A DNA stretch of 64,000 nt, taken from positions 97,424 through 161,423 of the forward strand of contig CAZCLY010000011.1 of NCBI GenBank assembly GCA_964499635.1, read 5' to 3'. The notes under the pieces are model-generated. The model was not told the DNA's origin, did no database searches, and saw nothing but the letters and a program-made list of their open reading frames with translations. A program made the translations under genes and the position numbers. This DNA is from an uncultured Gemmatimonadota bacterium. GTDB lineage: Bacteria; Gemmatimonadota; Gemmatimonadetes; Palauibacterales; Palauibacteraceae. Shown here piece after piece: positions 1 to 64,000 of the stretch. Each line of letters starts with the position of its first letter. The first letter of the stretch is position 1.

Positions 1-344
1 GAGGCCACGATCTCGAAGTCGCCCCATTCGGAGCGCAACGCGGGGATGTTGCCGGAATGCGGATAATCGGAGTGCGACAGGATGAGCGCCCGCGGCCCCG
101 CGCCCGCGGTCGCCTCCCGGATCCGCGCCGCCACGCGGTCGCGGTGGTGGAAGGATCCCGAATCGATGAGGATGTCGCCGCCGGGCGTCCGCACGAGGTA
201 GACGGACACGTGCAGGTGGGCGTCCCCCTCGGGGAAGCACTCGTGGATCCACTCCACACCGTCGGTCACGGTAATGGACGGCGTCGACGCGGCCGTCCCT
301 TCCGTGTCGCGGACGTCCGGGGCTCCCGGCGTCCCGCGGCTCAC
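1..344 (-). CDS. MBL-fold (ODP/FprA-like) protein, 5' part; runs off the window
   Basis: Not in the ORF track. Read by hand from GTG 344, which overlaps the upstream TGA (GTGA): ...VEWIHECFPEGDAHLHVSVYLVRTPGGDILIDSGS...LILSHSDYPHSGNIPALR. Clearly paralogous to the adjacent gene (WIQEC/NAYLL/SHPDVPHAGN). Confidence 0.8.
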   Translation of the reverse strand, partial: MSRGTPGAPDVRDTEGTAASTPSITVTDGVEWIHECFPEGDAHLHVSVYLVRTPGGDILIDSGSFHHRDRVAARIREATAGAGPRALILSHSDYPHSGNIPALRSEWGDFEIVA

Positions 345-1171
345 AGGACGCCTCCGCGCCCCGACTCGGCGACCCGGCGCACGACCTCGTTCATGAGCTG
401 GAAGTAGCGCTCCGGGTCCTCCCGGACGACGAGCCCGTGCGCGGGCGCGAGGTGGTACCCGCCGAACTCGCGCGCCAGCGCGTCGGTGGCCGCCCGCACC
501 CGGTCGACGTCGACGTACTGGAACCAGAACATCACGCGGCTGTGGAAGGCCTCCAGCCGATCGACGTCGATCTCCGCCTCGATCTCATCCGTGCGCCGCA
601 GGCACTCGCCCGAAACGTGCGGAAAGCCCAGCCAGTCGACGGTGAACAGCGTGCGGGTGGTCTCCTCGCACATCCACGTGTGGAGCGCCGCGTCGAGAAA
701 GGTGGCCTCGGGGAACCGGAGCGTGAGGCCCCCGAGGTCGATCACGTCATGCGGGCCCACGTGGAGCGCGTCGTCCAGGTGGTAGAGGGCGTGGGTCTCT
801 CCCGCTCTCGGGGCGACGAGCCGCGCCTCGGGGTGCCGGCGGCGGATGCGACCCGTGTTGCCCGCGTGCGGGACATCGGGGTGCGAGATGGCGAGATAGT
901 CGAGCGGCCGCCCGCCGAGGATGTCATCGAGGGCGGCGAGCACCAGGCCGCCGGCGGCGGGCGACAGGGTGTCGAACAGGAGGGTTCGCTCGCCCACGAG
1001 CAGGTACGCGTTCTGGGGGACGTGCAGCTCGCGTCCCCCGCCCGCCCACCGGGCGCCGTGCGCTGCGAGGTCCTGCGCGATCGCGACGCGATGCCGCCCG
1101 CACTCCTGGATCCAGTGGATCCCGGGCAGCACCTCGCGGTGCGGTGGTCGTTCGATCGGGCTCAAGGGCAT
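341..1171 (-). CDS. MBL-fold metallo-protein, ODP/FprA (flavodiiron N-terminal)-like, no flavodoxin domain
   Basis: NAYLLVGERTLLFDT, SHPDVPHAGN, TLFTVDWLG and LAPAHG motifs. Start is ATG 1171 or 1213; the ORF-track extension to 1396 overlaps tctC. Confidence 0.8.
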   Translation of the reverse strand: MPLSPIERPPHREVLPGIHWIQECGRHRVAIAQDLAAHGARWAGGGRELHVPQNAYLLVGERTLLFDTLSPAAGGLVLAALDDILGGRPLDYLAISHPDVPHAGNTGRIRRRHPEARLVAPRAGETHALYHLDDALHVGPHDVIDLGGLTLRFPEATFLDAALHTWMCEETTRTLFTVDWLGFPHVSGECLRRTDEIEAEIDVDRLEAFHSRVMFWFQYVDVDRVRAATDALAREFGGYHLAPAHGLVVREDPERYFQLMNEVVRRVAESGRGGVL

Positions 1172-1253
1172 CCTCGCGGGACGTTCGGCGTGGCCGGCGA
1201 GTCGGACCCGCATAGATTGGGCCCCATCCGATGCCTTCACCAGAGGAGAGCCG

Positions 1254-2255
1254 ATGCGCACGCGAGCGCCGACTGGGGTGTGGCTGTGCGCGGCGATCGC
1301 GTCGGCGGGGTGCGGCGCGCCGGCGCGCGACGGAGCGTCCACGGAGCGTGCGTCCGCGTATCCGAGCCGACCGATCGAGATCGTGTCGTGGGCCACCCCC
1401 GGGGGTCCCTCCGACCTCCTCGCGCGCGCGCTGGCCCGGGTGGCCCCCCGGCACTTCGGTCAGCCGGTCCGGGTCGTGACCCGGGAGGGCGGTGGTGGGG
1501 CCGCGACCATGCAGTACCTGACCCGGCACGCCGGCGATGGCCACGTGCTGGCCGTGTTCACCGCCAGCGGGGCGGTGAGCATGGCGGCGGGCCGGATTCC
1601 GTTCGAGCCCGGGGACTTCACCTTCCTCCTCCGGATCCAGCTCGACCCGTTCCTCATCGCGGTCCGGTCGGAGAGCCCGTATCGGGATCTGGCCGATCTG
1701 TTCGACGACGCGCGCCGCCGCCCCGGCGGGGTGTCGGTGTCGGGGTTCGGCGCGGCGTCCGCCCACTTCCTGGCGTTCGAGCGGCTGCGCGCCGCCGCCG
1801 CCGATCCCGACATCCGCTGGATCCCCTATGCGGGCTCGGGGGACGCCGTGGTGGCGGCGCTCGGGGGACACACCGATGCGGTCCATTCGAACTACGACAT
1901 CGTCCGCGAGCACGTACGCGCCGGCACGATGCGCGTGCTGGGCGTGGCCCTGCCCCTCGAGGCGCTCCCCGGGGTCGCGTCGTACGCCGAGCAGGGCTTC
2001 GACGTCGAGCCGGTCCACTGGCGCGGGGTGATGGGGCCCCCGGGGCTGTCGGACGCGCTGGCCGACGAGATCCGCGCGCGTCTCGAGGCGACGGTCCACG
2101 ACTCCGAGTTCGTCGCCTACATGGTGCGCGCCGAGATGCGCCCCGCCGGCATGTCCGACCGGGCCGAGTTCTCGGCCTGGGTGACGTCGGAGGTCGCCGC
2201 CAGCAGCGCCGCGCTCGTGCGGCTCGGGCTCGTGGGGGAACCGGACTCGGAATGA
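1254..2255 (+). CDS. tctC: Tripartite tricarboxylate transporter substrate-binding protein (TctC/Bug), lipoprotein
   Basis: YPSRPIEIVSWATPGGPSD, IPYAGSGDAVVAALGGH and WRGVMGPPG motifs; GAGGAG RBS before ATG 1254; lipobox-like SAGC. Confidence 0.92.
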   Translation: MRTRAPTGVWLCAAIASAGCGAPARDGASTERASAYPSRPIEIVSWATPGGPSDLLARALARVAPRHFGQPVRVVTREGGGGAATMQYLTRHAGDGHVLAVFTASGAVSMAAGRIPFEPGDFTFLLRIQLDPFLIAVRSESPYRDLADLFDDARRRPGGVSVSGFGAASAHFLAFERLRAAAADPDIRWIPYAGSGDAVVAALGGHTDAVHSNYDIVREHVRAGTMRVLGVALPLEALPGVASYAEQGFDVEPVHWRGVMGPPGLSDALADEIRARLEATVHDSEFVAYMVRAEMRPAGMSDRAEFSAWVTSEVAASSAALVRLGLVGEPDSE

Positions 2256-2758
2256 GGGCCGGTCTCGAACGCTGGACCGCCCCCACCGTCCTGGCCCTCG
2301 TGGCGGCGGTGGTCATCATCGACAGCCTCGCCTACCCGCCCTCCCTCGTGCCGGGGGCGCCCGGGCCCGCATTCTTCCCGCGTCTGCTGGCCGCCGGCCT
2401 GCTCGCCTGTGCGGGGGTCCTGGGCCGGCGCGCCGCGCGCGGGACGCCGCGACCCGACGGCGAGCCCGCTGGTGGCGCGACCGCGGCCGACGCCGACGGA
2501 AGAGGGACGGGGTCCCGGCTCCACCGCCTCGATCGCCCCCGGGTGGCGGGCGGGATCGTGGCGGTGGCGGGCTTTCTCCTGCTGGGCCCGCGCACCGACA
2601 CGATCGCCACGCTCCCCCTCCTGGTCACGTCGCTCATGGCCCTCATGGGCGAGCGACGCGTCGCGCCGCTCGTTGCCGTGCCGCTCGGGTTCACGCTGTT
2701 CGTGTACCTGGTGTTCGAGCGGGCGTTCGGCGTGCCGCTACCGACTTCGCTCTTCTGA
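2252..2758 (+). CDS. tctB: TTT small permease TctB
   Basis: ATGA overlap with tctC; PGPAFFPR motif, 4 TM segments, C-terminal YLVFERAFGVPLP. Confidence 0.88.
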   Translation: MRAGLERWTAPTVLALVAAVVIIDSLAYPPSLVPGAPGPAFFPRLLAAGLLACAGVLGRRAARGTPRPDGEPAGGATAADADGRGTGSRLHRLDRPRVAGGIVAVAGFLLLGPRTDTIATLPLLVTSLMALMGERRVAPLVAVPLGFTLFVYLVFERAFGVPLPTSLF

Positions 2759-2764
2759 GCGGTC

Positions 2765-4249
2765 GTGTCCGAGCTCGCCACCGGTCTGGCCACGGCGCTC
2801 CACCCCGTCAACGCGGCCTGGATCCTGGCGGGGGCGGTGCTGGGCATATTCGCCGGCGCGATGCCGGGTCTCAGCTCGACGGTCGGGCTCGCGATCCTCC
2901 TCCCCCTGACCTTCGCCCTCGACCCCGTGCCCGCGCTCCTCATGATGGTGTCGCTGTACATGTCCGCGCAGTACGGCGGCTCCATCACCGCGATCGCCAT
3001 CGGCGTGCCCGGCAGCTCGTCGGCCCTCGCGACCACCTTCGACGGATACCCCATGAGTCGCCGCGGCCAGGCGGCGCGCGCGCTCGGCATCTCGCTGTTC
3101 GCGTCGACGATGGGGGGCCTGTTCGGGGCCGTCCTGCTGGTGCTCGCCCTCGGTCCGCTGGCCCGTGCGGCGCTCGAGTTCGGGCCGGCGGAGTTCTTCG
3201 CACTCGGCGTGTTCGGGTTGTCGATCGTGGCGAATCTCGTGGGCCGAGACCCGGTGAAGGGCGTCGCGAGCGCGCTCCTCGGACTCCTCCTGTTCGTCGT
3301 CGGTCTGGACGTCCTGACCGGCGCGCCACGCCTCGCCTTCGGGACGACGGCCCTCATGGACGGGCTGGGTCTCGTCCCCATGCTCATCGGGTTCTTCGCG
3401 GTCGCCGAGGCCCTCGAAGCCATCGGCCGGCCCGCCGCGGCGCGGCCGTCCACCGGGATCGAGGGGGCCCGGCCGCGGCTGTCCGAGCTCTGCAGGCTGT
3501 GGCGCTCCGTGCTGCGTGGCTCGGCGATCGGCGGCTTCGTCGGCGCGATCCCCGGGGCGGGCGCCACGATCGCCTCGCTCGTGGCCTGGAACGAGGAGCG
3601 CCGGGCCTCGAGGACCCCGGAGCGCTTCGGGGCCGGGGCGCCCGAGGGCATCGCGGCGCCCGAAGCAGCCAACAACGCCTGCGTGGGGGCGGCGATGATC
3701 CCGCTCCTGTCGCTCGGGATCCCGGGGTCGGCCAGCGCCGCCGTCCTGCTCGGCGGCCTCCAGGTGCACGGTCTGTCGCCGGGCCCGCTCCTCGCGAGCG
3801 ATCATCCCGAGCTGGTGGCTGCGCTCGAGGCCGGGTTCTTCGTCGCGGTCGTGGCCATGGTTGCGGTCGGGCTCGCGGGGATCCCGCTGTGGACGCGCGT
3901 GGTGCGGGTGCGGGCGAGCACGCTTATGCCGATCGTGGTCGGGATCTCGCTCGTCGGCACGTTCGCCCTGCGCGGAAACCCGTTCGACGCCTGGGCGGCG
4001 CTTTTTTTCGGTGGTCTCGGCCTCGCGCTGGAGCGAGCCGGCTTCCCTCGCGTGCCGGTCGTCCTCGGCCTCATCCTGGGGCCGATGATCGAGACGAACT
4101 ACCGCCGCGCCCTGTCGCTCTCCTCCGGCTCGCACTGGACGTTCGTCGAGCACCCGATCAGTCTGGTCCTGCTGGTCCTGGCCGTGGCGAGCCTCGCGAC
4201 CCCGGTCATCGGCCGCCGACTGCGACTCAGACGGGAGGGAGCTTCGTGA
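2765..4249 (+). CDS. tctA: TTT large permease TctA
   Basis: GAMPGL, YGGSITAI, TTFDGYPM, APEAANNA and IPLLSLGIPGS motifs. Confidence 0.95.
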   Translation: MSELATGLATALHPVNAAWILAGAVLGIFAGAMPGLSSTVGLAILLPLTFALDPVPALLMMVSLYMSAQYGGSITAIAIGVPGSSSALATTFDGYPMSRRGQAARALGISLFASTMGGLFGAVLLVLALGPLARAALEFGPAEFFALGVFGLSIVANLVGRDPVKGVASALLGLLLFVVGLDVLTGAPRLAFGTTALMDGLGLVPMLIGFFAVAEALEAIGRPAAARPSTGIEGARPRLSELCRLWRSVLRGSAIGGFVGAIPGAGATIASLVAWNEERRASRTPERFGAGAPEGIAAPEAANNACVGAAMIPLLSLGIPGSASAAVLLGGLQVHGLSPGPLLASDHPELVAALEAGFFVAVVAMVAVGLAGIPLWTRVVRVRASTLMPIVVGISLVGTFALRGNPFDAWAALFFGGLGLALERAGFPRVPVVLGLILGPMIETNYRRALSLSSGSHWTFVEHPISLVLLVLAVASLATPVIGRRLRLRREGAS

Positions 4250-5643
4250 GCGCGACCCGGGCCGTGATCGACTTCGTCCTCGACATCGCGCTCGATCGTG
4301 TGCCCGACGAGGTCGTGCGCGAGGGCCGTCGCTGTGTGCTGGACGGGATCGGCGTCATCCTCGCCGGGGTCCCGGAAGCCTGTGCCCGGATCGTGCGCGA
4401 GGAGATGGCCGCGCGGGGCGGCAGCGGAGAGGCTACGCTGCTCGGTACCCCGGCGCGAGCCCCGGCCGGCCCGGCGGCGCGCGCCAACGGGACCGCCGGG
4501 CACGCGCTCGACTTCGATGACACGCAGCTGTCGAGCGCCCCCGATCGGATCTTCGGGCTACTCACGCACCCCACCGTGGCCCCGCTGGCCGCCGGGCTGG
4601 CGGTGGGCGAGCGCGAGGACGTATCCGGCGCCGCCTTCCTCGAGGCCTTCCTCACGGGGTTCGAGGTCGAATGCAAGATGGCGGAAGCCATCGACCCGCG
4701 GCATTATCGCGAGGGCTTCCATTCCACCGCCACCCTGGGGACGTTCGGGGCCGCCGTGTGCGCGGCGAAGCTCGTGCATCTGGCGGCGGATGAGTTCGAG
4801 ATGGCACTCGGGATCGCGGCCAGCCTCGCCGCCGGCATCCGGCTCGGGTTCGGCACCATGACCAAGCCCTTCCACGCGGGACGTGCGGCGGAGAACGGCA
4901 TCCTGGCCGTCGATCTCGCGGCGCGCGGGTTCACCGCGGGAGACGATCCCCTGGAGGCCGAGTGGGGCTTCTTCCAGGTGTTCGGAGGCGGGTTCGATGA
5001 GACGCGTCTCGTGGGAGCGCTCGGCCATCCGCATTCGATCGTCGACCCGGGCGTGTCGGTGAAGCCGTACCCTTCGGGGAGCCTCGGGCACCCCAGCATG
5101 GACGCGCTGCTCGCGCTGGTGACCGCGCACGACCTGGCCCCCGACGACGTCGAGCGCATCACGTTCCGCGCTGGGCACAACATCCTGCGGCCGCTCAGAT
5201 ATCGGCGACCGGAGACCGAGCTGGAGGCCAAGTTCTCGATCCCGTTCATCCTCACCAGCATCGTCCTCCGGCGCCGGGCCGGGATCGAGGAGTTCACCGA
5301 CGAGTTCGTGCGCTCGGAGGCGGTCCGGAGCTTCATGGAACGGGTCGACGTGCGCTTCGACGAGGAGATCGATGCGCGGGGGTACGACCGCATGCGGAGC
5401 CGGATCGACGTGCGGCTGAAGGACGGGCGCGAACTGACGACGACCGCCGACACGTACCGGGGCGGTCCAGAGCGGCCGCTGACCGGCGACGAGCTCGACG
5501 CCAAGTTCCGCGAGTGCGCGGCGCGGGTGCTGTCCCCGGCGGCGATCGAGGTGGCCCTCGAACGGCTGCGGGCGCTGGAGGACCTCGAGCGTCTGACGGA
5601 GCTCACCCGCGCCCTGGGCGTGCGTGCGGCGGGGGTTTCGTGA
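4246..5643 (+). CDS. MmgE/PrpD family protein
   Basis: GTGA overlap with tctA; ANGTAGHALDFDD, GFHST, TMTKPFHAG, KPYPS and AKFSIP motifs. Confidence 0.92.
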   Translation: MSATRAVIDFVLDIALDRVPDEVVREGRRCVLDGIGVILAGVPEACARIVREEMAARGGSGEATLLGTPARAPAGPAARANGTAGHALDFDDTQLSSAPDRIFGLLTHPTVAPLAAGLAVGEREDVSGAAFLEAFLTGFEVECKMAEAIDPRHYREGFHSTATLGTFGAAVCAAKLVHLAADEFEMALGIAASLAAGIRLGFGTMTKPFHAGRAAENGILAVDLAARGFTAGDDPLEAEWGFFQVFGGGFDETRLVGALGHPHSIVDPGVSVKPYPSGSLGHPSMDALLALVTAHDLAPDDVERITFRAGHNILRPLRYRRPETELEAKFSIPFILTSIVLRRRAGIEEFTDEFVRSEAVRSFMERVDVRFDEEIDARGYDRMRSRIDVRLKDGRELTTTADTYRGGPERPLTGDELDAKFRECAARVLSPAAIEVALERLRALEDLERLTELTRALGVRAAGVS

Positions 5644-7673
5644 GAGCCGCGGGGCGTTACGCCGGACGGATCGGGCGCGGCGGCGCGACGCGTATCGGAG
5701 TGCGTATTACGGCGTGGCTCCTCGCGCTCGCGGGGACGGGCGGCATGGGCGCCTGCGGGCGATGGGCGGCCGACGCCCCCGCGGGGGACGTCGTCGCCGA
5801 CTCGGGAAGGGCCGCAGCCGCATCGCCCGACGACCGCGGGCCGTACGACGTGGTCGAGGTCGAGACGGACCTCATGGTGGAGATGCGCGACGGCGTCCAC
5901 CTGGCGACCGATGTGTACCGACCCGCGCGCGGTGAGGCGCCGGTGGACGAGCGCTTCCCCGTGCTCCTCCACCGCACGCCGTACGACAAGACCGCGCGCG
6001 GGCTGGTGGCGCAGGCGCGCTGGTTCGCCACGCACGGTTATGTGGTCGTCCTGCAGGACACGCGCGGCCTGTACCGCTCCGAGGGCGAGTTCCAGAAGTA
6101 CAACCGATACGACGCCCCGGACGGCTTCGACACGATCGCGTGGATCGCCGGGCTCGACTACGTGCTCCCCAGCGTGGGGATGTGGGGCACCTCGTACGGG
6201 GCGCACACGCAGGCCGATGCCGCCAAGCTCGACCCCCCGGCCCTCGCCACCGCCGTGCTCACCATGGGCGGGCTGTCGGACGGATGGGATCACAAGGTGA
6301 GGAACCACGGCGCGTTCGAGCTCGGGCAGCAGCTCGGATGGGCACACGACCAGCTCGCGGCGGTGACCGATGACCCGGAGCTGCGGGAGCGCCTGGGACG
6401 CGAGCCGGTCTCGGAGTGGTTCGACCTGATCCCGTTCCGGCAGGGCCACAACCCGCTCTCGGTCGCGCCGAACTTCGAGGCGTACTTCCTCGGCATGCAG
6501 AACCACGGGGACTACGACGAGTACTGGAGCGGCATCGGGAGGAACTGGGTCGAGTACTACGACGGGACGGCCGACATCCCGATGCTGCACGTGGGCGGCT
6601 GGTACGATCCGTACGCCGGTGGGACGATCCGTAACTTCGTGGAGCTCGCGCGCCGCAAGCGGGCCCCCATGCGTCTCGTCATGGGCCCGTGGACGCACGG
6701 AGCGGCCTCGCGCTCGTACGCGGGCGACGTGGAGTTCGGCGACGCGGCCGCCATCCCGGAGTTCTCGCGCGGCTTCCACCTGCGCTGGTTCGATGCGCAT
6801 TTGAAGGGCGAGCTCGCCGACGAGAGGGGAGCGTCCGGCGACTCCGCGCGGATCTTCCTCATGGGGACGGGCGACGGGCACCGCGACCCGAACGGCCGCC
6901 TGTACCACGGCGGGCGCTGGATCGACGCGGCATCGTGGCCTCTCCCCGGCACCCGGACCGTGCCGTACTACGCATGGGGGGACGGGACGTTGCGACCGGA
7001 GCCGCCCCTGGCGGACGGCGGCGCCACCACCTACACCTACGACCCGCACGCCCCCGTCCCGACGATCGGCGGATCGTTCTCCGGCGCCCTCAAGCGGGGC
7101 GCCTACGACCAGGTCGAGCGCCCGTTCCGCTCGCTCGAGGGGGGGTCGGAAAACGGGTTCTACGGTTCGCGCCCTCCCTATCCGCGGCTTCGCGACCGCC
7201 CCGACGTGCTCGTGTTCGAGACCCCGCCCCTGGAGGAGGACGTCACGGTGGTGGGGCCGATCACGGTGCGGCTGTGGGTGTCGTCCTCGGCCGTGGACAC
7301 CGACTTCACGGCCAAGCTCATCGACGTGTATCCGCCCGGCGGAGACTGGCCGGAGGGGTTCGACCTCAACCTCACGGACGGGATCATCCGCGCCCGCTAC
7401 CGCGGTTCGAGGGAGCGCGCCGAGCTCATGGAGCCGGGCGTCGTGTACGAGGTCGTCATCGAGCCCTTCCCGACGGCCAACCTGTTCAAGGCGGGCCACC
7501 GGATCCGGATCGACATCTCGAGCTCCAACTACCCGCGCTTCGACGTCAATCCGAACACGGGCGAGCCGCTGGGGCGCCACACGCACATGATCGCGGCCGA
7601 CAACACCGTATACCACGATGCGGCGCACCCGAGCCAGGTGGAGCTTCCGATCGCGCAGCTCGCCGGCGGATGA
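5640..7673 (+). CDS. CocE/NonD family hydrolase (S15-like), probable lipoprotein
   Basis: MRDGVHLATDVYRP, RTPY, QDTRG, nucleophile GTSYGA, GGWYD, GPWTH, DTDFTAKL and ISSSNYPRF. Start is approximate (GTGA overlap). Confidence 0.93.
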   Translation: MRAAGRYAGRIGRGGATRIGVRITAWLLALAGTGGMGACGRWAADAPAGDVVADSGRAAAASPDDRGPYDVVEVETDLMVEMRDGVHLATDVYRPARGEAPVDERFPVLLHRTPYDKTARGLVAQARWFATHGYVVVLQDTRGLYRSEGEFQKYNRYDAPDGFDTIAWIAGLDYVLPSVGMWGTSYGAHTQADAAKLDPPALATAVLTMGGLSDGWDHKVRNHGAFELGQQLGWAHDQLAAVTDDPELRERLGREPVSEWFDLIPFRQGHNPLSVAPNFEAYFLGMQNHGDYDEYWSGIGRNWVEYYDGTADIPMLHVGGWYDPYAGGTIRNFVELARRKRAPMRLVMGPWTHGAASRSYAGDVEFGDAAAIPEFSRGFHLRWFDAHLKGELADERGASGDSARIFLMGTGDGHRDPNGRLYHGGRWIDAASWPLPGTRTVPYYAWGDGTLRPEPPLADGGATTYTYDPHAPVPTIGGSFSGALKRGAYDQVERPFRSLEGGSENGFYGSRPPYPRLRDRPDVLVFETPPLEEDVTVVGPITVRLWVSSSAVDTDFTAKLIDVYPPGGDWPEGFDLNLTDGIIRARYRGSRERAELMEPGVVYEVVIEPFPTANLFKAGHRIRIDISSSNYPRFDVNPNTGEPLGRHTHMIAADNTVYHDAAHPSQVELPIAQLAGG

Positions 7674-7702
7674 GCGCCGGGAGTGACGGGTGCGACGCCC
7701 GC

Positions 7703-8701
7703 TCAGGGGGCGTAGGGCGCGAAGTGCTCCTTCAGGAGCTCGTTCAGCCGCTCCGGCGCCTGCTCGGGGACCCAGTGGCTCGCGCCCTCCAGCACCTCGA
7801 ACCTGTACGGCCCTTCCACGAAATCGGCCGTCAGCTCGGCGCCCTCGCGTCCGAGCGCGACGTCACCGGTGCTCCACACGAACATCGTGGGCATCCGGAT
7901 CGGGGTCACCGGAGGCCGTCGAAACGGGAGCGTCATGGCCCGATACCACGCGAGCGCCGCGTCGAGGGCTCCCGGCGACGCGAGGCGGTCGACGTACGTG
8001 TCGATCTCCTCCTCCGTGAGCCCCGCCCCGGCGTAGATGCCGCGCAGGAACGCCGCGTCGTCGCCCAGGAAGACGTCCACCGCGCCGTCGGAGCGGAACA
8101 TGTCCATGTAGCCCGACATCCGGGCCTGCTCGCCCGCGGGGTTCGCGAGGGCCCGACCGAACGCGAACGGGTGCGGCACCGAGATCGGCACGAGCGAGAT
8201 GACGTGGTCGGGCTGCGTCATCGCCGTGTACCACGCGACCGCGGCGCCCCAGTCGTGCCCCACGAGGTGGAAGCGCTCGTGCCCGAGCGCCGCCGCGATG
8301 GCGATCACGTCCCCCACGAGCCGGGGCACCTCGTACGCCTCGTCTCCCAGCGGGCGCGCATCGGGCGAGTATCCGCGCTGGTCCGGGGCCACGACGCGAA
8401 AGCCCATGCCGGCGAGGACGGGCATCTGGTGACGCCACTCGAACGAGCTCTGCGGAAAGCCGTGCAGCATCAGGATGAGCGGCCCATCCACCGGCCCGGC
8501 CGCCCGGGCATCGAACACCAGGTCGTTCGCCTCGATCCGCAACGGTTCCATGGTGTCCTGTCCCCATGCATCGCCGGCGACGCAGGCCGTCCAGGAGAGC
8601 CCGACCGTCCATGCGGCGAGGACCCGGCCCGCGCCGGCCGGCGGGCGGGCCCGGCGCCCGACGAACGGGGCCCGCCAAGGGCCGCCGGGGCATCGTCTCA
8701 T
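7703..8701 (-). CDS. Alpha/beta hydrolase, epoxide-hydrolase-like, with putative signal peptide
   Basis: LHGFPQ, PDQRGYS, VGHDWGA and SHWVPEQAP. Confidence 0.9.
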   Translation of the reverse strand: MRRCPGGPWRAPFVGRRARPPAGAGRVLAAWTVGLSWTACVAGDAWGQDTMEPLRIEANDLVFDARAAGPVDGPLILMLHGFPQSSFEWRHQMPVLAGMGFRVVAPDQRGYSPDARPLGDEAYEVPRLVGDVIAIAAALGHERFHLVGHDWGAAVAWYTAMTQPDHVISLVPISVPHPFAFGRALANPAGEQARMSGYMDMFRSDGAVDVFLGDDAAFLRGIYAGAGLTEEEIDTYVDRLASPGALDAALAWYRAMTLPFRRPPVTPIRMPTMFVWSTGDVALGREGAELTADFVEGPYRFEVLEGASHWVPEQAPERLNELLKEHFAPYAP

Positions 8702-8925
8702 GCGTCGTCGGGGCGCGGCCTAGGCTTGGCGACCAGCTTGTAGACCACGTACCCCACCACCAGCACGAGCACCGCGCCCGTCAGCCACGGCAGGAAGCTC
8801 CACAGGATGCCCAGTGCGATCACGGTCACCGCCCCTTCGACCCGTCCCACGAGACGGTGGCGTCGTCGCGTCTTCACGATCTCGCGCTCCGTATACAGCT
8901 CCGGGATGTAGTCGCTGTCCTTCAT
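8698..8925 (-). CDS. Small membrane protein, hypothetical
   Basis: MKDSDYIPELY..., two hydrophobic segments, GGAGAG RBS; its stop overlaps the next ATG. Confidence 0.65.
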   Translation of the reverse strand: MKDSDYIPELYTEREIVKTRRRHRLVGRVEGAVTVIALGILWSFLPWLTGAVLVLVVGYVVYKLVAKPRPRPDDA

Positions 8926-9151
8926 CGTGCTCTCCGGGGGCAGGGGGCGACGGAGCGTCGCGTCCACGCAGCCCCTACGAGGAACGGGGTCGGCGCGTGT
9001 CGGCGTCACGGCTCCCGACCGCCACTGGTATCGCCGGGCCCTCAACCTATTCGAGCCCCGGGCGGGTTCGCACCCGGTCCCACGGCGGCCCGTGCGCCAA
9101 CCGACGGTCTACGCTACACTTGGACCGGACCTCATCCGCCGGCCGGGACCC

Positions 9152-9652
9152 ATGGAATCGACATCCGAAGCGCCTGGCGTCGTCGTTGCAGATGAACGAG
9201 GCGTGGCGGCCCAGCAAGCGATCGTACGCCAGCTCATCCGCGCGAGCGTGCCGCTGGGCCTGACGCTGGTGCTCACCTGCATACGCATCGCGCTCGGGAC
9301 CTACGGTCTCAGGGGCACCTACATCCTGTTGTTCGGGTCGCTCGTCGCGTGGGGCGCCATGTTCCTGTACATCCTGCCGACCGTCCTGATGGCGTACGGG
9401 CACGAGCGTCCGTGGTGGACGGGGCCCGCCTCGATCCTCGGGTTCCTTCCGCTGGTGTACGGACTGTACCTCACGGCGATCGGCGGCGCTCTGGGAGCGT
9501 TCCGGGCCCAGACGATCTACGAGGCGATCATGGGCGTCCTGTTCCTCATCGCCGGCTTCCTGTATCTCCGCGACTACTCCCAGCTCACGATGCTGGGCCG
9601 GCGTATCGAGGCCTCCGTGGGCGGGGCGCCTCCCGTGGAGGCGATCGACTGA
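9152..9652 (+). CDS. Hypothetical 4-TM membrane protein
   Basis: Four hydrophobic helices; GC3-biased codons; ATG 9152. Confidence 0.7.
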   Translation: MESTSEAPGVVVADERGVAAQQAIVRQLIRASVPLGLTLVLTCIRIALGTYGLRGTYILLFGSLVAWGAMFLYILPTVLMAYGHERPWWTGPASILGFLPLVYGLYLTAIGGALGAFRAQTIYEAIMGVLFLIAGFLYLRDYSQLTMLGRRIEASVGGAPPVEAID

Positions 9653-9671
9653 CCCGCGGGAGTCGTGACGC

Positions 9672-11111
9672 ATGAGGATCTCGAGGGTCCTCGCGGTGGT
9701 GATCGGTGCGGGACTCCCCGCGCCGGGGCTCGTCGGGGTCGTGGCGGCGAGCGTGCGACCGCTGGCCGCTCAGGGAACGACGCCGGGCAGTCGGGGAGCG
9801 GCCTCCGTACCCGCCGGCGCGCGGCGGCCCCCGGGCCCGATGCCGCGGATCCTCCCGTTGCGCGAGCGGGCCGCGGTCATCGATCGCTGGCTCGAGCGAC
9901 GGCTGGACACCGTGATCCCGGACGTCATGCGCCGCGCCGGCATCGACCTGTGGATCATCGCCGCGCGCGAATACGACGAGGATCCGGTCATCGAGACGCT
10001 GCTTCCGGCGACGTGGATGGCCGCACGGCGCCGCACCGTGCTCATCTTCCACGACCGGGGCTCCGAACAGCCGGTGGAGCGCCTCGCGGTGGCCCGCTAC
10101 GACATCGGGTCCTTCCAGCGGGCGTGGGATCCCGATGTGCAGCCGGATCAATGGGGTCGCGTCGCCGAGATCGTGGCGGCGCGCGACCCGCGCCGGATCG
10201 CGGTGGACCGATCCGAGACGTTCGCGCTCGCCGATGGGCTGTCGGGGACCGAATACGACGCGCTGCTGGCGGCCCTTCCGCCGGTGTACCGCGACCGGAT
10301 CGTGCCGGCCGGGGGGCTGGCGATCGGGTGGCTCGAGACGCGCACGCCGGAGGAGATGGAGGTCTACCCGCAGATCGTCCGCATCGCGCACCGGATCATC
10401 GCGGAGGGGTTGAGCTCGGCCGTGATCCAGCCGGGTGTGACCAGCACGGCGGATGTGGAGTGGTGGTACCGGGAGCGGATCGCCGGGCTGGAGCTCGACA
10501 CGTGGTTCCACCCCAGCGTTTCGGTCCAGCGTCGAGACCCCGGTGCCACCGGCGCTGCGGGCGGCGACTTCTCGGCGCCCCCTGACGAGAGCGTGATCCG
10601 CCCCGGAGATCTGCTGCACGTGGACTTCGGGATCACCTACCTGCGTCTCAACACCGACACGCAGCAGCACGCGTACGTGCTACGCCCCGGCGAGTCCGAT
10701 GCCCCGGAGGGCCTGAAGCGCGCGATCGGCGTCGCGAATCGGCTCCAGGACGCCCTCACGGACAGCTTCGTGACGGGCCGCACGGGGAACGAGATCCTGC
10801 GGGCGGCGCTCGAGCGAGCCCGGACCGAGGGCATCGACGCGACCATCTACACCCATCCGATCGGGTTCCACGGACACGCGGCCGGCCCCACGATCGGACT
10901 CTGGGATCGGCAGGGCGGGGTGCCCGGCCGCGGCGACTACCCCCTGTTCCCGAATACGGCGTACTCGATCGAGCTCAACGCGGCCGTCGCGATTCCCGAG
11001 TGGGGCGGACAGATCGTGCGCATCATGCTCGAGGAGGACGCGTTCTTCGATGGCGAGGTCGTGTGGTACATCGACGGGCGGCAGACGCGGGTGTGGCTCG
11101 TTCCGCGCTGA
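9672..11111 (+). CDS. M24 family metallopeptidase (Xaa-Pro aminopeptidase-like), secreted
   Basis: GDLLHVDFG, LNTDTQ, YTHPIGFHGHAAG, SIEL and LEED metal ligands; N-terminal signal ending LAAQ. Confidence 0.9.
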   Translation: MRISRVLAVVIGAGLPAPGLVGVVAASVRPLAAQGTTPGSRGAASVPAGARRPPGPMPRILPLRERAAVIDRWLERRLDTVIPDVMRRAGIDLWIIAAREYDEDPVIETLLPATWMAARRRTVLIFHDRGSEQPVERLAVARYDIGSFQRAWDPDVQPDQWGRVAEIVAARDPRRIAVDRSETFALADGLSGTEYDALLAALPPVYRDRIVPAGGLAIGWLETRTPEEMEVYPQIVRIAHRIIAEGLSSAVIQPGVTSTADVEWWYRERIAGLELDTWFHPSVSVQRRDPGATGAAGGDFSAPPDESVIRPGDLLHVDFGITYLRLNTDTQQHAYVLRPGESDAPEGLKRAIGVANRLQDALTDSFVTGRTGNEILRAALERARTEGIDATIYTHPIGFHGHAAGPTIGLWDRQGGVPGRGDYPLFPNTAYSIELNAAVAIPEWGGQIVRIMLEEDAFFDGEVVWYIDGRQTRVWLVPR

Positions 11112-11204
11112 CAGGGCCTGGATCGGGGTGTTCTTCCTGCGCGTGGGGTACACGCTGTTCCGGGGCGACACGCGCGATGGTTGCGAGGCGGGACCCGAAG
11201 CCCG

Positions 11205-11678
11205 TTGAGCCGATACGCGCTCGAGCGGCTCCTGGGGTTCGCGCTCTTGTTCGTCGGTCTCGAGCTGGTGACGTCGCTCACCTGGTGGACGGTCCACGGA
11301 GCCGATCGACGGCGGATCGGAGCGCTGGGGCCGAGGATCGAGGCCGCCTCGGAGGCGATCCGTGCCGAGCGTGAATGGTCGTCGCGCAGGCGGGAGGTGG
11401 CGGAGCTGCTGGATGAGATGTCCGGGCGGATCGAGGCCGGGGTCGAGACGTTCCCCGACCGCGCGGCGTACGACAGCCTGCGGGCGGAGCACGCCCGGCT
11501 GATCCGGCTCTGGAACGCGGGGATCCCGGAGCACGAGCGGCGGAACGCGCGTCTCGACTCGCTGGCCGCGGAACACGATCGGCTGGTCGCGGCATGGAGG
11601 GCGGCGTATCGTCGGGCATATCCGGGCTGGTCGCTGCTCCCCCGTCCGGACCCGCCCCGACACGTCGCGGGGCGCTGA
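11205..11678 (+). CDS. Hypothetical membrane-anchored coiled-coil protein
   Basis: N-terminal TM segment then an E/R/A-rich helix; start TTG 11205 or 11181. Confidence 0.6.
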   Translation: MSRYALERLLGFALLFVGLELVTSLTWWTVHGADRRRIGALGPRIEAASEAIRAEREWSSRRREVAELLDEMSGRIEAGVETFPDRAAYDSLRAEHARLIRLWNAGIPEHERRNARLDSLAAEHDRLVAAWRAAYRRAYPGWSLLPRPDPPRHVAGR

Positions 11679-11688
11679 CGGAGAGCCG

Positions 11689-12396
11689 ATGAGCGGGTCG
11701 AGGATCTCGATGCACAGCTCGCCACGCCGACGGGCCCTTCCGACGGTCGCGTGGCGCGGGGCCGGCGCGCTCGGGGCACTGCTCGGTCTGGCGCTCGCGG
11801 CCGGGCCCCTCCACGGGCAGGGCCCGGACTCCCCCGCGGCGGAGGACGCATGGTGGAGGGAGCTCGGGGGACCAGGCCCCGGGCTGCACGTGATCGAGGT
11901 GGACTCCACCTATCGGATCCGAGGCCACGACTACGACGACCTCCTGCGCGAGATGCGCCGCAAGGGCCCCGGAACCGATGAGATCGGCACCCGGCTCGGC
12001 GTGCACGTGGCCCGCTGGCGCTGGAGCTACGACTACTGGACGGGTGGCCGCAACGGACGTTGCCGTGTGACCGACGTGAGTGTCGCGCTGCGGTCGATCA
12101 TCGTTCTGCCGGAGTGGGTCCGGGAGCCGGGCGCATCGGCCGACCTCGTCCGGCGCTGGCCCCGCTTTCGGGACGCCCTCGTCGAACACGAGATGGGGCA
12201 CCGAAACCGGGCCCGCGCGCAGGGCGTCGTGCTCTGGCAGTCGCTTCTCGGCCTGCAGGCCGAGACGTGCGAGGAGCTCAGGACGCTGGTGTCGGAGACG
12301 GCCACGCGGGTGGTGTCGGAGGGCGAAGCGGCCCAGCTCGAATACGATCGCGACACCGCGCACGGGCTGAGGCAAGGCGCGGTCTGGCCTCCCTGA
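11689..12396 (+). CDS. DUF922-family predicted Zn-dependent protease, secreted
   Basis: YRIRG..DLLREMRRKGP, LPEW, HEMGH zincin motif, YDRDTAHG..QGA. Confidence 0.8.
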   Translation: MSGSRISMHSSPRRRALPTVAWRGAGALGALLGLALAAGPLHGQGPDSPAAEDAWWRELGGPGPGLHVIEVDSTYRIRGHDYDDLLREMRRKGPGTDEIGTRLGVHVARWRWSYDYWTGGRNGRCRVTDVSVALRSIIVLPEWVREPGASADLVRRWPRFRDALVEHEMGHRNRARAQGVVLWQSLLGLQAETCEELRTLVSETATRVVSEGEAAQLEYDRDTAHGLRQGAVWPP

Positions 12397-12512
12397 ACGG
12401 CCCCGAAAGCGTCGCGGATGCGTGTCGTGCGGTGGAAGACGCCCGGGGGACGCGGGTCAGGGACTCCACCGCGGCCGGTGCCGCCGCGGTCCCATGCGAG
12501 AGGAGCCCGGGC

Positions 12513-13913
12513 TCACGGGTCCCGGTTCAGGGCACGCCGCAACGCGGCGGCCAGCTGGTGGCGATCGATCCGTTCGAAGCCTCCCCCCCTCATGACCATG
12601 CCGAGCGCCCACATCGCCTGTTTCTGGACGTCGGGGTCTTCGTCGTCCAGGGCGTCCATCAGGGCATCGGCGGCCGCGGGATCCTCGATCATCCCGAGCG
12701 CCCAGGCCGCCTGGGAGCGTACATCGGCGTCCGCATCGCGCAGCGCATCGATGAGACCGGAGGTGGCGTCGCGGGACTCGATCATGCCCAGACCCCACGC
12801 CGCCTGTGCGCGCACCTTCGTGTCGGCGTCACGCAGACCGCCGAGCAGCGGGGCCACACCGTCCGCGTGCTCGATCATCCCGAGTCCCCAGGCCGCCTGC
12901 GCGCGCACGTCCGCGTCCTCGTCCCCCATGGCCCTCGCGAGGGGCGCGACCCCGTCCGGGTGCTCGATCATCCCCAGTCCCCACGCCGCCTGCGATCGCA
13001 CCTCGGCGTCGGTGTCGCCGATCGCCACTCCGAGGGCCGGCACGGCGTCGGCGTCGTCGATCATCCCGAGCGCCCAGGCCGCCTGGCTACGCGTCTTCCC
13101 ATCCGCATCCCCGCGCACCGCGCGCCCCAGCGCCTCGACGGCGTCGGGGCTCTCGATCATCCCGAGCGCCCACGCCGCCCGGGACCGGACCGGGGCGGTC
13201 CGATCGCGTCCCAGCACCCGAACGAGGGGAGCGACGGCCCGCGGGCTCTCGATCATCCCGAGCGCCATGGCGGCGTTCTCCCGCCCCACCGCATCCTCTC
13301 CCTCGAGCACGTCGATGAGGGGCTCGAGCACCTCGGTCCCCAGCTCCTCCAGGGCGATCGCGGCCTCACGGCCCGGCGAGCTCTCGTCCCAGCGTCCGTG
13401 GTTCCACCGGTTCCCCTGATTGCGGCACAGGCGGCCCTCCACCTCGGTCCCGTCCGTGAGCAGCGCGAGCAGCGGCTCGCGGGCCCGACGGACGTCGTCG
13501 GCCCGCATCCGGCCGAGGGCGCAGGCGGCCATGGCGCGATCGGTGGCGCTCGATGACCCGAGCTGGCGAATGAGCGCATCCGCGTCCTGCGCTGCGGCGG
13601 TGGGCCACGGGAGCTCGAGCGGGGGCACGACGATCGGCCCGGACGGCCCGGGAGGCGTCGGAGCCGGGGCCGGCGCGGGTCCCGCGTCGGGGTGGAGGAG
13701 GGTGGCCGGGGCGGGTGCTACGACCGGAGCGGGCCACGCCGCTGGGGCCGACGCCACACCGGGGGTGGCGGGAGGCGGACCGACGACGGGGGCGGGGGCC
13801 GGAGCCGGGGCGCCCGATATGGGTCGTTCCTGGGCCAGACCGGGCGCGAGAACACCGATCGTGCCCACGCACATGCCGGCGAATCCGATCCATGCGCTTC
13901 CGTTCCGATGCAT
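12513..13913 (-). CDS. Secreted HEAT-repeat (HEAT_2/PBS-lyase-like) protein with Pro/Ala-rich stalk
   Basis: Signal peptide ending GLAQ, P/A-rich linker, eight 31-32 aa repeats (xQAAW[AG]LGMIE) plus two degenerate ones; AGGAG RBS before ATG 13913. Confidence 0.9.
   Translation of the reverse strand: MHRNGSAWIGFAGMCVGTIGVLAPGLAQERPISGAPAPAPAPVVGPPPATPGVASAPAAWPAPVVAPAPATLLHPDAGPAPAPAPTPPGPSGPIVVPPLELPWPTAAAQDADALIRQLGSSSATDRAMAACALGRMRADDVRRAREPLLALLTDGTEVEGRLCRNQGNRWNHGRWDESSPGREAAIALEELGTEVLEPLIDVLEGEDAVGRENAAMALGMIESPRAVAPLVRVLGRDRTAPVRSRAAWALGMIESPDAVEALGRAVRGDADGKTRSQAAWALGMIDDADAVPALGVAIGDTDAEVRSQAAWGLGMIEHPDGVAPLARAMGDEDADVRAQAAWGLGMIEHADGVAPLLGGLRDADTKVRAQAAWGLGMIESRDATSGLIDALRDADADVRSQAAWALGMIEDPAAADALMDALDDEDPDVQKQAMWALGMVMRGGGFERIDRHQLAAALRRALNRDP
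12590..13290 (-). repeat. Coding tandem repeat with 93/96-bp period (HEAT units)
   Basis: TCGATCAT anchor at 12685, 12778, 12871, 12964, 13057, 13153 and 13249. Confidence 0.9.
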
Positions 13914-13933
13914 TTCCGTCTCCTGGGACCCCA

Positions 13934-13949
13934 TGGTAGAAAATTAGCA
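13934..13949. promoter_or_regulatory. Putative BlaI-family operator (degenerate)
   Basis: TGGTAG-AAAA-TTAGCA matches TGCTAA-N4-TTAGCA at 10 of 12 positions; 20 bp upstream of the HEAT gene start. Confidence 0.7.
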
Positions 13950-14040
13950 CTGCGTGCCCCGGAAAAAGCCCGACGCATCGGGCTCTCTCCCCACCCGCGG
14001 GGGCCGGCACGGCTGCCGACGCGCCGCGCCGGCCGCGGCC

Positions 14041-15969
14041 CTATCCGATCACCATCCCCAGCGCCCACATGGCCTGCTTGGCGACTTCCTCGCTCTCGTC
14101 CTCGAGCGCGTCGACGAGCGCGTCGGCCGCGGAACGGTCCTGGATCATGCCGAGCGCCCACGCGGCCTGACTCCGGACATGTGCGGACGCATCGGAGCGC
14201 AGGGCCACGATGAGTCCCTCGACAGCCGACGAGCTCTCGATCATGCCGAGCGCCCAGGCGGCCTGACTGCGGACGCTCTCCGAATCGTCGTCGAGGGCCA
14301 CCAGCAGCGGCTCGACCCCGTCGCGGCTCTCGATCATGCCGAGCGCCCACGCGGCCTGGCTGCGGACCTCGGCGTTCTCGTCCCGGATGGCGATGGTCAA
14401 CGCCGGCACGCCGTCGGGGCTCTCGATCATGCCGAGGGCCCAGGCGACCTTGCTGCGCACGCCAGCATCCGGGTCCTGGATCGCGGCCCCGAGCGGCTCG
14501 ACGGCGAGGGGCGACTCCATGGTCCCCAGAGTCTGGGCGGCCTGCCGGCGGAAATCGGCGCTCTCGTGGTGGAGGGCGCGGACCATGACTGCCACGAAGC
14601 GCTCATCGGTCGTGTCGGTCACGGCCGGTCGCGCGACTTCCTGCCACGGTGCCGCGTCCGGCCCGGCGGCGCTTGGCGGTGCGGCATGCGGTCCTGTCGC
14701 GACCTCGGGTCTGGGGCGGGGGTCGGTCACGATCCGGGGCACGGCGATCGACCGTGCGGCGGACAGCTCCTCGAGGTGCGAAGACCCGGTGTCCGACGGC
14801 GGCACGACGGATGGGATCGGTGGCTTCCCGGCGTCCTGCTCGGACCGGAGCCCGGTGGGGGCGGCCTGGAATGCGGCCAGCGGGAGCACCGCCGCGGTCA
14901 CGGCGATGCAGGCCACCAGCGAGCGGACGCGCCCCAGCCCTCTCCGGTCGCGCGCAGGATCGAGGATCGCGAGCAGCCGGCCCTCGAGCTCCGACGGCCG
15001 CGCCATCGACACGGCCGCGCGCGCCAGGCGTCGATCGCCGCGCGCGCGCGCGACGTCGAGCAGCAGCCGGGCGTAGTCGGCGCTCCGCGTCCCGGCGGTC
15101 AGCACCATGTCGTCACACGCCCGCTCGCGTTCGGCCCGCAGCCGCCTGGCACCGATCCAGGCCAGCGGGTTCATCCAGTGGACGGCGCGCGTCGCCTGTG
15201 CGAGCAGATGGACGAGGCAGTCGCGCCGCTTGACGTGCGCGAGCTCGTGGAGAGCCACGGCGCGCCGCCGCTCCGACGACCAGGCCAGCGCGTCGCACGG
15301 AAGGAGGAGGGCGGGCCGCAATATTCCCCACGCCATCGGCGTCCCCACCCACGGGCTCACGCGGACGCGCACCTCGCCGGGGATGCCGAGCGTCTCCTTC
15401 AGCTGCGCGATCGTGCGCTTCCACCCCGCGTCCTCGAGCGGGGCGGCCACGCGGCTCGTCCACCAGGCGGACACCACGCCCACCATGAGTCGCGTCAGGA
15501 AGAGGAGGGCGCCGGCCAGCCAGATGAGCGGCCCGAGCCGCCACACCGAACCGATGGAGGGGGCTACGGGCCGCACGGTAGTACTCACTCCGGGGGGTAA
15601 GGCGCCCGCGCCGGACCCGGATGCGATGGGCGCTTCGGACCGGCGACCGTCGGGCGCGACGGTGAGCGGTCGGGACGCCGTGGGGGCCGCGGCCGCGGGA
15701 GGAGCCACCTCGGGATCGCGCGTCGCGACCGGCCACCCCGGCACCGTCACGCGCCACGAGGGCAAGGTGCCGGCGAGCACGGGCAGGGCAAGGACCGCGG
15801 CGAACGCGAGCGTCCACACGTGGTGACGGACGGAGGCCGAGGAGCCGCGCAGCGCGAGGGTCGCGACCAGGGCCGCGAGCAGGAGAACGGCGCTCTTCAG
15901 CGCGACATCTGCCATGAAAGGGATCCAGGCGCCCGCGGCGCCGCTCAGCCACTCGGTCAGCACGGCCAT
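14041..15969 (-). CDS. BlaR1/MecR1-like M56 peptidase with C-terminal HEAT-repeat domain
   Basis: SASVRHHVW, PLIWLAG, TPMAWG..RP, HELAHVKRRD, HWMNPLAW, ERERACDD and LEGRLLAIL, then a TM segment, a Pro-rich linker and six HEAT repeats. Confidence 0.93.
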   Translation of the reverse strand: MAVLTEWLSGAAGAWIPFMADVALKSAVLLLAALVATLALRGSSASVRHHVWTLAFAAVLALPVLAGTLPSWRVTVPGWPVATRDPEVAPPAAAAPTASRPLTVAPDGRRSEAPIASGSGAGALPPGVSTTVRPVAPSIGSVWRLGPLIWLAGALLFLTRLMVGVVSAWWTSRVAAPLEDAGWKRTIAQLKETLGIPGEVRVRVSPWVGTPMAWGILRPALLLPCDALAWSSERRRAVALHELAHVKRRDCLVHLLAQATRAVHWMNPLAWIGARRLRAERERACDDMVLTAGTRSADYARLLLDVARARGDRRLARAAVSMARPSELEGRLLAILDPARDRRGLGRVRSLVACIAVTAAVLPLAAFQAAPTGLRSEQDAGKPPIPSVVPPSDTGSSHLEELSAARSIAVPRIVTDPRPRPEVATGPHAAPPSAAGPDAAPWQEVARPAVTDTTDERFVAVMVRALHHESADFRRQAAQTLGTMESPLAVEPLGAAIQDPDAGVRSKVAWALGMIESPDGVPALTIAIRDENAEVRSQAAWALGMIESRDGVEPLLVALDDDSESVRSQAAWALGMIESSSAVEGLIVALRSDASAHVRSQAAWALGMIQDRSAADALVDALEDESEEVAKQAMWALGMVIG

Positions 15970-16373
15970 GAGACGTTCTCCTCGGCTGCCTCTCGTTCGC
16001 GGGCGTCCTCGATGAGCTTCGACAGGCGCTCGAGCTCGGATTCGGAGAGTCGGGATGCGTCGTCGTCCAGGAGGGCGGCCATGGTCTGCTCGGCCGACCC
16101 GTTGAAGAAGGTGTCCACCAGGTGACGCAGGGCCGTCCGCTTCGCCGTGTCCTTGGCCAGCGCGGGCCGGTACACGTACCGCGGACCCTCCTGCTGGTGC
16201 GTGATGTGCCCCTTCTCCTCGAGGATCCGGAGGTGTGCCCGCACCGCCGAATAGCTGGGCGGATTGGGCAGATCCTCCTGGACCTCCGCGACGCTGGCCT
16301 CCCCACGCCGGAACAACACGTCCATGATCTGGCGCTCCCGCCGACTGAGCTTGTGTTGAAGCGGTTCCACCAT
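15957..16373 (-). CDS. BlaI/MecI/CopY family repressor
   Basis: LSRRERQIMDVL, PSYSAVRAHLRILEEKG, YVYRP and LVDTFFNGS. Confidence 0.95.
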   Translation of the reverse strand: MVEPLQHKLSRRERQIMDVLFRRGEASVAEVQEDLPNPPSYSAVRAHLRILEEKGHITHQQEGPRYVYRPALAKDTAKRTALRHLVDTFFNGSAEQTMAALLDDDASRLSESELERLSKLIEDAREREAAEENVSWPC

Positions 16374-16429
16374 TCGTCCCGTACCTCTCCCCGGTATGTT
16401 GCTCGGACACGCGCCGCGTGCGTTTTCGT

Positions 16430-16464
16430 TGCTAAGGGATTAGCACACTGCTAATTGTTTAGCA
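16430..16464. promoter_or_regulatory. Tandem palindromic operators TGCTAA-N4-TTAGCA (16430-16445 and 16449-16464)
   Basis: Two perfect AT-rich inverted repeats directly upstream of the repressor gene. Confidence 0.85.
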
Positions 16465-16484
16465 TCCATGGCGCGGCGTGTCAA
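16456..16484 (-). promoter_or_regulatory. Sigma70-type promoter for the blaI-like operon
   Basis: TTGACA-17 bp-TAAACA, preceded by TGn; the -10 lies inside the second operator. Confidence 0.65.
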
Positions 16485-16548
16485 GGGCGGCCGGTCGGGT
16501 CCCGCGGGGTGCCCGTCGCCGGCCCCGGCACGTGAGGGATGAGGAGCG

Positions 16549-17820
16549 ATGCGAGGAGCGCCGGGTCCCGGGTCTGTGTTCGCGGCGTCTGGCGCCGCCC
16601 CGACCGCCGTGTGCGCACTCCTCCTGGCCGCGGGGTGCCGGGCGGCCCCCGACGGCGGGCACGGCCCGACGCCGGTCGCGATCCGCAACGTGACCGTCAT
16701 CCCCATGACGCCGGGCGGGGAGACCCTGACCGCTGCGACCGTGGTCGTCGAGGGGGACCGCATCACCTCGATCGACGGAGTGCGGCCGGGGAGCGGGCCG
16801 CCATCGGCAGCCGCGGCCGACGAGGTCGGAGAGCGGATCCCGCCGGGCTCGGACGTCATCGATGGCACGGGCCGTTACCTCATCCCCGGGCTCATCGAGA
16901 TGCGCGCGCGCACCTCGAAGACGCGGGGCTCCTCGCTGGGGTTGTACGTGGCGAACGGGGTCACGACCCTTCGCGACGTGGAGGATGACGACGAGGAGCT
17001 CCCGCGCTGGCGGGACGAGATCGAGACCGGCGAGCGTCTCGGCCCGCGCCTGCTCCTCGGCGGACGGCGCCCCGAGTCCGGGGCCGACCTTCTCGAGCCC
17101 GGACGGGATGGGATCGAGCGCGTCCTCGAACCGACCCTCGACGGCCTCGACCGCGCGGAGCGCATGGGAGTGTGGCGGCGGTACGCGACGGCCGGAACCC
17201 GGGTCGTGCCGACCCTGGTGACGTTCACGCTGTCCACCTTCCCCGGTCGGGCGCGGCTCGAGGCGCTGGCGGCCGACTCGATCGGCGACCTCGACCCCCG
17301 GCGGCCCTACCTGTCGCGTTTCCTCGAGCTCGATTGGCGCGAGCAGGCGGACGGGGTGGACGAACGGCGGGCGGACATGTACCGGGGGGTGTGGTCCAAC
17401 CGGCTGCGCGACCTGCGCGAGATGCACGAGGCGGGCGTCGACATCCTCGCCGGCTCCGACGCCGGGGTGATCGGGATCTTCCCGGGCTGGTCGCTGCACG
17501 AGGAGCTGCGTCTGTTCGTGGACTCGCTCGGGATGACGCCCGCGGAGGCGCTCGCGCGCGCCACCCGCGAGTCGGCCGAGTTCCTCGGGATCGCCGACAG
17601 CGTGGGGTCGATCGCCGAAGGTCGGGTGGCCGACCTCGTGCTGCTCGACGGCGACCCGCTGGAGGACATCGGGAACACGCGGCGCATCGCCGCCGTGCTC
17701 CTGCGCGGGACGCCCTACCGGGAGGAGGACCTCGAGCGCATCCTCCAGCAGGTGCTCATGGCGCCCGATCAGCGCGCGAGCGACCGGCCGCGCGAGCCCC
17801 CGGCGGCCGACTCGACGTGA
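16549..17820 (+). CDS. Amidohydrolase-fold lipoprotein, probably catalytically degenerate
   Basis: Lipobox LAAGC; IDGTGRYLIPGLIEM, ANGVTTLRD, AGSDAG and GRVADLVLLDGDPLEDI. The HxH motif reads RAR. Confidence 0.8.
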   Translation: MRGAPGPGSVFAASGAAPTAVCALLLAAGCRAAPDGGHGPTPVAIRNVTVIPMTPGGETLTAATVVVEGDRITSIDGVRPGSGPPSAAAADEVGERIPPGSDVIDGTGRYLIPGLIEMRARTSKTRGSSLGLYVANGVTTLRDVEDDDEELPRWRDEIETGERLGPRLLLGGRRPESGADLLEPGRDGIERVLEPTLDGLDRAERMGVWRRYATAGTRVVPTLVTFTLSTFPGRARLEALAADSIGDLDPRRPYLSRFLELDWREQADGVDERRADMYRGVWSNRLRDLREMHEAGVDILAGSDAGVIGIFPGWSLHEELRLFVDSLGMTPAEALARATRESAEFLGIADSVGSIAEGRVADLVLLDGDPLEDIGNTRRIAAVLLRGTPYREEDLERILQQVLMAPDQRASDRPREPPAADST

Positions 17821-17871
17821 GCCCGAAGCTCGACCTCGAGACGGTTCGGCGAGCGCCTGTCCCGGGGGACG

Positions 17872-20800
17872 CTAACGCGACGCTTCCCATCGCCTCGCCA
17901 CGGCCTCGAGCGTCCTCTCGAGCGTCCGCACGGCTTCCATCGCCTGCGTCGTAGGCCGGACGTCCGCCGACTGCAGCACCTCGAGCAGGTAGAGGAGCTT
18001 GCCCTGCAGATCGACCACGGTCTCGCGATCGGCGGGCGTGTCGCGGATGCTTCCGTACAGGACATCGGCCGGTTCGGGCTCTCCCGACCCCCGGAGCGCG
18101 GTCAGCGCGGCGCGGCTCGACGCATCGAGTCCGGTGCGGGCCAGCGCCGCACCGATCGCTTCGCGGATCCCCTCCAGCCGCAGGTAGGCGTCGTAGCAGC
18201 GCCGCGAGTACTCGGTCTGGAGCGCGAGGTCCGGTTCGGAGATCGCCACCCGCGGGTCGAGCCGCACGTCGAGCGGCCGGTTCGAGACCTCGCCGTCGAC
18301 GGTGAGCCGCACCGTGTAGACGCCCGGTGGCACGTAAGGCCCGCGCGGCACGCTGGGGGTGTTCTCGAACGTCGCGGCGATCGGATACTGGCGGCGTGCC
18401 CCGGGCGGCGGCTCCAGACGGAGGTCCCACACGAAGCGGTGGTGCCCCGCCGTGGTCCCGAGCCGTTGCGGTGGGCGGACCCAGTACGTCGGGTGGGCCA
18501 GCGTCGTCGCGTCGACCGCCTCCGGCGTGTCCGCGCTCGAGTACGCGCGCACGACCTCGCCGTCGGTGTTCAGGATCCCGAGGGTGACCTCGCGCGCCGC
18601 GGCGGGGAGCACGTAGTCGAGGATGGCGCCGTCGGGCGGGTTCTCGCCGGTCGGCTCTTCGGGCGGGAGCGGGGTGTCGGAGAACGTGTTCCCGCGCACC
18701 CGGAGGGCCGGGGGAGGGGGGACGAGAACCGGCCCTCCCCTGGTGGCGGCCTCGACGGCCCACCGGAGCGGCGCGAGGTCGTCGAGGATCCAGATCGAGC
18801 GGCCGTGCGTCCCCACGACCAGGTCGTTCCGGTGGATCACCAGATCGCGGATGGACGTGGCCGGCATGTTCAGTCGCAGGGACGACCACGTGTCGCCGTC
18901 GTCGAGCGACACGTATACGCAGCGCTCCGTCCCCGCGAACAGCAGCCCCGGCCGTTCGGGGTCCTCGCGCACCACGTTCACCGGCCCGTCGCCCGGCAGC
19001 CCCGCGACGATGCGCGTCCACGAACGCCCGCCGTCGTGCGTCCGGTAGATGTGCGGACGCAGGTCGTCGCGCCGGATCGCGTTTACGGCCACGTAGGCGG
19101 TCGCCGCGTCGAAATGGCCCGCCTCGATCTGCGACACCTTGTCCCACGCCCGGAGCTCCGGTGGCGTGACGTCTTCCCACGTCCCGCCCCCATCGCGCGT
19201 CACGTGGACCAGACCGTCGTCCGTCCCCGCCCAGATCGTTCCGGCCTCGAGCGGCGAAGGGCCAACGGCGTAGATCACTCCGCGGCGGGGCATGTCGGCC
19301 AGCGCGGGCGTCCGGTAGTCGCCGACCGACGCCGGCACCTCCGGCCGCTCGCGCGACAGGTCGGGGCTGATGACCTCCCATTCTTGCCCGCCGGTCGTCG
19401 TCTTCCACAGGACGTTGGTGCCGAACAGGAGGATGGCGGGATCGGCGGGATGAAACAGGAGCGGCATGGTGCGCAGCATCCGGTATTCGCCCGAGCGGAG
19501 CGCCTCGGGCGCCACGTTCTGCGACTGGCCGGTGCGCCGGTCGAACCGCGTGACGCGCCCCCCGTACACGATGTCGGGGTCCATCGGATCCGGGGCCACG
19601 TAGGCGTATTCATCCGCCCCCACGCCCTCGAACTCTCGGAAGGTGATCTGCCCGCCGTTCCCGCGGCTCGCGATGGAGATCGCGCCGCTCTCCTGCTGCC
19701 CGCCGTACACGCGGTACGGGAACGCGTCGTCGGTCGCGACATGGTACAGCTGGGACGTCGGCTGGTTGTACCACGAGCTCCACGTGCGGCCGCCGTTCAC
19801 GGTGATCGTCGCCCCCTGGTCGGCGGCGAACAGCATGATGTCCGGGTGGAGCGGGTTGATCCAGATCCGGTGATAGTCATCGCCGCCCGGGGCGCCCTTG
19901 ATCGACGTCCAGGTCGCGCCGCCGTCGTCGGACCGGTAGGAGGCGATGTTTCCCACGAACACGATGTCGGCGTCCTCCGGGTGCACGCGGATCTCGCCGA
20001 AGTCGTCCCCGCGGCCCCACAGACGCGGATCGGTGGACACGAGCGACCAGCTCTCCCCGGCGTCGTCGCTCCTGTAGATGCCGCCGTTCCGGCCGGCGTC
20101 CACGGTGGCGTACATGCGTCGAGGGTCGCCCGGCGCGATCCCGATCCCGATCCGTCCCGGACCCTGCTCGGCGCCCGGCAGCCCGTCGCCGATCCGACGC
20201 CACGTGTCGCCCCGGTCGGTGGAGCGGAACAGCCCGCCGTTCCGTCCCGAGAAGGCCGCGTTCTCCCACGGGCCCTCGCGGTGGTCCCACATCGAGGCGT
20301 ACACGATCTCCGGGTCGGCCGGATCGAGCTCCACCTGGATGGCGCCGGTGTTCTCGTCGATGTACAGCACCCTGTCCCACGTGCGTCCGCCGTCGGTCGT
20401 CCGGAACACGCCACGCTGCTCGTTGGGACCGTACGGGTGGCCGAGCCCCGCCACGAACACCACGTCGGGATCGTCCGGGTCGACGACGAGTCGGGCCACC
20501 TGCTGGACGTCGGAGAGCCCCACGTGGGTCCACGTGTCGCCCCCATCGGTCGACTTGAAGATCCCATCGCCAACCGACAGGTCCGGCCGGTGGAGGCCCT
20601 CGCCGGTGCCCACGTAGACCACGTCCGGATGGGAGGGCGAGACGGCGAGATCGCCCACCGACCCCGTGGGCGCGTCGTCGAACAGCGGACGCCACGTGCG
20701 TCCGTAGTCATCGGTCTTCCACACCCCGCCGTTGTTGACGCCGACGAAGAACACGGCGGGTCGCGTCGGGATCCCGACCGCCCCCACCGTTCGCCCGGCG

Positions 20801-20922
20801 CGGAACGGCCCGATGAGCCGGTAGTGGAGTTCCCACGAGCCCGGAGGGGTCTGCGCGTGCAGGGGGGCCATGGCCCCCGGCCCGAGCAGCGCGAGCAGGA
20901 GAGCGGATCGAGCGGTATTCAT
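17872..20922 (-). CDS. Secreted BNR/VPS10-like multi-beta-propeller protein (putative glycosyl hydrolase)
   Basis: RLIGPFRAGR, repeated [ST]xDxGxTW Asp-boxes, GTHGRSIWILDD; signal peptide ending LHAQ. Confidence 0.9.
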   Translation of the reverse strand: MNTARSALLLALLGPGAMAPLHAQTPPGSWELHYRLIGPFRAGRTVGAVGIPTRPAVFFVGVNNGGVWKTDDYGRTWRPLFDDAPTGSVGDLAVSPSHPDVVYVGTGEGLHRPDLSVGDGIFKSTDGGDTWTHVGLSDVQQVARLVVDPDDPDVVFVAGLGHPYGPNEQRGVFRTTDGGRTWDRVLYIDENTGAIQVELDPADPEIVYASMWDHREGPWENAAFSGRNGGLFRSTDRGDTWRRIGDGLPGAEQGPGRIGIGIAPGDPRRMYATVDAGRNGGIYRSDDAGESWSLVSTDPRLWGRGDDFGEIRVHPEDADIVFVGNIASYRSDDGGATWTSIKGAPGGDDYHRIWINPLHPDIMLFAADQGATITVNGGRTWSSWYNQPTSQLYHVATDDAFPYRVYGGQQESGAISIASRGNGGQITFREFEGVGADEYAYVAPDPMDPDIVYGGRVTRFDRRTGQSQNVAPEALRSGEYRMLRTMPLLFHPADPAILLFGTNVLWKTTTGGQEWEVISPDLSRERPEVPASVGDYRTPALADMPRRGVIYAVGPSPLEAGTIWAGTDDGLVHVTRDGGGTWEDVTPPELRAWDKVSQIEAGHFDAATAYVAVNAIRRDDLRPHIYRTHDGGRSWTRIVAGLPGDGPVNVVREDPERPGLLFAGTERCVYVSLDDGDTWSSLRLNMPATSIRDLVIHRNDLVVGTHGRSIWILDDLAPLRWAVEAATRGGPVLVPPPPALRVRGNTFSDTPLPPEEPTGENPPDGAILDYVLPAAAREVTLGILNTDGEVVRAYSSADTPEAVDATTLAHPTYWVRPPQRLGTTAGHHRFVWDLRLEPPPGARRQYPIAATFENTPSVPRGPYVPPGVYTVRLTVDGEVSNRPLDVRLDPRVAISEPDLALQTEYSRRCYDAYLRLEGIREAIGAALARTGLDASSRAALTALRGSGEPEPADVLYGSIRDTPADRETVVDLQGKLLYLLEVLQSADVRPTTQAMEAVRTLERTLEAVARRWEASR

Positions 20923-21073
20923 GGTGTTCGGCACCCGGCGGGGGTCATGTGCGCGTGGACGGTCGCTCAAACGAGGGGTCGGTCCGCCGGCGCGCCAGAT
21001 CGACGGGGCAACGTGGAGCGCCGCTCCCGTCGCATATGCCGACGAGGGGGCCGAAGGCCTACACTGGAGGACC

Positions 21074-21493
21074 ATGGAGAGGCCCGGTGTGGAGCGCCTG
21101 CTCGAGTTCGGAATCTACGTCGAGGACGTGGAGCGGTCCGCCGCGTTCTACGAGCGGGTGCTCGGGCTCAAGCGACTGCTGTCGGATCGACGGCTGGTGG
21201 CGCTCGACGTGAATGAAACGGGCGTCCTCCTCATCTTCCAGCACGGCGCGTCCACCGAGCCGATCGATACCCCGTACGGCGTGCTGCCGCCACACGACGG
21301 AAACGGGCGCACGCACTTCGCGTTCGCCGTCCGCGAGGGCGAGCTGGAACGCTGGGAGGCGTGGCTCGGCGCCGAGGGGGTCGCGATCGAGAGCACCATG
21401 GACTGGGGGCGCGGGGGACGCAGCCTTTACTTTCGCGATCCGGACGGGCACCTGCTCGAGCTCGTCACCCCCGGGACGTGGGCGACGTACTGA
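21074..21493 (+). CDS. VOC/glyoxalase family protein
   Basis: IYVEDVERSAAFYERVLG, HFAF and RSLYFRDPDGHLLEL; GGAGG RBS. Confidence 0.92.
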   Translation: MERPGVERLLEFGIYVEDVERSAAFYERVLGLKRLLSDRRLVALDVNETGVLLIFQHGASTEPIDTPYGVLPPHDGNGRTHFAFAVREGELERWEAWLGAEGVAIESTMDWGRGGRSLYFRDPDGHLLELVTPGTWATY

Positions 21494-21535
21494 GGGTCGC
21501 CCGGCCCCCCGACCGACTGGGGAGGAGGACGTTTG

Positions 21536-22867
21536 GTGAGCGGGTCGAGGTTCGACGTCATCGTGGTGGGGGCCCGCTGCGCCGGCGCGTCGCTGGCGAC
21601 CCTTCTGGCGCGCGAGGGGGCGCGGGTGCTCGTCCTGGACCGTGCCCGACTGCCCTCGGACCAGGTCCTGTCGACGCACACCATCCACCCGCCCGGGATC
21701 GACGTGCTCGACGACCTCGGCGTGGGCGAGGCGGTTCGCGCGCAGGCCCCGCCGAGCCGGCGCATCCGTCTCCAGAAGGGCCGGGAGTGTGCCGACGTGG
21801 AGTTCGCGAGCGGTCGCGCGGAGTACTGCCCCCGGCGCGAGCGGCTCGATGGGCTCCTCCAGGATGCCGCCGTCCATGCGGGCGCCGACCTCAGGGATCG
21901 GACTCGCGTGACGGAGATCGTGATCGAGGACGGTCGGGCGGTCGGCGTGCGCGCGAGCGGGGACGAGGGGACCGAGGAGCTCCGCGCGGACCTCGTCGTG
22001 GGGGCGGACGGGCGCCAGTCCACCGTGGCGGCGCAGGTGGGCGCCGAAGAATACCTGGCGTACGACGCCCCGCGCGCCATGTACTGGGCGTACTGGGACG
22101 AGCCCGCTCGGTGGCGAACGGACCGCTACCCGTTCGACATGTACATCGGGCGCGTGGACCTTCACGTGCGGGCCATCTTCCAGACCGACGGAGAACAGCT
22201 TCTCATCGGAAGCCTCCCCCCGGTCGAGGAGGGCCGGAGCTGGCGTGACGATCCGTGGTCGGGGTTGCGGAAGAGCCTGGCCGCCGATCCCCTGACGGAT
22301 TCGCTCGTCGGGGACGCGCCGCCCGATGGGAAGGTCAGGGGCACGATCAGGGAGCGCTACTTCTTCCGGCGCGCGGCGGGACCCGGGTGGGCGCTCGTCG
22401 GCGACGCCGGTCACCACAAGGACTTCGTGATCGGCGATGGGATCACGGAGGCCCTGCTCCAGGCGAACAGCCTGTCGAAGGCCATCCTGGCCGGAGGCGA
22501 TGCGGCCATCACCCGCTGGTGGCGGGCCCGGGACGTGGAGGCTCTCCCACGCTACTACTGGGGTCGGGATGAAGGGGCGGTGGGGCCCGTAGGGGTGCTC
22601 GAGCCTCTCGTGGTGGCGAGGGTCGGGGAGGATCCCGCGCTCCGGCGGCGCATGACGGGGCTCCCCGAGCACGAGGCCTCGCCCTACGACGTGGTGCCTC
22701 CCTCGGTGGCGCTGCGCTGTCTGCTCGCCGCCCTGGTGCGCGGGAGGCTCTCGGCCCTGTCCGAGTTCGCGAGCATCGGCGGCCGAGCGCGGGAGTTCCG
22801 GCGGGAGCTGGAGAAGCGGGAGCGCCTGCTCGCGGAGGCGGCCGGCCCGCGGGCCGACGCGCCGTAG
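21536..22867 (+). CDS. FAD-dependent oxidoreductase (monooxygenase/geranylgeranyl-reductase-like)
   Basis: DVIVVGARCAG, VGADGRQS, GWALVGDAG and GITEA motifs. Confidence 0.88.
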   Translation: MSGSRFDVIVVGARCAGASLATLLAREGARVLVLDRARLPSDQVLSTHTIHPPGIDVLDDLGVGEAVRAQAPPSRRIRLQKGRECADVEFASGRAEYCPRRERLDGLLQDAAVHAGADLRDRTRVTEIVIEDGRAVGVRASGDEGTEELRADLVVGADGRQSTVAAQVGAEEYLAYDAPRAMYWAYWDEPARWRTDRYPFDMYIGRVDLHVRAIFQTDGEQLLIGSLPPVEEGRSWRDDPWSGLRKSLAADPLTDSLVGDAPPDGKVRGTIRERYFFRRAAGPGWALVGDAGHHKDFVIGDGITEALLQANSLSKAILAGGDAAITRWWRARDVEALPRYYWGRDEGAVGPVGVLEPLVVARVGEDPALRRRMTGLPEHEASPYDVVPPSVALRCLLAALVRGRLSALSEFASIGGRAREFRRELEKRERLLAEAAGPRADAP

Positions 22868-22991
22868 GAGAATCGACGTTGCGCATCCGTGCGCGTCGGC
22901 GCGACGTTTCGCGTGTCGGAGGCGTCCCGCGCCGACCGGTCGCGGGGTGCGCCCACAGCGAGGGCACCCGGGCGGGCAAGGGCAACGAGCG

Positions 22992-23849
22992 ATGACGGAC
23001 CCATCTGACTCCACCCTCCGAAACGTGTCCGACACGGCGCTCTGGGTCGCCATGTACAGGGCACGGGAGACGGAGCGCAGCGAAGCGCTGTTCCGCGATC
23101 CGCTCGCGCGGCGGCTGGCGGGGGATCGTGGCGAGCGGATCGCCGCGCGGCTCGCTCCGAAGGCTCGGGACGACTGGCCGTTCGTGACCCGCACCTTCCT
23201 GTTCGATCAGCTCATCATCGACCAGATCGACTCGGGGATCGATACGGTGGTCAACCTCGCCGCGGGGCTCGATGCACGCCCGTATCGCATGAACGTGCCG
23301 GGGTCGCTCCGCTGGGTCGAAGTGGATCTGCCGGAGCTGATCCGCTACAAGGAGGAGGTTCTCGACGGGGTGAGCCCGCGCTGCCGGCTGGAGCGCGTGG
23401 CGCTCGATCTGTCGAACCGCCCCGCGCGACAGGCGTTCTTCGACCGGTTCGCGGGCTCCGGGGAGCGCGTCCTGATCGTGTCCGAGGGTCTGCTCGTGTA
23501 CCTGCCGCGCCAGGAGGTGGCGGAGCTCGCGACGGACCTCCGGGCCGTCGAGTCGTTCGACGCGTGGGCCCTGGATCTGGCCTCTCCACGGCTGCTCGAC
23601 ATGCTGCGGAAGCGCTGGGGCGAACAGCTGGGCGGCGCCGAGGCGCCGCTCGTGTTCGCGCCCGAGGAGGGACCCCGGTTCTTCACCGTGTACGGGTGGA
23701 AGCCGGCCGATGTGCAGTCGGTGCTCAAGGCCGCCGGACGACTCGGGAGGCTCCATTTCCCGCTCAACCTGTTTGCCAAGCTGCCGGAGCCCAGGGAGAT
23801 CAAGGGCAACATGATGTGGTCTGGCGTATGTCTATATTTTCCAGCCTGA
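22992..23849 (+). CDS. SAM-dependent methyltransferase, LCM family
   Basis: VSDTALWVAMYRA, DPLA, VNLAAGLDARPYR, WVEVDLP and SEGLLVYL. Confidence 0.9.
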   Translation: MTDPSDSTLRNVSDTALWVAMYRARETERSEALFRDPLARRLAGDRGERIAARLAPKARDDWPFVTRTFLFDQLIIDQIDSGIDTVVNLAAGLDARPYRMNVPGSLRWVEVDLPELIRYKEEVLDGVSPRCRLERVALDLSNRPARQAFFDRFAGSGERVLIVSEGLLVYLPRQEVAELATDLRAVESFDAWALDLASPRLLDMLRKRWGEQLGGAEAPLVFAPEEGPRFFTVYGWKPADVQSVLKAAGRLGRLHFPLNLFAKLPEPREIKGNMMWSGVCLYFPA

Positions 23850-23970
23850 TAGGTTGGTTCACCAAAGCGAACACGAGAGGCGGTGCCGCGGCTCTCGGGG
23901 GGCGGCTGGCGGCCGGTCGGGTTCCACCGGGAGGGATCACCCGTTGAGGATGTGGAAGGCGGATGTCGAC

Positions 23971-24369
23971 GTGAGACACAGCGCCAACACGACGTTCGAG
24001 ATCATGTCGTGGGACGAGGAGGCCTACGACGGCGACGAGGAGGGGCGGAGGCTCACCCGGGCCCGGGTCGTCCGGGCCTACGAGGGAGAGCTCGAGGGCG
24101 AGGGCCGCACCGAGTACCTGATGATGTACCGCGAGGACGGCGCGGCGAGCTTCGTCGGCCACGAGCGCATCCGCGGTCGTCTGGGGGAGCGCACCGGGAG
24201 CTTCGTGGTCCAGCACGTCGGGACGTTCGAGGGCGGGACGGCGCTCGAGACGCTCTCGATCCTGACCGGCTCCGGCGATGGGCAGCTCATCGGGCTCGTC
24301 GGCGGTGGCGTGGTCGAGACGCGACATGCCGAGCGGCATCCGATGACGCTCCATTACGATTTCGAATGA
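23971..24369 (+). CDS. DUF3224 domain protein
   Basis: FEIMSWDE, GELEG, YLM, FVGHERI.G.LG.R.GSFV and GSGDGQLIGL.G; start uncertain (23950 or 23971). Confidence 0.8.
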   Translation: MRHSANTTFEIMSWDEEAYDGDEEGRRLTRARVVRAYEGELEGEGRTEYLMMYREDGAASFVGHERIRGRLGERTGSFVVQHVGTFEGGTALETLSILTGSGDGQLIGLVGGGVVETRHAERHPMTLHYDFE

Positions 24370-25058
24370 CGTCCCCCGGCGAGCGCCACTTCGGCGGGCG
24401 CATCGGCTGGTTGCGGGCCGCCGTGCTCGGCGCGAACGACGGGATCCTGTCCACGGCCAGCCTGGTGGTCGGGGTGGCCGCCGCGCAGGCCGCGCGGGCC
24501 GATGTCCTTGTGGCCGGGGTGGCGGGTCTGGTGGCCGGCGCCATGTCCATGGCGGCCGGCGAGTACGTCTCGGTGAGCTCCCAGGCCGATACGGAGCGGG
24601 CCGACCTGGCACGCGAGCGCGACGAGCTTCGGACGCAGCCTGCCGCGGAGCGGGAAGAGCTGGCGAGCATCTACGTGGCACGAGGTCTCGACGAGGATCT
24701 GGCCCGACGGGTCGCCGACCAGCTGACGGCCCGGGATGCGCTCGCCGCGCACGCCCGCGACGAGCTCGGCATGAGCGACATGCACCGGGCCCGTCCCATC
24801 CAGGCGGCGCTCGCTTCGGCCGCCACCTTCGCCGTAGGAGCGGCCGCCCCACTCGCGCTGGTCCTCCTCGCCCCTCGCCCCGTCCTGATCCCGATCGTGG
24901 CCGCGGGATCGCTTCTCTTCCTCGCCCTCCTGGGAATCCTGGCAGCTCGAGCAGGAGGTGCCCGCGTCCGAGTCGCGGCCCTGCGGGTCACGTTCTGGGG
25001 AGCGGTCGCGATGGCCGTCACGGCCGCGATCGGGCGGCTCGTGGGAGGGATCGTCTGA
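24366..25058 (+). CDS. VIT1/CCC1 family iron/manganese transporter
   Basis: WLRAAVLGANDG, SMAAGEYVSVSSQ and HARDELG. Confidence 0.93.
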   Translation: MTSPGERHFGGRIGWLRAAVLGANDGILSTASLVVGVAAAQAARADVLVAGVAGLVAGAMSMAAGEYVSVSSQADTERADLARERDELRTQPAAEREELASIYVARGLDEDLARRVADQLTARDALAAHARDELGMSDMHRARPIQAALASAATFAVGAAAPLALVLLAPRPVLIPIVAAGSLLFLALLGILAARAGGARVRVAALRVTFWGAVAMAVTAAIGRLVGGIV

Positions 25059-25165
25059 CGCCAGCGTGCTATCATCGAGCTCGTACCCGGCGTGGACCAT
25101 CCCGCCGCTGCGAACGGTGGCGGTGTGCGTCCGATCCCGAAGCGAGCCTGGCCCGGAGGTGAACG

Positions 25166-25468
25166 ATCGAGCTCTCCTGTCGTCTCGGCGGTACTGACCT
25201 CCGTGCGCGTCGCGCCGAGCTCGCGCGCCTTTGGTCGCGCGCGGCCGCGATCCGGGAGCTGCCGGACGGGTTCGAGGCTCGCTTCGACCCCGGCGAAGTG
25301 AGCGCGTCCGAGCTCGCCGCGTTCGTCGATGCCGAGCGGGCCTGCTGCCCGTTTCTGAGCTTCACGATCGAGGTGCGGCCCGGCATGGACGCCATGCTCC
25401 TGGGCATCACCGGACCCGAGGGAGCGAAGGCGTTTCTCGCCTCGGAGCTGGCGCCGGGGGACTCGTGA
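25166..25468 (+). CDS. Small Cys-motif protein (SCRL...ERACCPFL...GPEGAKAFL), putative metal-binding; no canonical start
   Basis: Not in the ORF track. 100-codon open frame read by hand; its TGA overlaps the SDR GTG. GGAGGT lies 5 nt before an ATC. Confidence 0.7.
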   Translation: MELSCRLGGTDLRARRAELARLWSRAAAIRELPDGFEARFDPGEVSASELAAFVDAERACCPFLSFTIEVRPGMDAMLLGITGPEGAKAFLASELAPGDS

Positions 25469-26250
25469 CCGGGCTGGAGCTCTCCGGTGAGACGATCCTG
25501 GTGGCCGGGGCGAGCCGCGGTGTCGGCCGTGGCGCGGCCGCGGAGCTGTCGCGACTCGGGGGGACGGTGTACGCCACGGGTCGTTCGATCGAGGGGGCCG
25601 ACCTTCCCCCCGACGTGATCCGCCTGGCGTGCGACCACACCCACGATGCCGCGGTGGCCGTCGTGTTCGAGCGCATCGGCAGCGAGCGCGGCGGGCTCGA
25701 CATCCTGGTCAACAGCGTGTGGGGTGGATACGAGCGTATGATGGAGGACGGCGAATTCACCTGGCCGCGCCCGTTCTGGGACCAGCCCATCTGGCGCTGG
25801 GACGCGATGATGGACGCCGGGGTGCGCGCCGCGTTCGTCGCCAGTCAGCGGGCCGCCCGGCTCATGATCCCGGCCGGGCGGGGGCTGATCGTCAACCTGT
25901 CGTACTGGGCGGCCCAGAAGCACCTGGGGAACGCGATTTACGGCGTGGCCAAGGCGGCCACCGACAAGCTCACGTCGGACACCGCGACCGAGCTCCTGCC
26001 GCACGGGGTGGCCGTGGTGTCGCTGTACCCCGGCCTGGTGCGCACGGAGACCGTGCTCGCCTCCGGTATCGACGTGACCGGCTCGGAGAGCCCGGAGCTC
26101 ACGGGTCGGGTGGTGGCGGCCCTGTGGCGCGCACCGGAGCTCATGGAGCGCTCGGGCGAGGTGGTGGTCGCGGCGCGGCTGGCGCGCGAGAAGGGGTTCA
26201 CGGACATCGACGGGGCGAGCCCGCCCCCCCTCACCCTGTCCGATGCGTAG
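25465..26250 (+). CDS. Short-chain dehydrogenase/reductase (DHRS1-like)
   Basis: AGASRGVG, LDILVN, YGVAKAA and SLYPGLVRTE. Confidence 0.92.
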   Translation: MTGLELSGETILVAGASRGVGRGAAAELSRLGGTVYATGRSIEGADLPPDVIRLACDHTHDAAVAVVFERIGSERGGLDILVNSVWGGYERMMEDGEFTWPRPFWDQPIWRWDAMMDAGVRAAFVASQRAARLMIPAGRGLIVNLSYWAAQKHLGNAIYGVAKAATDKLTSDTATELLPHGVAVVSLYPGLVRTETVLASGIDVTGSESPELTGRVVAALWRAPELMERSGEVVVAARLAREKGFTDIDGASPPPLTLSDA

Positions 26251-26339
26251 CGGGCGGTGCACGAGCACCCGGGAGCGCACGCCGAGGGTGGTGTCGCTCG
26301 CCGGGTGGGCAGGCGCCGTGGCGAGCGCGATCCCGAGGA

Positions 26340-26514
26340 CGCCACGGCGCACCTGCCGACGGATTGGGACCTGTTCGGATCGTCCGGGCGCTTTCTCGGG
26401 AGCGGGTCCGTGCCCTCGATCCTCGTCAGCCGGGTGGACTATGTGGCCGGTATCGAGACCGATGCGCTGGGAGTCCGGTATGCGGTCGTCTACGACCTGG
26501 TTCGCTCCGGGTAG
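26340..26514 (+). pseudogene. 3' remnant of a 6-bladed beta-propeller gene
   Basis: WDLFGSSGRFLG...VAGIETDALGVRYAVVYDL resembles the typical C-terminus of such propellers; no upstream body. Confidence 0.45.
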
Positions 26515-26616
26515 CCCCCGCTGGCTCGTGCGCTCCCCTCCCGCGAGGTCATCTGGCCCCCGGACTCGTCGCACCACATCGTGGCACCCGTCGACGACGG
26601 AGCAGGAGAACAGGAC

Positions 26617-27273
26617 GTGGCCGACCGGAAGCACAGCCGACGGGGCGGCGCGGCGCTCGTCGTGGCGATCGCCGCGCTCCTCCCGTCCCCCTGCGGGGTG
26701 CGGGGGCAGGAACCCGACGCGTGGCTGCTGGACGGCGGCAACGCCGATCGATACCGCCTCGGTCTCGACCGGGACGTCGCGCACTCGGGCCGATCGAGCC
26801 TCCGCCTCGAGGCCCGCGGAAACCGTCGCGATCGCGAGTGGGCCGTGGCCGTCCAGATGCTCGATGCCACGCCCTGGCGTGGCCGGAGGATCCGTCTCGG
26901 CGGCTGGCTGCGGACCGAGGACGTGGGGTCGGGCCACCTGTGGATGCGCATCGACGGCATCCTCGACGGGGAGGCCGCGCTGGTCGCGGTCGACAACATG
27001 GAGGACCGCTACCTGGAGGACACCAACGACTGGACCGCGGTGGACATCGTCCTCGACGTGCCCCCCGAGAGCGTCACGCTCCTGTACGGCGTGATGATCA
27101 CCGGCGACGGCACCGTGTGGGCCGATGATCTGACGCTCGACGAGGCGCCCGCCGGCGCGTCGGTGACCGCGGAGACCATGAACGAGACGCTCGGAGGCAT
27201 CTACGAGCGGCCCATGGGGACCCTCCCCGAGCCGCGCAACCTCGACTTCGAGACCGCGGCGGACGGCGGCTAA
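26617..27273 (+). CDS. Secreted protein with jelly-roll/carbohydrate-binding-like domain
   Basis: Signal peptide; AHSGRSS, WRGRRIRL.GW, LWMRIDG, DNM.DR, DW..V.IVLDVP and G.VW.DD. Confidence 0.75.
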   Translation: MADRKHSRRGGAALVVAIAALLPSPCGVRGQEPDAWLLDGGNADRYRLGLDRDVAHSGRSSLRLEARGNRRDREWAVAVQMLDATPWRGRRIRLGGWLRTEDVGSGHLWMRIDGILDGEAALVAVDNMEDRYLEDTNDWTAVDIVLDVPPESVTLLYGVMITGDGTVWADDLTLDEAPAGASVTAETMNETLGGIYERPMGTLPEPRNLDFETAADGG

Positions 27274-27274
27274 G

Positions 27275-27820
27275 ATGGTCCTCGTGTTCCTGCACGGCAG
27301 ACCCGGGGTGGGGAAGCTCACGGTCGGCAAGGAGCTGGCGACGCGAACCGGCTATCGCCTGTTCCACAACCACCTGACGGTCGATCTCGCGACCTCGGTG
27401 TTCGACTTCGGCACGCCCGCGTTCGTCGATCTGCGCGAGCACGTGTGGCTCGAGGTGTTCGGCCGGGCGGCCGAGGAGGACGTGTCGCTCATCTTCACGT
27501 TCGCGGCCGAGAGCACCGTGGGCGAGACGTTCGTCGAGCGGGCGAGGGAAGCCATCGAACGCATGGGTGGGGAGATCCTGTTCGTGGAGCTGTGCTGTGA
27601 CGCCGAGGAGCTCGAGCGACGCGTCGAGTCGCCCGGGCGGCTCCAGTTCGGCAAGCTCGCTTCGGCCGAGGAGCTCCGGGCGCTCGGCCGTGACGGCACG
27701 CTGCTCGACCTCGAGGTGCCTCGAGCCGCCCGCGCGATCCGCCTCGACACGACGTCGCTCGATGCCGGGGCGGCGGCGGCGGAGATCGTGGCGAGGCTGG
27801 GCCTCGCGCGGGTGGCGTGA
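27275..27820 (+). CDS. P-loop kinase (shikimate/nucleotide kinase-like)
   Basis: FLHGRPGVGKLT Walker A; LFHNH. Confidence 0.85.
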   Translation: MVLVFLHGRPGVGKLTVGKELATRTGYRLFHNHLTVDLATSVFDFGTPAFVDLREHVWLEVFGRAAEEDVSLIFTFAAESTVGETFVERAREAIERMGGEILFVELCCDAEELERRVESPGRLQFGKLASAEELRALGRDGTLLDLEVPRAARAIRLDTTSLDAGAAAAEIVARLGLARVA

Positions 27821-27878
27821 GCGGACCGGCGGACCGCGGGTCGCCCGGCCGGTGAGATCTCTCGATGCGGAGGATGTG

Positions 27879-28412
27879 GTGAGCGAGCCGGCATGCAGTC
27901 GTGTGGGGAGCGGCCTCCCGATCCGCCGGCGCGGTGCGCCGGCCGTCCTCGTCGCGGTCCTCGCGGTGGGGTGGGGGTGTGGTCCCGGCCTCCGCTCCGA
28001 GTCCTTCGATGCGGCGCGGCAGGCCGCCATCTCCGACAGCGTCCGGGCGACGCTCGACGCCTTCGTCGCCACCATCGAGGCCGGCGACTGGGAGGCCTTG
28101 GGCGACTTCTACGCCGACGACGCGCGCTTTCGCTGGATGGAGGACGGCCGCGTGATGTACGATTCCCGACAGGCCGTCGTCCAGAGCCTCGTGGAGGTGG
28201 GCGGCTCGTTCACGCATGGGACCCTCGAGTACACGGACCTCGACGTCACGCCACTCGCCCCCGGCGTTGCGGCCTTCACGAGCCACTTCAAGCAGACCCT
28301 GATCGGGGCGAACGGTGGAGGGTTCAGCTTCTCGGGCGTCATCGGGGCGACGCTGGTCCATGCTCCCGAGGGGTGGAAGTTCCTGCTCGGGCACACGTCC
28401 ACCTCCCCGTAG
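27879..28412 (+). CDS. NTF2-like (SnoaL/DUF4440) lipoprotein
   Basis: VGWGC lipobox; GDWEALGDFYADD; C-terminal GWKFLLGHTS. Confidence 0.8.
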   Translation: MSEPACSRVGSGLPIRRRGAPAVLVAVLAVGWGCGPGLRSESFDAARQAAISDSVRATLDAFVATIEAGDWEALGDFYADDARFRWMEDGRVMYDSRQAVVQSLVEVGGSFTHGTLEYTDLDVTPLAPGVAAFTSHFKQTLIGANGGGFSFSGVIGATLVHAPEGWKFLLGHTSTSP

Positions 28413-28426
28413 CGGAGGGCTGACCG

Positions 28427-28921
28427 GTGGCGCGCATCCTGTTGCACGCGCTGGAGGCCGGACTCGCGCTCAGCGTCTACCTGGGCGTCGCGTTCGTCGG
28501 GTTGAGCCTGTTCAATCCGGAGTTGTGGCTGGGGGACTACCCACCCGACATCCGGAAGGCCTGGGGACCGATGAGCCCTGCCGCTCGCAGGCAGAAGTGG
28601 CTGCTGGGCGTTCCCGTGCTGGCCATCGGGCTCGCGTTCGTGGCCGTGGCGACCATCCAGGTGGCAGCGTTCGTGCCGCGACTCTCGTTCTTCGCCCTGT
28701 GGCTCCACACGGTGATCATGCTGTCGGTGTTCAACCTGGTCGACCTGCTCATCATCGACTGGCTCCTGTTCATCCGCATCCAGCCCGACTTCGTGGTGCT
28801 GCCAGGTACCGAGGGAATGGCGGGATACGCGGACTACGGCTTCCATTTCCGCGCGTTCTGCCTGGGGACGGGTGGGATCCTGATCTTCGCCGTCATCGTG
28901 GCGGCCCTCGCCAGTCTGTGA
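28427..28921 (+). CDS. Hypothetical 4-TM membrane protein
   Basis: DYPPDI, NLVDLLIIDW, VLPGTEG and YGFH; hydrophobic helices. Confidence 0.75.
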   Translation: MARILLHALEAGLALSVYLGVAFVGLSLFNPELWLGDYPPDIRKAWGPMSPAARRQKWLLGVPVLAIGLAFVAVATIQVAAFVPRLSFFALWLHTVIMLSVFNLVDLLIIDWLLFIRIQPDFVVLPGTEGMAGYADYGFHFRAFCLGTGGILIFAVIVAALASL

Positions 28922-29487
28922 TGCGAGTCGACGCGGGAGGCGCGGCGGGTCGTCGGGATGTCGAGATCCGTGCGCTCGAGCCGGGGGACTGGGGTCGGGT
29001 GGCCGACATCTACCGCGAGGGGTTGGCCACCGGAGACGCGACGTTCGAGACGGAGGTCCCCGCCCCGGAGGCCTGGGATCGGTCGCACCTCGCGTCCTGC
29101 CGTCTCGTCGCCTCGCGTGCCGGCCTCGTGGTCGGATGGGCGGCCCTCAGCCCGGTGTCGGAGCGCTGCGTGTACGGCGGCGTCGCGGAGGTCAGCGTGT
29201 ACGTGGCCGCGGTGGCGCGCGGACAGGGCGTCGGTCGCCGTCTGCTCGAAGCGCTCGTCGAGGCTTCGGAGCGCGCCGGGTTGTGGACGCTCCAGGCCGG
29301 CGTATTTCCCGAGAACGAGGCGAGCGTGAGTCTCCACGAGAAGGTCGGCTTCCGGGTCGTGGGACGCCGGGAGCGGCTCGGGAAGCTCGCCGGTCGGTGG
29401 CGCGACGTCCTCCTGCTCGAGCGCCGCAGTGACACGGTGGGCGCCGACCACCGGGCGGTACCGGCGGACACCCCTCGCGAGGCTTGA
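28921..29487 (+). CDS. GNAT N-acetyltransferase (phosphinothricin/YncA-like)
   Basis: ATFET, GWAALSPVS.R.VY.GVAEVSVYV, RGQGVG, FPENEAS..LH, GFR.VG and WRDV. Confidence 0.92.
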   Translation: MRVDAGGAAGRRDVEIRALEPGDWGRVADIYREGLATGDATFETEVPAPEAWDRSHLASCRLVASRAGLVVGWAALSPVSERCVYGGVAEVSVYVAAVARGQGVGRRLLEALVEASERAGLWTLQAGVFPENEASVSLHEKVGFRVVGRRERLGKLAGRWRDVLLLERRSDTVGADHRAVPADTPREA

Positions 29488-29512
29488 CGGGGAGGGATTT
29501 TGTGGCGATCAT
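29484..29512 (+). promoter_or_regulatory. Putative sigma70 promoter of the csp gene
   Basis: TTGACG-17 bp-GATCAT, about 220 nt upstream of csp; long leaders are typical of csp genes. Confidence 0.5.
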
Positions 29513-29730
29513 TTCCGCGTTCGAAAAAGTCGGGTGAGCCGGCGTGGAGTCGGGTACGAGTCAGGCGGGAACGTAGTCGATACGGGGGGCCTCACTCAGG
29601 GGTCGTCCGTTTTTTTGTGTCTCGCGGCGCGAGCCGCGACCCCGCGCGGGGGAGCCGCGCGTACAGTCACGCAGTCGGCAGGTGCGGATCATCCGAACTC
29701 CGACGGTGGACTACGAGAAGGAGCAGGTTG

Positions 29731-29940
29731 ATGCGTACCAGGGGTACCGTGAAGTGGTTCAACGACCAGAAGGGCTTCGGGTTCATCACGCCTGACGATG
29801 GCGGGAAGGACTGCTTCGTCCACCACAGCGCCATCCAGGCCGACGGCTTCCGTACCCTCAAGGAGGGCGAGGCCGTCGAGTTCGATGTCACCGAGGGCAC
29901 CAAGGGCCCCGCGGCGGAGAACGTCGTCCGGCTCGGCTGA
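29731..29940 (+). CDS. Cold-shock protein (CspA family)
   Basis: [22 protein letters not shown] and KGPAAENV; AAGGAG RBS. Confidence 0.97.
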
Positions 29941-29967
29941 TCCGGCTCCGCCCGTAGTCGGCAGGAC

Positions 29968-30000
29968 AGGCCGCCCGGATGACCCCGGGCGGCCTTTTTT
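29968..30000 (+). terminator. Rho-independent terminator
   Basis: AGGCCGCCCGG-atgacc-CCGGGCGGCCT followed by a T-run, just after csp. Confidence 0.9.
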
Positions 30001-30061
30001 CCGCCAGCAGGCCATCCCGGGTGGTTCGCTCCCTCCGCCGCCGCCCCCTATGATGGGATCG

Positions 30062-30547
30062 ATGAATCCACCCCGGCCACGACGCTCTCGGCCCCGCCTG
30101 CGCGAGCGCCTCGCGCTCGGGCTTCCGTCGCCCATCCTGGTCCCGCTCATCGGGGCGTCGCTGGGTTGCGCGGCATGCGCGACGCCGGACGTGGGGAGCG
30201 TCCGCTCGGAGGTCGAGGCGGTGACGCGCCGCTGGGAGCGCTCGCTCGAGCAAGGCGATCCGGCGCGCGTCGTATCGGAGGTGTTCACGGAGGACGCGAT
30301 CCGGCTCCCGGCCGGCGAGCCGGTGGTGCGCGGTCGCGAGGCCATCTCGGCCGCTCTCGAGGGCTCCGCGGCCCTGACCGAGGCGCGCTTCCAGATCGAG
30401 GAGCTCGAGGTCGACGGCGACCTGGCGTTCGCCCGCGGCACGTACGCCGTCCGGACGCCGGACGGGCAGCGGCTCGCGGGCAAGTTCCTCGAGGTGTGGA
30501 AGCGGACCGACGCCGGGTGGCGCATCCACCGGGTGATGTGGGATTGA
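30062..30547 (+). CDS. DUF4440/NTF2-like lipoprotein
   Basis: FTEDAIRLP, VRGREAI, GDLAF.RG.Y and GKFLEVWKR...WRI; start uncertain. Confidence 0.82.
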   Translation: MNPPRPRRSRPRLRERLALGLPSPILVPLIGASLGCAACATPDVGSVRSEVEAVTRRWERSLEQGDPARVVSEVFTEDAIRLPAGEPVVRGREAISAALEGSAALTEARFQIEELEVDGDLAFARGTYAVRTPDGQRLAGKFLEVWKRTDAGWRIHRVMWD

Positions 30548-30602
30548 GAGCCCGTTGTGGACGGACCGTGGACCGCGGGCGGGCCCGCGTCCGGGGTGGC
30601 CC

Positions 30603-31556
30603 GTGACCGCCGCCCCCACGCTCGCCGACATCGAGGCCGCCCGCTCCCGTATCGCCGGGGCGGCGCTCCGGACCCCGCTGGTGCCGTTCGACGTGGGAGG
30701 GGGCCCGGACATCTGGCTCAAGCTCGAGAGCCTGCAGCCCATCGGGTCCTTCAAGATCCGAGGCTCCGCCAACGCGATAGGGCGTCGGCGGCTCGAGGAG
30801 CTCGCCGGTGGGGTGTGGACGGCGAGCGCGGGCAACATGGCACAGGGCGTCGCGTGGAACGCCCGGCGACTGGGAGTCCCGTGCTCGGTGGTCGTGCCCG
30901 ACACCGCGCCGCGGACCAAGCTCGAGGCGATCGAGCGTCTGGGCGCGAGCGTGGTCAGGACCTCGGTGGCCTCGTGGTTCGACGTGTTCCGCACCCGCCG
31001 TTTCGAGGGCATGCGGGGCCTGTTCGTCCACGCGTTCAACGACTCCGATGTGATGGCGGGAAACGGCACCATCGCACTCGAGATCCTCGAGGACCTCCCC
31101 GATGTGGAGGCGGTGGTGGTGCCGTTCGGGGGCGGGGGGCTCGCCTGCGGCATCGCGGCCGCCTTCCGCGCCCTGTCACCGCGGGTCGAGGTGTTCGCCT
31201 CGGAAGTGGAAGGTCAGGCACCCCTGGCCGCTTCGTTCGAGGCCGGGCATCCGGTCGAGATCGAGTACACCCCCACCTTCGTGGACGGGATCGGCGGGCC
31301 TCGGGTCGAGCCCGACATGTGGGAGCTGGCCGAGGCGTTGCTGGCCGGCTCGCTGGTCGTGAGCCTCGAGGAGACGGCGACGGCCGTCCGGCGTCTCGTG
31401 CAGGGCGCCCGGATCGTGGCCGAGGGGGCCGGCGCGTCCTCGCTGGCCGCGGGTCTGTCGGGCGTCCCTGGCGCGGGCAAGGTTGTGTGTGTGGTGTCTG
31501 GAGGGAATCTGGACGCGTCGCGTCTCCGGACGATCCTCGAGGGCGGAGTGCCCTGA
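30603..31556 (+). CDS. PLP-dependent threonine/serine dehydratase (or racemase) family
   Basis: KLESLQPIGSFKIRG, SAGNMAQG, PFGGGGL, EGAGA and VSGGN; no ACT domain. Confidence 0.92.
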   Translation: MTAAPTLADIEAARSRIAGAALRTPLVPFDVGGGPDIWLKLESLQPIGSFKIRGSANAIGRRRLEELAGGVWTASAGNMAQGVAWNARRLGVPCSVVVPDTAPRTKLEAIERLGASVVRTSVASWFDVFRTRRFEGMRGLFVHAFNDSDVMAGNGTIALEILEDLPDVEAVVVPFGGGGLACGIAAAFRALSPRVEVFASEVEGQAPLAASFEAGHPVEIEYTPTFVDGIGGPRVEPDMWELAEALLAGSLVVSLEETATAVRRLVQGARIVAEGAGASSLAAGLSGVPGAGKVVCVVSGGNLDASRLRTILEGGVP

Positions 31557-31601
31557 CCGGGAACCACGCGAGTTCCGGCGAAGCTCGAAGGGGAGGTGCC
31601 C

Positions 31602-32162
31602 GTGGTCACGATCGGCTCGTTGTGGCTCGCCATCCTGGTGGCGGCGGCCCTTGTGTTCGTGATGAGCTCCATCGTGTGGATGGTGCTGCCGCACCACAGG
31701 AGCGACTGGAAGGGGCTGCCCGACGAACCGTCGGTCCTGGCCGCGCTGGGGGACGTGCCCCCGGGGCAATACGACTTCCCGCATATGGCGTCGATGGAGG
31801 AGCTCAAGATGCCTGAGGTGAAGGCCCGCTTCGACAAGGGACCGGTGGGCTTCTTCACGGTTGCTCCTCCGGGAACGCCGAACATGGCGAAGAACCTCGG
31901 AATCTGGTTCGTCTTCACCCTGTGCGTGAGCGGGACGATCGCCTACGTCGCCAGCCGCGCCCTGCCACCCGGTACGCCATATCTGCGGGTGTTCCAGATC
32001 ACCGGCACCATCGCCTGGGCGGCCTACGGATTCGCGGCGGTCAGTGACGCCGTGTGGTTCGCGCGCCCGTGGAGGGCGGTCGTCAAGCAGCTCATCGACG
32101 CGTTGCTGTATGCCCTGGTGACGGCCGGCGCCTTCGGCTGGCTGTGGCCCGACATCCTGTGA
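31602..32162 (+). CDS. Conserved-looking membrane protein
   Basis: SSIVWMVLPHH..D and PPGQY.FP; several TM segments. Confidence 0.8.
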   Translation: MVTIGSLWLAILVAAALVFVMSSIVWMVLPHHRSDWKGLPDEPSVLAALGDVPPGQYDFPHMASMEELKMPEVKARFDKGPVGFFTVAPPGTPNMAKNLGIWFVFTLCVSGTIAYVASRALPPGTPYLRVFQITGTIAWAAYGFAAVSDAVWFARPWRAVVKQLIDALLYALVTAGAFGWLWPDIL

Positions 32163-32296
32163 GCCCGATCCGCGGGGCGGGACGAAGAATAGCCCGACGG
32201 CCGGGTACCTCTCAGCGGGTCCCCACGCCACGCGAGTGACGTGCCGGACGCGGCGCCGCGGGGCGTCGCCCTGTTCACGAACCGGAGGAGATCACG

Positions 32297-32521
32297 TTGG
32301 ACGCGCTCTTCGGATTCCTGTTTCTGCTCCTGATGTGCGGCATCGGGATCGGCGGCACCGTGTTCTGGATCTGGATGCTGGTCGACTGCGCCAAGAACGA
32401 GCCTCGCAAGGGGAACGACCGCCTCGTCTGGGTGCTCGTGATCGCGCTCACGCACTTCGTGGGCGCGCTCATCTACTACTTCGCGCGCAGACCGGAACGG
32501 ATTCGGGAGACCAGCGGGTGA
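32297..32521 (+). CDS. PLDc N-terminal domain small membrane protein
   Basis: FWIWMLVDC...WVLVI....VGALIYY; GGAGGAG RBS. Confidence 0.85.
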   Translation: MDALFGFLFLLLMCGIGIGGTVFWIWMLVDCAKNEPRKGNDRLVWVLVIALTHFVGALIYYFARRPERIRETSG

Positions 32522-35226
32522 CGCGCCTCCGCCGGATCGCGGCGCGGGCGGGGGCATCGCTCGCCCTCGGCGTCGCGCCTCTGGCGGCCCAGACCGTTCC
32601 GACCCCGGAATCGGTGCTCGGACACCGGATCGGCGAGGACTTCTACCTCGCCACCTACGAGGAGTCGATCGACTACTTTCAGCGGCTGGACGCGGCCTCG
32701 GACCGTCTCCAGCTGCGCGAGGTCGGTCGCACGTCGTTCGGACGTCCGGTGTACATCGCGCTCGTGTCGAGCGCGGCGAATCTCGCCAACCTCGACCGGC
32801 TGCGCTCCATCTGGCAGGCCCTCGCGCACCCCCGGAGCCTCGACGACGCCGAGGCCCACCGGCTCGCCACCGAGGGGAAGGCGCTCGTGTGGATCGATGG
32901 GGGTCTGCACGCGACCGAGGTGGCGCACGCTCAGCACACCCTCCAGCTCGCCTACGACCTGGTCACCGGGGACTCCGATCCCGAGATCGCGCGCATCCTG
33001 GACGACGTCGTCCTGCTCCTGTGGCCGTCGATCAACCCCGACGGCCAGACGCTCGTCGCGGACTGGTACCGCTCCAACGTCGGGACCCCCTACGAGACGG
33101 CGCCCGTCCCGTTTCTGTATCAGAAGTACATCGGGCACGACAACAACCGGGACGGCTACATGCTGGGCCAGATCGAGTCCCGCTACGTGACCCGCGTGGC
33201 GCGCGCCTGGGAGCCCCAGATCATCTACAACCACCACCAGAGCGCGCCTTTTCCGACCCGTATCTGGATCCCCCCGTTCGCCGAGCCGATCTCGCCCTTC
33301 GTCCACCCGCTCATGTGGAGAACGGTCAACCTGATCGGGATGGCCATGTCGACGGCGCTCGAGGAGCGCGGTCAGCGGGGCGCGACGCACATGGGCACCG
33401 GCTTCGATGACTGGTACCCGGGCTTCATCGATCATGCCAACAGCTTCCACAACGTGGCCTCGCTCCTGACCGAGACGGCGTTGTACCGGTACGCGACGCC
33501 CGGGTTCTACACCATCGACGACTTTCCCGATGGCTCCCGGGACCTGAGACCGCAGTCGCTGTACTCGAGCCCCTGGGAGGGGGGCTGGTGGCGGCTGCGG
33601 GACGCGGTGGACTACATGCTGACCGCCTCGACCTCGGTGCTGGACGTGGCGGCCAAATACAAGACCGATCTGCTCTACAACCGGTACCAGGCCGGGCGCG
33701 ACGTAATCGCGCACTACACGAGCAACCCGCCCTACGCGTACTTCATCCCCGAGCGGCAGCGCGACCCGGTCGCCGCCGTCGAGCTCCTGCGGCGGCTGGC
33801 GTTCAACGGGATCGAGGTCGACCAACTCACGGGCTCGGTCACCCAGGACGGCATCGAGCTCCCTATCGGGACGTGGGTCATTCGGATGGACCAGGAGTTC
33901 GCGAATTACGTGCGCCAGCTGTTCGACTTCCAGGATTATCCGGACCTGCGCGAGTATCCGGAGGGCCCGCCCGACCAGCCGTACGACATGGCGGGCTGGA
34001 CGCTGCCCGAGCAGATGGGCGTGCGCGTCATCGAAGCCTCGTCGCCGCTCGAAGACGAGGTCCTGGACGCGATGATGCCGGTGATCGGCAACGCCCTCCC
34101 GTGGGATGCCGACGTCGACGATGCCTCCCCGTTCGACTCGGCGCTCGGTGTGGGGTTCGATTCGAACCCGGTGGCGGCGGGGTTGCTCCCGCCCGGCGGC
34201 AACGTGACCGGGAGCGGCCCGGCGCTCCTCGTAGATCCGGGCCAGAACAACGCCTTCAAGGCGATCAATCGTGCCTGGGCCACCGGGGCCCGCGTGGCGT
34301 TCGTGCCGGGGGAGCCCGGCGAAGAGGGCGCCCCCGGCACGTCCGGGCACTACGCGATCAGTGGACTCGGCGACGCGAACCGGATGGTGCTCGAGCTGAC
34401 GCTTCAGGCCACCCGCGGGCCGGCCGGATCCGCGATCCGGCGACCTCGCATCGGGCTCTACCGACCCTACTCGCCCAGTATCGATGAGGGCTGGACGCGC
34501 TGGCTCCTGGAGCGGTTCGGGTTCGAGTTCGCCAGCCTCTACAATCCGGACGTGCTCACCGGCCGGCTCCGCGAGCGCTACGACGTCATCGTGCTCGCCG
34601 ACATGTCCTCCCGTCAGATGCTCGAAGGATTCGCGCCGGGATCCGTGCCGGGCCGGTACGCTGGCGGTCTGGGCGAGACGGGGGTCCGTGAGCTCGACCG
34701 CTTCGTCCGGGACGGCGGGACGCTCGTGTGCCTGAACGGCAGCTCCCGCTTCGCGATCGAACGCCTCCATCTGCCTGTGCGCGACGTGACACGCGGGCTC
34801 GCGCGGGACGAGTATTTTCAGAGCGGCTCGATCGTCGAGATGATCGTCGACCCGTCACACCCGGTGATGTCGGGGATGCCGGAGCGGGCGCGCGTCATCG
34901 TCGAGGGGAGCCCCGTGTTCACGACCGAGGAGGGCTTCGAGGGGGAGGTGATGGCCCGCTACGCGGACGAGGGCTCGCCGCTCGTGTCGGGCTACCTGCT
35001 GGGAGCCGAGCACGTCCGGGGCTACGCGGCGGCCGTCGACGTCCGACACGGCGACGGGCGCGTGCTCCTTCTCGGGATGCGGCCCCAGTGGCGTGGCCAG
35101 CCGTTCGGCAACTTCCGGATCCTGTTCAACGCCGCGCTGTACACTTCCGAGGTGGCATCTACCGCGCCCGCCAATCCGGGATTCTGGACGCGGCCGGACG
35201 CCGACGACGAGGCCGGAGGAGGATGA
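32518..35226 (+). CDS. Secreted M14 zinc carboxypeptidase with C-terminal GATase-like domain
   Basis: GLHATE, NPDG, HDNNRD, HHQ, PYDMAGWTLP and DEGWTRW; signal peptide ending LAAQ. Confidence 0.92.
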   Translation: MTRLRRIAARAGASLALGVAPLAAQTVPTPESVLGHRIGEDFYLATYEESIDYFQRLDAASDRLQLREVGRTSFGRPVYIALVSSAANLANLDRLRSIWQALAHPRSLDDAEAHRLATEGKALVWIDGGLHATEVAHAQHTLQLAYDLVTGDSDPEIARILDDVVLLLWPSINPDGQTLVADWYRSNVGTPYETAPVPFLYQKYIGHDNNRDGYMLGQIESRYVTRVARAWEPQIIYNHHQSAPFPTRIWIPPFAEPISPFVHPLMWRTVNLIGMAMSTALEERGQRGATHMGTGFDDWYPGFIDHANSFHNVASLLTETALYRYATPGFYTIDDFPDGSRDLRPQSLYSSPWEGGWWRLRDAVDYMLTASTSVLDVAAKYKTDLLYNRYQAGRDVIAHYTSNPPYAYFIPERQRDPVAAVELLRRLAFNGIEVDQLTGSVTQDGIELPIGTWVIRMDQEFANYVRQLFDFQDYPDLREYPEGPPDQPYDMAGWTLPEQMGVRVIEASSPLEDEVLDAMMPVIGNALPWDADVDDASPFDSALGVGFDSNPVAAGLLPPGGNVTGSGPALLVDPGQNNAFKAINRAWATGARVAFVPGEPGEEGAPGTSGHYAISGLGDANRMVLELTLQATRGPAGSAIRRPRIGLYRPYSPSIDEGWTRWLLERFGFEFASLYNPDVLTGRLRERYDVIVLADMSSRQMLEGFAPGSVPGRYAGGLGETGVRELDRFVRDGGTLVCLNGSSRFAIERLHLPVRDVTRGLARDEYFQSGSIVEMIVDPSHPVMSGMPERARVIVEGSPVFTTEEGFEGEVMARYADEGSPLVSGYLLGAEHVRGYAAAVDVRHGDGRVLLLGMRPQWRGQPFGNFRILFNAALYTSEVASTAPANPGFWTRPDADDEAGGG

Positions 35227-35233
35227 CGAGCCG

Positions 35234-35752
35234 GTGAGCAGGACGAAGCGGCGCCGCGGGAGCGCGCTCGGGTTCCGCGAGCGCGGGCGTCGGCCCGTGG
35301 TGCCCTGCGAAGTGTGCGAGCGACCGCTCGAGGATGGGCGCCTGTACGAGCTGGGTGGGGGCGCGGGGGGAACGCTCGTCATCCTGCGCGGGGTTCCCTG
35401 CCTCCTGTGTCCCACGGACGGTCATCCCCGGAAGTTCCGGACGAACGACTTCGCGGCCAAGCTGAGCGAGGCGGTGCTCTCGACCGGCGCGATCCCGCTG
35501 GCGCGCACGCGTCGCTGGAAGAAGCTCGTGTGCCATTCGTGCGGCCGGAAGCTCGGGGGTGAGGCGCTCCCACCAGATCCCGTGTCGGGGGACGTCACGG
35601 TGGACGGTGCCGGGTTCACGGTCGAGATCTTCGCGCCGCTCACGCGTTGCAGTCGGTGCGGCAGCGTACAGGTGCGCGCCGACCCGCGCGTGAGCCTCCA
35701 GATCACGCAGGCGCTCACGGCGGCGCTCGAGCGCGGAGGCCTGCGGCCATAG
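35234..35752 (+). CDS. Double zinc-ribbon protein (four CxxC)
   Basis: CEVC, CLLC, CHSC and CSRC; YgiT-like spacing repeated twice. Confidence 0.65.
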   Translation: MSRTKRRRGSALGFRERGRRPVVPCEVCERPLEDGRLYELGGGAGGTLVILRGVPCLLCPTDGHPRKFRTNDFAAKLSEAVLSTGAIPLARTRRWKKLVCHSCGRKLGGEALPPDPVSGDVTVDGAGFTVEIFAPLTRCSRCGSVQVRADPRVSLQITQALTAALERGGLRP

Positions 35753-36684
35753 CCGCCCCCACGTCGCGTCGTCGGAGGCGGATCGGGTGCTCGGGGATCC
35801 TCCTCCTCCTCATCTTCCTGTCGACGGCCGTCCTCGTCGTGTGGGCCTTCTGGTGGGAGCCGGGCCGTCTCGTCGTGCACCGCACGACGATCGACCTGCC
35901 GTCCTGGCCGGTGGGCGGGAGCACGCGGGTGGCCGTGATCGCCGACCTGCACGTCGGATCGCCGCGCAACGGCGTCGACAACCTGCGCCGCGTCGTGCGG
36001 CGCGTGAACCGGCTCGGGCCCGACCTCATCTTCGTCGCGGGCGATCTGGTGGTCGACAACGTGGTGGGCGGAACCTTCGTGTCCCCCGAAGTCATCGCGG
36101 ACGAGCTCGCCGCGCTCGCGGCCCCACAAGGTGTGTTCGCCGTGCTCGGCAACCACGACCGCTGGCTGTCGGCGGACCGGGTGCAGGCGGTCCTCGAGGG
36201 CGCCGGCATCGTCGTCGTGGAGAACCGCGGCGTGAGCGTCGAGCTCGCGAGGGGGAGCGTGTGGATCGCCGGGGCGAGCGACTACTGGACGGGACACCCC
36301 GATGTCCAGGCGGCGCTCGCCGGGGCCGCGGAGGACGAGCCGGTGATCCTGCTCACGCACAACCCGGACCTGTTCGCCGAGGTCCCGGGGCGGGTATCGC
36401 TCACGGTCGCCGGCCACACGCACGGCGGCCAGGTCATCCTCCCCTTCGTGGGCCGGGCCATCACGCCCTCCCGCTTCGGAGAGCGCTACGCCGCCGGGTA
36501 CGTGATCGAGGCGGGGCGCCAGCTGTTCGTGACCACCGGAATCGGGACGAGCCGGCTCGGTGTCCGGTTCCTGGTCCCTCCCGAGATCGCGCTCCTCACC
36601 CTCCGCCACGGGGAGCTTCCGGCGGACCGCGCCGCCCCGGCGCTGCCGCGCGGACCGACGGCGGCCGACAGCACGACGCCCTGA
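35749..36684 (+). CDS. Membrane-anchored metallophosphoesterase (YkuE-like)
   Basis: ADLH, AGD, LGNHD, LTHNP and GHTHGGQ; start uncertain. Confidence 0.9.
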   Translation: MAAPTSRRRRRIGCSGILLLLIFLSTAVLVVWAFWWEPGRLVVHRTTIDLPSWPVGGSTRVAVIADLHVGSPRNGVDNLRRVVRRVNRLGPDLIFVAGDLVVDNVVGGTFVSPEVIADELAALAAPQGVFAVLGNHDRWLSADRVQAVLEGAGIVVVENRGVSVELARGSVWIAGASDYWTGHPDVQAALAGAAEDEPVILLTHNPDLFAEVPGRVSLTVAGHTHGGQVILPFVGRAITPSRFGERYAAGYVIEAGRQLFVTTGIGTSRLGVRFLVPPEIALLTLRHGELPADRAAPALPRGPTAADSTTP

Positions 36685-36715
36685 GGCCCGAGCCGGCCAT
36701 CGGCGAGGCCGAGGC

Positions 36716-39349
36716 CTACTCGATGCGCAATGCCTCGGTGGGATCCATGCCCGCCGCTCGGCGGGCCGGGATCAGCACGGCCGTGAGCGCCACGAGCACC
36801 AGCACCCCGGCCACGAGCGCGAAGGTGCGCGGATCGCTCACCGACACCTGGTACAGGAGCGCCCTCAGCGTGCGGGACAGCGCCAGCGCCCCGAGCAGGC
36901 CGATCGCCAGCCCCGGCACGATCACCCGCATCTCCTGCGTCACGATCATGCGGAGCACCTGCCGGGGAGCCGCCCCCATCGCGAGCCTGACGCCGATCTC
37001 GCGCGTGCGACCGGCGACGGAGCCCGCCGTCACGGCGTAGACTCCTACGGCCGCCAGCAGGAGCGCCACCGCGGCGAACCCTACGAGGAGCGTCATGAAC
37101 ACCCTTCGCGTGGCGACCGAGCGTCCGACGATCGTCTCCAGCGTGGCGATATCGGACACGGGTTGGAGCGGATCGATCTCTGCCAGCCGTCTCCGGATGG
37201 CCGGAACGAGCCCGACGGGGTTTTTGTCGGCCCGCACGACCAGCGACAGACCCGTAAAGGCCACGAGCGCCTCGGGGACATAGATCGTGCCCTCCACGGG
37301 GAGGTCGAGGCCGTCGTGCCGGATATCGCCGACCACGCCGATGATCTCCTGCGCGCCCTCCGTGGCCCAGCGGAACTCGAGCCGCTGGCCGACGGCGTCC
37401 CCGTCGGGCCAATAGCGCTCGGCGAGCGACCGGCTGATGATCGTCACCTGTCGCCCATCGCGGCCATCGCGCTCCTCGAACGTCCGTCCCTGGATGAGCG
37501 GAATCCGCATCGTCTCGAAGTAGCCGGGGGTGGCGACGCGCTTCTGCGCGGTGGGCGACTCCTCCGGGGCGTAATCGCGACCCGGGATCACGAACGTGCC
37601 GTCGGTATCGGAACCCTCGAGGGGTACGTGGCTGATGGCCGCCGCCCCGCTGACCCCGGGAACGGTCCGGATCCGGCGCAGGGCATCATCGAAGAACTGC
37701 ACACGGGATTCATCCTCTGCGTACCGGTTGGTGGGGAGATCGATCTCCAGGCTGATCACCCCTGCCGGCTCGAAACCCGGGTCCTGGCGCATGAGCCGCA
37801 GCATGCTGGTGACCATGAGACCCGCCCCCACCAGGAGGATCACCGAGAGCGCGATCTCGGCGCTCACCAGGAGGCGGCTGAAGCCGCGCGCGGCGGGGCT
37901 CCCGGAGACTCGCCCCGGAACGCTCTGCTTGAGATCGACGGCGATCCGCCGGCCCAGCACACGGGCGGTGGGCGCGAGACCGAAGATCACGGCCGCCAGC
38001 AGCGAGATGGCCGTGGCGAACACGAGCACGGTGGCGTCGAGACCCGGGGTGGCCAGCAGCGCCGCCCGGGCCGCCGCCTCGGTCACATAGCCGCTCGCCA
38101 GCCGTGACATCCCGAGACCCATGGCGCCGCCCAGCAGGCCGACGACGAGACTCTCCGTGAGGAGCTGTCGCGTGAGCCGCAGCCGGCCGGCCCCCAGGGC
38201 GCTCCTGACCGCGAATTCGCGCGTGCGCCCGGCCGCCTGCGAGAGAAAGAGGTTGGCGAGGTTCGTGCACACGATGAGGAGCAGGAAGCCCACCGCGCCC
38301 CACAGGACGAGGAGGAGCGACCGGACATCCCCCACCAGGCGCTCGCGCACGCCCTGGAACGAGAGCCGGTGATCGGTCACGCCGCTGTCGACCAGCCCCG
38401 CCGCCATGGCCTCCGCCCGGGCCACCGCTTCCTCGCGTCCCAGACCGGGTTGAAGCCGGCCCACGACCCTCAGGAAGTGGAGACCGCGCGACATCCAGTC
38501 GCGGCGCACGAGCGGAAGCCACACGGCGACCTCGTCCCGCTCGGCGAGGATGCCGGCCCGGGCCGGCATCACGCCGATGATCTCGCGGCGCTCGCCGTCG
38601 AGCTCGATCGAGGTGCCCACGACGTCGCGACGGGCGTCGTAGCGGGTGCGCCAGAACTGCTCCCCCAGCATCGCGACCCGGGCCCCCGACTCCACGTCGG
38701 ACGGGAGCAGCCCCCGTCCGACGAGGGCGGGGAGGCCGGCCACGCCGAGCACATCGCCGGCCGCGATGCCGGCCTGCAGCCGCTCGGGCCCGGCAGGGCC
38801 CCGGGCGGTGACACCGCTCCCGTAGATGGTCGCGATGCTGCGCAGGAACGTCCCCTCGCGCTGCCAGTCCTCGAACTCGGGGTAGGAGACGGGGGTCGGC
38901 GTACCATCCTGGTCGTCCCACAGGAACACGACATCCTGCCCGTCGGGGAAGGGGAGGGGCCTCAGGAGCGTGGCATCCACGACGCCGAAGATCGCGACGT
39001 TGGATCCGATGCCGAGGGCGAGGACGAAGACCGTGGCGAGCGCGAATCCCGGCTTGCGCCGGATGCGGCGAAGCGCGAAACGCAGGTCGGTCGTCAGCTC
39101 GGCCAGATACTCGCGTCGCCGCGCGCGTCGCTCCCGCTCGCGGCTGAGCGTGCGAAGCTCGCCTCTCACCCGCTTCACGTCTCCGAACATGCGCAGCGCC
39201 TCCTCCCGCGCGGCCCCGGGGCTCCAGCCCCGGGCGACGAGATCCCGGATCTGCATGTCGAGGTGGAAGCCGACCTCGTCCTCGACCGCCTCCTCGATCC
39301 GGCTGCCCAGCGCGTCGCGCAGGCGGTCACGCGATCCGTCCTCGCTCAC
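36716..39349 (-). CDS. Duplicated MacB/FtsX-type ABC permease (ADOP-like), no ATPase nearby
   Basis: Permease-prefix EVGFHL..A.R.FG, DLRFALR..R..PGF, LALGIG.N, twice R.RE..VR.A.GA, and RRAA.MDP.EALR.E. Confidence 0.93.
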   Translation of the reverse strand: MSEDGSRDRLRDALGSRIEEAVEDEVGFHLDMQIRDLVARGWSPGAAREEALRMFGDVKRVRGELRTLSRERERRARRREYLAELTTDLRFALRRIRRKPGFALATVFVLALGIGSNVAIFGVVDATLLRPLPFPDGQDVVFLWDDQDGTPTPVSYPEFEDWQREGTFLRSIATIYGSGVTARGPAGPERLQAGIAAGDVLGVAGLPALVGRGLLPSDVESGARVAMLGEQFWRTRYDARRDVVGTSIELDGERREIIGVMPARAGILAERDEVAVWLPLVRRDWMSRGLHFLRVVGRLQPGLGREEAVARAEAMAAGLVDSGVTDHRLSFQGVRERLVGDVRSLLLVLWGAVGFLLLIVCTNLANLFLSQAAGRTREFAVRSALGAGRLRLTRQLLTESLVVGLLGGAMGLGMSRLASGYVTEAAARAALLATPGLDATVLVFATAISLLAAVIFGLAPTARVLGRRIAVDLKQSVPGRVSGSPAARGFSRLLVSAEIALSVILLVGAGLMVTSMLRLMRQDPGFEPAGVISLEIDLPTNRYAEDESRVQFFDDALRRIRTVPGVSGAAAISHVPLEGSDTDGTFVIPGRDYAPEESPTAQKRVATPGYFETMRIPLIQGRTFEERDGRDGRQVTIISRSLAERYWPDGDAVGQRLEFRWATEGAQEIIGVVGDIRHDGLDLPVEGTIYVPEALVAFTGLSLVVRADKNPVGLVPAIRRRLAEIDPLQPVSDIATLETIVGRSVATRRVFMTLLVGFAAVALLLAAVGVYAVTAGSVAGRTREIGVRLAMGAAPRQVLRMIVTQEMRVIVPGLAIGLLGALALSRTLRALLYQVSVSDPRTFALVAGVLVLVALTAVLIPARRAAGMDPTEALRIE

Positions 39350-39410
39350 GAGCCCCTCCGGGAGCCCGCGGCGGTCGCGCAGCCGATCGCGCGGCGCATC
39401 GACGACACGC

Positions 39411-39752
39411 TCAGGCGGGGGCTTCGGTGGCCTCGACGACCTTCCACACCGCCTCCGAGAAGCGGCTCCAGCTCGAGATCTCGCGCTCGAGCTGCTGTCG
39501 GCCGCGTCTGGTGAGCCGATAGTACTTGGCACGCCGGTTGTTCTCGGACGTGCCCCAATCGGCCTCGATGAGCTCCCGGTTCTGAAGCCTGTGGAGCGCG
39601 GGGTACAGTGCCCCGTCCTCGATCTGGAGGGCCCCATCGGTCGTGCGCTTGATCCACGTCACGACTCCGTAGCCGTGGGCCGGCCCCCAGCGCAACGCCT
39701 TGAGGATCATCAGGTCGAGGGTGCCCTTCAGCACGTGGACATGGTCTCCCAC
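39411..39752 (-). CDS. PadR family transcriptional regulator (acidobacterial type)
   Basis: GTLDLMILKAL, HGYG, GALYPALHRL and WGTSENNRRAKYY.LT. Confidence 0.95.
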   Translation of the reverse strand: MGDHVHVLKGTLDLMILKALRWGPAHGYGVVTWIKRTTDGALQIEDGALYPALHRLQNRELIEADWGTSENNRRAKYYRLTRRGRQQLEREISSWSRFSEAVWKVVEATEAPA

Positions 39753-39820
39753 CGGTTCCTCGCGGCTCGGGAAGCGGGCGCGGGCGACCGACGATGAGCG
39801 TCCTCCCGGACGTCGGCCTA

Positions 39821-39874
39821 CCCCTATGAGTCATAGGGGGAACGATGCCGCGTCTCTCCTATGAGCACAAGGGG
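39821..39874. promoter_or_regulatory. Putative PadR operators
   Basis: Perfect palindrome CCCCTATGA-G-TCATAGGGG (39821-39839) and a degenerate copy CTCCTATGAGCACAAGGGG (39856-39874). Confidence 0.75.
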
Positions 39875-39999
39875 GAGAGAGGGCCGCGCATGGGCGTGCT
39901 CGGGGCGCCCTCGCGAGCCCCGGCGGGATGGGTGCATCTTCGGCTCGGCGATCCGGCTCGGCCGGGTTCCTCGATACCCCAGCGCCCGGGAGGGCTCGC

Positions 40000-42900
40000 A
40001 TGTCATCACGCACCGCTCGCATCCTGGTCATCGCGCTCGCGGCGTTCGGCGTACGCTCGCTCGCCGCCCAGGAGTCGGTGTCCGAGCGCGCCGTGCGGGC
40101 CATCGACGGGCTCGAGCTGCGCGAGCTTGGGCCTGCCGTGACGGGCGGGAGGGTGGCGGACATCGCGGTCGACGAGGCGAACCCGCGCACGTTCTACGTC
40201 GGGTTCGCGACCGGCGGGGTGTGGAAGACCACCAGCGACGGGATGAGCTGGAAGCCGGTGTTCGACGAGCAGCCGACGGCCTCGATCGGCGACGTTACGC
40301 TCGCGCCGTCGAACCCCAACGTCGTGTGGGTGGGGACCGGCGAGCCCCAGAACCGGCAGAGCTCGCCGTGGGGCGCCGGGGTGTTCCGCTCCACCGACGG
40401 CGGACGCACGTGGCGTAGCCTCGGGCTCGAGGACACGCGGCACATCGGCCGCATCGCCGTGCACCCCACGGATCCGGACGTCGCCTACGTCGCGGCGGTC
40501 GGGCACCTGTGGGGTCCGAACGAGGAGCGCGGCGTGTACCGCACGCGGGACGGCGGCCAGACGTGGGACAAGGTGCTGTACGTGGACCAGAACACCGGGG
40601 CGATCGACCTGGTGATGGACCCCGACGATCCGAAGACGCTGTTCGCCGCCATGTACCAGCGCCGTCGCACGGGCTTCGGCTTCGCGGCCGGCGGAGGGGG
40701 CTCGGGCATCTGGCGCACGCTGGACGGCGGCGAGACCTGGACGCGTCTCGAGGAGGGGCTCCCCGACACGGAGATGGGCCGCATCGGGCTCGACATCTAC
40801 CGCCGCGACGGGAACCTGGTGTACGCGACGATCGAGGCGAAGGGGGACGGGACCGGGCTGTACCGGTCGACCGACCGTGGCGAGACGTGGGAGAAGGTGG
40901 GGGACCGGAACCCGCGTCCGATGTACTTCTCGCTCGTCCGCATCGACCCCCGGAACCCGGAGCGCATCTACCTGGGGGGGACGCAGCTGTCGATCTCCGA
41001 TGATGGCGGGAAGACGTGGTGGGAGGGCGATGCGGCCGAGGACATCCACGTCGATCACCACGCCCTGTGGATCGACCCGTGGGATTCGAACCACGTGCTG
41101 CTGGGCTCCGACGGCGGCCTCTCGACGAGCCGCGACGCGGGGGAGCACTGGCGAATGATCGACAACCTGCCCGTGGGCCAGTTCTACGAGGTCGGCTACG
41201 ACATGCGCGACCCGTACCACGTGTGCGGCGGGCTGCAGGACAACGGGAACTGGTGCGGCCCCACGAACAGCCTCACGACGTACGGCGTCCGGAACTCCGA
41301 CTGGTACATGGTGTGGTCGGGGGATGGGTTCTACAACGTCCCCGATCCCACGAACCCCGACCTCGTGTACACCGAGTCACAGGGGGGCTTCCTGTCGCGC
41401 TATCACGTGCCGTCGGGGGACCGGCAGAGCATTCGGCCCGTGCTCCGCGACGAGGAGCAGGAAGAGGCAACGGGGGCGGAAGCCGAGCCGGCCGAGCTCG
41501 AGCCCGCCGGGGGCGCGGAGGCCGGGGCGACCGGAGAGCCGGAAGCTGAAGAAGCACAACGAGATGAGGAGTATCGCTTCAACTGGAATACACCGGTGCT
41601 CGTCTCGAGCCACGATCCGGCCACGATCTACGTGGGGGCCAACTTCCTGATGCGATCGCGTGACCGCGGCATGTCGTGGGAACAGGCCGGGCCCGACCTC
41701 ACGAAGCAGATCGACCGCGACACGCTCCCGATCATGGGGATGGAGCTCGATGACGAGACGCTGTCGCGGAACGACGGCATCGAGTCGTACGGCAACATCA
41801 CCACGATCGCCGAGTCGAAGCAGTCGCCGGACGTCCTGTACGTGGGCACCGACGACGGCAACCTGCAGGTGACGACCGATGGCGGGGGCACGTGGACCAA
41901 CGTCGCGGGGCGCGTGCCGGGGCTCCCGCCTCGCACCTACGTGAGCCGCATCGAAACGTCCCATGCGGTGGCAGGTCGCGTGTACGCGAGCTTCGACGGG
42001 CACCGGAACGACGACTACCGCCCCTACGTGTACGTGAGCGAGGACCGCGGGCAGACGTGGCGCTCCCTCGCGGCCGGGCTGCCCGACGGGTGGTCGGTGA
42101 ACGCGGTGCGCGAGCACCCGCGCAACCCCGACCTGCTGTTCGTGGGGAACGAGATCGGAGTGTTCGTGTCGGTGGACCGCGGAGCCTCGTGGGCGCGGCT
42201 GGGGGCGAACTTCCCGACCGTGCCGGTGGATGACATCCAGATCCATCCGCGCGAGAACGACCTCATCGTGGCCACGCACGGCCGGAGCTTCTGGATCCTC
42301 GACGACGTGGGGCCGCTCGAGCACGCGACCGAAGCGCTCGCCGAGGACGTGTACCTGTTCCCGGTGCGGCCCGCGACGCTGTGGACGATCGCGGGCGGGT
42401 GGCCGTTCCAGAGCGATCGCTTTCAGGCCGCCGACCCGCCGCACGGGGCGATCATCCGCTACCGGCTGAGCGAGGCCCTCCCCGAGCCGGCGGCCGACTC
42501 CTCGGAGACGTCCGCGGCCGACTCGACGCGCGCGCCGCGAAGGCTCGAGATCCTCGACGGTTCCGGCGAGGTCCTGCGCACTCTCGAGCCGGCGAACGAG
42601 CCGGGTATCCGGCAGGTCGTGTGGGACTTCACCTATGATCCGCCGTTCGAGGGTGGAGGAGGGGGCGGCGGCTTCTTCGGCGGGGGAGGGAACGCGCCGC
42701 GCGCGCTGCCCGGCACCTACACGGCGCGTCTCACGGCCGGGGACGTGAGCCGGGAGACCCGGATCGAGGTCCGCGCCGATCCGCGGCTCGACGCGACGCC
42801 CGCGGACCTCCAGGCCCGTCTCGACGCACAGCTCCGCATGCACCGACTGCGGAAGCCGCTGCGCGACGCGAACCAGCGCCTCGAGGAGATGGGCGACCGC

Positions 42901-43299
42901 GTGGGCGCCATCCGCGAGCTGCTCGACGACGCCGACCTCGACGACGAGGCGCGTGCGCCGCTCGACGAGGCCGTGGACGCGTTCGCCGAGCGTCTGGGGG
43001 ACGTCGAGGACGACCTCGAGGAGGCGAACCGGCTGGGGACCGCCCTGTTCGGCATCGCTCTCTCGAGCCTGAGACCGACCTCGGATCAGATGTGGGCCAT
43101 CGAGCGCACATGGGCCGCTGCGCCGCCCGTGCTCGAGCGGGTGAACGCGCTCCTCACCGACGAGCTGCCGGCGCTCGAGGCACGGCTCAACGCGGCCGGC
43201 GTGCGTCCGAGGCTCGGCGAGCCGGTGGAGATCCCGGACCCGGACGGCTCCGTGGGTCAGCCTCCGCCGGCCGCCTTGACCAACACCGATCCCCCGTAG
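40000..43299 (+). CDS. Secreted BNR/VPS10-like multi-propeller protein (putative glycosyl hydrolase)
   Basis: RELGPAVTGGRVAD, many Asp-boxes, HVDHH, GGLQDNG and ATHGRSFWILDD; signal peptide ending LAAQ. Confidence 0.92.
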   Translation: MSSRTARILVIALAAFGVRSLAAQESVSERAVRAIDGLELRELGPAVTGGRVADIAVDEANPRTFYVGFATGGVWKTTSDGMSWKPVFDEQPTASIGDVTLAPSNPNVVWVGTGEPQNRQSSPWGAGVFRSTDGGRTWRSLGLEDTRHIGRIAVHPTDPDVAYVAAVGHLWGPNEERGVYRTRDGGQTWDKVLYVDQNTGAIDLVMDPDDPKTLFAAMYQRRRTGFGFAAGGGGSGIWRTLDGGETWTRLEEGLPDTEMGRIGLDIYRRDGNLVYATIEAKGDGTGLYRSTDRGETWEKVGDRNPRPMYFSLVRIDPRNPERIYLGGTQLSISDDGGKTWWEGDAAEDIHVDHHALWIDPWDSNHVLLGSDGGLSTSRDAGEHWRMIDNLPVGQFYEVGYDMRDPYHVCGGLQDNGNWCGPTNSLTTYGVRNSDWYMVWSGDGFYNVPDPTNPDLVYTESQGGFLSRYHVPSGDRQSIRPVLRDEEQEEATGAEAEPAELEPAGGAEAGATGEPEAEEAQRDEEYRFNWNTPVLVSSHDPATIYVGANFLMRSRDRGMSWEQAGPDLTKQIDRDTLPIMGMELDDETLSRNDGIESYGNITTIAESKQSPDVLYVGTDDGNLQVTTDGGGTWTNVAGRVPGLPPRTYVSRIETSHAVAGRVYASFDGHRNDDYRPYVYVSEDRGQTWRSLAAGLPDGWSVNAVREHPRNPDLLFVGNEIGVFVSVDRGASWARLGANFPTVPVDDIQIHPRENDLIVATHGRSFWILDDVGPLEHATEALAEDVYLFPVRPATLWTIAGGWPFQSDRFQAADPPHGAIIRYRLSEALPEPAADSSETSAADSTRAPRRLEILDGSGEVLRTLEPANEPGIRQVVWDFTYDPPFEGGGGGGGFFGGGGNAPRALPGTYTARLTAGDVSRETRIEVRADPRLDATPADLQARLDAQLRMHRLRKPLRDANQRLEEMGDRVGAIRELLDDADLDDEARAPLDEAVDAFAERLGDVEDDLEEANRLGTALFGIALSSLRPTSDQMWAIERTWAAAPPVLERVNALLTDELPALEARLNAAGVRPRLGEPVEIPDPDGSVGQPPPAALTNTDPP

Positions 43300-44012
43300 C
43301 GGAGGTGGGGGCTCTCGGCCGCGATGCGTCGGGCCTCTTCCTCGGACGACGCACGGATCACGATGAAGCCGACGAGACTCTCGCTCGGCGGGGTGTCGGG
43401 GGTTGTCTCGGTGACACCCCCCAGCGGGCCGCGAGCGAGGAGGACCCCGGGGGCGCCGCCGAGCTCGTAGCCGGTCACCAGGCGGCCCTGAGCCTCCAGG
43501 CCGTCGAACCAGGACATGTACGCCTCGGTCCGCTGCATCTCGTCCGGAGGCTCGAGTCGCTCCCGGTCGGGCCATACGCCCTCGAACAAGAGGAAGTAAG
43601 GCCGAAGCTGCGGATTGGGTAGCGTCGCCGGGGGGGCGACGGACTCGGGACTGGGCCCCGGCAGCGTGGCGAGCGGCGGCGCCATCAGCCCGCGCGCGAA
43701 CCAGCCGCCGGCGGGGAGGAGGAGGAAGGCGGCGATCGTGGCGGCACGACGGAACATCCTGCGCCGATCGGCGCGCCGCGCGGCGTCCCGTTGGGCCGAG
43801 ATGGTGGCCCGGGCCGCGTCGGCGAGCGGCGGCACGGCGGCTCCGGGCGAACGGGCGAGGCCGCGGATGGCTTCGAGACCGCGCCGGGCATCCTCCAGCT
43901 CGGACTTGAGCGTGGGCGAGACGGCGAGCTCGCGCTCGACCTCCTCGCGCTCCTCCGCGGTCGCGCGTCCCTCCAGGTAGCGCAGGAGCCGATCATCCGT
44001 TCGATCGTTCAC
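43257..44012 (-). CDS. Anti-sigma factor with C-terminal YciI-like domain
   Basis: N-terminal LLRYLEG..EEVE helix, one TM segment, then YFLL..Y.SW..L..G..L..ESLVGFIVIRA.S.EEA..IA..SPHL..GG.V. Confidence 0.75.
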   Translation of the reverse strand: MNDRTDDRLLRYLEGRATAEEREEVERELAVSPTLKSELEDARRGLEAIRGLARSPGAAVPPLADAARATISAQRDAARRADRRRMFRRAATIAAFLLLPAGGWFARGLMAPPLATLPGPSPESVAPPATLPNPQLRPYFLLFEGVWPDRERLEPPDEMQRTEAYMSWFDGLEAQGRLVTGYELGGAPGVLLARGPLGGVTETTPDTPPSESLVGFIVIRASSEEEARRIAAESPHLRYGGSVLVKAAGGG

Positions 44013-44590
44013 GACACCTCCTCCTGTCCGCGCTCGGCGCCCAGCAGGACACCGAGCTGCCGAAGGCCGCGGTACACGCGCGAGGCGACCGTGTTGGGGG
44101 AGGCCCCCGTCGCTTCGGAGATCTCCGCGTAGCTGAGCTCGCTCAGGTATCGAAGCACGATGGCTTCCTTCTGGTGTTCGGGCAGCCGGTCGAGGGCCGC
44201 GCGGATACGTCGGTTCATCTGTTCGCGTTCCAGGTCGTCGGTCTCGGACCCGAGGACTACGAGCCGCGGGGCGGCGGCCTCCAGGTCGGTGTAGCGCGCC
44301 GCGCGCTTCAGACGGCGTTGCTCGTCCCGGCAAAGGTTCACGGTGACCCGGTGGAGCCAGGTGCTGAGGCGGGCCTCGCCCCTGAGGCTGTCGAGCGAGC
44401 GATACAGCCGGATGAACGCCTCCTGGGCGGCCTCTTCGGCGGCTACGGGGTCCCCCAGGAGGTGGAGGGCGAGACGATAGACACGCCCCTCGTGCCGCTC
44501 CACGAGGCGTCGGAACGCATCCTCGTCGCCCTCCGCGGAGCGGCGGAGCAACTCCGCCGTCTCCGGGGCCTGGACGTGATCCGACGTCAC
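44009..44590 (-). CDS. ECF RNA polymerase sigma factor
   Basis: GDEDAF..LV..H, AEEAAQEAF, STWLHRVTVN, LSYAEI and TVASRVYRG. Confidence 0.95.
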   Translation of the reverse strand: MTSDHVQAPETAELLRRSAEGDEDAFRRLVERHEGRVYRLALHLLGDPVAAEEAAQEAFIRLYRSLDSLRGEARLSTWLHRVTVNLCRDEQRRLKRAARYTDLEAAAPRLVVLGSETDDLEREQMNRRIRAALDRLPEHQKEAIVLRYLSELSYAEISEATGASPNTVASRVYRGLRQLGVLLGAERGQEEVS

Positions 44591-45237
44591 CCGCCGAGCT
44601 CCACCGAGGCCGGGTCGACGAACTCGGTGGTGACGATGACCGTCAACGCCAGAGGCTTCCCTTCATCGAACGCGATGAACGGATACTGCGGGGTACCGGG
44701 GAGCCCGCCGATCTCCTCGTTGGTGCGGTAGGGCGTGTAGACCATCACGTGCGGGTTCCACCTCCCGACGTTCCGACCGAGGTACTGTCCGCCGGACAGC
44801 ATGTAGCTGAACGCCGGGGCCGGAACGGGCCGGAAGCGTCCGCTCGCGAACCCGGCGTCGATCTCGCGCTCGATTTCCTCCTCGTCGCGCCCGGCGAGCC
44901 GGAGACGGGCCTCCTCGAACTTCACGGGCAGCACGTACTCGCTCCCGATCGCATCGACGCACTGGGGTGCGCGAACCTGCGGGTCGGCGGTCCGCTCCAC
45001 GAAGCAGTGGAACCCGTTCGACCCTCGCCGGGCCAGACGATAGCCCTCGGCGGTGAAAACGGATACCGCCGCGCCGGCGTGCAGCGAGGGTGGCCCGGCC
45101 GACAGCGCGAGGCGGATCTCCTCCTGGCGGTCCATGAGCTCGACCGGGGGGGCGGACTGCGCGACCAGGGAGACCGTGCCCCAGGGCGCGAACGCCAGGA
45201 CGAGCAGACTCCGGACACCACGTGACACGGACGACAT
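44587..45237 (-). CDS. Secreted hypothetical protein, first gene of the ECF operon
   Basis: Signal peptide; EIRLALSAGP, G.NGF.C.V.R, PQC, SYMLS and PHVM.Y.P; GAGGAGG RBS. Confidence 0.8.
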   Translation of the reverse strand: MSSVSRGVRSLLVLAFAPWGTVSLVAQSAPPVELMDRQEEIRLALSAGPPSLHAGAAVSVFTAEGYRLARRGSNGFHCFVERTADPQVRAPQCVDAIGSEYVLPVKFEEARLRLAGRDEEEIEREIDAGFASGRFRPVPAPAFSYMLSGGQYLGRNVGRWNPHVMVYTPYRTNEEIGGLPGTPQYPFIAFDEGKPLALTVIVTTEFVDPASVELGG

Positions 45238-45282
45238 CGGTCCTCCTCGTTGAGAGCGGCTCCCGTGCTGGTCCGATCGTTG

Positions 45283-45309
45283 GACGTCGGCACGCCGTCA
45301 CGCATTGCA
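45283..45309 (-). promoter_or_regulatory. Possible ECF-type promoter
   Basis: TGCAAT-17 bp-CGTC upstream of the ECF operon. Confidence 0.4.
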
Positions 45310-45407
45310 CGCCGCCGGCCCGTCCGGGTCGCCCGGGTCGTCTCACCGATGTACGATCAGCCGATCGAGCGGTCAGCGGTCCGACGACAGCCCCGAGGGA
45401 GGGACAC

Positions 45408-46064
45408 GTGCGTTCCCCAGCTCCGACACTCGTGTTCGCGGCCGGTGCTCTGCTGGCGGCCGCCCCCTGCGCGCGGGCCCAGGACGGCGATCCGCCGCCC
45501 CCGGAGGGCTGGGTGGTGCGGCCGGACCACGGCAGCGCGGACGGCATTCACTTCATGGAGATGCCCCCGGGATTCCACATCACGTCGGGGCAGGCCGCCA
45601 TCTTCTACGATCCCCGGCGCACGGCCGCGGGGACGTTCCGCGTCGAGTCCGAGATCTTCCTGTTCGACCCCGGGGCCCGCAACGAGTCGTTCGGCGTGTT
45701 CATCGGGGGACGCGACCTGGCGGGGGGCGGCCAGACGTACCTCTACTTCCTCATCCGCGGCGACGGGGCCACGCTGGTCAAGCGTCGCGAGGGGACGGAG
45801 ACCACCATCCTGCGGGTGTGGCGGCGCTATGACGCGGTCGAGAGCTGGCCGGAAAGGGAGGAGGGCGCCGCCACGGCCCGCAACGTCCTCGCGGTGGAGG
45901 CCGGCGCCGGGGAGCTCGTGTTCTTCGTCAACGGGACGGAGGTGGCGCGCATCCCGCGGGCAGGGGAGCCCGTGGATGGGGTCGTCGGGATCCGGGTCAA
46001 CGATGGCCTCGACCTGCACGTGACGTCGCTCGACGTCACGGCGCTCGACGGCCCGGGCGACTGA
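45408..46064 (+). CDS. Secreted ConA-like beta-sandwich hypothetical protein
   Basis: Signal peptide ending ARAQ; M.PG.H.T.G.A.I.Y, FG.FIGG..L, YFLIR.DG, F.VNG and G..G.RVN. Confidence 0.75.
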   Translation: MRSPAPTLVFAAGALLAAAPCARAQDGDPPPPEGWVVRPDHGSADGIHFMEMPPGFHITSGQAAIFYDPRRTAAGTFRVESEIFLFDPGARNESFGVFIGGRDLAGGGQTYLYFLIRGDGATLVKRREGTETTILRVWRRYDAVESWPEREEGAATARNVLAVEAGAGELVFFVNGTEVARIPRAGEPVDGVVGIRVNDGLDLHVTSLDVTALDGPGD

Positions 46065-46189
46065 CGGCCGGCGGGACGGCCCCCCGCCCCGCCCCCGGCC
46101 CCGCGCTTCACGCGCGAGGGGTTCCTCGCGTTCGCAGGGTGGGCCGGGCGCGGTGCCCCGACCCGTCCACCACGAGTGGAGGCGGCGAC

Positions 46190-46675
46190 ATGCGCGAGGT
46201 CGATCGGATCCTCGACCAGCTCGAGCGATCCAGACGCGGCGATTCCTGGCACGGACCGGCTCTCGAGGAGGTCCTCGCCGATGTGGATGCGGAGACGGCG
46301 GCGGCGCACCCGATTCCGGGAGCGCACAGCATCTGGGAGCTGGTATTGCACATCACGACGTGGCAGGACGTGGTGCGGCGGCGGCTGACGGGCGAGGCGG
46401 TGGTGCCGGGGGATGACGAGAACTGGCGGGCGGTCGAGGACCGCTCGGAAGGTGCGTGGGACGCGGCGCGGGCGGCGCTCGGCGACGCGCGCGCGAGGCT
46501 CGAGAGGGAGGTCGCGTCGCTCGACGATGCGGCGCTCGATCGAGCTCCGCGTCGGGGCGCGCGGACCCGGTACGTGCTCCTGCACGGGGTGCTCCAACAC
46601 GACTTGTACCACGCGGGCCAGATGTCGCTGCTCAGGAAGGCGTTGGGCGCGCCCGCGGGGGATGTCGCCGGCTGA
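46190..46675 (+). CDS. DinB family protein
   Basis: WHGP, HSIWELVLH and HDLYHAGQ. Confidence 0.92.
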   Translation: MREVDRILDQLERSRRGDSWHGPALEEVLADVDAETAAAHPIPGAHSIWELVLHITTWQDVVRRRLTGEAVVPGDDENWRAVEDRSEGAWDAARAALGDARARLEREVASLDDAALDRAPRRGARTRYVLLHGVLQHDLYHAGQMSLLRKALGAPAGDVAG

Positions 46676-46747
46676 GCGCGCCGCGAGAATGACAACCGCG
46701 GCCCGGCACGTCATGTTCCGCGAAGCCAAACCACGGAGGCCACGCAC

Positions 46748-47194
46748 GTGTCCACTCGCTCCGACGCCCGTATCGAGACGATCTGGCTCAAGACCGGTCG
46801 ACGCGGGCCCATGCAGCGCGTTCCAGAAGCCACGTTGATCGAGGGTGTCGGGCTGGACGGAAACGCGGAGCGGGGCGGCCGCCGGCAGGTCACCCTGCTC
46901 GACGCGGACGCATGGGAACGCGCCACCGGGGAGCTCGGGATCCCGGTCGACCCGTCCGCACGGCGCGCCAACTTCCTCGTGCGCGGGATCGACCTGGCCC
47001 ACAGCGTGGATCAGGTCCTGCGGCTCGGGTCCTGCACGGTGCGGATCCGCGGTGAGACCCGCCCCTGCGGGCGTATGGACGAGGCGGCCATGGGTCTGCG
47101 CGAGCGGCTGGAGCCTGAATGGCGGGGCGGCGTGTACGCCACCGTCGTCGAAGGGGGCCCGATCGTGGTCGGGGATCCTGTCGCCTGGGTGTGA
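46748..47194 (+). CDS. MOSC domain protein
   Basis: GLDGN, RQVTL, RRAN, TRPC..MD and RGGVYA.V..GG.I.VGD. Confidence 0.9.
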   Translation: MSTRSDARIETIWLKTGRRGPMQRVPEATLIEGVGLDGNAERGGRRQVTLLDADAWERATGELGIPVDPSARRANFLVRGIDLAHSVDQVLRLGSCTVRIRGETRPCGRMDEAAMGLRERLEPEWRGGVYATVVEGGPIVVGDPVAWV

Positions 47195-47286
47195 GCCACG
47201 GCGGGTGTGCGCTCCCCGGGGTCCATGTCGCGCCGGAGGTCACGAGGCACCCGCCCGCGCCAGCGCGAAGGCGTGAGCGTGGACGC

Positions 47287-47892
47287 ATGACCGGCAGGTG
47301 GCGACAGTGGTTCCGGGTCCGGGCGCGGTGGCCCGACGTATGGCGTGGCGTGGCGGCCCGGACCGGCGGGCGCGTGATCGAGCGCAGGCTCCAGCCACCC
47401 CTGCTCGAGCTCCGGCATGGTCCCTGGGTAACCCTGGCGGACACCGCCAGCGATCCGACGGGTTCGGGCACGACGTTCACCAGGCTGCGGACGCCGTACC
47501 GGGTGGCGATCCCGTTTCGCATGCGCATCCGGAAGCGCGGTCCGTTCGGGGGTCGGATCCCATGGGTGGGTTCGAGGCTGGTTCGGATCGGGCGCTCCGA
47601 GTTCGATCGGCGGTTCAGCGTCGTGGCAAGCAGCCGGGGTGTGGCGCGCAGCCTGCTCCTCGGGACGCCGCTCGAGGAGTGGCTGCTGGCGGGGCCGGAA
47701 GTGAGGATCGATCTGCGGCCGCCGGATCGGCGGCGGCGACGAGCTCTGGGTCCGGGGATCTTCGAGGCCGTGGTCCGGTTCCCGCGCGTCCTGTGGCGGG
47801 AAGAGGACCTGCTGCGCGGGTTCGAGCTCGCGTGGCGGGTGGTCGAGGAGCTGGAGCGGGTCGGGGTCGCGAAGCCGGCGGCCGGGTCATGA
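47287..47892 (+). CDS. Hypothetical protein
   Basis: Fills the gap on the same strand; TRLR.PY, IG..EFD..F.V; start uncertain. Confidence 0.6.
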   Translation: MTGRWRQWFRVRARWPDVWRGVAARTGGRVIERRLQPPLLELRHGPWVTLADTASDPTGSGTTFTRLRTPYRVAIPFRMRIRKRGPFGGRIPWVGSRLVRIGRSEFDRRFSVVASSRGVARSLLLGTPLEEWLLAGPEVRIDLRPPDRRRRRALGPGIFEAVVRFPRVLWREEDLLRGFELAWRVVEELERVGVAKPAAGS

Positions 47893-47911
47893 CCAGGTCC
47901 GGGGGGTGCCG

Positions 47912-48874
47912 ATGAAGGCCGTATGGATCGCCGCCGGCGCGCTGACAGCGGCCGTCGCGCTGGCGGGCTGCGAAGCGCCCGAGCGGCAGGGCATGAGCCC
48001 ACCGCATCGGGCCGGGACGCTTCCGGTCGAGGGGGCCGATCTATACTACCAGATCGTCGGCACCGGGCGTCCGCTCGTCGTGGTGCACGGCGGTCCGGGG
48101 CTCGACCACGGGTATCTCATGCCGTGGCTGGAGCCGCTGGCCGAGACGTTCGAGCTCGTGCTGTACGATCAGCGCGGCCTGGGTGGCTCGACCGGAGCGC
48201 TCGACACGACGAGCATCTCCATGACCCGCTATCTGGACGACCTCGATGCGGTCCGCGAGCGGCTCGTCCAACGGGGCCGGGTCACGCTCCTGGCGCATTC
48301 ATGGGGCACGCTGCCGGCCCTGCTGTACGCCCTCCGCTGGCCACAGCGGGTGGACGGGCTCATCCTCGTGAGCCCCGTCGAGCCCGGCCAGCGGTTCGCG
48401 CAGGAGACCGCGGCGAACGACCGGGCGGCCCGAAGCCTCGAGGATCAGGCGGCCATCGACTCACTCCTGGCGACACCCGCGTTCCAAGCCGGTGACCGGC
48501 AGGCCGTGAGTCGCGTGTTCTTCCACGCGTTCCGCGCGACGTTCGCCGATCCTTCGCTGGCCGACAGCGTGTTCACTGTCGAGCTCGGCGAGCGCACCGC
48601 GCGTCAGGGTCGCATCGTCGCCCGGCTCCTGATGACGCCGCTCGTCGGACTCGACCTGTGGGATGCGCTTCCCACGCTCGACGTCCCGATCCTCCTCATC
48701 CACGGGAGCGCCGATCCCACGCCGGTCCAGATGGTGCGAGAGCTCGCTGCGGCGCTCCCCGACGCGCGCGTGGTCGAGATCGAGGGGGCCGGACACCTCC
48801 CCTTCGTCGAGAAGCCCGGGGAGTTCTTCGGGGCCGTGGGCGAGTTCGTGGCGGAGATCGACGCCCGGCGGTGA
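47912..48874 (+). CDS. Alpha/beta hydrolase, proline iminopeptidase-like lipoprotein
   Basis: LAGC lipobox; HGGPG, YDQRG, AHSWG and AGHLPFVE. Confidence 0.9.
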   Translation: MKAVWIAAGALTAAVALAGCEAPERQGMSPPHRAGTLPVEGADLYYQIVGTGRPLVVVHGGPGLDHGYLMPWLEPLAETFELVLYDQRGLGGSTGALDTTSISMTRYLDDLDAVRERLVQRGRVTLLAHSWGTLPALLYALRWPQRVDGLILVSPVEPGQRFAQETAANDRAARSLEDQAAIDSLLATPAFQAGDRQAVSRVFFHAFRATFADPSLADSVFTVELGERTARQGRIVARLLMTPLVGLDLWDALPTLDVPILLIHGSADPTPVQMVRELAAALPDARVVEIEGAGHLPFVEKPGEFFGAVGEFVAEIDARR

Positions 48875-48890
48875 GCGGGTCGGTGGCGCC

Positions 48891-49538
48891 GTGAACCCGC
48901 GGGCGCTGGACGACGCGCTCGAGACGATCAACCGGGCACGTGCCCGGGAGCCGGGAGATCCGGCCCGGAGCGCCGATCTGCTGTCGGGCCTCGAGGCCGT
49001 GCTGGCGGCCGAGCACGCGTCCGCGGGCGACCGCGAGCCTGGGGGGGGCGAGGCGCTCGTCGAGCTCGACGCCATCCTGCGGGAGACCGGGATCGAGGAG
49101 GGCGCCGAGAGCCTCAGGACCTACATCGAGCCCATCCTCGAGCGTCTCATCGATGCGCTCCTCGATCGCCCCGCCGAGAGACTGGCGGCATACGGGTCCC
49201 TGCGGCCGGGCGAGGAGAACCACGATCAGGTGGCGCGGCTGGTGGGACGCTGGGTCGATGGGACCGTACGGGGCACCCGGCACGAGCGGGGGTGGGGGGC
49301 GGCCCGCGGCTATCCGGGTATCGTGTGGCAGCCGGGCGGAGGCGATGTGCCCGTGCAGGTGTTCGAGAGCCGCGCGCTCCCGGAGCACTGGGAGCGGCTG
49401 GACGAGTTCGAGGGGCCCGCGTACGAGCGCATCCTCGTCCCCGTCGTCACGACGTCCGGGGTAGTCGTCTGCAACCTGTACGCGGTGCGGGAGCCGCCGG
49501 ATGGCGAAGACGAAGCCTCCCGCCCCGTCGAGTCCTAG
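48891..49538 (+). CDS. Gamma-glutamylcyclotransferase (AIG2-like) with N-terminal helical extension
   Basis: AYGSLRPGEENH, GYPG and LDEFEG..YER. Confidence 0.85.
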   Translation: MNPRALDDALETINRARAREPGDPARSADLLSGLEAVLAAEHASAGDREPGGGEALVELDAILRETGIEEGAESLRTYIEPILERLIDALLDRPAERLAAYGSLRPGEENHDQVARLVGRWVDGTVRGTRHERGWGAARGYPGIVWQPGGGDVPVQVFESRALPEHWERLDEFEGPAYERILVPVVTTSGVVVCNLYAVREPPDGEDEASRPVES

Positions 49539-50380
49539 CCGGCCGCCTTCACCTCGTCCCAAAGGGGGTCGAGCGCCTCCAGCCCGGCCGTCCGCCAGTC
49601 GATCCCACGCTCCTCGGCCAGGCGGAGCATCGCCCGTGAGCGTCGCTCGAATTTGTCGATCGCGGCCAGCAGGGCGTTCGCGGGGTGGGCCCCGGCCAAC
49701 CGGGCCGCGTTCACGGCGGCGAACAGCAGATCGCCGACCTCTTCCTCGACCGCGGCGTCCGCCTCCCCGATGCGCGCCGCGGCGACCGGAGCGACCCGCT
49801 CGAGCTCGGCGGCTTCCTCGCGCACCTTGCCGAGCGGTCCGTCGAGATCGGGCCAATCGAACCCGAACGCCGCCATGCGCTCCTGCACGCGGGCCGCCCG
49901 GCTGAGCGGGTCGAGCCCGGCCGACACCCCGGCGAACGGGTCCTCGATCTCCCCCCGCGGCGCTTTCGTGCCCACGCGATTCGTCCGCTCGGCCGCCTTG
50001 AGCTCTTCCCAGTCGGGCGGCGCCTCGGCGTCGCCGTACACGTGCGGGTGGCGCGCCTCCATCTTGCTCTCGAGCGCCACCATCACGTCCTCGGCCCGGA
50101 AGCTCTCGCGCTCCTCGGCGAGGACGATCTGGAAGGCCACGTTCAGCAGCAGGTCGCCCAGCTCGGTCGCGAGCGCGGGGTCGTCGCCGGACTCGATCGC
50201 GTCTGCAACTTCGTGTGCCTCTTCGAGTAGATAGGGTCGCAGGGTACGGGGGGTCTGCCGTGCGTCCCAGGGGCAGCGCTCGCGCAGGAAGCGCACGAGC
50301 GCCAGGCCCCTGCCCAGGGAGGCGTCTCCCGGGTCGGCGGCGATGACGTGCCGTGGCGAGGTCTCGGCGGGGTCGTTCAC
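49535..50380 (-). CDS. mazG: Nucleoside triphosphate pyrophosphohydrolase MazG
   Basis: LR..CPWD..QT, LEEA.E, ELGDLL, RHPHV, GFDW and EEEVGDLLF. Confidence 0.93.
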   Translation of the reverse strand: MNDPAETSPRHVIAADPGDASLGRGLALVRFLRERCPWDARQTPRTLRPYLLEEAHEVADAIESGDDPALATELGDLLLNVAFQIVLAEERESFRAEDVMVALESKMEARHPHVYGDAEAPPDWEELKAAERTNRVGTKAPRGEIEDPFAGVSAGLDPLSRAARVQERMAAFGFDWPDLDGPLGKVREEAAELERVAPVAAARIGEADAAVEEEVGDLLFAAVNAARLAGAHPANALLAAIDKFERRSRAMLRLAEERGIDWRTAGLEALDPLWDEVKAAG

Positions 50381-50528
50381 ATCCTGCTCCGGCTGAATGG
50401 CGCCGGGAACGTATCCGTCGTAGGCTGGCATCTCCAGACAGGCCGGGCCCGGTGGCCCGCCGCCCGGGGAGCGCGGGCTCCCGGCCGGCAGCGGCCACGC
50501 GTGTCCATGACGAGGCGATCGGGGAGTC

Positions 50529-51722
50529 GTGATCGGGGAGCGGACGGCAACCACCAGGGCGTGGCTCGAGGTCGACCTCGACGCCATCGCCCGCAACGCG
50601 ACGCGGCTCACCCGCGCCGTGCGTCCGGCTCGCATGATCCCCATGGTCAAGGCCGATGCGTACGGTCTTGGCGCGGTCGAGGTCGCGCGGGCACTCAAGC
50701 CCTTCGACCCCTACGCGTTCGGCGTCGCGACGCTGGAGGAGGGGATCGCCCTCCGCACGGCGGGGGTCGAGGGCCGCATCATCGTGTTCTCGCCCTGCGG
50801 GGCCACCGATGGCCCCGGTCTCATCGAGCACGGGCTCGACACCTCGGTCCTCGGGCTGGACGGTCTCGAGCGGCTCACGGCGACCGCGGCCGCGCAGGGC
50901 GGGCGTCTGGGGCTACACCTCGAGATCGATACGGGGATCGGCCGGGCCGGCCTCCCGGCGAGCGAGTGCGCCGAGTGGGCGCCACGGGTGGCACAGCTGG
51001 TGGAGGCGGGTGGCCGCCTCGAGACGCTGTACTCGCACTTCCACTCGTCGGGGACGGATGAGCTCGCGACCCGGCATCAGCTCGAGCAGTTCGAGTTCGC
51101 GAGCCGGCGGCTCGACGCGGAGGGGATCCGGGCGCCGCTGCGCCACATCGCCAACAGCGATGCGTTGATCCGGGATCGGCGGTATCATCTGGACCTCGTG
51201 CGCCCGGGCCTCTACCTGTACGGCGGTTTGCGCGGGCGAAGCTCGTCGAGACTGGTGACCGACGCCGATCCGGTGGCTCGCGCATGTGCACGGGTGCTCG
51301 AGGTCCGCCGGCTGTCCCCCGGGTCCACGGTCAGCTACGGGGCGCGGTACGTGACCCCACGCTCCGAACGGGTGGCGACCGTCGCGATCGGCTACGCGGA
51401 CGGTTTCCCCTGGCGGCTCTCGAACCAGGCGGAGGTGTTGGTGAGGGGGCATCGGACCCCCCTGCGTGGCGCCGTGTGCATGGATGTGATCGTGATAGAC
51501 GTTTCACGGGTGTCGGGTGTCGAAGCCGGTGGTGTCGTCACGGTGCTTGGCGAGGACGAGGGGGAGGAGATCACGCTGAACGAGCTGGCCCGTCTGGACG
51601 GGACGATCGAATACGAGATCCTGACCGGTCTCGGTCGCGCCCTGCCGCGGGTGTATCGCCGCGACGCCGAGCGGCTGGAGCCGGAGCTGGCGATGAGCGA
51701 GGCGCATGTCCGGGACGGATAG
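50529..51722 (+). CDS. alr: Alanine racemase
   Basis: MVKADAYGLG, H.EIDTG..R.G, HIANS, VRPG, GYADG, VCMD and TIEYEIL. Confidence 0.96.
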   Translation: MIGERTATTRAWLEVDLDAIARNATRLTRAVRPARMIPMVKADAYGLGAVEVARALKPFDPYAFGVATLEEGIALRTAGVEGRIIVFSPCGATDGPGLIEHGLDTSVLGLDGLERLTATAAAQGGRLGLHLEIDTGIGRAGLPASECAEWAPRVAQLVEAGGRLETLYSHFHSSGTDELATRHQLEQFEFASRRLDAEGIRAPLRHIANSDALIRDRRYHLDLVRPGLYLYGGLRGRSSSRLVTDADPVARACARVLEVRRLSPGSTVSYGARYVTPRSERVATVAIGYADGFPWRLSNQAEVLVRGHRTPLRGAVCMDVIVIDVSRVSGVEAGGVVTVLGEDEGEEITLNELARLDGTIEYEILTGLGRALPRVYRRDAERLEPELAMSEAHVRDG

Positions 51723-52158
51723 AACGGACGGTTCTTCCACCGAGGAGGTCCTCATCGAGCGGGCCCGGGGGGCGATGCGCCTGGCGTACGCGCCGTACTC
51801 ACGCTTTCCGGTCGGGGCGGCGCTGGAGGCTGACGACGGGCGGATCTTCGTCGGGTGCAATGTCGAGAACGCCTCCTTTCCGGTCGGCATGTGCGCCGAG
51901 CGCGTCGCCGTCGGCCGTGCCGTCGTGTCCGGTGCCCGCGGGTTCCGGCGCCTCGCGGTGGCATCGATGGGGGAGCGGCCGGCGTCTCCATGCGGAATGT
52001 GCCGCCAGGCGCTGTCGGAGTTCGGCATCGATCTCCAGGTGATCAGCGTCAACGAGACGGGGGAGCGGCGCGCGTGGACCCTCGAGGAGCTCCTCCCGTC
52101 CAGCTTCCGACGCGCGGACGTGGATCCGCCACGGCTTCCCCCCCAGGGAGCGGCGTGA
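51706..52158 (+). CDS. cdd: Cytidine deaminase
   Basis: AYAPYSRFPVGAA, GCNVENAS, CAE and PCGMCRQ. Confidence 0.96.
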   Translation: MSGTDRTDGSSTEEVLIERARGAMRLAYAPYSRFPVGAALEADDGRIFVGCNVENASFPVGMCAERVAVGRAVVSGARGFRRLAVASMGERPASPCGMCRQALSEFGIDLQVISVNETGERRAWTLEELLPSSFRRADVDPPRLPPQGAA

Positions 52159-53414
52159 TGCCCGCTGCCATTTCCGGTGTGCGGGTCGCGGGGCCGATCG
52201 TGTCGGCCCTCGCGGCCGCCGCGCTGATCCTCGGCTGCACCGAACACCCGCTGGCCCCGCCGAGCGAGAGCGCACCGGGGGTCTCGAGCGAGACCCGCGA
52301 CGTATCGCTCGACGTGATCGAGCTCTCCACGTGGCGCGACACGACGTTCACCGGGTTCTCACTCCCCACCGACGCCTCGTTCACCATCGTCGCGGAGGTG
52401 CCGACCCTGCGGGCGCGCACGTTGGGTCGACTGAACGTGCCGGATACCGTGAAGACGTTCGCGGACACGCTCCGCGCGGAGAGCTACGACAGCCTTCTCG
52501 TGCGGGTCACACTCGATGCGACGCGCTCGGAGTACACCGACTTCCCGGTCACGGTGCGGCTCGTGTCGTTGACGCGGGCGTTCTCGCTCGACTCGGTGAG
52601 CTGGACCGAGGCACGGCCCGGCGTCCCGTGGGCCACCCCCGGAGGGGACCTCGGCCCGGTCATCGGCTCGGCGGACATCGCCGAGGCGACCGACAGCCTG
52701 GTCATCGAGCCCTCGGTGTCCGCCGATTCGCTGCTCAAGGCGTGGCGCGCCGAGGACGGCGGGAACGGGTTCGCGCTGCTGGTCGAGGGTCCCGAAGCCC
52801 GGATCCAGATCCGGGCGGTCCGCTTCGCATACAGTGCGACCCTCGAAGGCCGCACGACCCCGGTCGCCCAGACTCAGCTCGTACAGGATCGGACGTTCAC
52901 CACCGATCCGCCGCTCCCGGCCACGGGAACCGCACTCCGGGTGGGTGGGCTGCCCTCGTCACGTCTCTATCTGGAGTTCCTCACGCCCGATACGATCGAG
53001 GGCGTCCCTCTGGCAGGCGCGACGATCAACTACGCCGAGCTCGTGCTGCGGCCGCTCGGGCCACCGCCGGGGCCGTTCGCGCTCGAGCGGACCCTTACGG
53101 CCAGACAGCTCAGCCTGCTGGCGGACCCGTTCGAGTTCGGGCCCAAGACGCCGGTCGGCGCCGCGCCCCTCTCCTTCGCGTCACTCGATCCGGACTCGCT
53201 CTCGGCCGGCAAGCCCATCCGGCTGAACGTGACCACGCAGATATCGGCGGCGGTGCATGGTTCGTCCGGGCGGATCCGGCTCGGGCTACGCCCGGAGCCC
53301 GACGCTCAGACGCTGGGGTTCTGGGAGTTCGGCTCCGCCGAGGACGTCGCCGCCCTGCGGCCGAGGATTCGCATCATCCTGACTCCACCGGCGCAGTTCG
53401 AGTCGCCGCCATGA
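52158..53414 (+). CDS. Hypothetical beta-rich lipoprotein
   Basis: LILGC lipobox; W...GGD motif; overlaps both neighbours. Confidence 0.75.
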   Translation: MPAAISGVRVAGPIVSALAAAALILGCTEHPLAPPSESAPGVSSETRDVSLDVIELSTWRDTTFTGFSLPTDASFTIVAEVPTLRARTLGRLNVPDTVKTFADTLRAESYDSLLVRVTLDATRSEYTDFPVTVRLVSLTRAFSLDSVSWTEARPGVPWATPGGDLGPVIGSADIAEATDSLVIEPSVSADSLLKAWRAEDGGNGFALLVEGPEARIQIRAVRFAYSATLEGRTTPVAQTQLVQDRTFTTDPPLPATGTALRVGGLPSSRLYLEFLTPDTIEGVPLAGATINYAELVLRPLGPPPGPFALERTLTARQLSLLADPFEFGPKTPVGAAPLSFASLDPDSLSAGKPIRLNVTTQISAAVHGSSGRIRLGLRPEPDAQTLGFWEFGSAEDVAALRPRIRIILTPPAQFESPP

Positions 53415-54586
53415 TCCCGTTCCCGCGCGCCCCGCTCCGTTCCATCCTCTCTGGCCTCGTCGTGGCGCTGACGGCCGCGCCCGCAGTCGGGCAGACGCCC
53501 ATCACGGCCATCGGGCTCGGGTATCCCGTGGCTCCCGCGGACGGACGCGCCGCGGCCCTCGGCGGCACGGGCATCGGGCTGCTGGGGGGAAGCTTCAGCC
53601 TCGCGAGCCCCGCCGATCTCACCCAGCACACCACGCCGGGCTTCGGACTCGCGTTCTCGGGCGAGAGCGTGACCCTCCGCGGAGCGTCGGAGTCGCTCGA
53701 CACGGGCCGCGAGCGGTTCACGGTCGTGCGGGCCGTGGCGCCCTTCGGCGATTGGGCGCTGGCCGTCGCGTTCGGCGGCGACTTCGACCAGGACTGGAGC
53801 GCCCGGTTCGTCGACACGCTGGCCCTCGGCGACGGGACCACGGTCCCCTTCGAGGAGGCGCGCGAGCACGATGGCGGTATCTCGCGAATCGACGCTTCGG
53901 TGGCCCGCCGAATCGGCCCCCTCTCGCTCGGCGTGTCGGCCCAACGGCTCACCGGATCGTTGCGCCAGACCTTCACGCGGCGGTTCGGCGATTCGAACGA
54001 TGGCGGTCCACCGCTCGCCACGGCGGGCGGCTCGCAGCGACTCACGTATCGGGCGTGGCGCATCCGGGCCGGTGCGTCGCTCGCTGTGGGCGACCGCGTC
54101 CTCATCTCCGGAGTGGCCTCGAAGGGGGGAGATCTGACGATCGATCCCGATACCGACGCGAGCGTCGAATCCTCGCTCCCGCTCCCCACGACGATCGAGG
54201 TCGGCGCCAGCGTCCGCGTGACCTCGCGCCTCCTCCTGGCGGCATCCGGGGGCTGGGCGGACTGGTCCCGGCTCGGCGACGTGGGCGACGCCACATCGCA
54301 CGACGTCACGTGGATGGGCGCGGGGCTCGAGTTCGAGGGCCTGCGCATCCTGGGAGGTGACCTGCCGCTCCGCGTGGGCGCCCGTCGGGCCGAGCTCCCG
54401 TTCAGCACGGGAGACTCGGCGCTGGACGAGACCGCCATCACCGGCGGGTTCGGCTGGCTGTTCCGGGGCGGGACGGCCGGTCTCCACGTAGGGCTGGAGT
54501 TCGGCTCGCGCGGGAACTTCGCCACGGACGGTCTCGAGGAGTCCTTCCGGCGGGCGACGATCTCCTTCGAGCTACGCCAGCGTTGA
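53411..54586 (+). CDS. Outer-membrane beta-barrel protein (FadL/PorV-like)
   Basis: Signal peptide; GLG....DGR..ALGG.G..., SPA N-terminal motif; alternating amphipathic strands. Confidence 0.7.
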   Translation: MIPFPRAPLRSILSGLVVALTAAPAVGQTPITAIGLGYPVAPADGRAAALGGTGIGLLGGSFSLASPADLTQHTTPGFGLAFSGESVTLRGASESLDTGRERFTVVRAVAPFGDWALAVAFGGDFDQDWSARFVDTLALGDGTTVPFEEAREHDGGISRIDASVARRIGPLSLGVSAQRLTGSLRQTFTRRFGDSNDGGPPLATAGGSQRLTYRAWRIRAGASLAVGDRVLISGVASKGGDLTIDPDTDASVESSLPLPTTIEVGASVRVTSRLLLAASGGWADWSRLGDVGDATSHDVTWMGAGLEFEGLRILGGDLPLRVGARRAELPFSTGDSALDETAITGGFGWLFRGGTAGLHVGLEFGSRGNFATDGLEESFRRATISFELRQR

Positions 54587-54653
54587 GCGGGTCGCCGGGG
54601 CCCTCGTCCCGATCCGCGTGCATCCGGGGAGGACGGGTGTCCACGGCCCGAGG

Positions 54654-55418
54654 TCAGTCGGCCGCCGCGGCCGCGCCGGCCCCGGCCCCCGTCACCCGTT
54701 CCCACGCGAGCCGCATCCGCTCCGCGAAACGCTCCGGACGCGTGATGGGCCAGTCGTGGCCGTCGGGCAGCTCCTCGATCGTGACCCCGGCGTGTCCGCA
54801 CGCGGTGAAGTACCGGTCGTATTCCGCCGTTCGGTACATCTCGTCGCGGGCGCACAGGTACACCACCGCGTGCCTCGACTCGAGGGGGAGCTCGCCGGAC
54901 GGGCGCTTGAGCGCGCGGACGGCGGGGAACAGGGCGCCCGGCCGGGTGACGGCGGTCGACACGTAGTCGACCATGATGCGGCCCGCGTACGTCACCCCGA
55001 TCCGGCCCTCGAGCCCCAGGTACTCGCGAGCCTGCAGCCACACGGCGCGCGCGACGGTGCGCCACAACGGGAGCTCGACCGGAACCGAAGGGGCGCAGGC
55101 GATCGCCGCCCCGGGTCGCAGGAGCGCCACCAGCGCCCCGAAGGAATGGCCGCACCACACGGCATCGGGGGCGAGATCGTCCGCGATGTCCCCGAGCAGC
55201 GCGAGGTACTCGGAGGGCTCGGCCGGAAGCCGGGTGTGGGTGGCGAACGACAGGTCGGGGACCACGATCCGGAAGTCGCGCGACAGGCGCTCGAGGCCTC
55301 GTCCATAGTATCGCGGGTGGCAGCCGAGACCCGGCACGAAGACTAGCGTCTTCTTGGACGAGCCCCAAGTTTCCACCGGCACTTCGAAGCCCCGCGCCTC
55401 GTAGCGTTCAAGGTGCAC
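54654..55418 (-). CDS. Divergent alpha/beta hydrolase
   Basis: VFVPGLG, VVPDL, GHSFG and GHDW. Confidence 0.75.
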   Translation of the reverse strand: MHLERYEARGFEVPVETWGSSKKTLVFVPGLGCHPRYYGRGLERLSRDFRIVVPDLSFATHTRLPAEPSEYLALLGDIADDLAPDAVWCGHSFGALVALLRPGAAIACAPSVPVELPLWRTVARAVWLQAREYLGLEGRIGVTYAGRIMVDYVSTAVTRPGALFPAVRALKRPSGELPLESRHAVVYLCARDEMYRTAEYDRYFTACGHAGVTIEELPDGHDWPITRPERFAERMRLAWERVTGAGAGAAAAAD

Positions 55419-55438
55419 GCCCGATCCTACCGGATGGG

Positions 55439-56848
55439 GTGAAACGCAGCAACGGATGGGTGATGACGAGCGGATTGGTGCAGCTCGGGAGCGGTCGTGC
55501 GGCCGGCGGTTCGCCGGCTCCTCGTCCCCGTCCGTTCGGTCGCCGTCTGTATATCGAGACGTACGGCTGTCAGATGAACATCAACGACACCGAGCTCGTC
55601 GAGGGGCTGCTCGCGGAGCGGGGCTTCCTGCGCGTGGACGAGGTCGAGAGGGCGGACGTCATCCTCATCAACACGTGCGCGATTCGCGACCACGCCGAGC
55701 GCCGCGTCATGGGACGCATCGGTCAGCTCCAGCGACACCGTCGCGACAATCCCGATCTGGTGCTCGGGGTCACCGGCTGCATGGCGCAGCGGCTAGGTCC
55801 ACGGCTGGTGTCGTCGCACGATGTCGACCTGGTGGCGGGGCCCGACGCGTATCGAGGGCTGGGCGATCTGATCGAGGGCATCCAGGAGAACGCGATCGAG
55901 CGCGGACAGACCCTCCTCGAGCTCGACGCCGCCGAGCACTACGAGGGGGTCGAGTCGGTGCGCGCCGGGGGCGTGAGTGCCTGGATCACCGTGCAGCGCG
56001 GCTGCGATCACCGCTGCACGTTCTGCATCGTCCCGTACGTGCGCGGCCCGGAGAAGAACCGCGATCCGGACGCGATCCTCGACGAGGCGCGCCGGGCGGT
56101 CGACGACGGCTTCACCGAGGTGGTCCTGCTCGGCCAGACGGTGAACTCGTATCGGCACGGAGAGTGGGACTTCCCGCGTCTCCTCGAGGCCGTGGGTCGG
56201 GTAGACGGGATCCGCAGGGTGCGCTTCACTTCGCCGCATCCCAACGATGTGAGCGAGCGGATGCTCCGGGTGATGGCCGAGGAGCCCGCCGTGTGCCGGC
56301 AGCTCCATCTGCCGGTGCAGTCCGGGGCGGACCGCGTGCTCAGGCGCATGGTGCGTCGCTATACGGCGGCCGAGTTCCTCGACAAGGTCGATGAGGCCCG
56401 GCGGATCGTCCCCGACCTGGCCCTATCGACGGACGTGATCGTGGCGTTCCCCGGCGAAACGGAGGCGGAGTTCGAGGCCACGCTCGACCTCGTGCGGGGG
56501 GTGCGCTTCGATGACGCCTATCTGTACCGGTTTTCTCCGCGCGAGGGGACCCCCGCCACGCGGTTGCCGGAAGGCGACTCGCTCCCGGAGTCGGTGGCCT
56601 CGGCCCGTCTCGAGCGCCTCATCGACGTCCAGCGCGAGATTCAACGCGACATCAACGAGTCCGAGGTGGGTCGGACGTGCGAGGTGCTGATCGAGCGGAG
56701 CGCGCGCTCCGCGGGCGACGTGCTCGGGCGTACCGAGCGGAACAAGATGGTGGTCTTCCCGGGCGACTCCGGCCTGACCGGGGCCTATGTGCGCGTTCGT
56801 CTGACGTCCACGACCGGTGCGACGTTCATGGGGGCCCGGTGCGACTGA
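55439..56848 (+). CDS. miaB: tRNA-2-methylthio-N6-dimethylallyladenosine synthase MiaB
   Basis: ETYGCQMN, NTCAIR, GCMAQ, GCDHRCTFCIVPY, LLGQ.VNSY, HLPVQSG and a TRAM domain; start may be 55463. Confidence 0.96.
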   Translation: MKRSNGWVMTSGLVQLGSGRAAGGSPAPRPRPFGRRLYIETYGCQMNINDTELVEGLLAERGFLRVDEVERADVILINTCAIRDHAERRVMGRIGQLQRHRRDNPDLVLGVTGCMAQRLGPRLVSSHDVDLVAGPDAYRGLGDLIEGIQENAIERGQTLLELDAAEHYEGVESVRAGGVSAWITVQRGCDHRCTFCIVPYVRGPEKNRDPDAILDEARRAVDDGFTEVVLLGQTVNSYRHGEWDFPRLLEAVGRVDGIRRVRFTSPHPNDVSERMLRVMAEEPAVCRQLHLPVQSGADRVLRRMVRRYTAAEFLDKVDEARRIVPDLALSTDVIVAFPGETEAEFEATLDLVRGVRFDDAYLYRFSPREGTPATRLPEGDSLPESVASARLERLIDVQREIQRDINESEVGRTCEVLIERSARSAGDVLGRTERNKMVVFPGDSGLTGAYVRVRLTSTTGATFMGARCD

Positions 56849-57189
56849 TCACCCGCACCCTCGTGTTCGTCATCGTGATCCTCGGCGCCTTCTGGTTTAC
56901 GGCCGAGAACGCGCGCGAGCTCGTGCTGATCGATTTCGCCTTCCTCAGGGTGAGGGCGTCCCTCCCGCTCGTCGTGTTCGGATCGGTCCTCGCGGGGATG
57001 GGGTTCTCGTTTATCGTCGGGTGGCGCGCCGAACGCCGCCTCGAGGCGCGCGCCGGGCGCCGCTTCCCGACCGGGGGCGGGACGCCGGACGGGTTCGGCG
57101 GACGCGACCTCGAACCCGGGCCGCCCCTGCGGGAGCTCGAGTCGGACCGGTCGGGACGCGAGGAGCCCGAGCCGCTCGAGTGGCGCTGA
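56839..57189 (+). CDS. LapA-domain small membrane protein
   Basis: TM-F..EN..V..-LPLVVF-TM pattern, downstream of miaB. Confidence 0.75.
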   Translation: MRLITRTLVFVIVILGAFWFTAENARELVLIDFAFLRVRASLPLVVFGSVLAGMGFSFIVGWRAERRLEARAGRRFPTGGGTPDGFGGRDLEPGPPLRELESDRSGREEPEPLEWR

Positions 57190-57283
57190 TGCGGCGCGGT
57201 CGGGGACCGAGCGCCCGCTCGTGATCTGGGGTTGATGTCGGCCCGGAGGCTGGCGTGGGTCCACGCCGTCCTCCGGGGGAGCC

Positions 57284-59809
57284 ACGAAGCAGCCGCCGTC
57301 CGCACTGATCGTCGCCGCCGGGGCCTACGCGGCCGGCGACGCGGTGGGTCTCGTCGTCTCGCGTGGCTCTGCCGCCGGCCATGTCTGGCCATGGGTCATC
57401 GAGGTCCTGGCGGCGTTCGCCTGCGTGATGCTCGCACGCGCGGCGCTCGGGGGGGTGGCGCCGCCCTCGCGCCCGGCAGCCCGGCGAGCCCCGACCGATC
57501 GCGTCGCATGGCCTGTGTGCGGAGCGCTCCTCGCGCTGGCGGGCCTCGCCGCCGGGACGCTCGCCGGGGCGACCGCGAGACGGGCCTGCCCGGCGTCCGT
57601 GCCGGATGGCGCGTCGGTCGCCCTCGCCGGGTCGGTCCTCGACCGGATCCCGGCGGAGGCCCGGCCCACCCGCCGCGGCCGACGCCCGGCTTCCGGGCGC
57701 GCCACCGCCCGGGTGGGGTCCGTGACGCTCGTGGCGGGCGGGCGGGTGTGCTCGCCGGGCCGGCTGCGGGTCACGCTCGAGCGCGAAGCGCGGCCGATCG
57801 ATGTCGGGACCCCCGTACTCGCCTACGGGCGCTGGAGGGTGTACGGGACTCCGGGCGGGGCCCGACCGCCAGACCGGCAGGGCTACGTGAGCATCGGCCG
57901 GGTGGTGCGGATCGAAGGCGACTCCTCCGTTGCGTGGGGGGCGCCCGGCGCGTCGCCGCCCCCGCGTCGCTTCGGCCGGGGCGTACCGATCCGCGGGGCG
58001 AGTCTCGCGGCCCGGCTGCGCGGCCGACTGGACCGCCGTCTGGACGAACGCCTCCCCGAGCCCGAGGCCGCGATCGCCCGCGCGCTGGTGCTCGCCGAGG
58101 CCACGACCCTGTCGCGCGACACGCGCCAGGCATTCGTCGACGCCGGGATCGTCCACCTGCTCGCGATCTCGGGTCTCCACGTGGGTCTCCTGGCGGCCTC
58201 CCTCACGTGGTTCCTGGGGCTGTGGGACCGCCGTCCGCGGCGCTGGCTGACGGCCGCGGCGCTCGTGTCGGCCTACGTGGCGCTCATCGGCGCCCCGCCC
58301 GCCGCCGTGCGCGCGGCGCTCCTGTTCTGGGGACATGCCCTGACCCGGTGGCGCGGCCGGCCGGCGCGGCTGTCGGATCTCGCCGGTCTGGCCGCGCTCG
58401 TGGTGCTGGCGGTTCGACCGCTCACGCTCGCGGATCCGGGCTTCCAGCTCTCCTTCGCCGGGTTCGGAGGCGTGGTCGTCGGGCACCGCCTCGGCCTGCG
58501 TCTGACAGGCGGGGCCCTTGTCGCGCATCGCCGTGGTTGTGGCCTTCTGGCCCCGTTAGCCGCCAGCGCCGGCGCGTTCGTGGCCACCGCCCCGATCGCC
58601 GCCCTCCACTTCGGGCGCGTCGTGGCCACTTCGATCCCCGCCAGCCTGGTGGCGACCGGCCTCGTGGGGCTCGCCATCCCGGCCGTGTTCGCCACCGCCG
58701 TGCTGCCGGGGCCACCCGGAGCGGCGATCGCGCCCGCCGCCGCGCTCCTGCTCCATGGTCTCGCCGCGCTGGCCCGGGGGTTCGCGTCGCTTCCCCTCCG
58801 CTGGCGCGTGGCAGCGCCGGAGAGCTGGGTGTGGGTCGGCGTCGGGGCGCTCGCCACGGCCGCGATCAAGGCCCGCCGGCCGCTCCGCTGGCGCTACGGG
58901 CTCGCGGCGGGGCTGGCGGTCGCCGCGTGGATCGGACGCCCGGGTCTGCGGGCGGCCGCCGGTCGGGGTCACCCTCTCCTGTGCACGCTCGATGTGGGGC
59001 AGGGGGATGCCGCCGTCGTGCGCACCCGGTCGGGCCGCTGGCTGCTGTTCGACGGGGGCCCCGGGACCAGCATCCTGGGCGATCAGCCGCTCGAAGGCGG
59101 GCCGCCCCCCGATCCACGCGTGGGCGATGCGGGACGCCGGGTGATCGTGCCCTTCCTGCGGGCCCGGGGCGCGCGTCGAATCGAGCTGCTCGGACTCTCC
59201 CACCCCCACCTGGACCATTTCGGGGGGACCGGGGCGGTGTTCGACGCCTTCGACGTCGCCCGGGTGGTCGACCCCGGCGTGGTCGAGCCGAGCCCGCCCT
59301 ACCGGGCTTTCCTCGCGCGGAGCGCCGAAGAAGGAGCGGTCTGGATCCGGGCCGCGGCGGGCGGGGATCTCCGGATCGACGACATCGCCGTCCACATCCT
59401 GTGGCCGCCCGTCCTCGGGCCGGGCGAGAAGATGGAGCTCGACGCGAACGAGGGCTCCTTCGCCTTCCTGCTCGACGCCGGGAGCTTCCGGTATCTGAAC
59501 ACCGGTGACGCGCCGTCCGACGTGGAGCGGGCCATCCTGTCCCGGGTGCGGGCCGATTCGCTCCGGGCCGACATCCTCAAGCTCGGGCACCACGGCAGCC
59601 GCACGTCCGGCGCGGTCGAATGGCTGCGGACGGTGCACCCCGCGATCGCGGTGATCTCGGCGGGGCGGGGGAACCGCTACGGGCACCCGCATGCGGCCAC
59701 CCTCGCGCGGCTCGATTCGGCGCACATCGCGCGAGTGTGGCGGACCGACCTCGACGGCCCGCTGTGTGTGGAGGGAGCCGCCGGGGCGTGGCGCGTGGTG
59801 GATCCGTGA
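57284..59809 (+). CDS. comEC: ComEC/Rec2 competence protein
   Basis: HLLAISGLHVG, GFQLSF, LDVGQGDA, SHPHLDH, TGDA, GHHGS and NRYGHP; start uncertain (57284-57344). Confidence 0.93.
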   Translation, partial: TKQPPSALIVAAGAYAAGDAVGLVVSRGSAAGHVWPWVIEVLAAFACVMLARAALGGVAPPSRPAARRAPTDRVAWPVCGALLALAGLAAGTLAGATARRACPASVPDGASVALAGSVLDRIPAEARPTRRGRRPASGRATARVGSVTLVAGGRVCSPGRLRVTLEREARPIDVGTPVLAYGRWRVYGTPGGARPPDRQGYVSIGRVVRIEGDSSVAWGAPGASPPPRRFGRGVPIRGASLAARLRGRLDRRLDERLPEPEAAIARALVLAEATTLSRDTRQAFVDAGIVHLLAISGLHVGLLAASLTWFLGLWDRRPRRWLTAAALVSAYVALIGAPPAAVRAALLFWGHALTRWRGRPARLSDLAGLAALVVLAVRPLTLADPGFQLSFAGFGGVVVGHRLGLRLTGGALVAHRRGCGLLAPLAASAGAFVATAPIAALHFGRVVATSIPASLVATGLVGLAIPAVFATAVLPGPPGAAIAPAAALLLHGLAALARGFASLPLRWRVAAPESWVWVGVGALATAAIKARRPLRWRYGLAAGLAVAAWIGRPGLRAAAGRGHPLLCTLDVGQGDAAVVRTRSGRWLLFDGGPGTSILGDQPLEGGPPPDPRVGDAGRRVIVPFLRARGARRIELLGLSHPHLDHFGGTGAVFDAFDVARVVDPGVVEPSPPYRAFLARSAEEGAVWIRAAAGGDLRIDDIAVHILWPPVLGPGEKMELDANEGSFAFLLDAGSFRYLNTGDAPSDVERAILSRVRADSLRADILKLGHHGSRTSGAVEWLRTVHPAIAVISAGRGNRYGHPHAATLARLDSAHIARVWRTDLDGPLCVEGAAGAWRVVDP

Positions 59810-59882
59810 GATCGCCCGTGCCGCAGGCGTTCGGCCGCCGCCGGAGCGGGAATCGACGGATCCGGTCGAGCGGGCACGCAAC

Positions 59883-59912
59883 TTGACGGTGCGAAAACGG
59901 GTGGCGAACAAT
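59883..59912 (+). promoter_or_regulatory. Putative sigma70 promoter of fbp
   Basis: TTGACG-18 bp-AACAAT. Confidence 0.5.
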
Positions 59913-59987
59913 GCCATGCGCCTCCGCGGCGACGATCGCGACCCGGGACGGGTCCTCGAGAGGATTCCCACGACGTCGGAGCCACGC

Positions 59988-60992
59988 GTGTCCAACCACA
60001 TCGTGACGGTCGAGCATTTCATCGCCGACCAGCAGCGGGTCCACCCGCACGCCACGGGCGCGTTCACCGACATCATGCTCCAGCTCACTCTGGCAGCCAA
60101 GATCATCTCGAAGGCGGTGAACAAGGCCGGCCTGGTCGACATCCTCGGCAAGGCCGGCAAGCAGAACGTGCACGGGGAGGATGTGAGGAAGCTCGATGAG
60201 TACGCCCAGGGCATCCTCGTCGAGTTCATGTCCCGTTGCGGCAGCCTGTGCGGAATCGTGTCCGAGGAGTCCGAGGACCTGGTCCCCATCCCCGAGCCGT
60301 GGGAGACCGGCCCGTACGTGATCGCGTTCGATCCGCTCGACGGAAGCACGAACATCGACGTGAACATCTCCGTCGGGACAATCTTCTCCATCTACCGCCG
60401 GAGGAGCGAGGGGGCGAGGGACGCCCAGGTGTCCGACGTGCTGCAGCCCGGGACGAAGCAGCTCGCCGCCGGATACGTCCTGTACGGCTCCTCGACCATG
60501 CTCGTGTTCACCACCGGGAACGGCGTCCACGGGTTCACGCTCGATCCGTCCATCGGGGAGTTCCTGCTCTCGCACCGCGAGATGCGGCTCCCCGAGCCCG
60601 GCAGGAACGTCTACAGCCTGAACGAGGGGTACTTCACGCAATGGACGGAGGGGCAGCAGCGGCTCGTGCGGCGCTTCCGTGGCGAGGAGGAGGGGGTGGA
60701 GGCCTTCTCGGCGCGCTACGTGGGCTCGATGGTGGCCGACTTCCACCGCACGCTGCTCCACGGCGGTATCTTCATGTACCCCGGCACGGTCGCAAAGCCC
60801 CGGGGCAAGCTCCGGCTGCTGTACGAGGTGGCCCCCCTGTCCTTCGTGTGCGAGCAGGCGGGAGGGAAGGCGAGCGATGGGGCGCGGCGAATCCTCGACC
60901 TCGTGCCCACCGAGCTCCACCAGCGGGTGCCGGTGTTCATGGGAAGCCGCGACCTGGTCGATCTGGCCGAGAGCTACCTCGCGGCCGGATAG
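59988..60992 (+). CDS. fbp: Fructose-1,6-bisphosphatase class 1
   Basis: KLD, SEE, FDPLDGS.NIDVN.SVGTIF, RYVGSMVAD.HR and GKLRLLYE. Confidence 0.96.
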   Translation: MSNHIVTVEHFIADQQRVHPHATGAFTDIMLQLTLAAKIISKAVNKAGLVDILGKAGKQNVHGEDVRKLDEYAQGILVEFMSRCGSLCGIVSEESEDLVPIPEPWETGPYVIAFDPLDGSTNIDVNISVGTIFSIYRRRSEGARDAQVSDVLQPGTKQLAAGYVLYGSSTMLVFTTGNGVHGFTLDPSIGEFLLSHREMRLPEPGRNVYSLNEGYFTQWTEGQQRLVRRFRGEEEGVEAFSARYVGSMVADFHRTLLHGGIFMYPGTVAKPRGKLRLLYEVAPLSFVCEQAGGKASDGARRILDLVPTELHQRVPVFMGSRDLVDLAESYLAAG

Positions 60993-61000
60993 AGGACCGG

Positions 61001-61041
61001 TCCACACCTCGCCGGCCCGGAGCGGGCCGGCGAGACGTGGA
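61001..61041. terminator. GC-rich hairpin between convergent genes
   Basis: CTCGCCGGCCCG-gag-CGGGCCGGCGAG with TCCAC/GTGGA extension; no clear U-tract. Confidence 0.6.
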
Positions 61042-61049
61042 GCCTCCGG

Positions 61050-64000
61050 TCAGAACCGGTACCGCAGACCCAGCTGGAACGCGCGCCGCGAGCGGCGGTC
61101 GAGCGTCGTGAACGGGTCGAGGTTCCCATCCGAATCACGGCGCGGGCCGGTATAGTCGAACAGCAGATCGCCCGTCGGATCGCCGTCCGCGGCTCCGTCG
61201 CCATCGCTGTCACGGCCCCGCAGCCGCAGGACCTCGACGCCGCGGTCGATGTTCGACGGCTGCCGGAACTCGCTCCCGAAGATGTTGAAGACGTCGGCCA
61301 CGATCTCGGCCTTGCCGCGCGCCCACACACCGGGCAGACCGACGACGAGCCGCAGGTTCACGGCGCTCTGGAACGGGCTCCGGCAGGTGTTCCGCTTCAT
61401 GATCGTGCCGCGCTGGTCGGATAGGCAGCTCTCCTCGTTGATCAGATCCTCGAAAGCGGCCGCGTCCGCCGCGTTCCGGAACGAGTACTCGGACGCCACG
61501 TCCATGGGGACGTAGATGAGGTCGTTGTCCCGGCTGATCGAGGGCGCCGACGAGCGGTAGCCGTCGCCGTTCAGGTCCTCACGCGCGATGTAGGAGTACG
61601 CCGGACCGGAGGTGCCGAAGTACTGCGGCGTCAGCGCCAGATCGAACCCGCCGCCGAGATCGAACTCGCCGGTGGCGGACAGCACGACCTTGTGCTTGAC
61701 CTCGAACGCCGAGGTGGCGAGCTCGGGGTCGTTCGGGTTCCCGCGGATCGGCGTGCGTCCGTAGTTGGAGGTCGCCTGGCTCGAGAACAGGCTCTGGAGG
61801 TCCTCGACGTCGGACCACGTGTACGAGCCGCGGAGCGAGAGCCAGTCGCCGAGACGACGATTCACCGACCCGCTGAGGAGCAGGGCGCGGTTCGCGCCCT
61901 TGTTGGTGACCTGGACGACGTGCGCGAACTCCGGCTCCGGCCGCTGCGGAGCGAAGCCGCTCGCCGTCGGCGTCCCGAACAGCGGTCGGCCGCCCTGCGA
62001 ATCGTCGAACCCGATCGGCTCCTGCGGGATGTTGAGGTCACGGAAGAACACCTGCTCCACGGCCTTCGTGTACAGCCCGTCGAGGCTCACGCTCCAGCCC
62101 CCCGGGAGCTCACGGTCGACGCCGAGCGACACCTTCAGGTCCAGCGGCAGCTGAAAGTCCGAATCGGTCACGTTGATGAACGTGAGCGAGGACGAGGGCA
62201 TCTGGCCGTTGCCGCACTGCGCCGGGCTCGTGCCGGGGTAGTTCGACGGATCGAGCGCCGGGATTCCGTCGGCCTGGCTGCAGAACAGCAGCGCCAGGTC
62301 CGCACCGGTGTTGCTGTACGCGTTCGACAGCCACACGTACGGAGGACGGCCCGAGAACAGCCCGACGCCGCCACGCAGCTGCGTCTGGTACTCGCCGAGC
62401 GAGTTCCAGTTGAATCCGAGGCGCGGCTGCCAGGAGATGTTGCCGCTCGGCGACGAGGCCGTGCTGAACCCGAACGCCTGCTCGAAGGCGGGATTCGCGC
62501 GCGGGTCGTCGAGGAAGATCGGGATGTCCGCGCGTACGCCGAGCGACAGATTGACGTGCTCGTTCATGTGCCATTGGTCCTGCACGTACAGACCCATCGA
62601 GATGGTCGACCATTTGGCGAACCCGTCGAACCCCCCGATCGGAACGTTGACTACGTAGCCGCTCGCGTTGTTGGCCTCGAGATCCCCCAGACTGTCGAAC
62701 TCGTACCGTCCGATGTACTGCGGCACGAAACCGTTCGAGAACCGGAACAGCTCGTTGTGCGTCCCGAACGTGAGCGTGTGGTCGCCGATCGCCTTCGTGA
62801 GGTTGTCGGTGAGCTGGAACACGTCCTGGTTCAGCACGTTGAGCTGCGAGAACTCCTCGGCGCCCGCCACGAGGTCCGTGGTCCGGATGTCCCCGCCCCC
62901 GAAGTCGCTCTGGACGCCTACGACCACGGCGGGCCACGGGACGGTCGGATCACGGTCGTCACGGATGGTCTCGAGCGAGGTGAGGACCTCGTTGTCCCAC
63001 GACCCGAAGCGCGAGAAGAGCTGCGCGACCCAGGAGTTGGTGACGCTCTTGAAATCGTATCCGTTGGACGTGAACGCGAGGTTGAAGTTGGTGCGGAAGG
63101 GTGAGCCGTCCTGACGCGCGCGCGAGTAGTTCCAGCGGAACACCGCGCGGTGCACTTCGGAGATGTTCCAGTCCAGCCGCGCGAACAGGTTCGTACGCGG
63201 GTTGTCGATCGAGATCTGGTCCGAGGTCCCCACGCCCTCGAACCCCAGGCCCTGCAGGATGCTCGCCAGACGCGCCGCCGAATCGGGCGCGACGTTCGCC
63301 GCCTCCGCGTTGGCATCGATCGGCCCCCCCAGCGGTACGAAGGGCGGGTTCGTGGGCTCGCTGTTGATCTCGAACTCGCCGTTGGTGAACAGGAACAGCT
63401 TGTTGCGGATCAGGGGACCGCCCAGCGTCCACCCGAACTGGGAGTCGTTGAACTCGCCGAACGGATTGCCGTTGAGATCTGCCACGAAGCTCTCGTTGGC
63501 GTAGTAACCGAACGCCGAGCCCGACCATTCGTTGGTGCCCGACTTCGTGACGGCGTTGATCAGCCCGCCCGTGAAGTTCGAGTGCCGTACGTCGAACGGC
63601 GCCGTCAACACCTGGAACTCCTCGATCGCCTCGAACGAGATGGCCTTGGCGTTGACCTGCCCGCCCGGAACGCCGCTGTCGGCCAGACCGAACACGTCGT
63701 TGTTGACCGAGCCGTCGATCTGGATGTTGTTGAACCGGTTGTTCTGCCCCGCGATCGACGGGGCCCCCTCGACGATGTTCACCTGGGGCGACAGCGCCGC
63801 GAGGCCCGTGATCTGCCGCGACAGGGTGGGGAAGCTCTCGATCTCCTCGACGGGGATCGTGGTCTCCTGCCCGGTCCTCGAGGCGCTGAAGATGGAGCTC
63901 GATTCGACCGACACGGTCAGCGGCTCCACGGTCACCGCCGTCTGCTCCAGCTCGAACGAGACGACCTCGGCTGCCGCCAGCGACACCCGGACGTCCTGCT
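61050..64000 (-). CDS. TonB-dependent receptor, Oar-like; N-terminus lies outside the window
   Basis: NNIQIDG..NND.FG, EFQV..APFDV, GG.INAVTKSGTN, YVQDQW, PRLGFNW and terminal QLGLRYRF. Confidence 0.93.
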   Translation of the reverse strand, partial: QDVRVSLAAAEVVSFELEQTAVTVEPLTVSVESSSIFSASRTGQETTIPVEEIESFPTLSRQITGLAALSPQVNIVEGAPSIAGQNNRFNNIQIDGSVNNDVFGLADSGVPGGQVNAKAISFEAIEEFQVLTAPFDVRHSNFTGGLINAVTKSGTNEWSGSAFGYYANESFVADLNGNPFGEFNDSQFGWTLGGPLIRNKLFLFTNGEFEINSEPTNPPFVPLGGPIDANAEAANVAPDSAARLASILQGLGFEGVGTSDQISIDNPRTNLFARLDWNISEVHRAVFRWNYSRARQDGSPFRTNFNLAFTSNGYDFKSVTNSWVAQLFSRFGSWDNEVLTSLETIRDDRDPTVPWPAVVVGVQSDFGGGDIRTTDLVAGAEEFSQLNVLNQDVFQLTDNLTKAIGDHTLTFGTHNELFRFSNGFVPQYIGRYEFDSLGDLEANNASGYVVNVPIGGFDGFAKWSTISMGLYVQDQWHMNEHVNLSLGVRADIPIFLDDPRANPAFEQAFGFSTASSPSGNISWQPRLGFNWNSLGEYQTQLRGGVGLFSGRPPYVWLSNAYSNTGADLALLFCSQADGIPALDPSNYPGTSPAQCGNGQMPSSSLTFINVTDSDFQLPLDLKVSLGVDRELPGGWSVSLDGLYTKAVEQVFFRDLNIPQEPIGFDDSQGGRPLFGTPTASGFAPQRPEPEFAHVVQVTNKGANRALLLSGSVNRRLGDWLSLRGSYTWSDVEDLQSLFSSQATSNYGRTPIRGNPNDPELATSAFEVKHKVVLSATGEFDLGGGFDLALTPQYFGTSGPAYSYIAREDLNGDGYRSSAPSISRDNDLIYVPMDVASEYSFRNAADAAAFEDLINEESCLSDQRGTIMKRNTCRSPFQSAVNLRLVVGLPGVWARGKAEIVADVFNIFGSEFRQPSNIDRGVEVLRLRGRDSDGDGAADGDPTGDLLFDYTGPRRDSDGNLDPFTTLDRRSRRAFQLGLRYRF

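Follow-up and report, generated by a model that had tools for sequence, protein, structure and literature searches.

A BlaI/BlaR1-type module with an alphaRep-like HEAT solenoid in place of the penicillin-binding sensor

Introduction

The BlaI–BlaR1 and MecI–MecR1 systems of Staphylococcus aureus and Bacillus licheniformis pair a PF03965 repressor with a membrane M56 gluzincin that carries HExxH and ExxxD motifs and, past its last transmembrane segment, an extracytoplasmic C-terminal sensor. Their palindromic operators lie in a divergent promoter region beside a hydrolase gene, and the output is expected to bind the inducer, as the sensor domain does. The locus described here resembles these systems in all these respects, the extracytoplasmic position of its sensor being a prediction. 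In BlaR1, that sensor domain is a relative of the class D beta-lactamases. The present locus differs in that its sensor is a HEAT solenoid where these systems have a penicillin-binding fold, blaI precedes blaR1, the operator reads TGCTAA-N4-TTAGCA, and the main output to be conserved would be a secreted protein paralogous to the sensor domain instead of a beta-lactamase or PBP2a.

Atypical BlaIR systems without a sensor domain, namely PvmSR of Pseudomonas aeruginosa and BlaIR of Mycobacterium tuberculosis and Mycobacterium abscessus, are described in the available part of a preprint (bioRxiv 10.64898/2026.08.03.742534). Like the present locus, these systems, as presented there, combine an M56 protease with a BlaI-family regulator and are not tied to beta-lactams. 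Whereas they have no extracytoplasmic sensor domain according to that part of the source, the locus studied here encodes a large, well-folded solenoid, duplicated as a separate protein that is predicted to be exported. The solenoid shares the 31-residue repeat D.D..VR..AA.ALG.I with alphaRep and its natural parents (MTH187 and the PBS-lyase HEAT-like repeats of CpcE/F, NblB and YibA), although the HEAT proteins of the locus are predicted to be exported or membrane-tethered, unlike the cytoplasmic lyase subunits. A literature search found no paper describing a layout of BlaI, an M56–HEAT protein and a HEAT-only protein.

Results

A conserved trio of blaI, sensor and HEAT-only genes

By the window we mean the whole 64,000-nucleotide stretch of DNA that was analysed. 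Open reading frames and Pfam matches identify in it a minus-strand trio encoding a BlaI repressor, an M56 gluzincin with a HEAT C terminus (the sensor) and a HEAT protein with a putative signal peptide (HEAT-only), with a further gene in divergent orientation:

12513–13934, minus strand: HEAT-only gene, 473 aa, likely start at 13913; signal-like segment, stalk, Cys-loop N-cap, repeats to the C terminus
14041–15969, minus strand: sensor gene, 642 aa; M56 part, stalk, HEAT domain
14863–15969, minus strand: membrane and gluzincin part of the sensor, residues 1–369 (PF05569, BlaR1 profile match, AlphaFold2)
14620–14862, minus strand: Pro-rich disordered stalk of the sensor, residues 370–450 (AlphaFold2 pLDDT <50 over 375–451)
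14044–14619, minus strand: HEAT domain of the sensor, residues 451–642; six 31-residue alphaRep-like repeats, each with VRSQAAWALGMIE
15957–16373, minus strand: blaI, BlaI/MecI/CopY-family winged-helix repressor, 138 aa (PF03965, E 6.1e-27)
16549–17820, plus strand: amidohydrolase-family gene, 423 aa (Amidohydro_1, E 4.3e-15, C-terminal part only)

A sequence-only reading of this DNA had named the three same-strand genes, and Pfam recovered them as described: the PF03965 repressor, the intact M56 protease with its HELAH motif and the HEAT-only protein. The same reading had put the repeats at six in the sensor and about ten in the HEAT-only protein; we counted 6 (starting at residues 466, 497, 528, 559, 591 and 622, with a period of 31–32 residues) and 10 (starting at 125, 180, 210, 242, 274, 305, 336, 367, 398 and 429). 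As it had also noticed, both proteins end in nearly the same repeat, ...AADAL(V/M)DAL(E/D)DE..V.KQAMWALGMV, and both have a Pro-rich stalk, a Pro/Ala-rich stretch that is disordered in the AlphaFold2 models (pLDDT <50).

The best relative of the HEAT-only protein within its own genome is the HEAT part of the sensor (62% identity), and the trio recurs in many genomes; the arrangement is therefore not due to chance. Synteny of the HEAT-only gene, which had been proposed as a check in relatives, was found in 18 of 32 loci by gene calls and in 20 when two matches at the level of open reading frames are counted. The HEAT-sensor module is common among soil and marine bacteria.

A BlaI repressor and a BlaR1-type protease

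The repressor scores 94.7 bits against PF03965 (cut-off 22.6) and is 58–82% identical to its orthologues in other phyla. A profile of 16 BlaI orthologues aligns over its full length with MecI (1sd6_A, residues 3–122, E 1.9e-6) and with BlaI (1sd4_A, E 6.8e-6), and the MecI cleavage site N101–F102 aligns with an invariant L101–L102 within AALLDD.

After correction of its start, the sensor gene begins with an ATG at 15969 and shares 13 nt with blaI. Peptidase_M56 (PF05569) covers residues 22–336 of the product (E 1.3e-34, 120.1 bits against a cut-off of 31), and the sensor profile matches residues 72–302 of S. aureus BlaR1 (8exs_A, E 5.8e-12). The HELAH motif is H241-E-L-A-H245 (nt 15235–15249), followed by D250 five residues past the second histidine and by the ExxxD motif E282RACD286; H241, E242, H245, D250, E282, D286 and Y299 do not vary among the 12 aligned family members. 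They correspond to the BlaR1 gluzincin residues given in the available part of PMC9834060 (H201ExxH, D210, E242xxxD and Y261). The sensor is not BlaR1 proper, the beta-lactam sensor: its 190 C-terminal residues are HEAT repeats, not a penicillin-binding domain. Nor is it a BlaR1 equivalog, since it scores far under the cut-off of the NCBIfam model blaR1_generic (85 bits against 400); for MecR1 the score is 24 against 1200.

Hydropathy predicts transmembrane segments at residues 22–40, 51–69, 148–166 and 351–369. The protease loop holds 31 K+R, and the acidic tail 21 K+R against 41 D+E. The four segments and this charge distribution, judged by hydropathy and charge counts, fit an Nout–Cout topology with a cytoplasmic protease loop. 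BlaR1 is Nout–Cout, and by homology with it the HEAT domain of the sensor should be periplasmic. AlphaFold2 models the membrane and gluzincin part with a pLDDT of ~90 and the HEAT domain with ~98; in this model, the extracellular loop was not docked onto the solenoid.

A solenoid with a fixed concave stripe, shared by two proteins

The proposal that the sensor domain is an alpha-solenoid was borne out: matches to HEAT_2, HEAT_PBS and HEAT_EZ cover the sensor from about residue 450, where BlaR1 has its penicillin-binding domain. The repeats are of the HEAT_PBS/alphaRep type, with a period of 31, two helices each, matches to PF03130 and PF13646, and the alphaRep fold. Profiles of the sensor HEAT domain match alphaRep in the PDB, and profile E values to alphaRep chains go down to 6.7e-126. 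The best Foldseek matches of the HEAT-only protein are likewise alphaRep chains (TM 0.86–0.91, 2.1–2.7 Å), and its Pfam matches include HEAT_2 (E 7.6e-80) and HEAT_PBS (E 2.4e-41). NCBIfam gave weak matches to CpcE, NblB and the YibA-like PRK09687. A phycobilin lyase subunit was rejected, the similarity being at the level of the repeat only (CpcE, 79 bits against 330; NblB, 42–50 against 300).

Positions 18, 19, 22, 23, 26 and 30 differ between the repeats of alphaRep and of its natural parents. In the HEAT proteins of the window, by contrast, almost all repeats have Q at position 23, W at 26 and M at 30, three positions that face the concave side in alphaRep. The suggested ladder of W and M residues fits this pattern, and Q, W and M would line a concave binding face. 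Importin-alpha and armadillo peptide binders, which are among the Foldseek matches, also have a repeated ladder of aromatic and amide residues on the concave face. However, they have three helices per repeat and match with a TM of ~0.4 at 14–18% identity, and we claim no homology with them. The importin-alpha/armadillo ladder binds extended peptides.

Two readings of the HEAT-only protein, as a mere soluble version of the sensor domain and as a product of duplication within the locus, did not hold. Its likelier start is the ATG at 13913 (M8), with AGGAGA 5 nt upstream. A single N-terminal hydrophobic segment (residues 16–34 by hydropathy; present in 17 of 18 neighbouring HEAT-only proteins by the same heuristic) is followed by a Pro/Ala stalk that runs to residue 112 (AlphaFold2 pLDDT <50 over 1–112) and is missing in many orthologues, and then by a confidently modelled part (residues 113–473, pLDDT ~98). 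This part opens with a distinct Cys-loop N-cap (residues 113–215, nt 13290–13598), in which C138, C170 and P187-GREAA192 are invariant in 20 of 20 HEAT-only orthologues. The tail of the protein clusters with HEAT-only proteins of other phyla and not with the neighbouring sensor. This clustering indicates that the HEAT-only protein is an old paralogue of the sensor domain, not a recent copy.

One possible explanation for the shared surface is a periplasmic partnership between the HEAT-only protein and the sensor, in place of a ligand sponge. The HEAT-only protein would face the HEAT domain of the sensor through the hydrophobic W/M stripe and hold the protease off or reset it after induction, comparable to an inhibitory repeat protein that acts on a membrane sensor from the periplasm. 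The concave-face residues are common to both proteins, the gene pair is conserved and, judging from its operators, probably co-regulated, and mutual binding by way of the concave faces is reported for alphaRep proteins in the available part of PMC3754942. However, HEAT-only genes also occur, with their operator kept, without a sensor gene nearby, and the distinct Cys-loop cap suggests a function of its own. We consider such a partnership rather unlikely.

Rare operators at blaI and behind a hairpin

Candidate control elements lie on either side of the blaI–sensor gene pair:

16430–16445 and 16449–16464, no strand assigned: tandem operators, perfect TGCTAA-N4-TTAGCA, between blaI and the amidohydrolase gene
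13934–13949, minus-strand reading: operator-like site TGCTAATTTTCTACCA, just 5′ of the HEAT-only gene, two mismatches to the palindrome
13961–13990, minus strand: terminator-like hairpin and U run, directly 3′ of the sensor gene (RNA fold −23.6 kcal/mol, z −2.4)

The tandem operators are spaced 19 nt start to start. The perfect palindrome occurs only 3 times in the 4,739,359-bp genome, the third copy lying 5′ of a MacB/FtsX permease gene on another contig. The site before the HEAT-only gene is one of 9 in the genome with at most two mismatches, is the second best genome-wide (score 24.8) by a matrix derived from 84 sites, none of them in this genome, and is conserved in genome G004. Palindromes 5′ of blaI itself agree, in silico, with the autoregulation of the BlaI/MecI/CopY family.

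These elements recur in related loci. At least one operator site lies 5′ of blaI in 30 of 37 loci, and 92 sites with at most two mismatches were found in 843 kb. By inspection of the 37 fused loci, nearly all sites are either 5′ of blaI or 49–103 nt past the sensor stop. A GC hairpin with a T run stands at the equivalent position in 16 of 16 loci inspected, although the window hairpin was not among the terminators listed by a simple terminator scan. The order of stop codon, hairpin, operator and HEAT-only gene, observed in 16 loci, is found in 13 of 18 syntenic loci (Gemmatimonadota and Acidobacteriota); the other 5 sensor/HEAT-only pairs had no operator at two mismatches or fewer. Another 17 HEAT-only loci are truncated or have no sensor next to them, and in 11 of these a site lies at the 5′ end. 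The dependence of the HEAT-only gene on the repressor, a test set by the sequence-only reading, is thus well supported in silico, because the gene has a BlaI-type operator of its own.

Another explanation would deny the locus any part in signalling. A different regulator would then use the palindromes, read-through from blaR1 would express the HEAT-only gene, and the fused HEAT domain would be inert. A sigma-70 scan of the region found no canonical promoter, as this explanation would have it. Nevertheless, the catalytic residues, the operator, the hairpin and the order of the genes have been kept in Gemmatimonadota, in Acidobacteriota and in genomes labelled Rhodothermales, which implies selection and makes an inert locus highly improbable.

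Other candidate members of the regulon

The sequence-only reading had taken the HEAT-only protein for the regulated output; judging from the operators, it is one of several predicted outputs, which would also include the amidohydrolase, MacB/FtsX permeases and other hydrolases. The divergent amidohydrolase gene is a candidate regulon member by its operators, and an amidohydrolase is among the predicted targets in G000 and G004. Its product has a lipoprotein-like N terminus (..LLLAAGC) and is ~36% identical to an amidohydrolase of G004 whose gene is likewise preceded by tandem operators. The HxH metal motif is missing from the window protein (EMRAR, compared with DAHVH in the G004 homologue). 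Operators precede MacB/FtsX permease genes at G000:C12, G005:C412, L044 and L037, and in G005 also an HlyD–ABC–FtsX operon and an alpha/beta hydrolase gene. Adjacency of MacB/FtsX permeases means little, as they are so numerous (150 domain matches).

These targets bear on another explanation, in which the solenoids sense no foreign compound but a polymer of the envelope with a periodic structure, or envelope proteins that are unfolded. The circuit would then serve envelope stress or remodelling, with a structural or chaperone-like role for the HEAT-only protein as effector. Q, W and M at each repeat of both proteins and across phyla would suit a repetitive ligand, and both window solenoids stand on stalks of ~80 residues. 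On the other hand, hydrolases and MacB-type exporters look more like detoxification, and many HEAT-only orthologues have no stalk. An envelope circuit of this kind is, in our view, unlikely.

Discussion

We favour, with a probability of about 0.5, a BlaI/BlaR1-type proteolytic module in which a periplasmic alphaRep-like HEAT solenoid would replace the penicillin-binding sensor and which would induce a secreted decoy, hydrolases and exporters. The BlaI dimer would repress blaI–blaR1, the divergent amidohydrolase gene, the HEAT-only gene and the MacB/FtsX permease gene on the other contig, with the HEAT-only gene transcribed from its own promoter behind the terminator. The sensor solenoid, on its ~80-residue stalk, would bind an extracytoplasmic ligand along the stripe that identical Q, W and M residues form on its concave side; binding would activate the cytoplasmic protease, which would cut BlaI and derepress the regulon. 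The induced HEAT-only protein, with ten repeats bearing the same stripe, would be exported, bind and sequester the same ligand, and damp the signal, while hydrolases and MacB-type exporters would remove the ligand. Our best guess for this ligand is a molecule that is extended and peptide-like, or periodic in some other way, for example a peptide antibiotic. Of the original interpretation, the solenoid sensor, the synteny, the control of the HEAT-only gene by the repressor and the W/M stripe are supported, whereas the one-component system gives way to a two-protein proteolytic relay, and the plain copy and the HEAT-only protein as sole output are not retained.

New here are the rare palindromic operator, its copy at the HEAT-only gene behind a hairpin, the recurrence of that layout in syntenic loci, and operator-bearing HEAT-only genes without an adjacent sensor. 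More tentatively, bacteria of several phyla might have coupled a natural alphaRep-like solenoid, as a periplasmic receptor module, to a BlaR1-type protease. Its conserved output would be a secreted protein that repeats the receptor surface at greater length, and the uniform Q/W/M stripe would read a repetitive ligand, either an extended peptide or a glycan strand of the envelope, with each repeat taking one unit. If true, this would be a bacterial 'soluble decoy receptor' circuit.

A HEAT-repeat sensor in a BlaR1-type locus

The window spans C11:97424-161423, has a G+C content of 72% and belongs to a genome of 4.74 Mb that is 96% complete; a locus search gave Gemmatimonadota metagenome-assembled genomes (MAGs) as the closest named relatives, and the DNA sequencing runs that match the genome are labelled salt marsh metagenomes. 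As the sequence-only reading had it, genes for a repressor, a sensor and a repeat protein form a same-strand trio, with family assignments confirmed by Pfam.

Genes of the module
15957-16373, minus strand: blaI, BlaI-family repressor gene (PF03965, E = 6.1e-27)
14041-15969, minus strand: sensor, M56 peptidase with C-terminal HEAT repeats, 642 aa (PF05569, E = 1.3e-34; HEAT_2, E = 7e-35)
12513-13934, minus strand: HEAT-only, putatively exported HEAT-repeat protein, 473 aa (HEAT_2, E = 7.6e-80)

The sensor carries six repeats and HEAT-only ten; they recur every 31 residues and share the core VR(S/A)QAAWALGMIE. We also found the nearly identical last repeat claimed for the two proteins, which is visible in both sequences, and the proline-rich stalk, a Pro/Ala-rich stretch that is disordered in AlphaFold2 models. 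A DUF922 protein (E = 1.9e-32, HEMGH motif) is encoded convergently with the HEAT-only gene (11689-12396, plus strand); this family also follows the module in one other locus. No operator was seen there.

Judged by sequence, the protease and the repressor each belong to their family and are intact. Sensor residues H241ELAH245, D250, E282xxxD286 and Y299 are invariant among 12 aligned family members, and their Staphylococcus aureus BlaR1 counterparts are given as H201ExxH, D210, E242xxxD and Y261 (PMC9834060). The sensor-family profile matched BlaR1 chain 8exs_A (E = 5.8e-12, BlaR1 residues 72-302), and a profile from 16 BlaI orthologues could be aligned end to end with the solved MecI and BlaI, placing the MecI cleavage site N101-F102 at the invariant L101-L102 of the window-type BlaI. 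Single-sequence phmmer against the PDB returned no match for the M56 part and none for BlaI. The sensor does not qualify as a BlaR1 equivalog: it scored 85 bits with NCBIfam blaR1_generic, for which the cut-off is 400, and the penicillin-binding domain is absent.

A predicted operator at blaI and the HEAT-only gene

The predicted operator is a palindrome, and sites were accepted with at most two mismatches to it; the whole genome contains three perfect copies and nine copies at this threshold.

Operator-associated features
16430-16445 and 16449-16464: tandem perfect copies of the palindrome TGCTAA-N4-TTAGCA upstream of blaI, spaced 19 nt start to start
16549-17820, plus strand: divergent amidohydrolase-family gene, faced by these tandem operators
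13961-13990: hairpin with a U run, preceding the HEAT-only operator site (-23.6 kcal/mol, z = -2.4)
13934-13949: two-mismatch copy TGCTAATTTTCTACCA, directly upstream of the HEAT-only gene
Contig C12: third perfect copy; 47 nt separate it from the downstream gene for an 805-residue duplicated MacB_PCD/FtsX permease

With a weight matrix derived from 84 sites, all from genomes other than the window's, the best-scoring site in the window's genome was the one at blaI; the HEAT-only site came second (24.8), and the site at the permease was third. We read TGCTAAT as a putative extended -10 element; a sigma-70 scan found no promoter in the region, and the hairpin at 13961-13990 was absent from the output of a terminator scan; it was called from RNA folding and conservation among loci. 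The proposal that HEAT-only is the regulated output stood in part: the operator copy upstream of its gene points to control by the repressor, but other predicted operator-linked targets exist.

Palindromes of related but different types, CGCGAA-N4-TTAGCG and TGTTGC/CAACA (C6:221740 and 223843; C17:41225 and 41244), flank two M56 genes elsewhere in the genome (C6:222533-223327 and C17:42183-42752), which suggests a separate operator code for each paralogous BlaI protein.

Conservation and distribution of the module

A HEAT-domain search returned 1704 proteins at E ≤ 0.001 among 8000 scored, and 104 of the best 120 of these 1704 also contained the PF05569 M56 domain. The M56-HEAT fusion is common, and automatic annotation already names it: several matches carry JGI names that combine a HEAT repeat protein with a beta-lactamase-regulating signal transducer. 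Scanning species-representative genomes yielded 62 loci, 37 of which, counting the window, contain the fused gene; the other 36 are from Gemmatimonadota, Acidobacteriota and Rhodothermales-labelled MAGs. A called blaI lies directly upstream in 29 of the 37. The HEAT-only gene comes next on the same strand in 18 of the 32 loci with a called downstream gene, and two more (L041 and L088) show it adjoining at the ORF level, so the HEAT-only gene is syntenic in relatives.

At least one operator site precedes blaI in 30 of the 37 loci, and 16 of the 37 have a site 49-103 nt past the sensor stop. All 16 share one order: the stop codon is followed by a GC hairpin with a T run, the operator comes about 12 nt further on, and then a ribosome-binding site and the gene. 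The downstream gene is HEAT-only in 13 and a MacB/FtsX permease in L044 and L037, with L059 at a contig edge. Another 11 of 17 further loci, truncated or without an adjacent sensor gene, have an operator at the HEAT-only 5' end. Five syntenic pairs (L058, L060, L063, L081 and L085) had no operator site at this threshold. We consider a layout without a signalling role highly improbable next to the order shared by the 16 loci.

Within the window's genus the distribution is patchy, because strong HEAT-only matches occur in only three of the 24 other genomes (G001, G004 and G005). In the window's own genome, two more frames (C6:56866-58817, plus strand) have weak HEAT similarity to HEAT-only (E = 1e-4 to 1e-5); they lie about 2 kb from an M56 gene (C6:60785-61354, minus strand) and may represent a second, divergent M56-plus-HEAT pairing.

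Predicted topology and binding surface

Hydropathy placed four membrane segments in the sensor (residues 22-40, 51-69, 148-166 and 351-369); the protease loop contains 31 lysines and arginines, and the tail is acidic. The sensor HEAT domain is predicted to be periplasmic, not cytoplasmic, because in the homologous BlaR1, described as Nout-Cout, an extracellular loop joins helices 2 and 3 and the sensor domain lies outside. In the AlphaFold2 model of the full sensor, the extracellular loop (residues 83-139) makes no confident contact with the solenoid; the pseudo-ligand mechanism of EL1 in S. aureus BlaR1 cannot be carried over. HEAT-only has one N-terminal hydrophobic segment, and a hydropathy heuristic gave such a segment in 17 of 18 neighbouring orthologues. 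All 20 orthologues compared keep C138, C170 and the motif P187-GREAA192, and this cysteine pair and motif would suit an exported protein.

The best solved relatives of these repeats are artificial HEAT-like binders, the alphaReps (profile E down to 6.7e-126; Foldseek TM 0.86-0.91), whose variable positions 18, 19, 22, 23, 26 and 30 are reported to lie on the target-binding concave face (PMC3754942). In the alignment, the (S/E)Q, W and M of the sensor/HEAT-only family fall exactly on variable positions of the alphaRep chain, which agrees with the predicted ladder of tryptophan and methionine residues. This stripe is repeated six or ten times and is conserved across phyla. Because identical Q, W and M residues recur in each repeat on the predicted concave face, a repetitive or extended ligand is suggested. 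An envelope polymer read by the solenoids would fit such a stripe, and we regard this as quite improbable. Binding of HEAT-only to the sensor itself is somewhat less improbable, if still unlikely: complex prediction with the sensor HEAT domain gave 0.56, compared with 0.44 for the control, and speaks neither for nor against it. We favour, at a probability of about one half, a ligand-gated BlaR1-type switch whose repressor would control, besides hydrolases and exporters, a secreted paralogue that binds the ligand.

Origin of the HEAT-only protein

HEAT-only has an N-terminal cap (residues 113-215) that is absent from the window's sensor. The cap family comprises 543 representative clusters at E ≤ 1e-10 and 3881 at E ≤ 0.001; the cap mostly follows the N-terminal segment directly, and some copies lie within longer proteins, which at 600-800 residues are as large as M56-HEAT sensors. 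We built a tree of 32 C-terminal tails from 16 loci, with L081 and L085 excluded as too divergent. In this poorly resolved tree (17 of 29 inner branches open, bootstrap not settled), only L063 paired its sensor with its own neighbour, weakly (82/73), and the window's HEAT-only tail was sister to that of the Acidobacteriota locus L035 (97/92). The sensor/HEAT-only label changed 5 times, compared with a shuffled mean of 11, and 0 of 500 shuffles were as low. Within-locus duplication, which the sequence-only reading had put forward for testing, was not borne out: sensor and HEAT-only tails do not pair by locus, which led us to reject recent duplication or concerted evolution. HEAT-only is not the plain soluble copy of the sensor domain that had been proposed: the protein has its own cap and, on these comparisons, is an old paralogue of that domain and not a fresh copy.

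The full trio also occurs in L058, a MAG labelled Candidatus Rariloculaceae, a gammaproteobacterial family. Together with the Acidobacteriota sister tail and the presence of a close orthologue in only three of 24 same-genus genomes, this hints at horizontal spread of the module.

Other predicted regulon members

An amidohydrolase homologue in G004 lies on another contig with its own tandem operator pair. In G005, a tandem pair separates blaI-blaR1 from a divergent operon encoding HlyD, an ABC ATPase and MacB/FtsX, a perfect operator precedes an 814-residue MacB/FtsX permease, and an alpha/beta hydrolase has a further pair in front of it. A PF00144 serine hydrolase gene starts 6 nt after the sensor gene in L069. 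The window's amidohydrolase has no HxH motif (PGLIEMRAR versus PGLVDAHVH in the G004 homologue), and Pfam matches only its C-terminal part; its metal site seems to be lost, and it may be a non-catalytic binding protein.

Twelve MacB/FtsX permease genes occur in nine of the 37 loci. We dropped their adjacency as evidence because the window's genome has as many as 150 MacB_PCD domain matches, and counted only operator-linked permeases. Matches mostly come in pairs, both in one open frame of about 800-1000 residues, which implies on the order of 75 duplicated permeases in this genome; several stand in arrays (for example, C2:275142-303018). A Sortilin-Vps10/BNR-repeat protein is encoded near each of the two operator-bearing regions, no more than a few kb away, in the window (17872-21075, minus strand, 1067 residues) and at L013 on contig C12 (5709-8858, plus strand, 1049 residues), which may be coincidence.

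Implications

To our knowledge, nearly all that is known of BlaR1-type receptors concerns beta-lactam sensing. In this module, the BlaR1 protease and repressor are combined with a binding domain that is different and very regular. Atypical BlaIR systems described in a preprint have no sensor domain (bioRxiv 10.64898/2026.08.03.742534), whereas the window's module has one of the HEAT type. Literature searches with wordings on BlaR1/M56 and HEAT, Gemmatimonadetes or Acidobacteria returned no HEAT-type sensor or HEAT-only output. The operator is sharp enough for the regulon to be read out of sequence alone. A natural solenoid with fixed binding-face residues and a regulated secreted version could interest designers of repeat-protein binders and biosensors, and the module offers a testable entry into envelope sensing by these abundant soil and sediment phyla.
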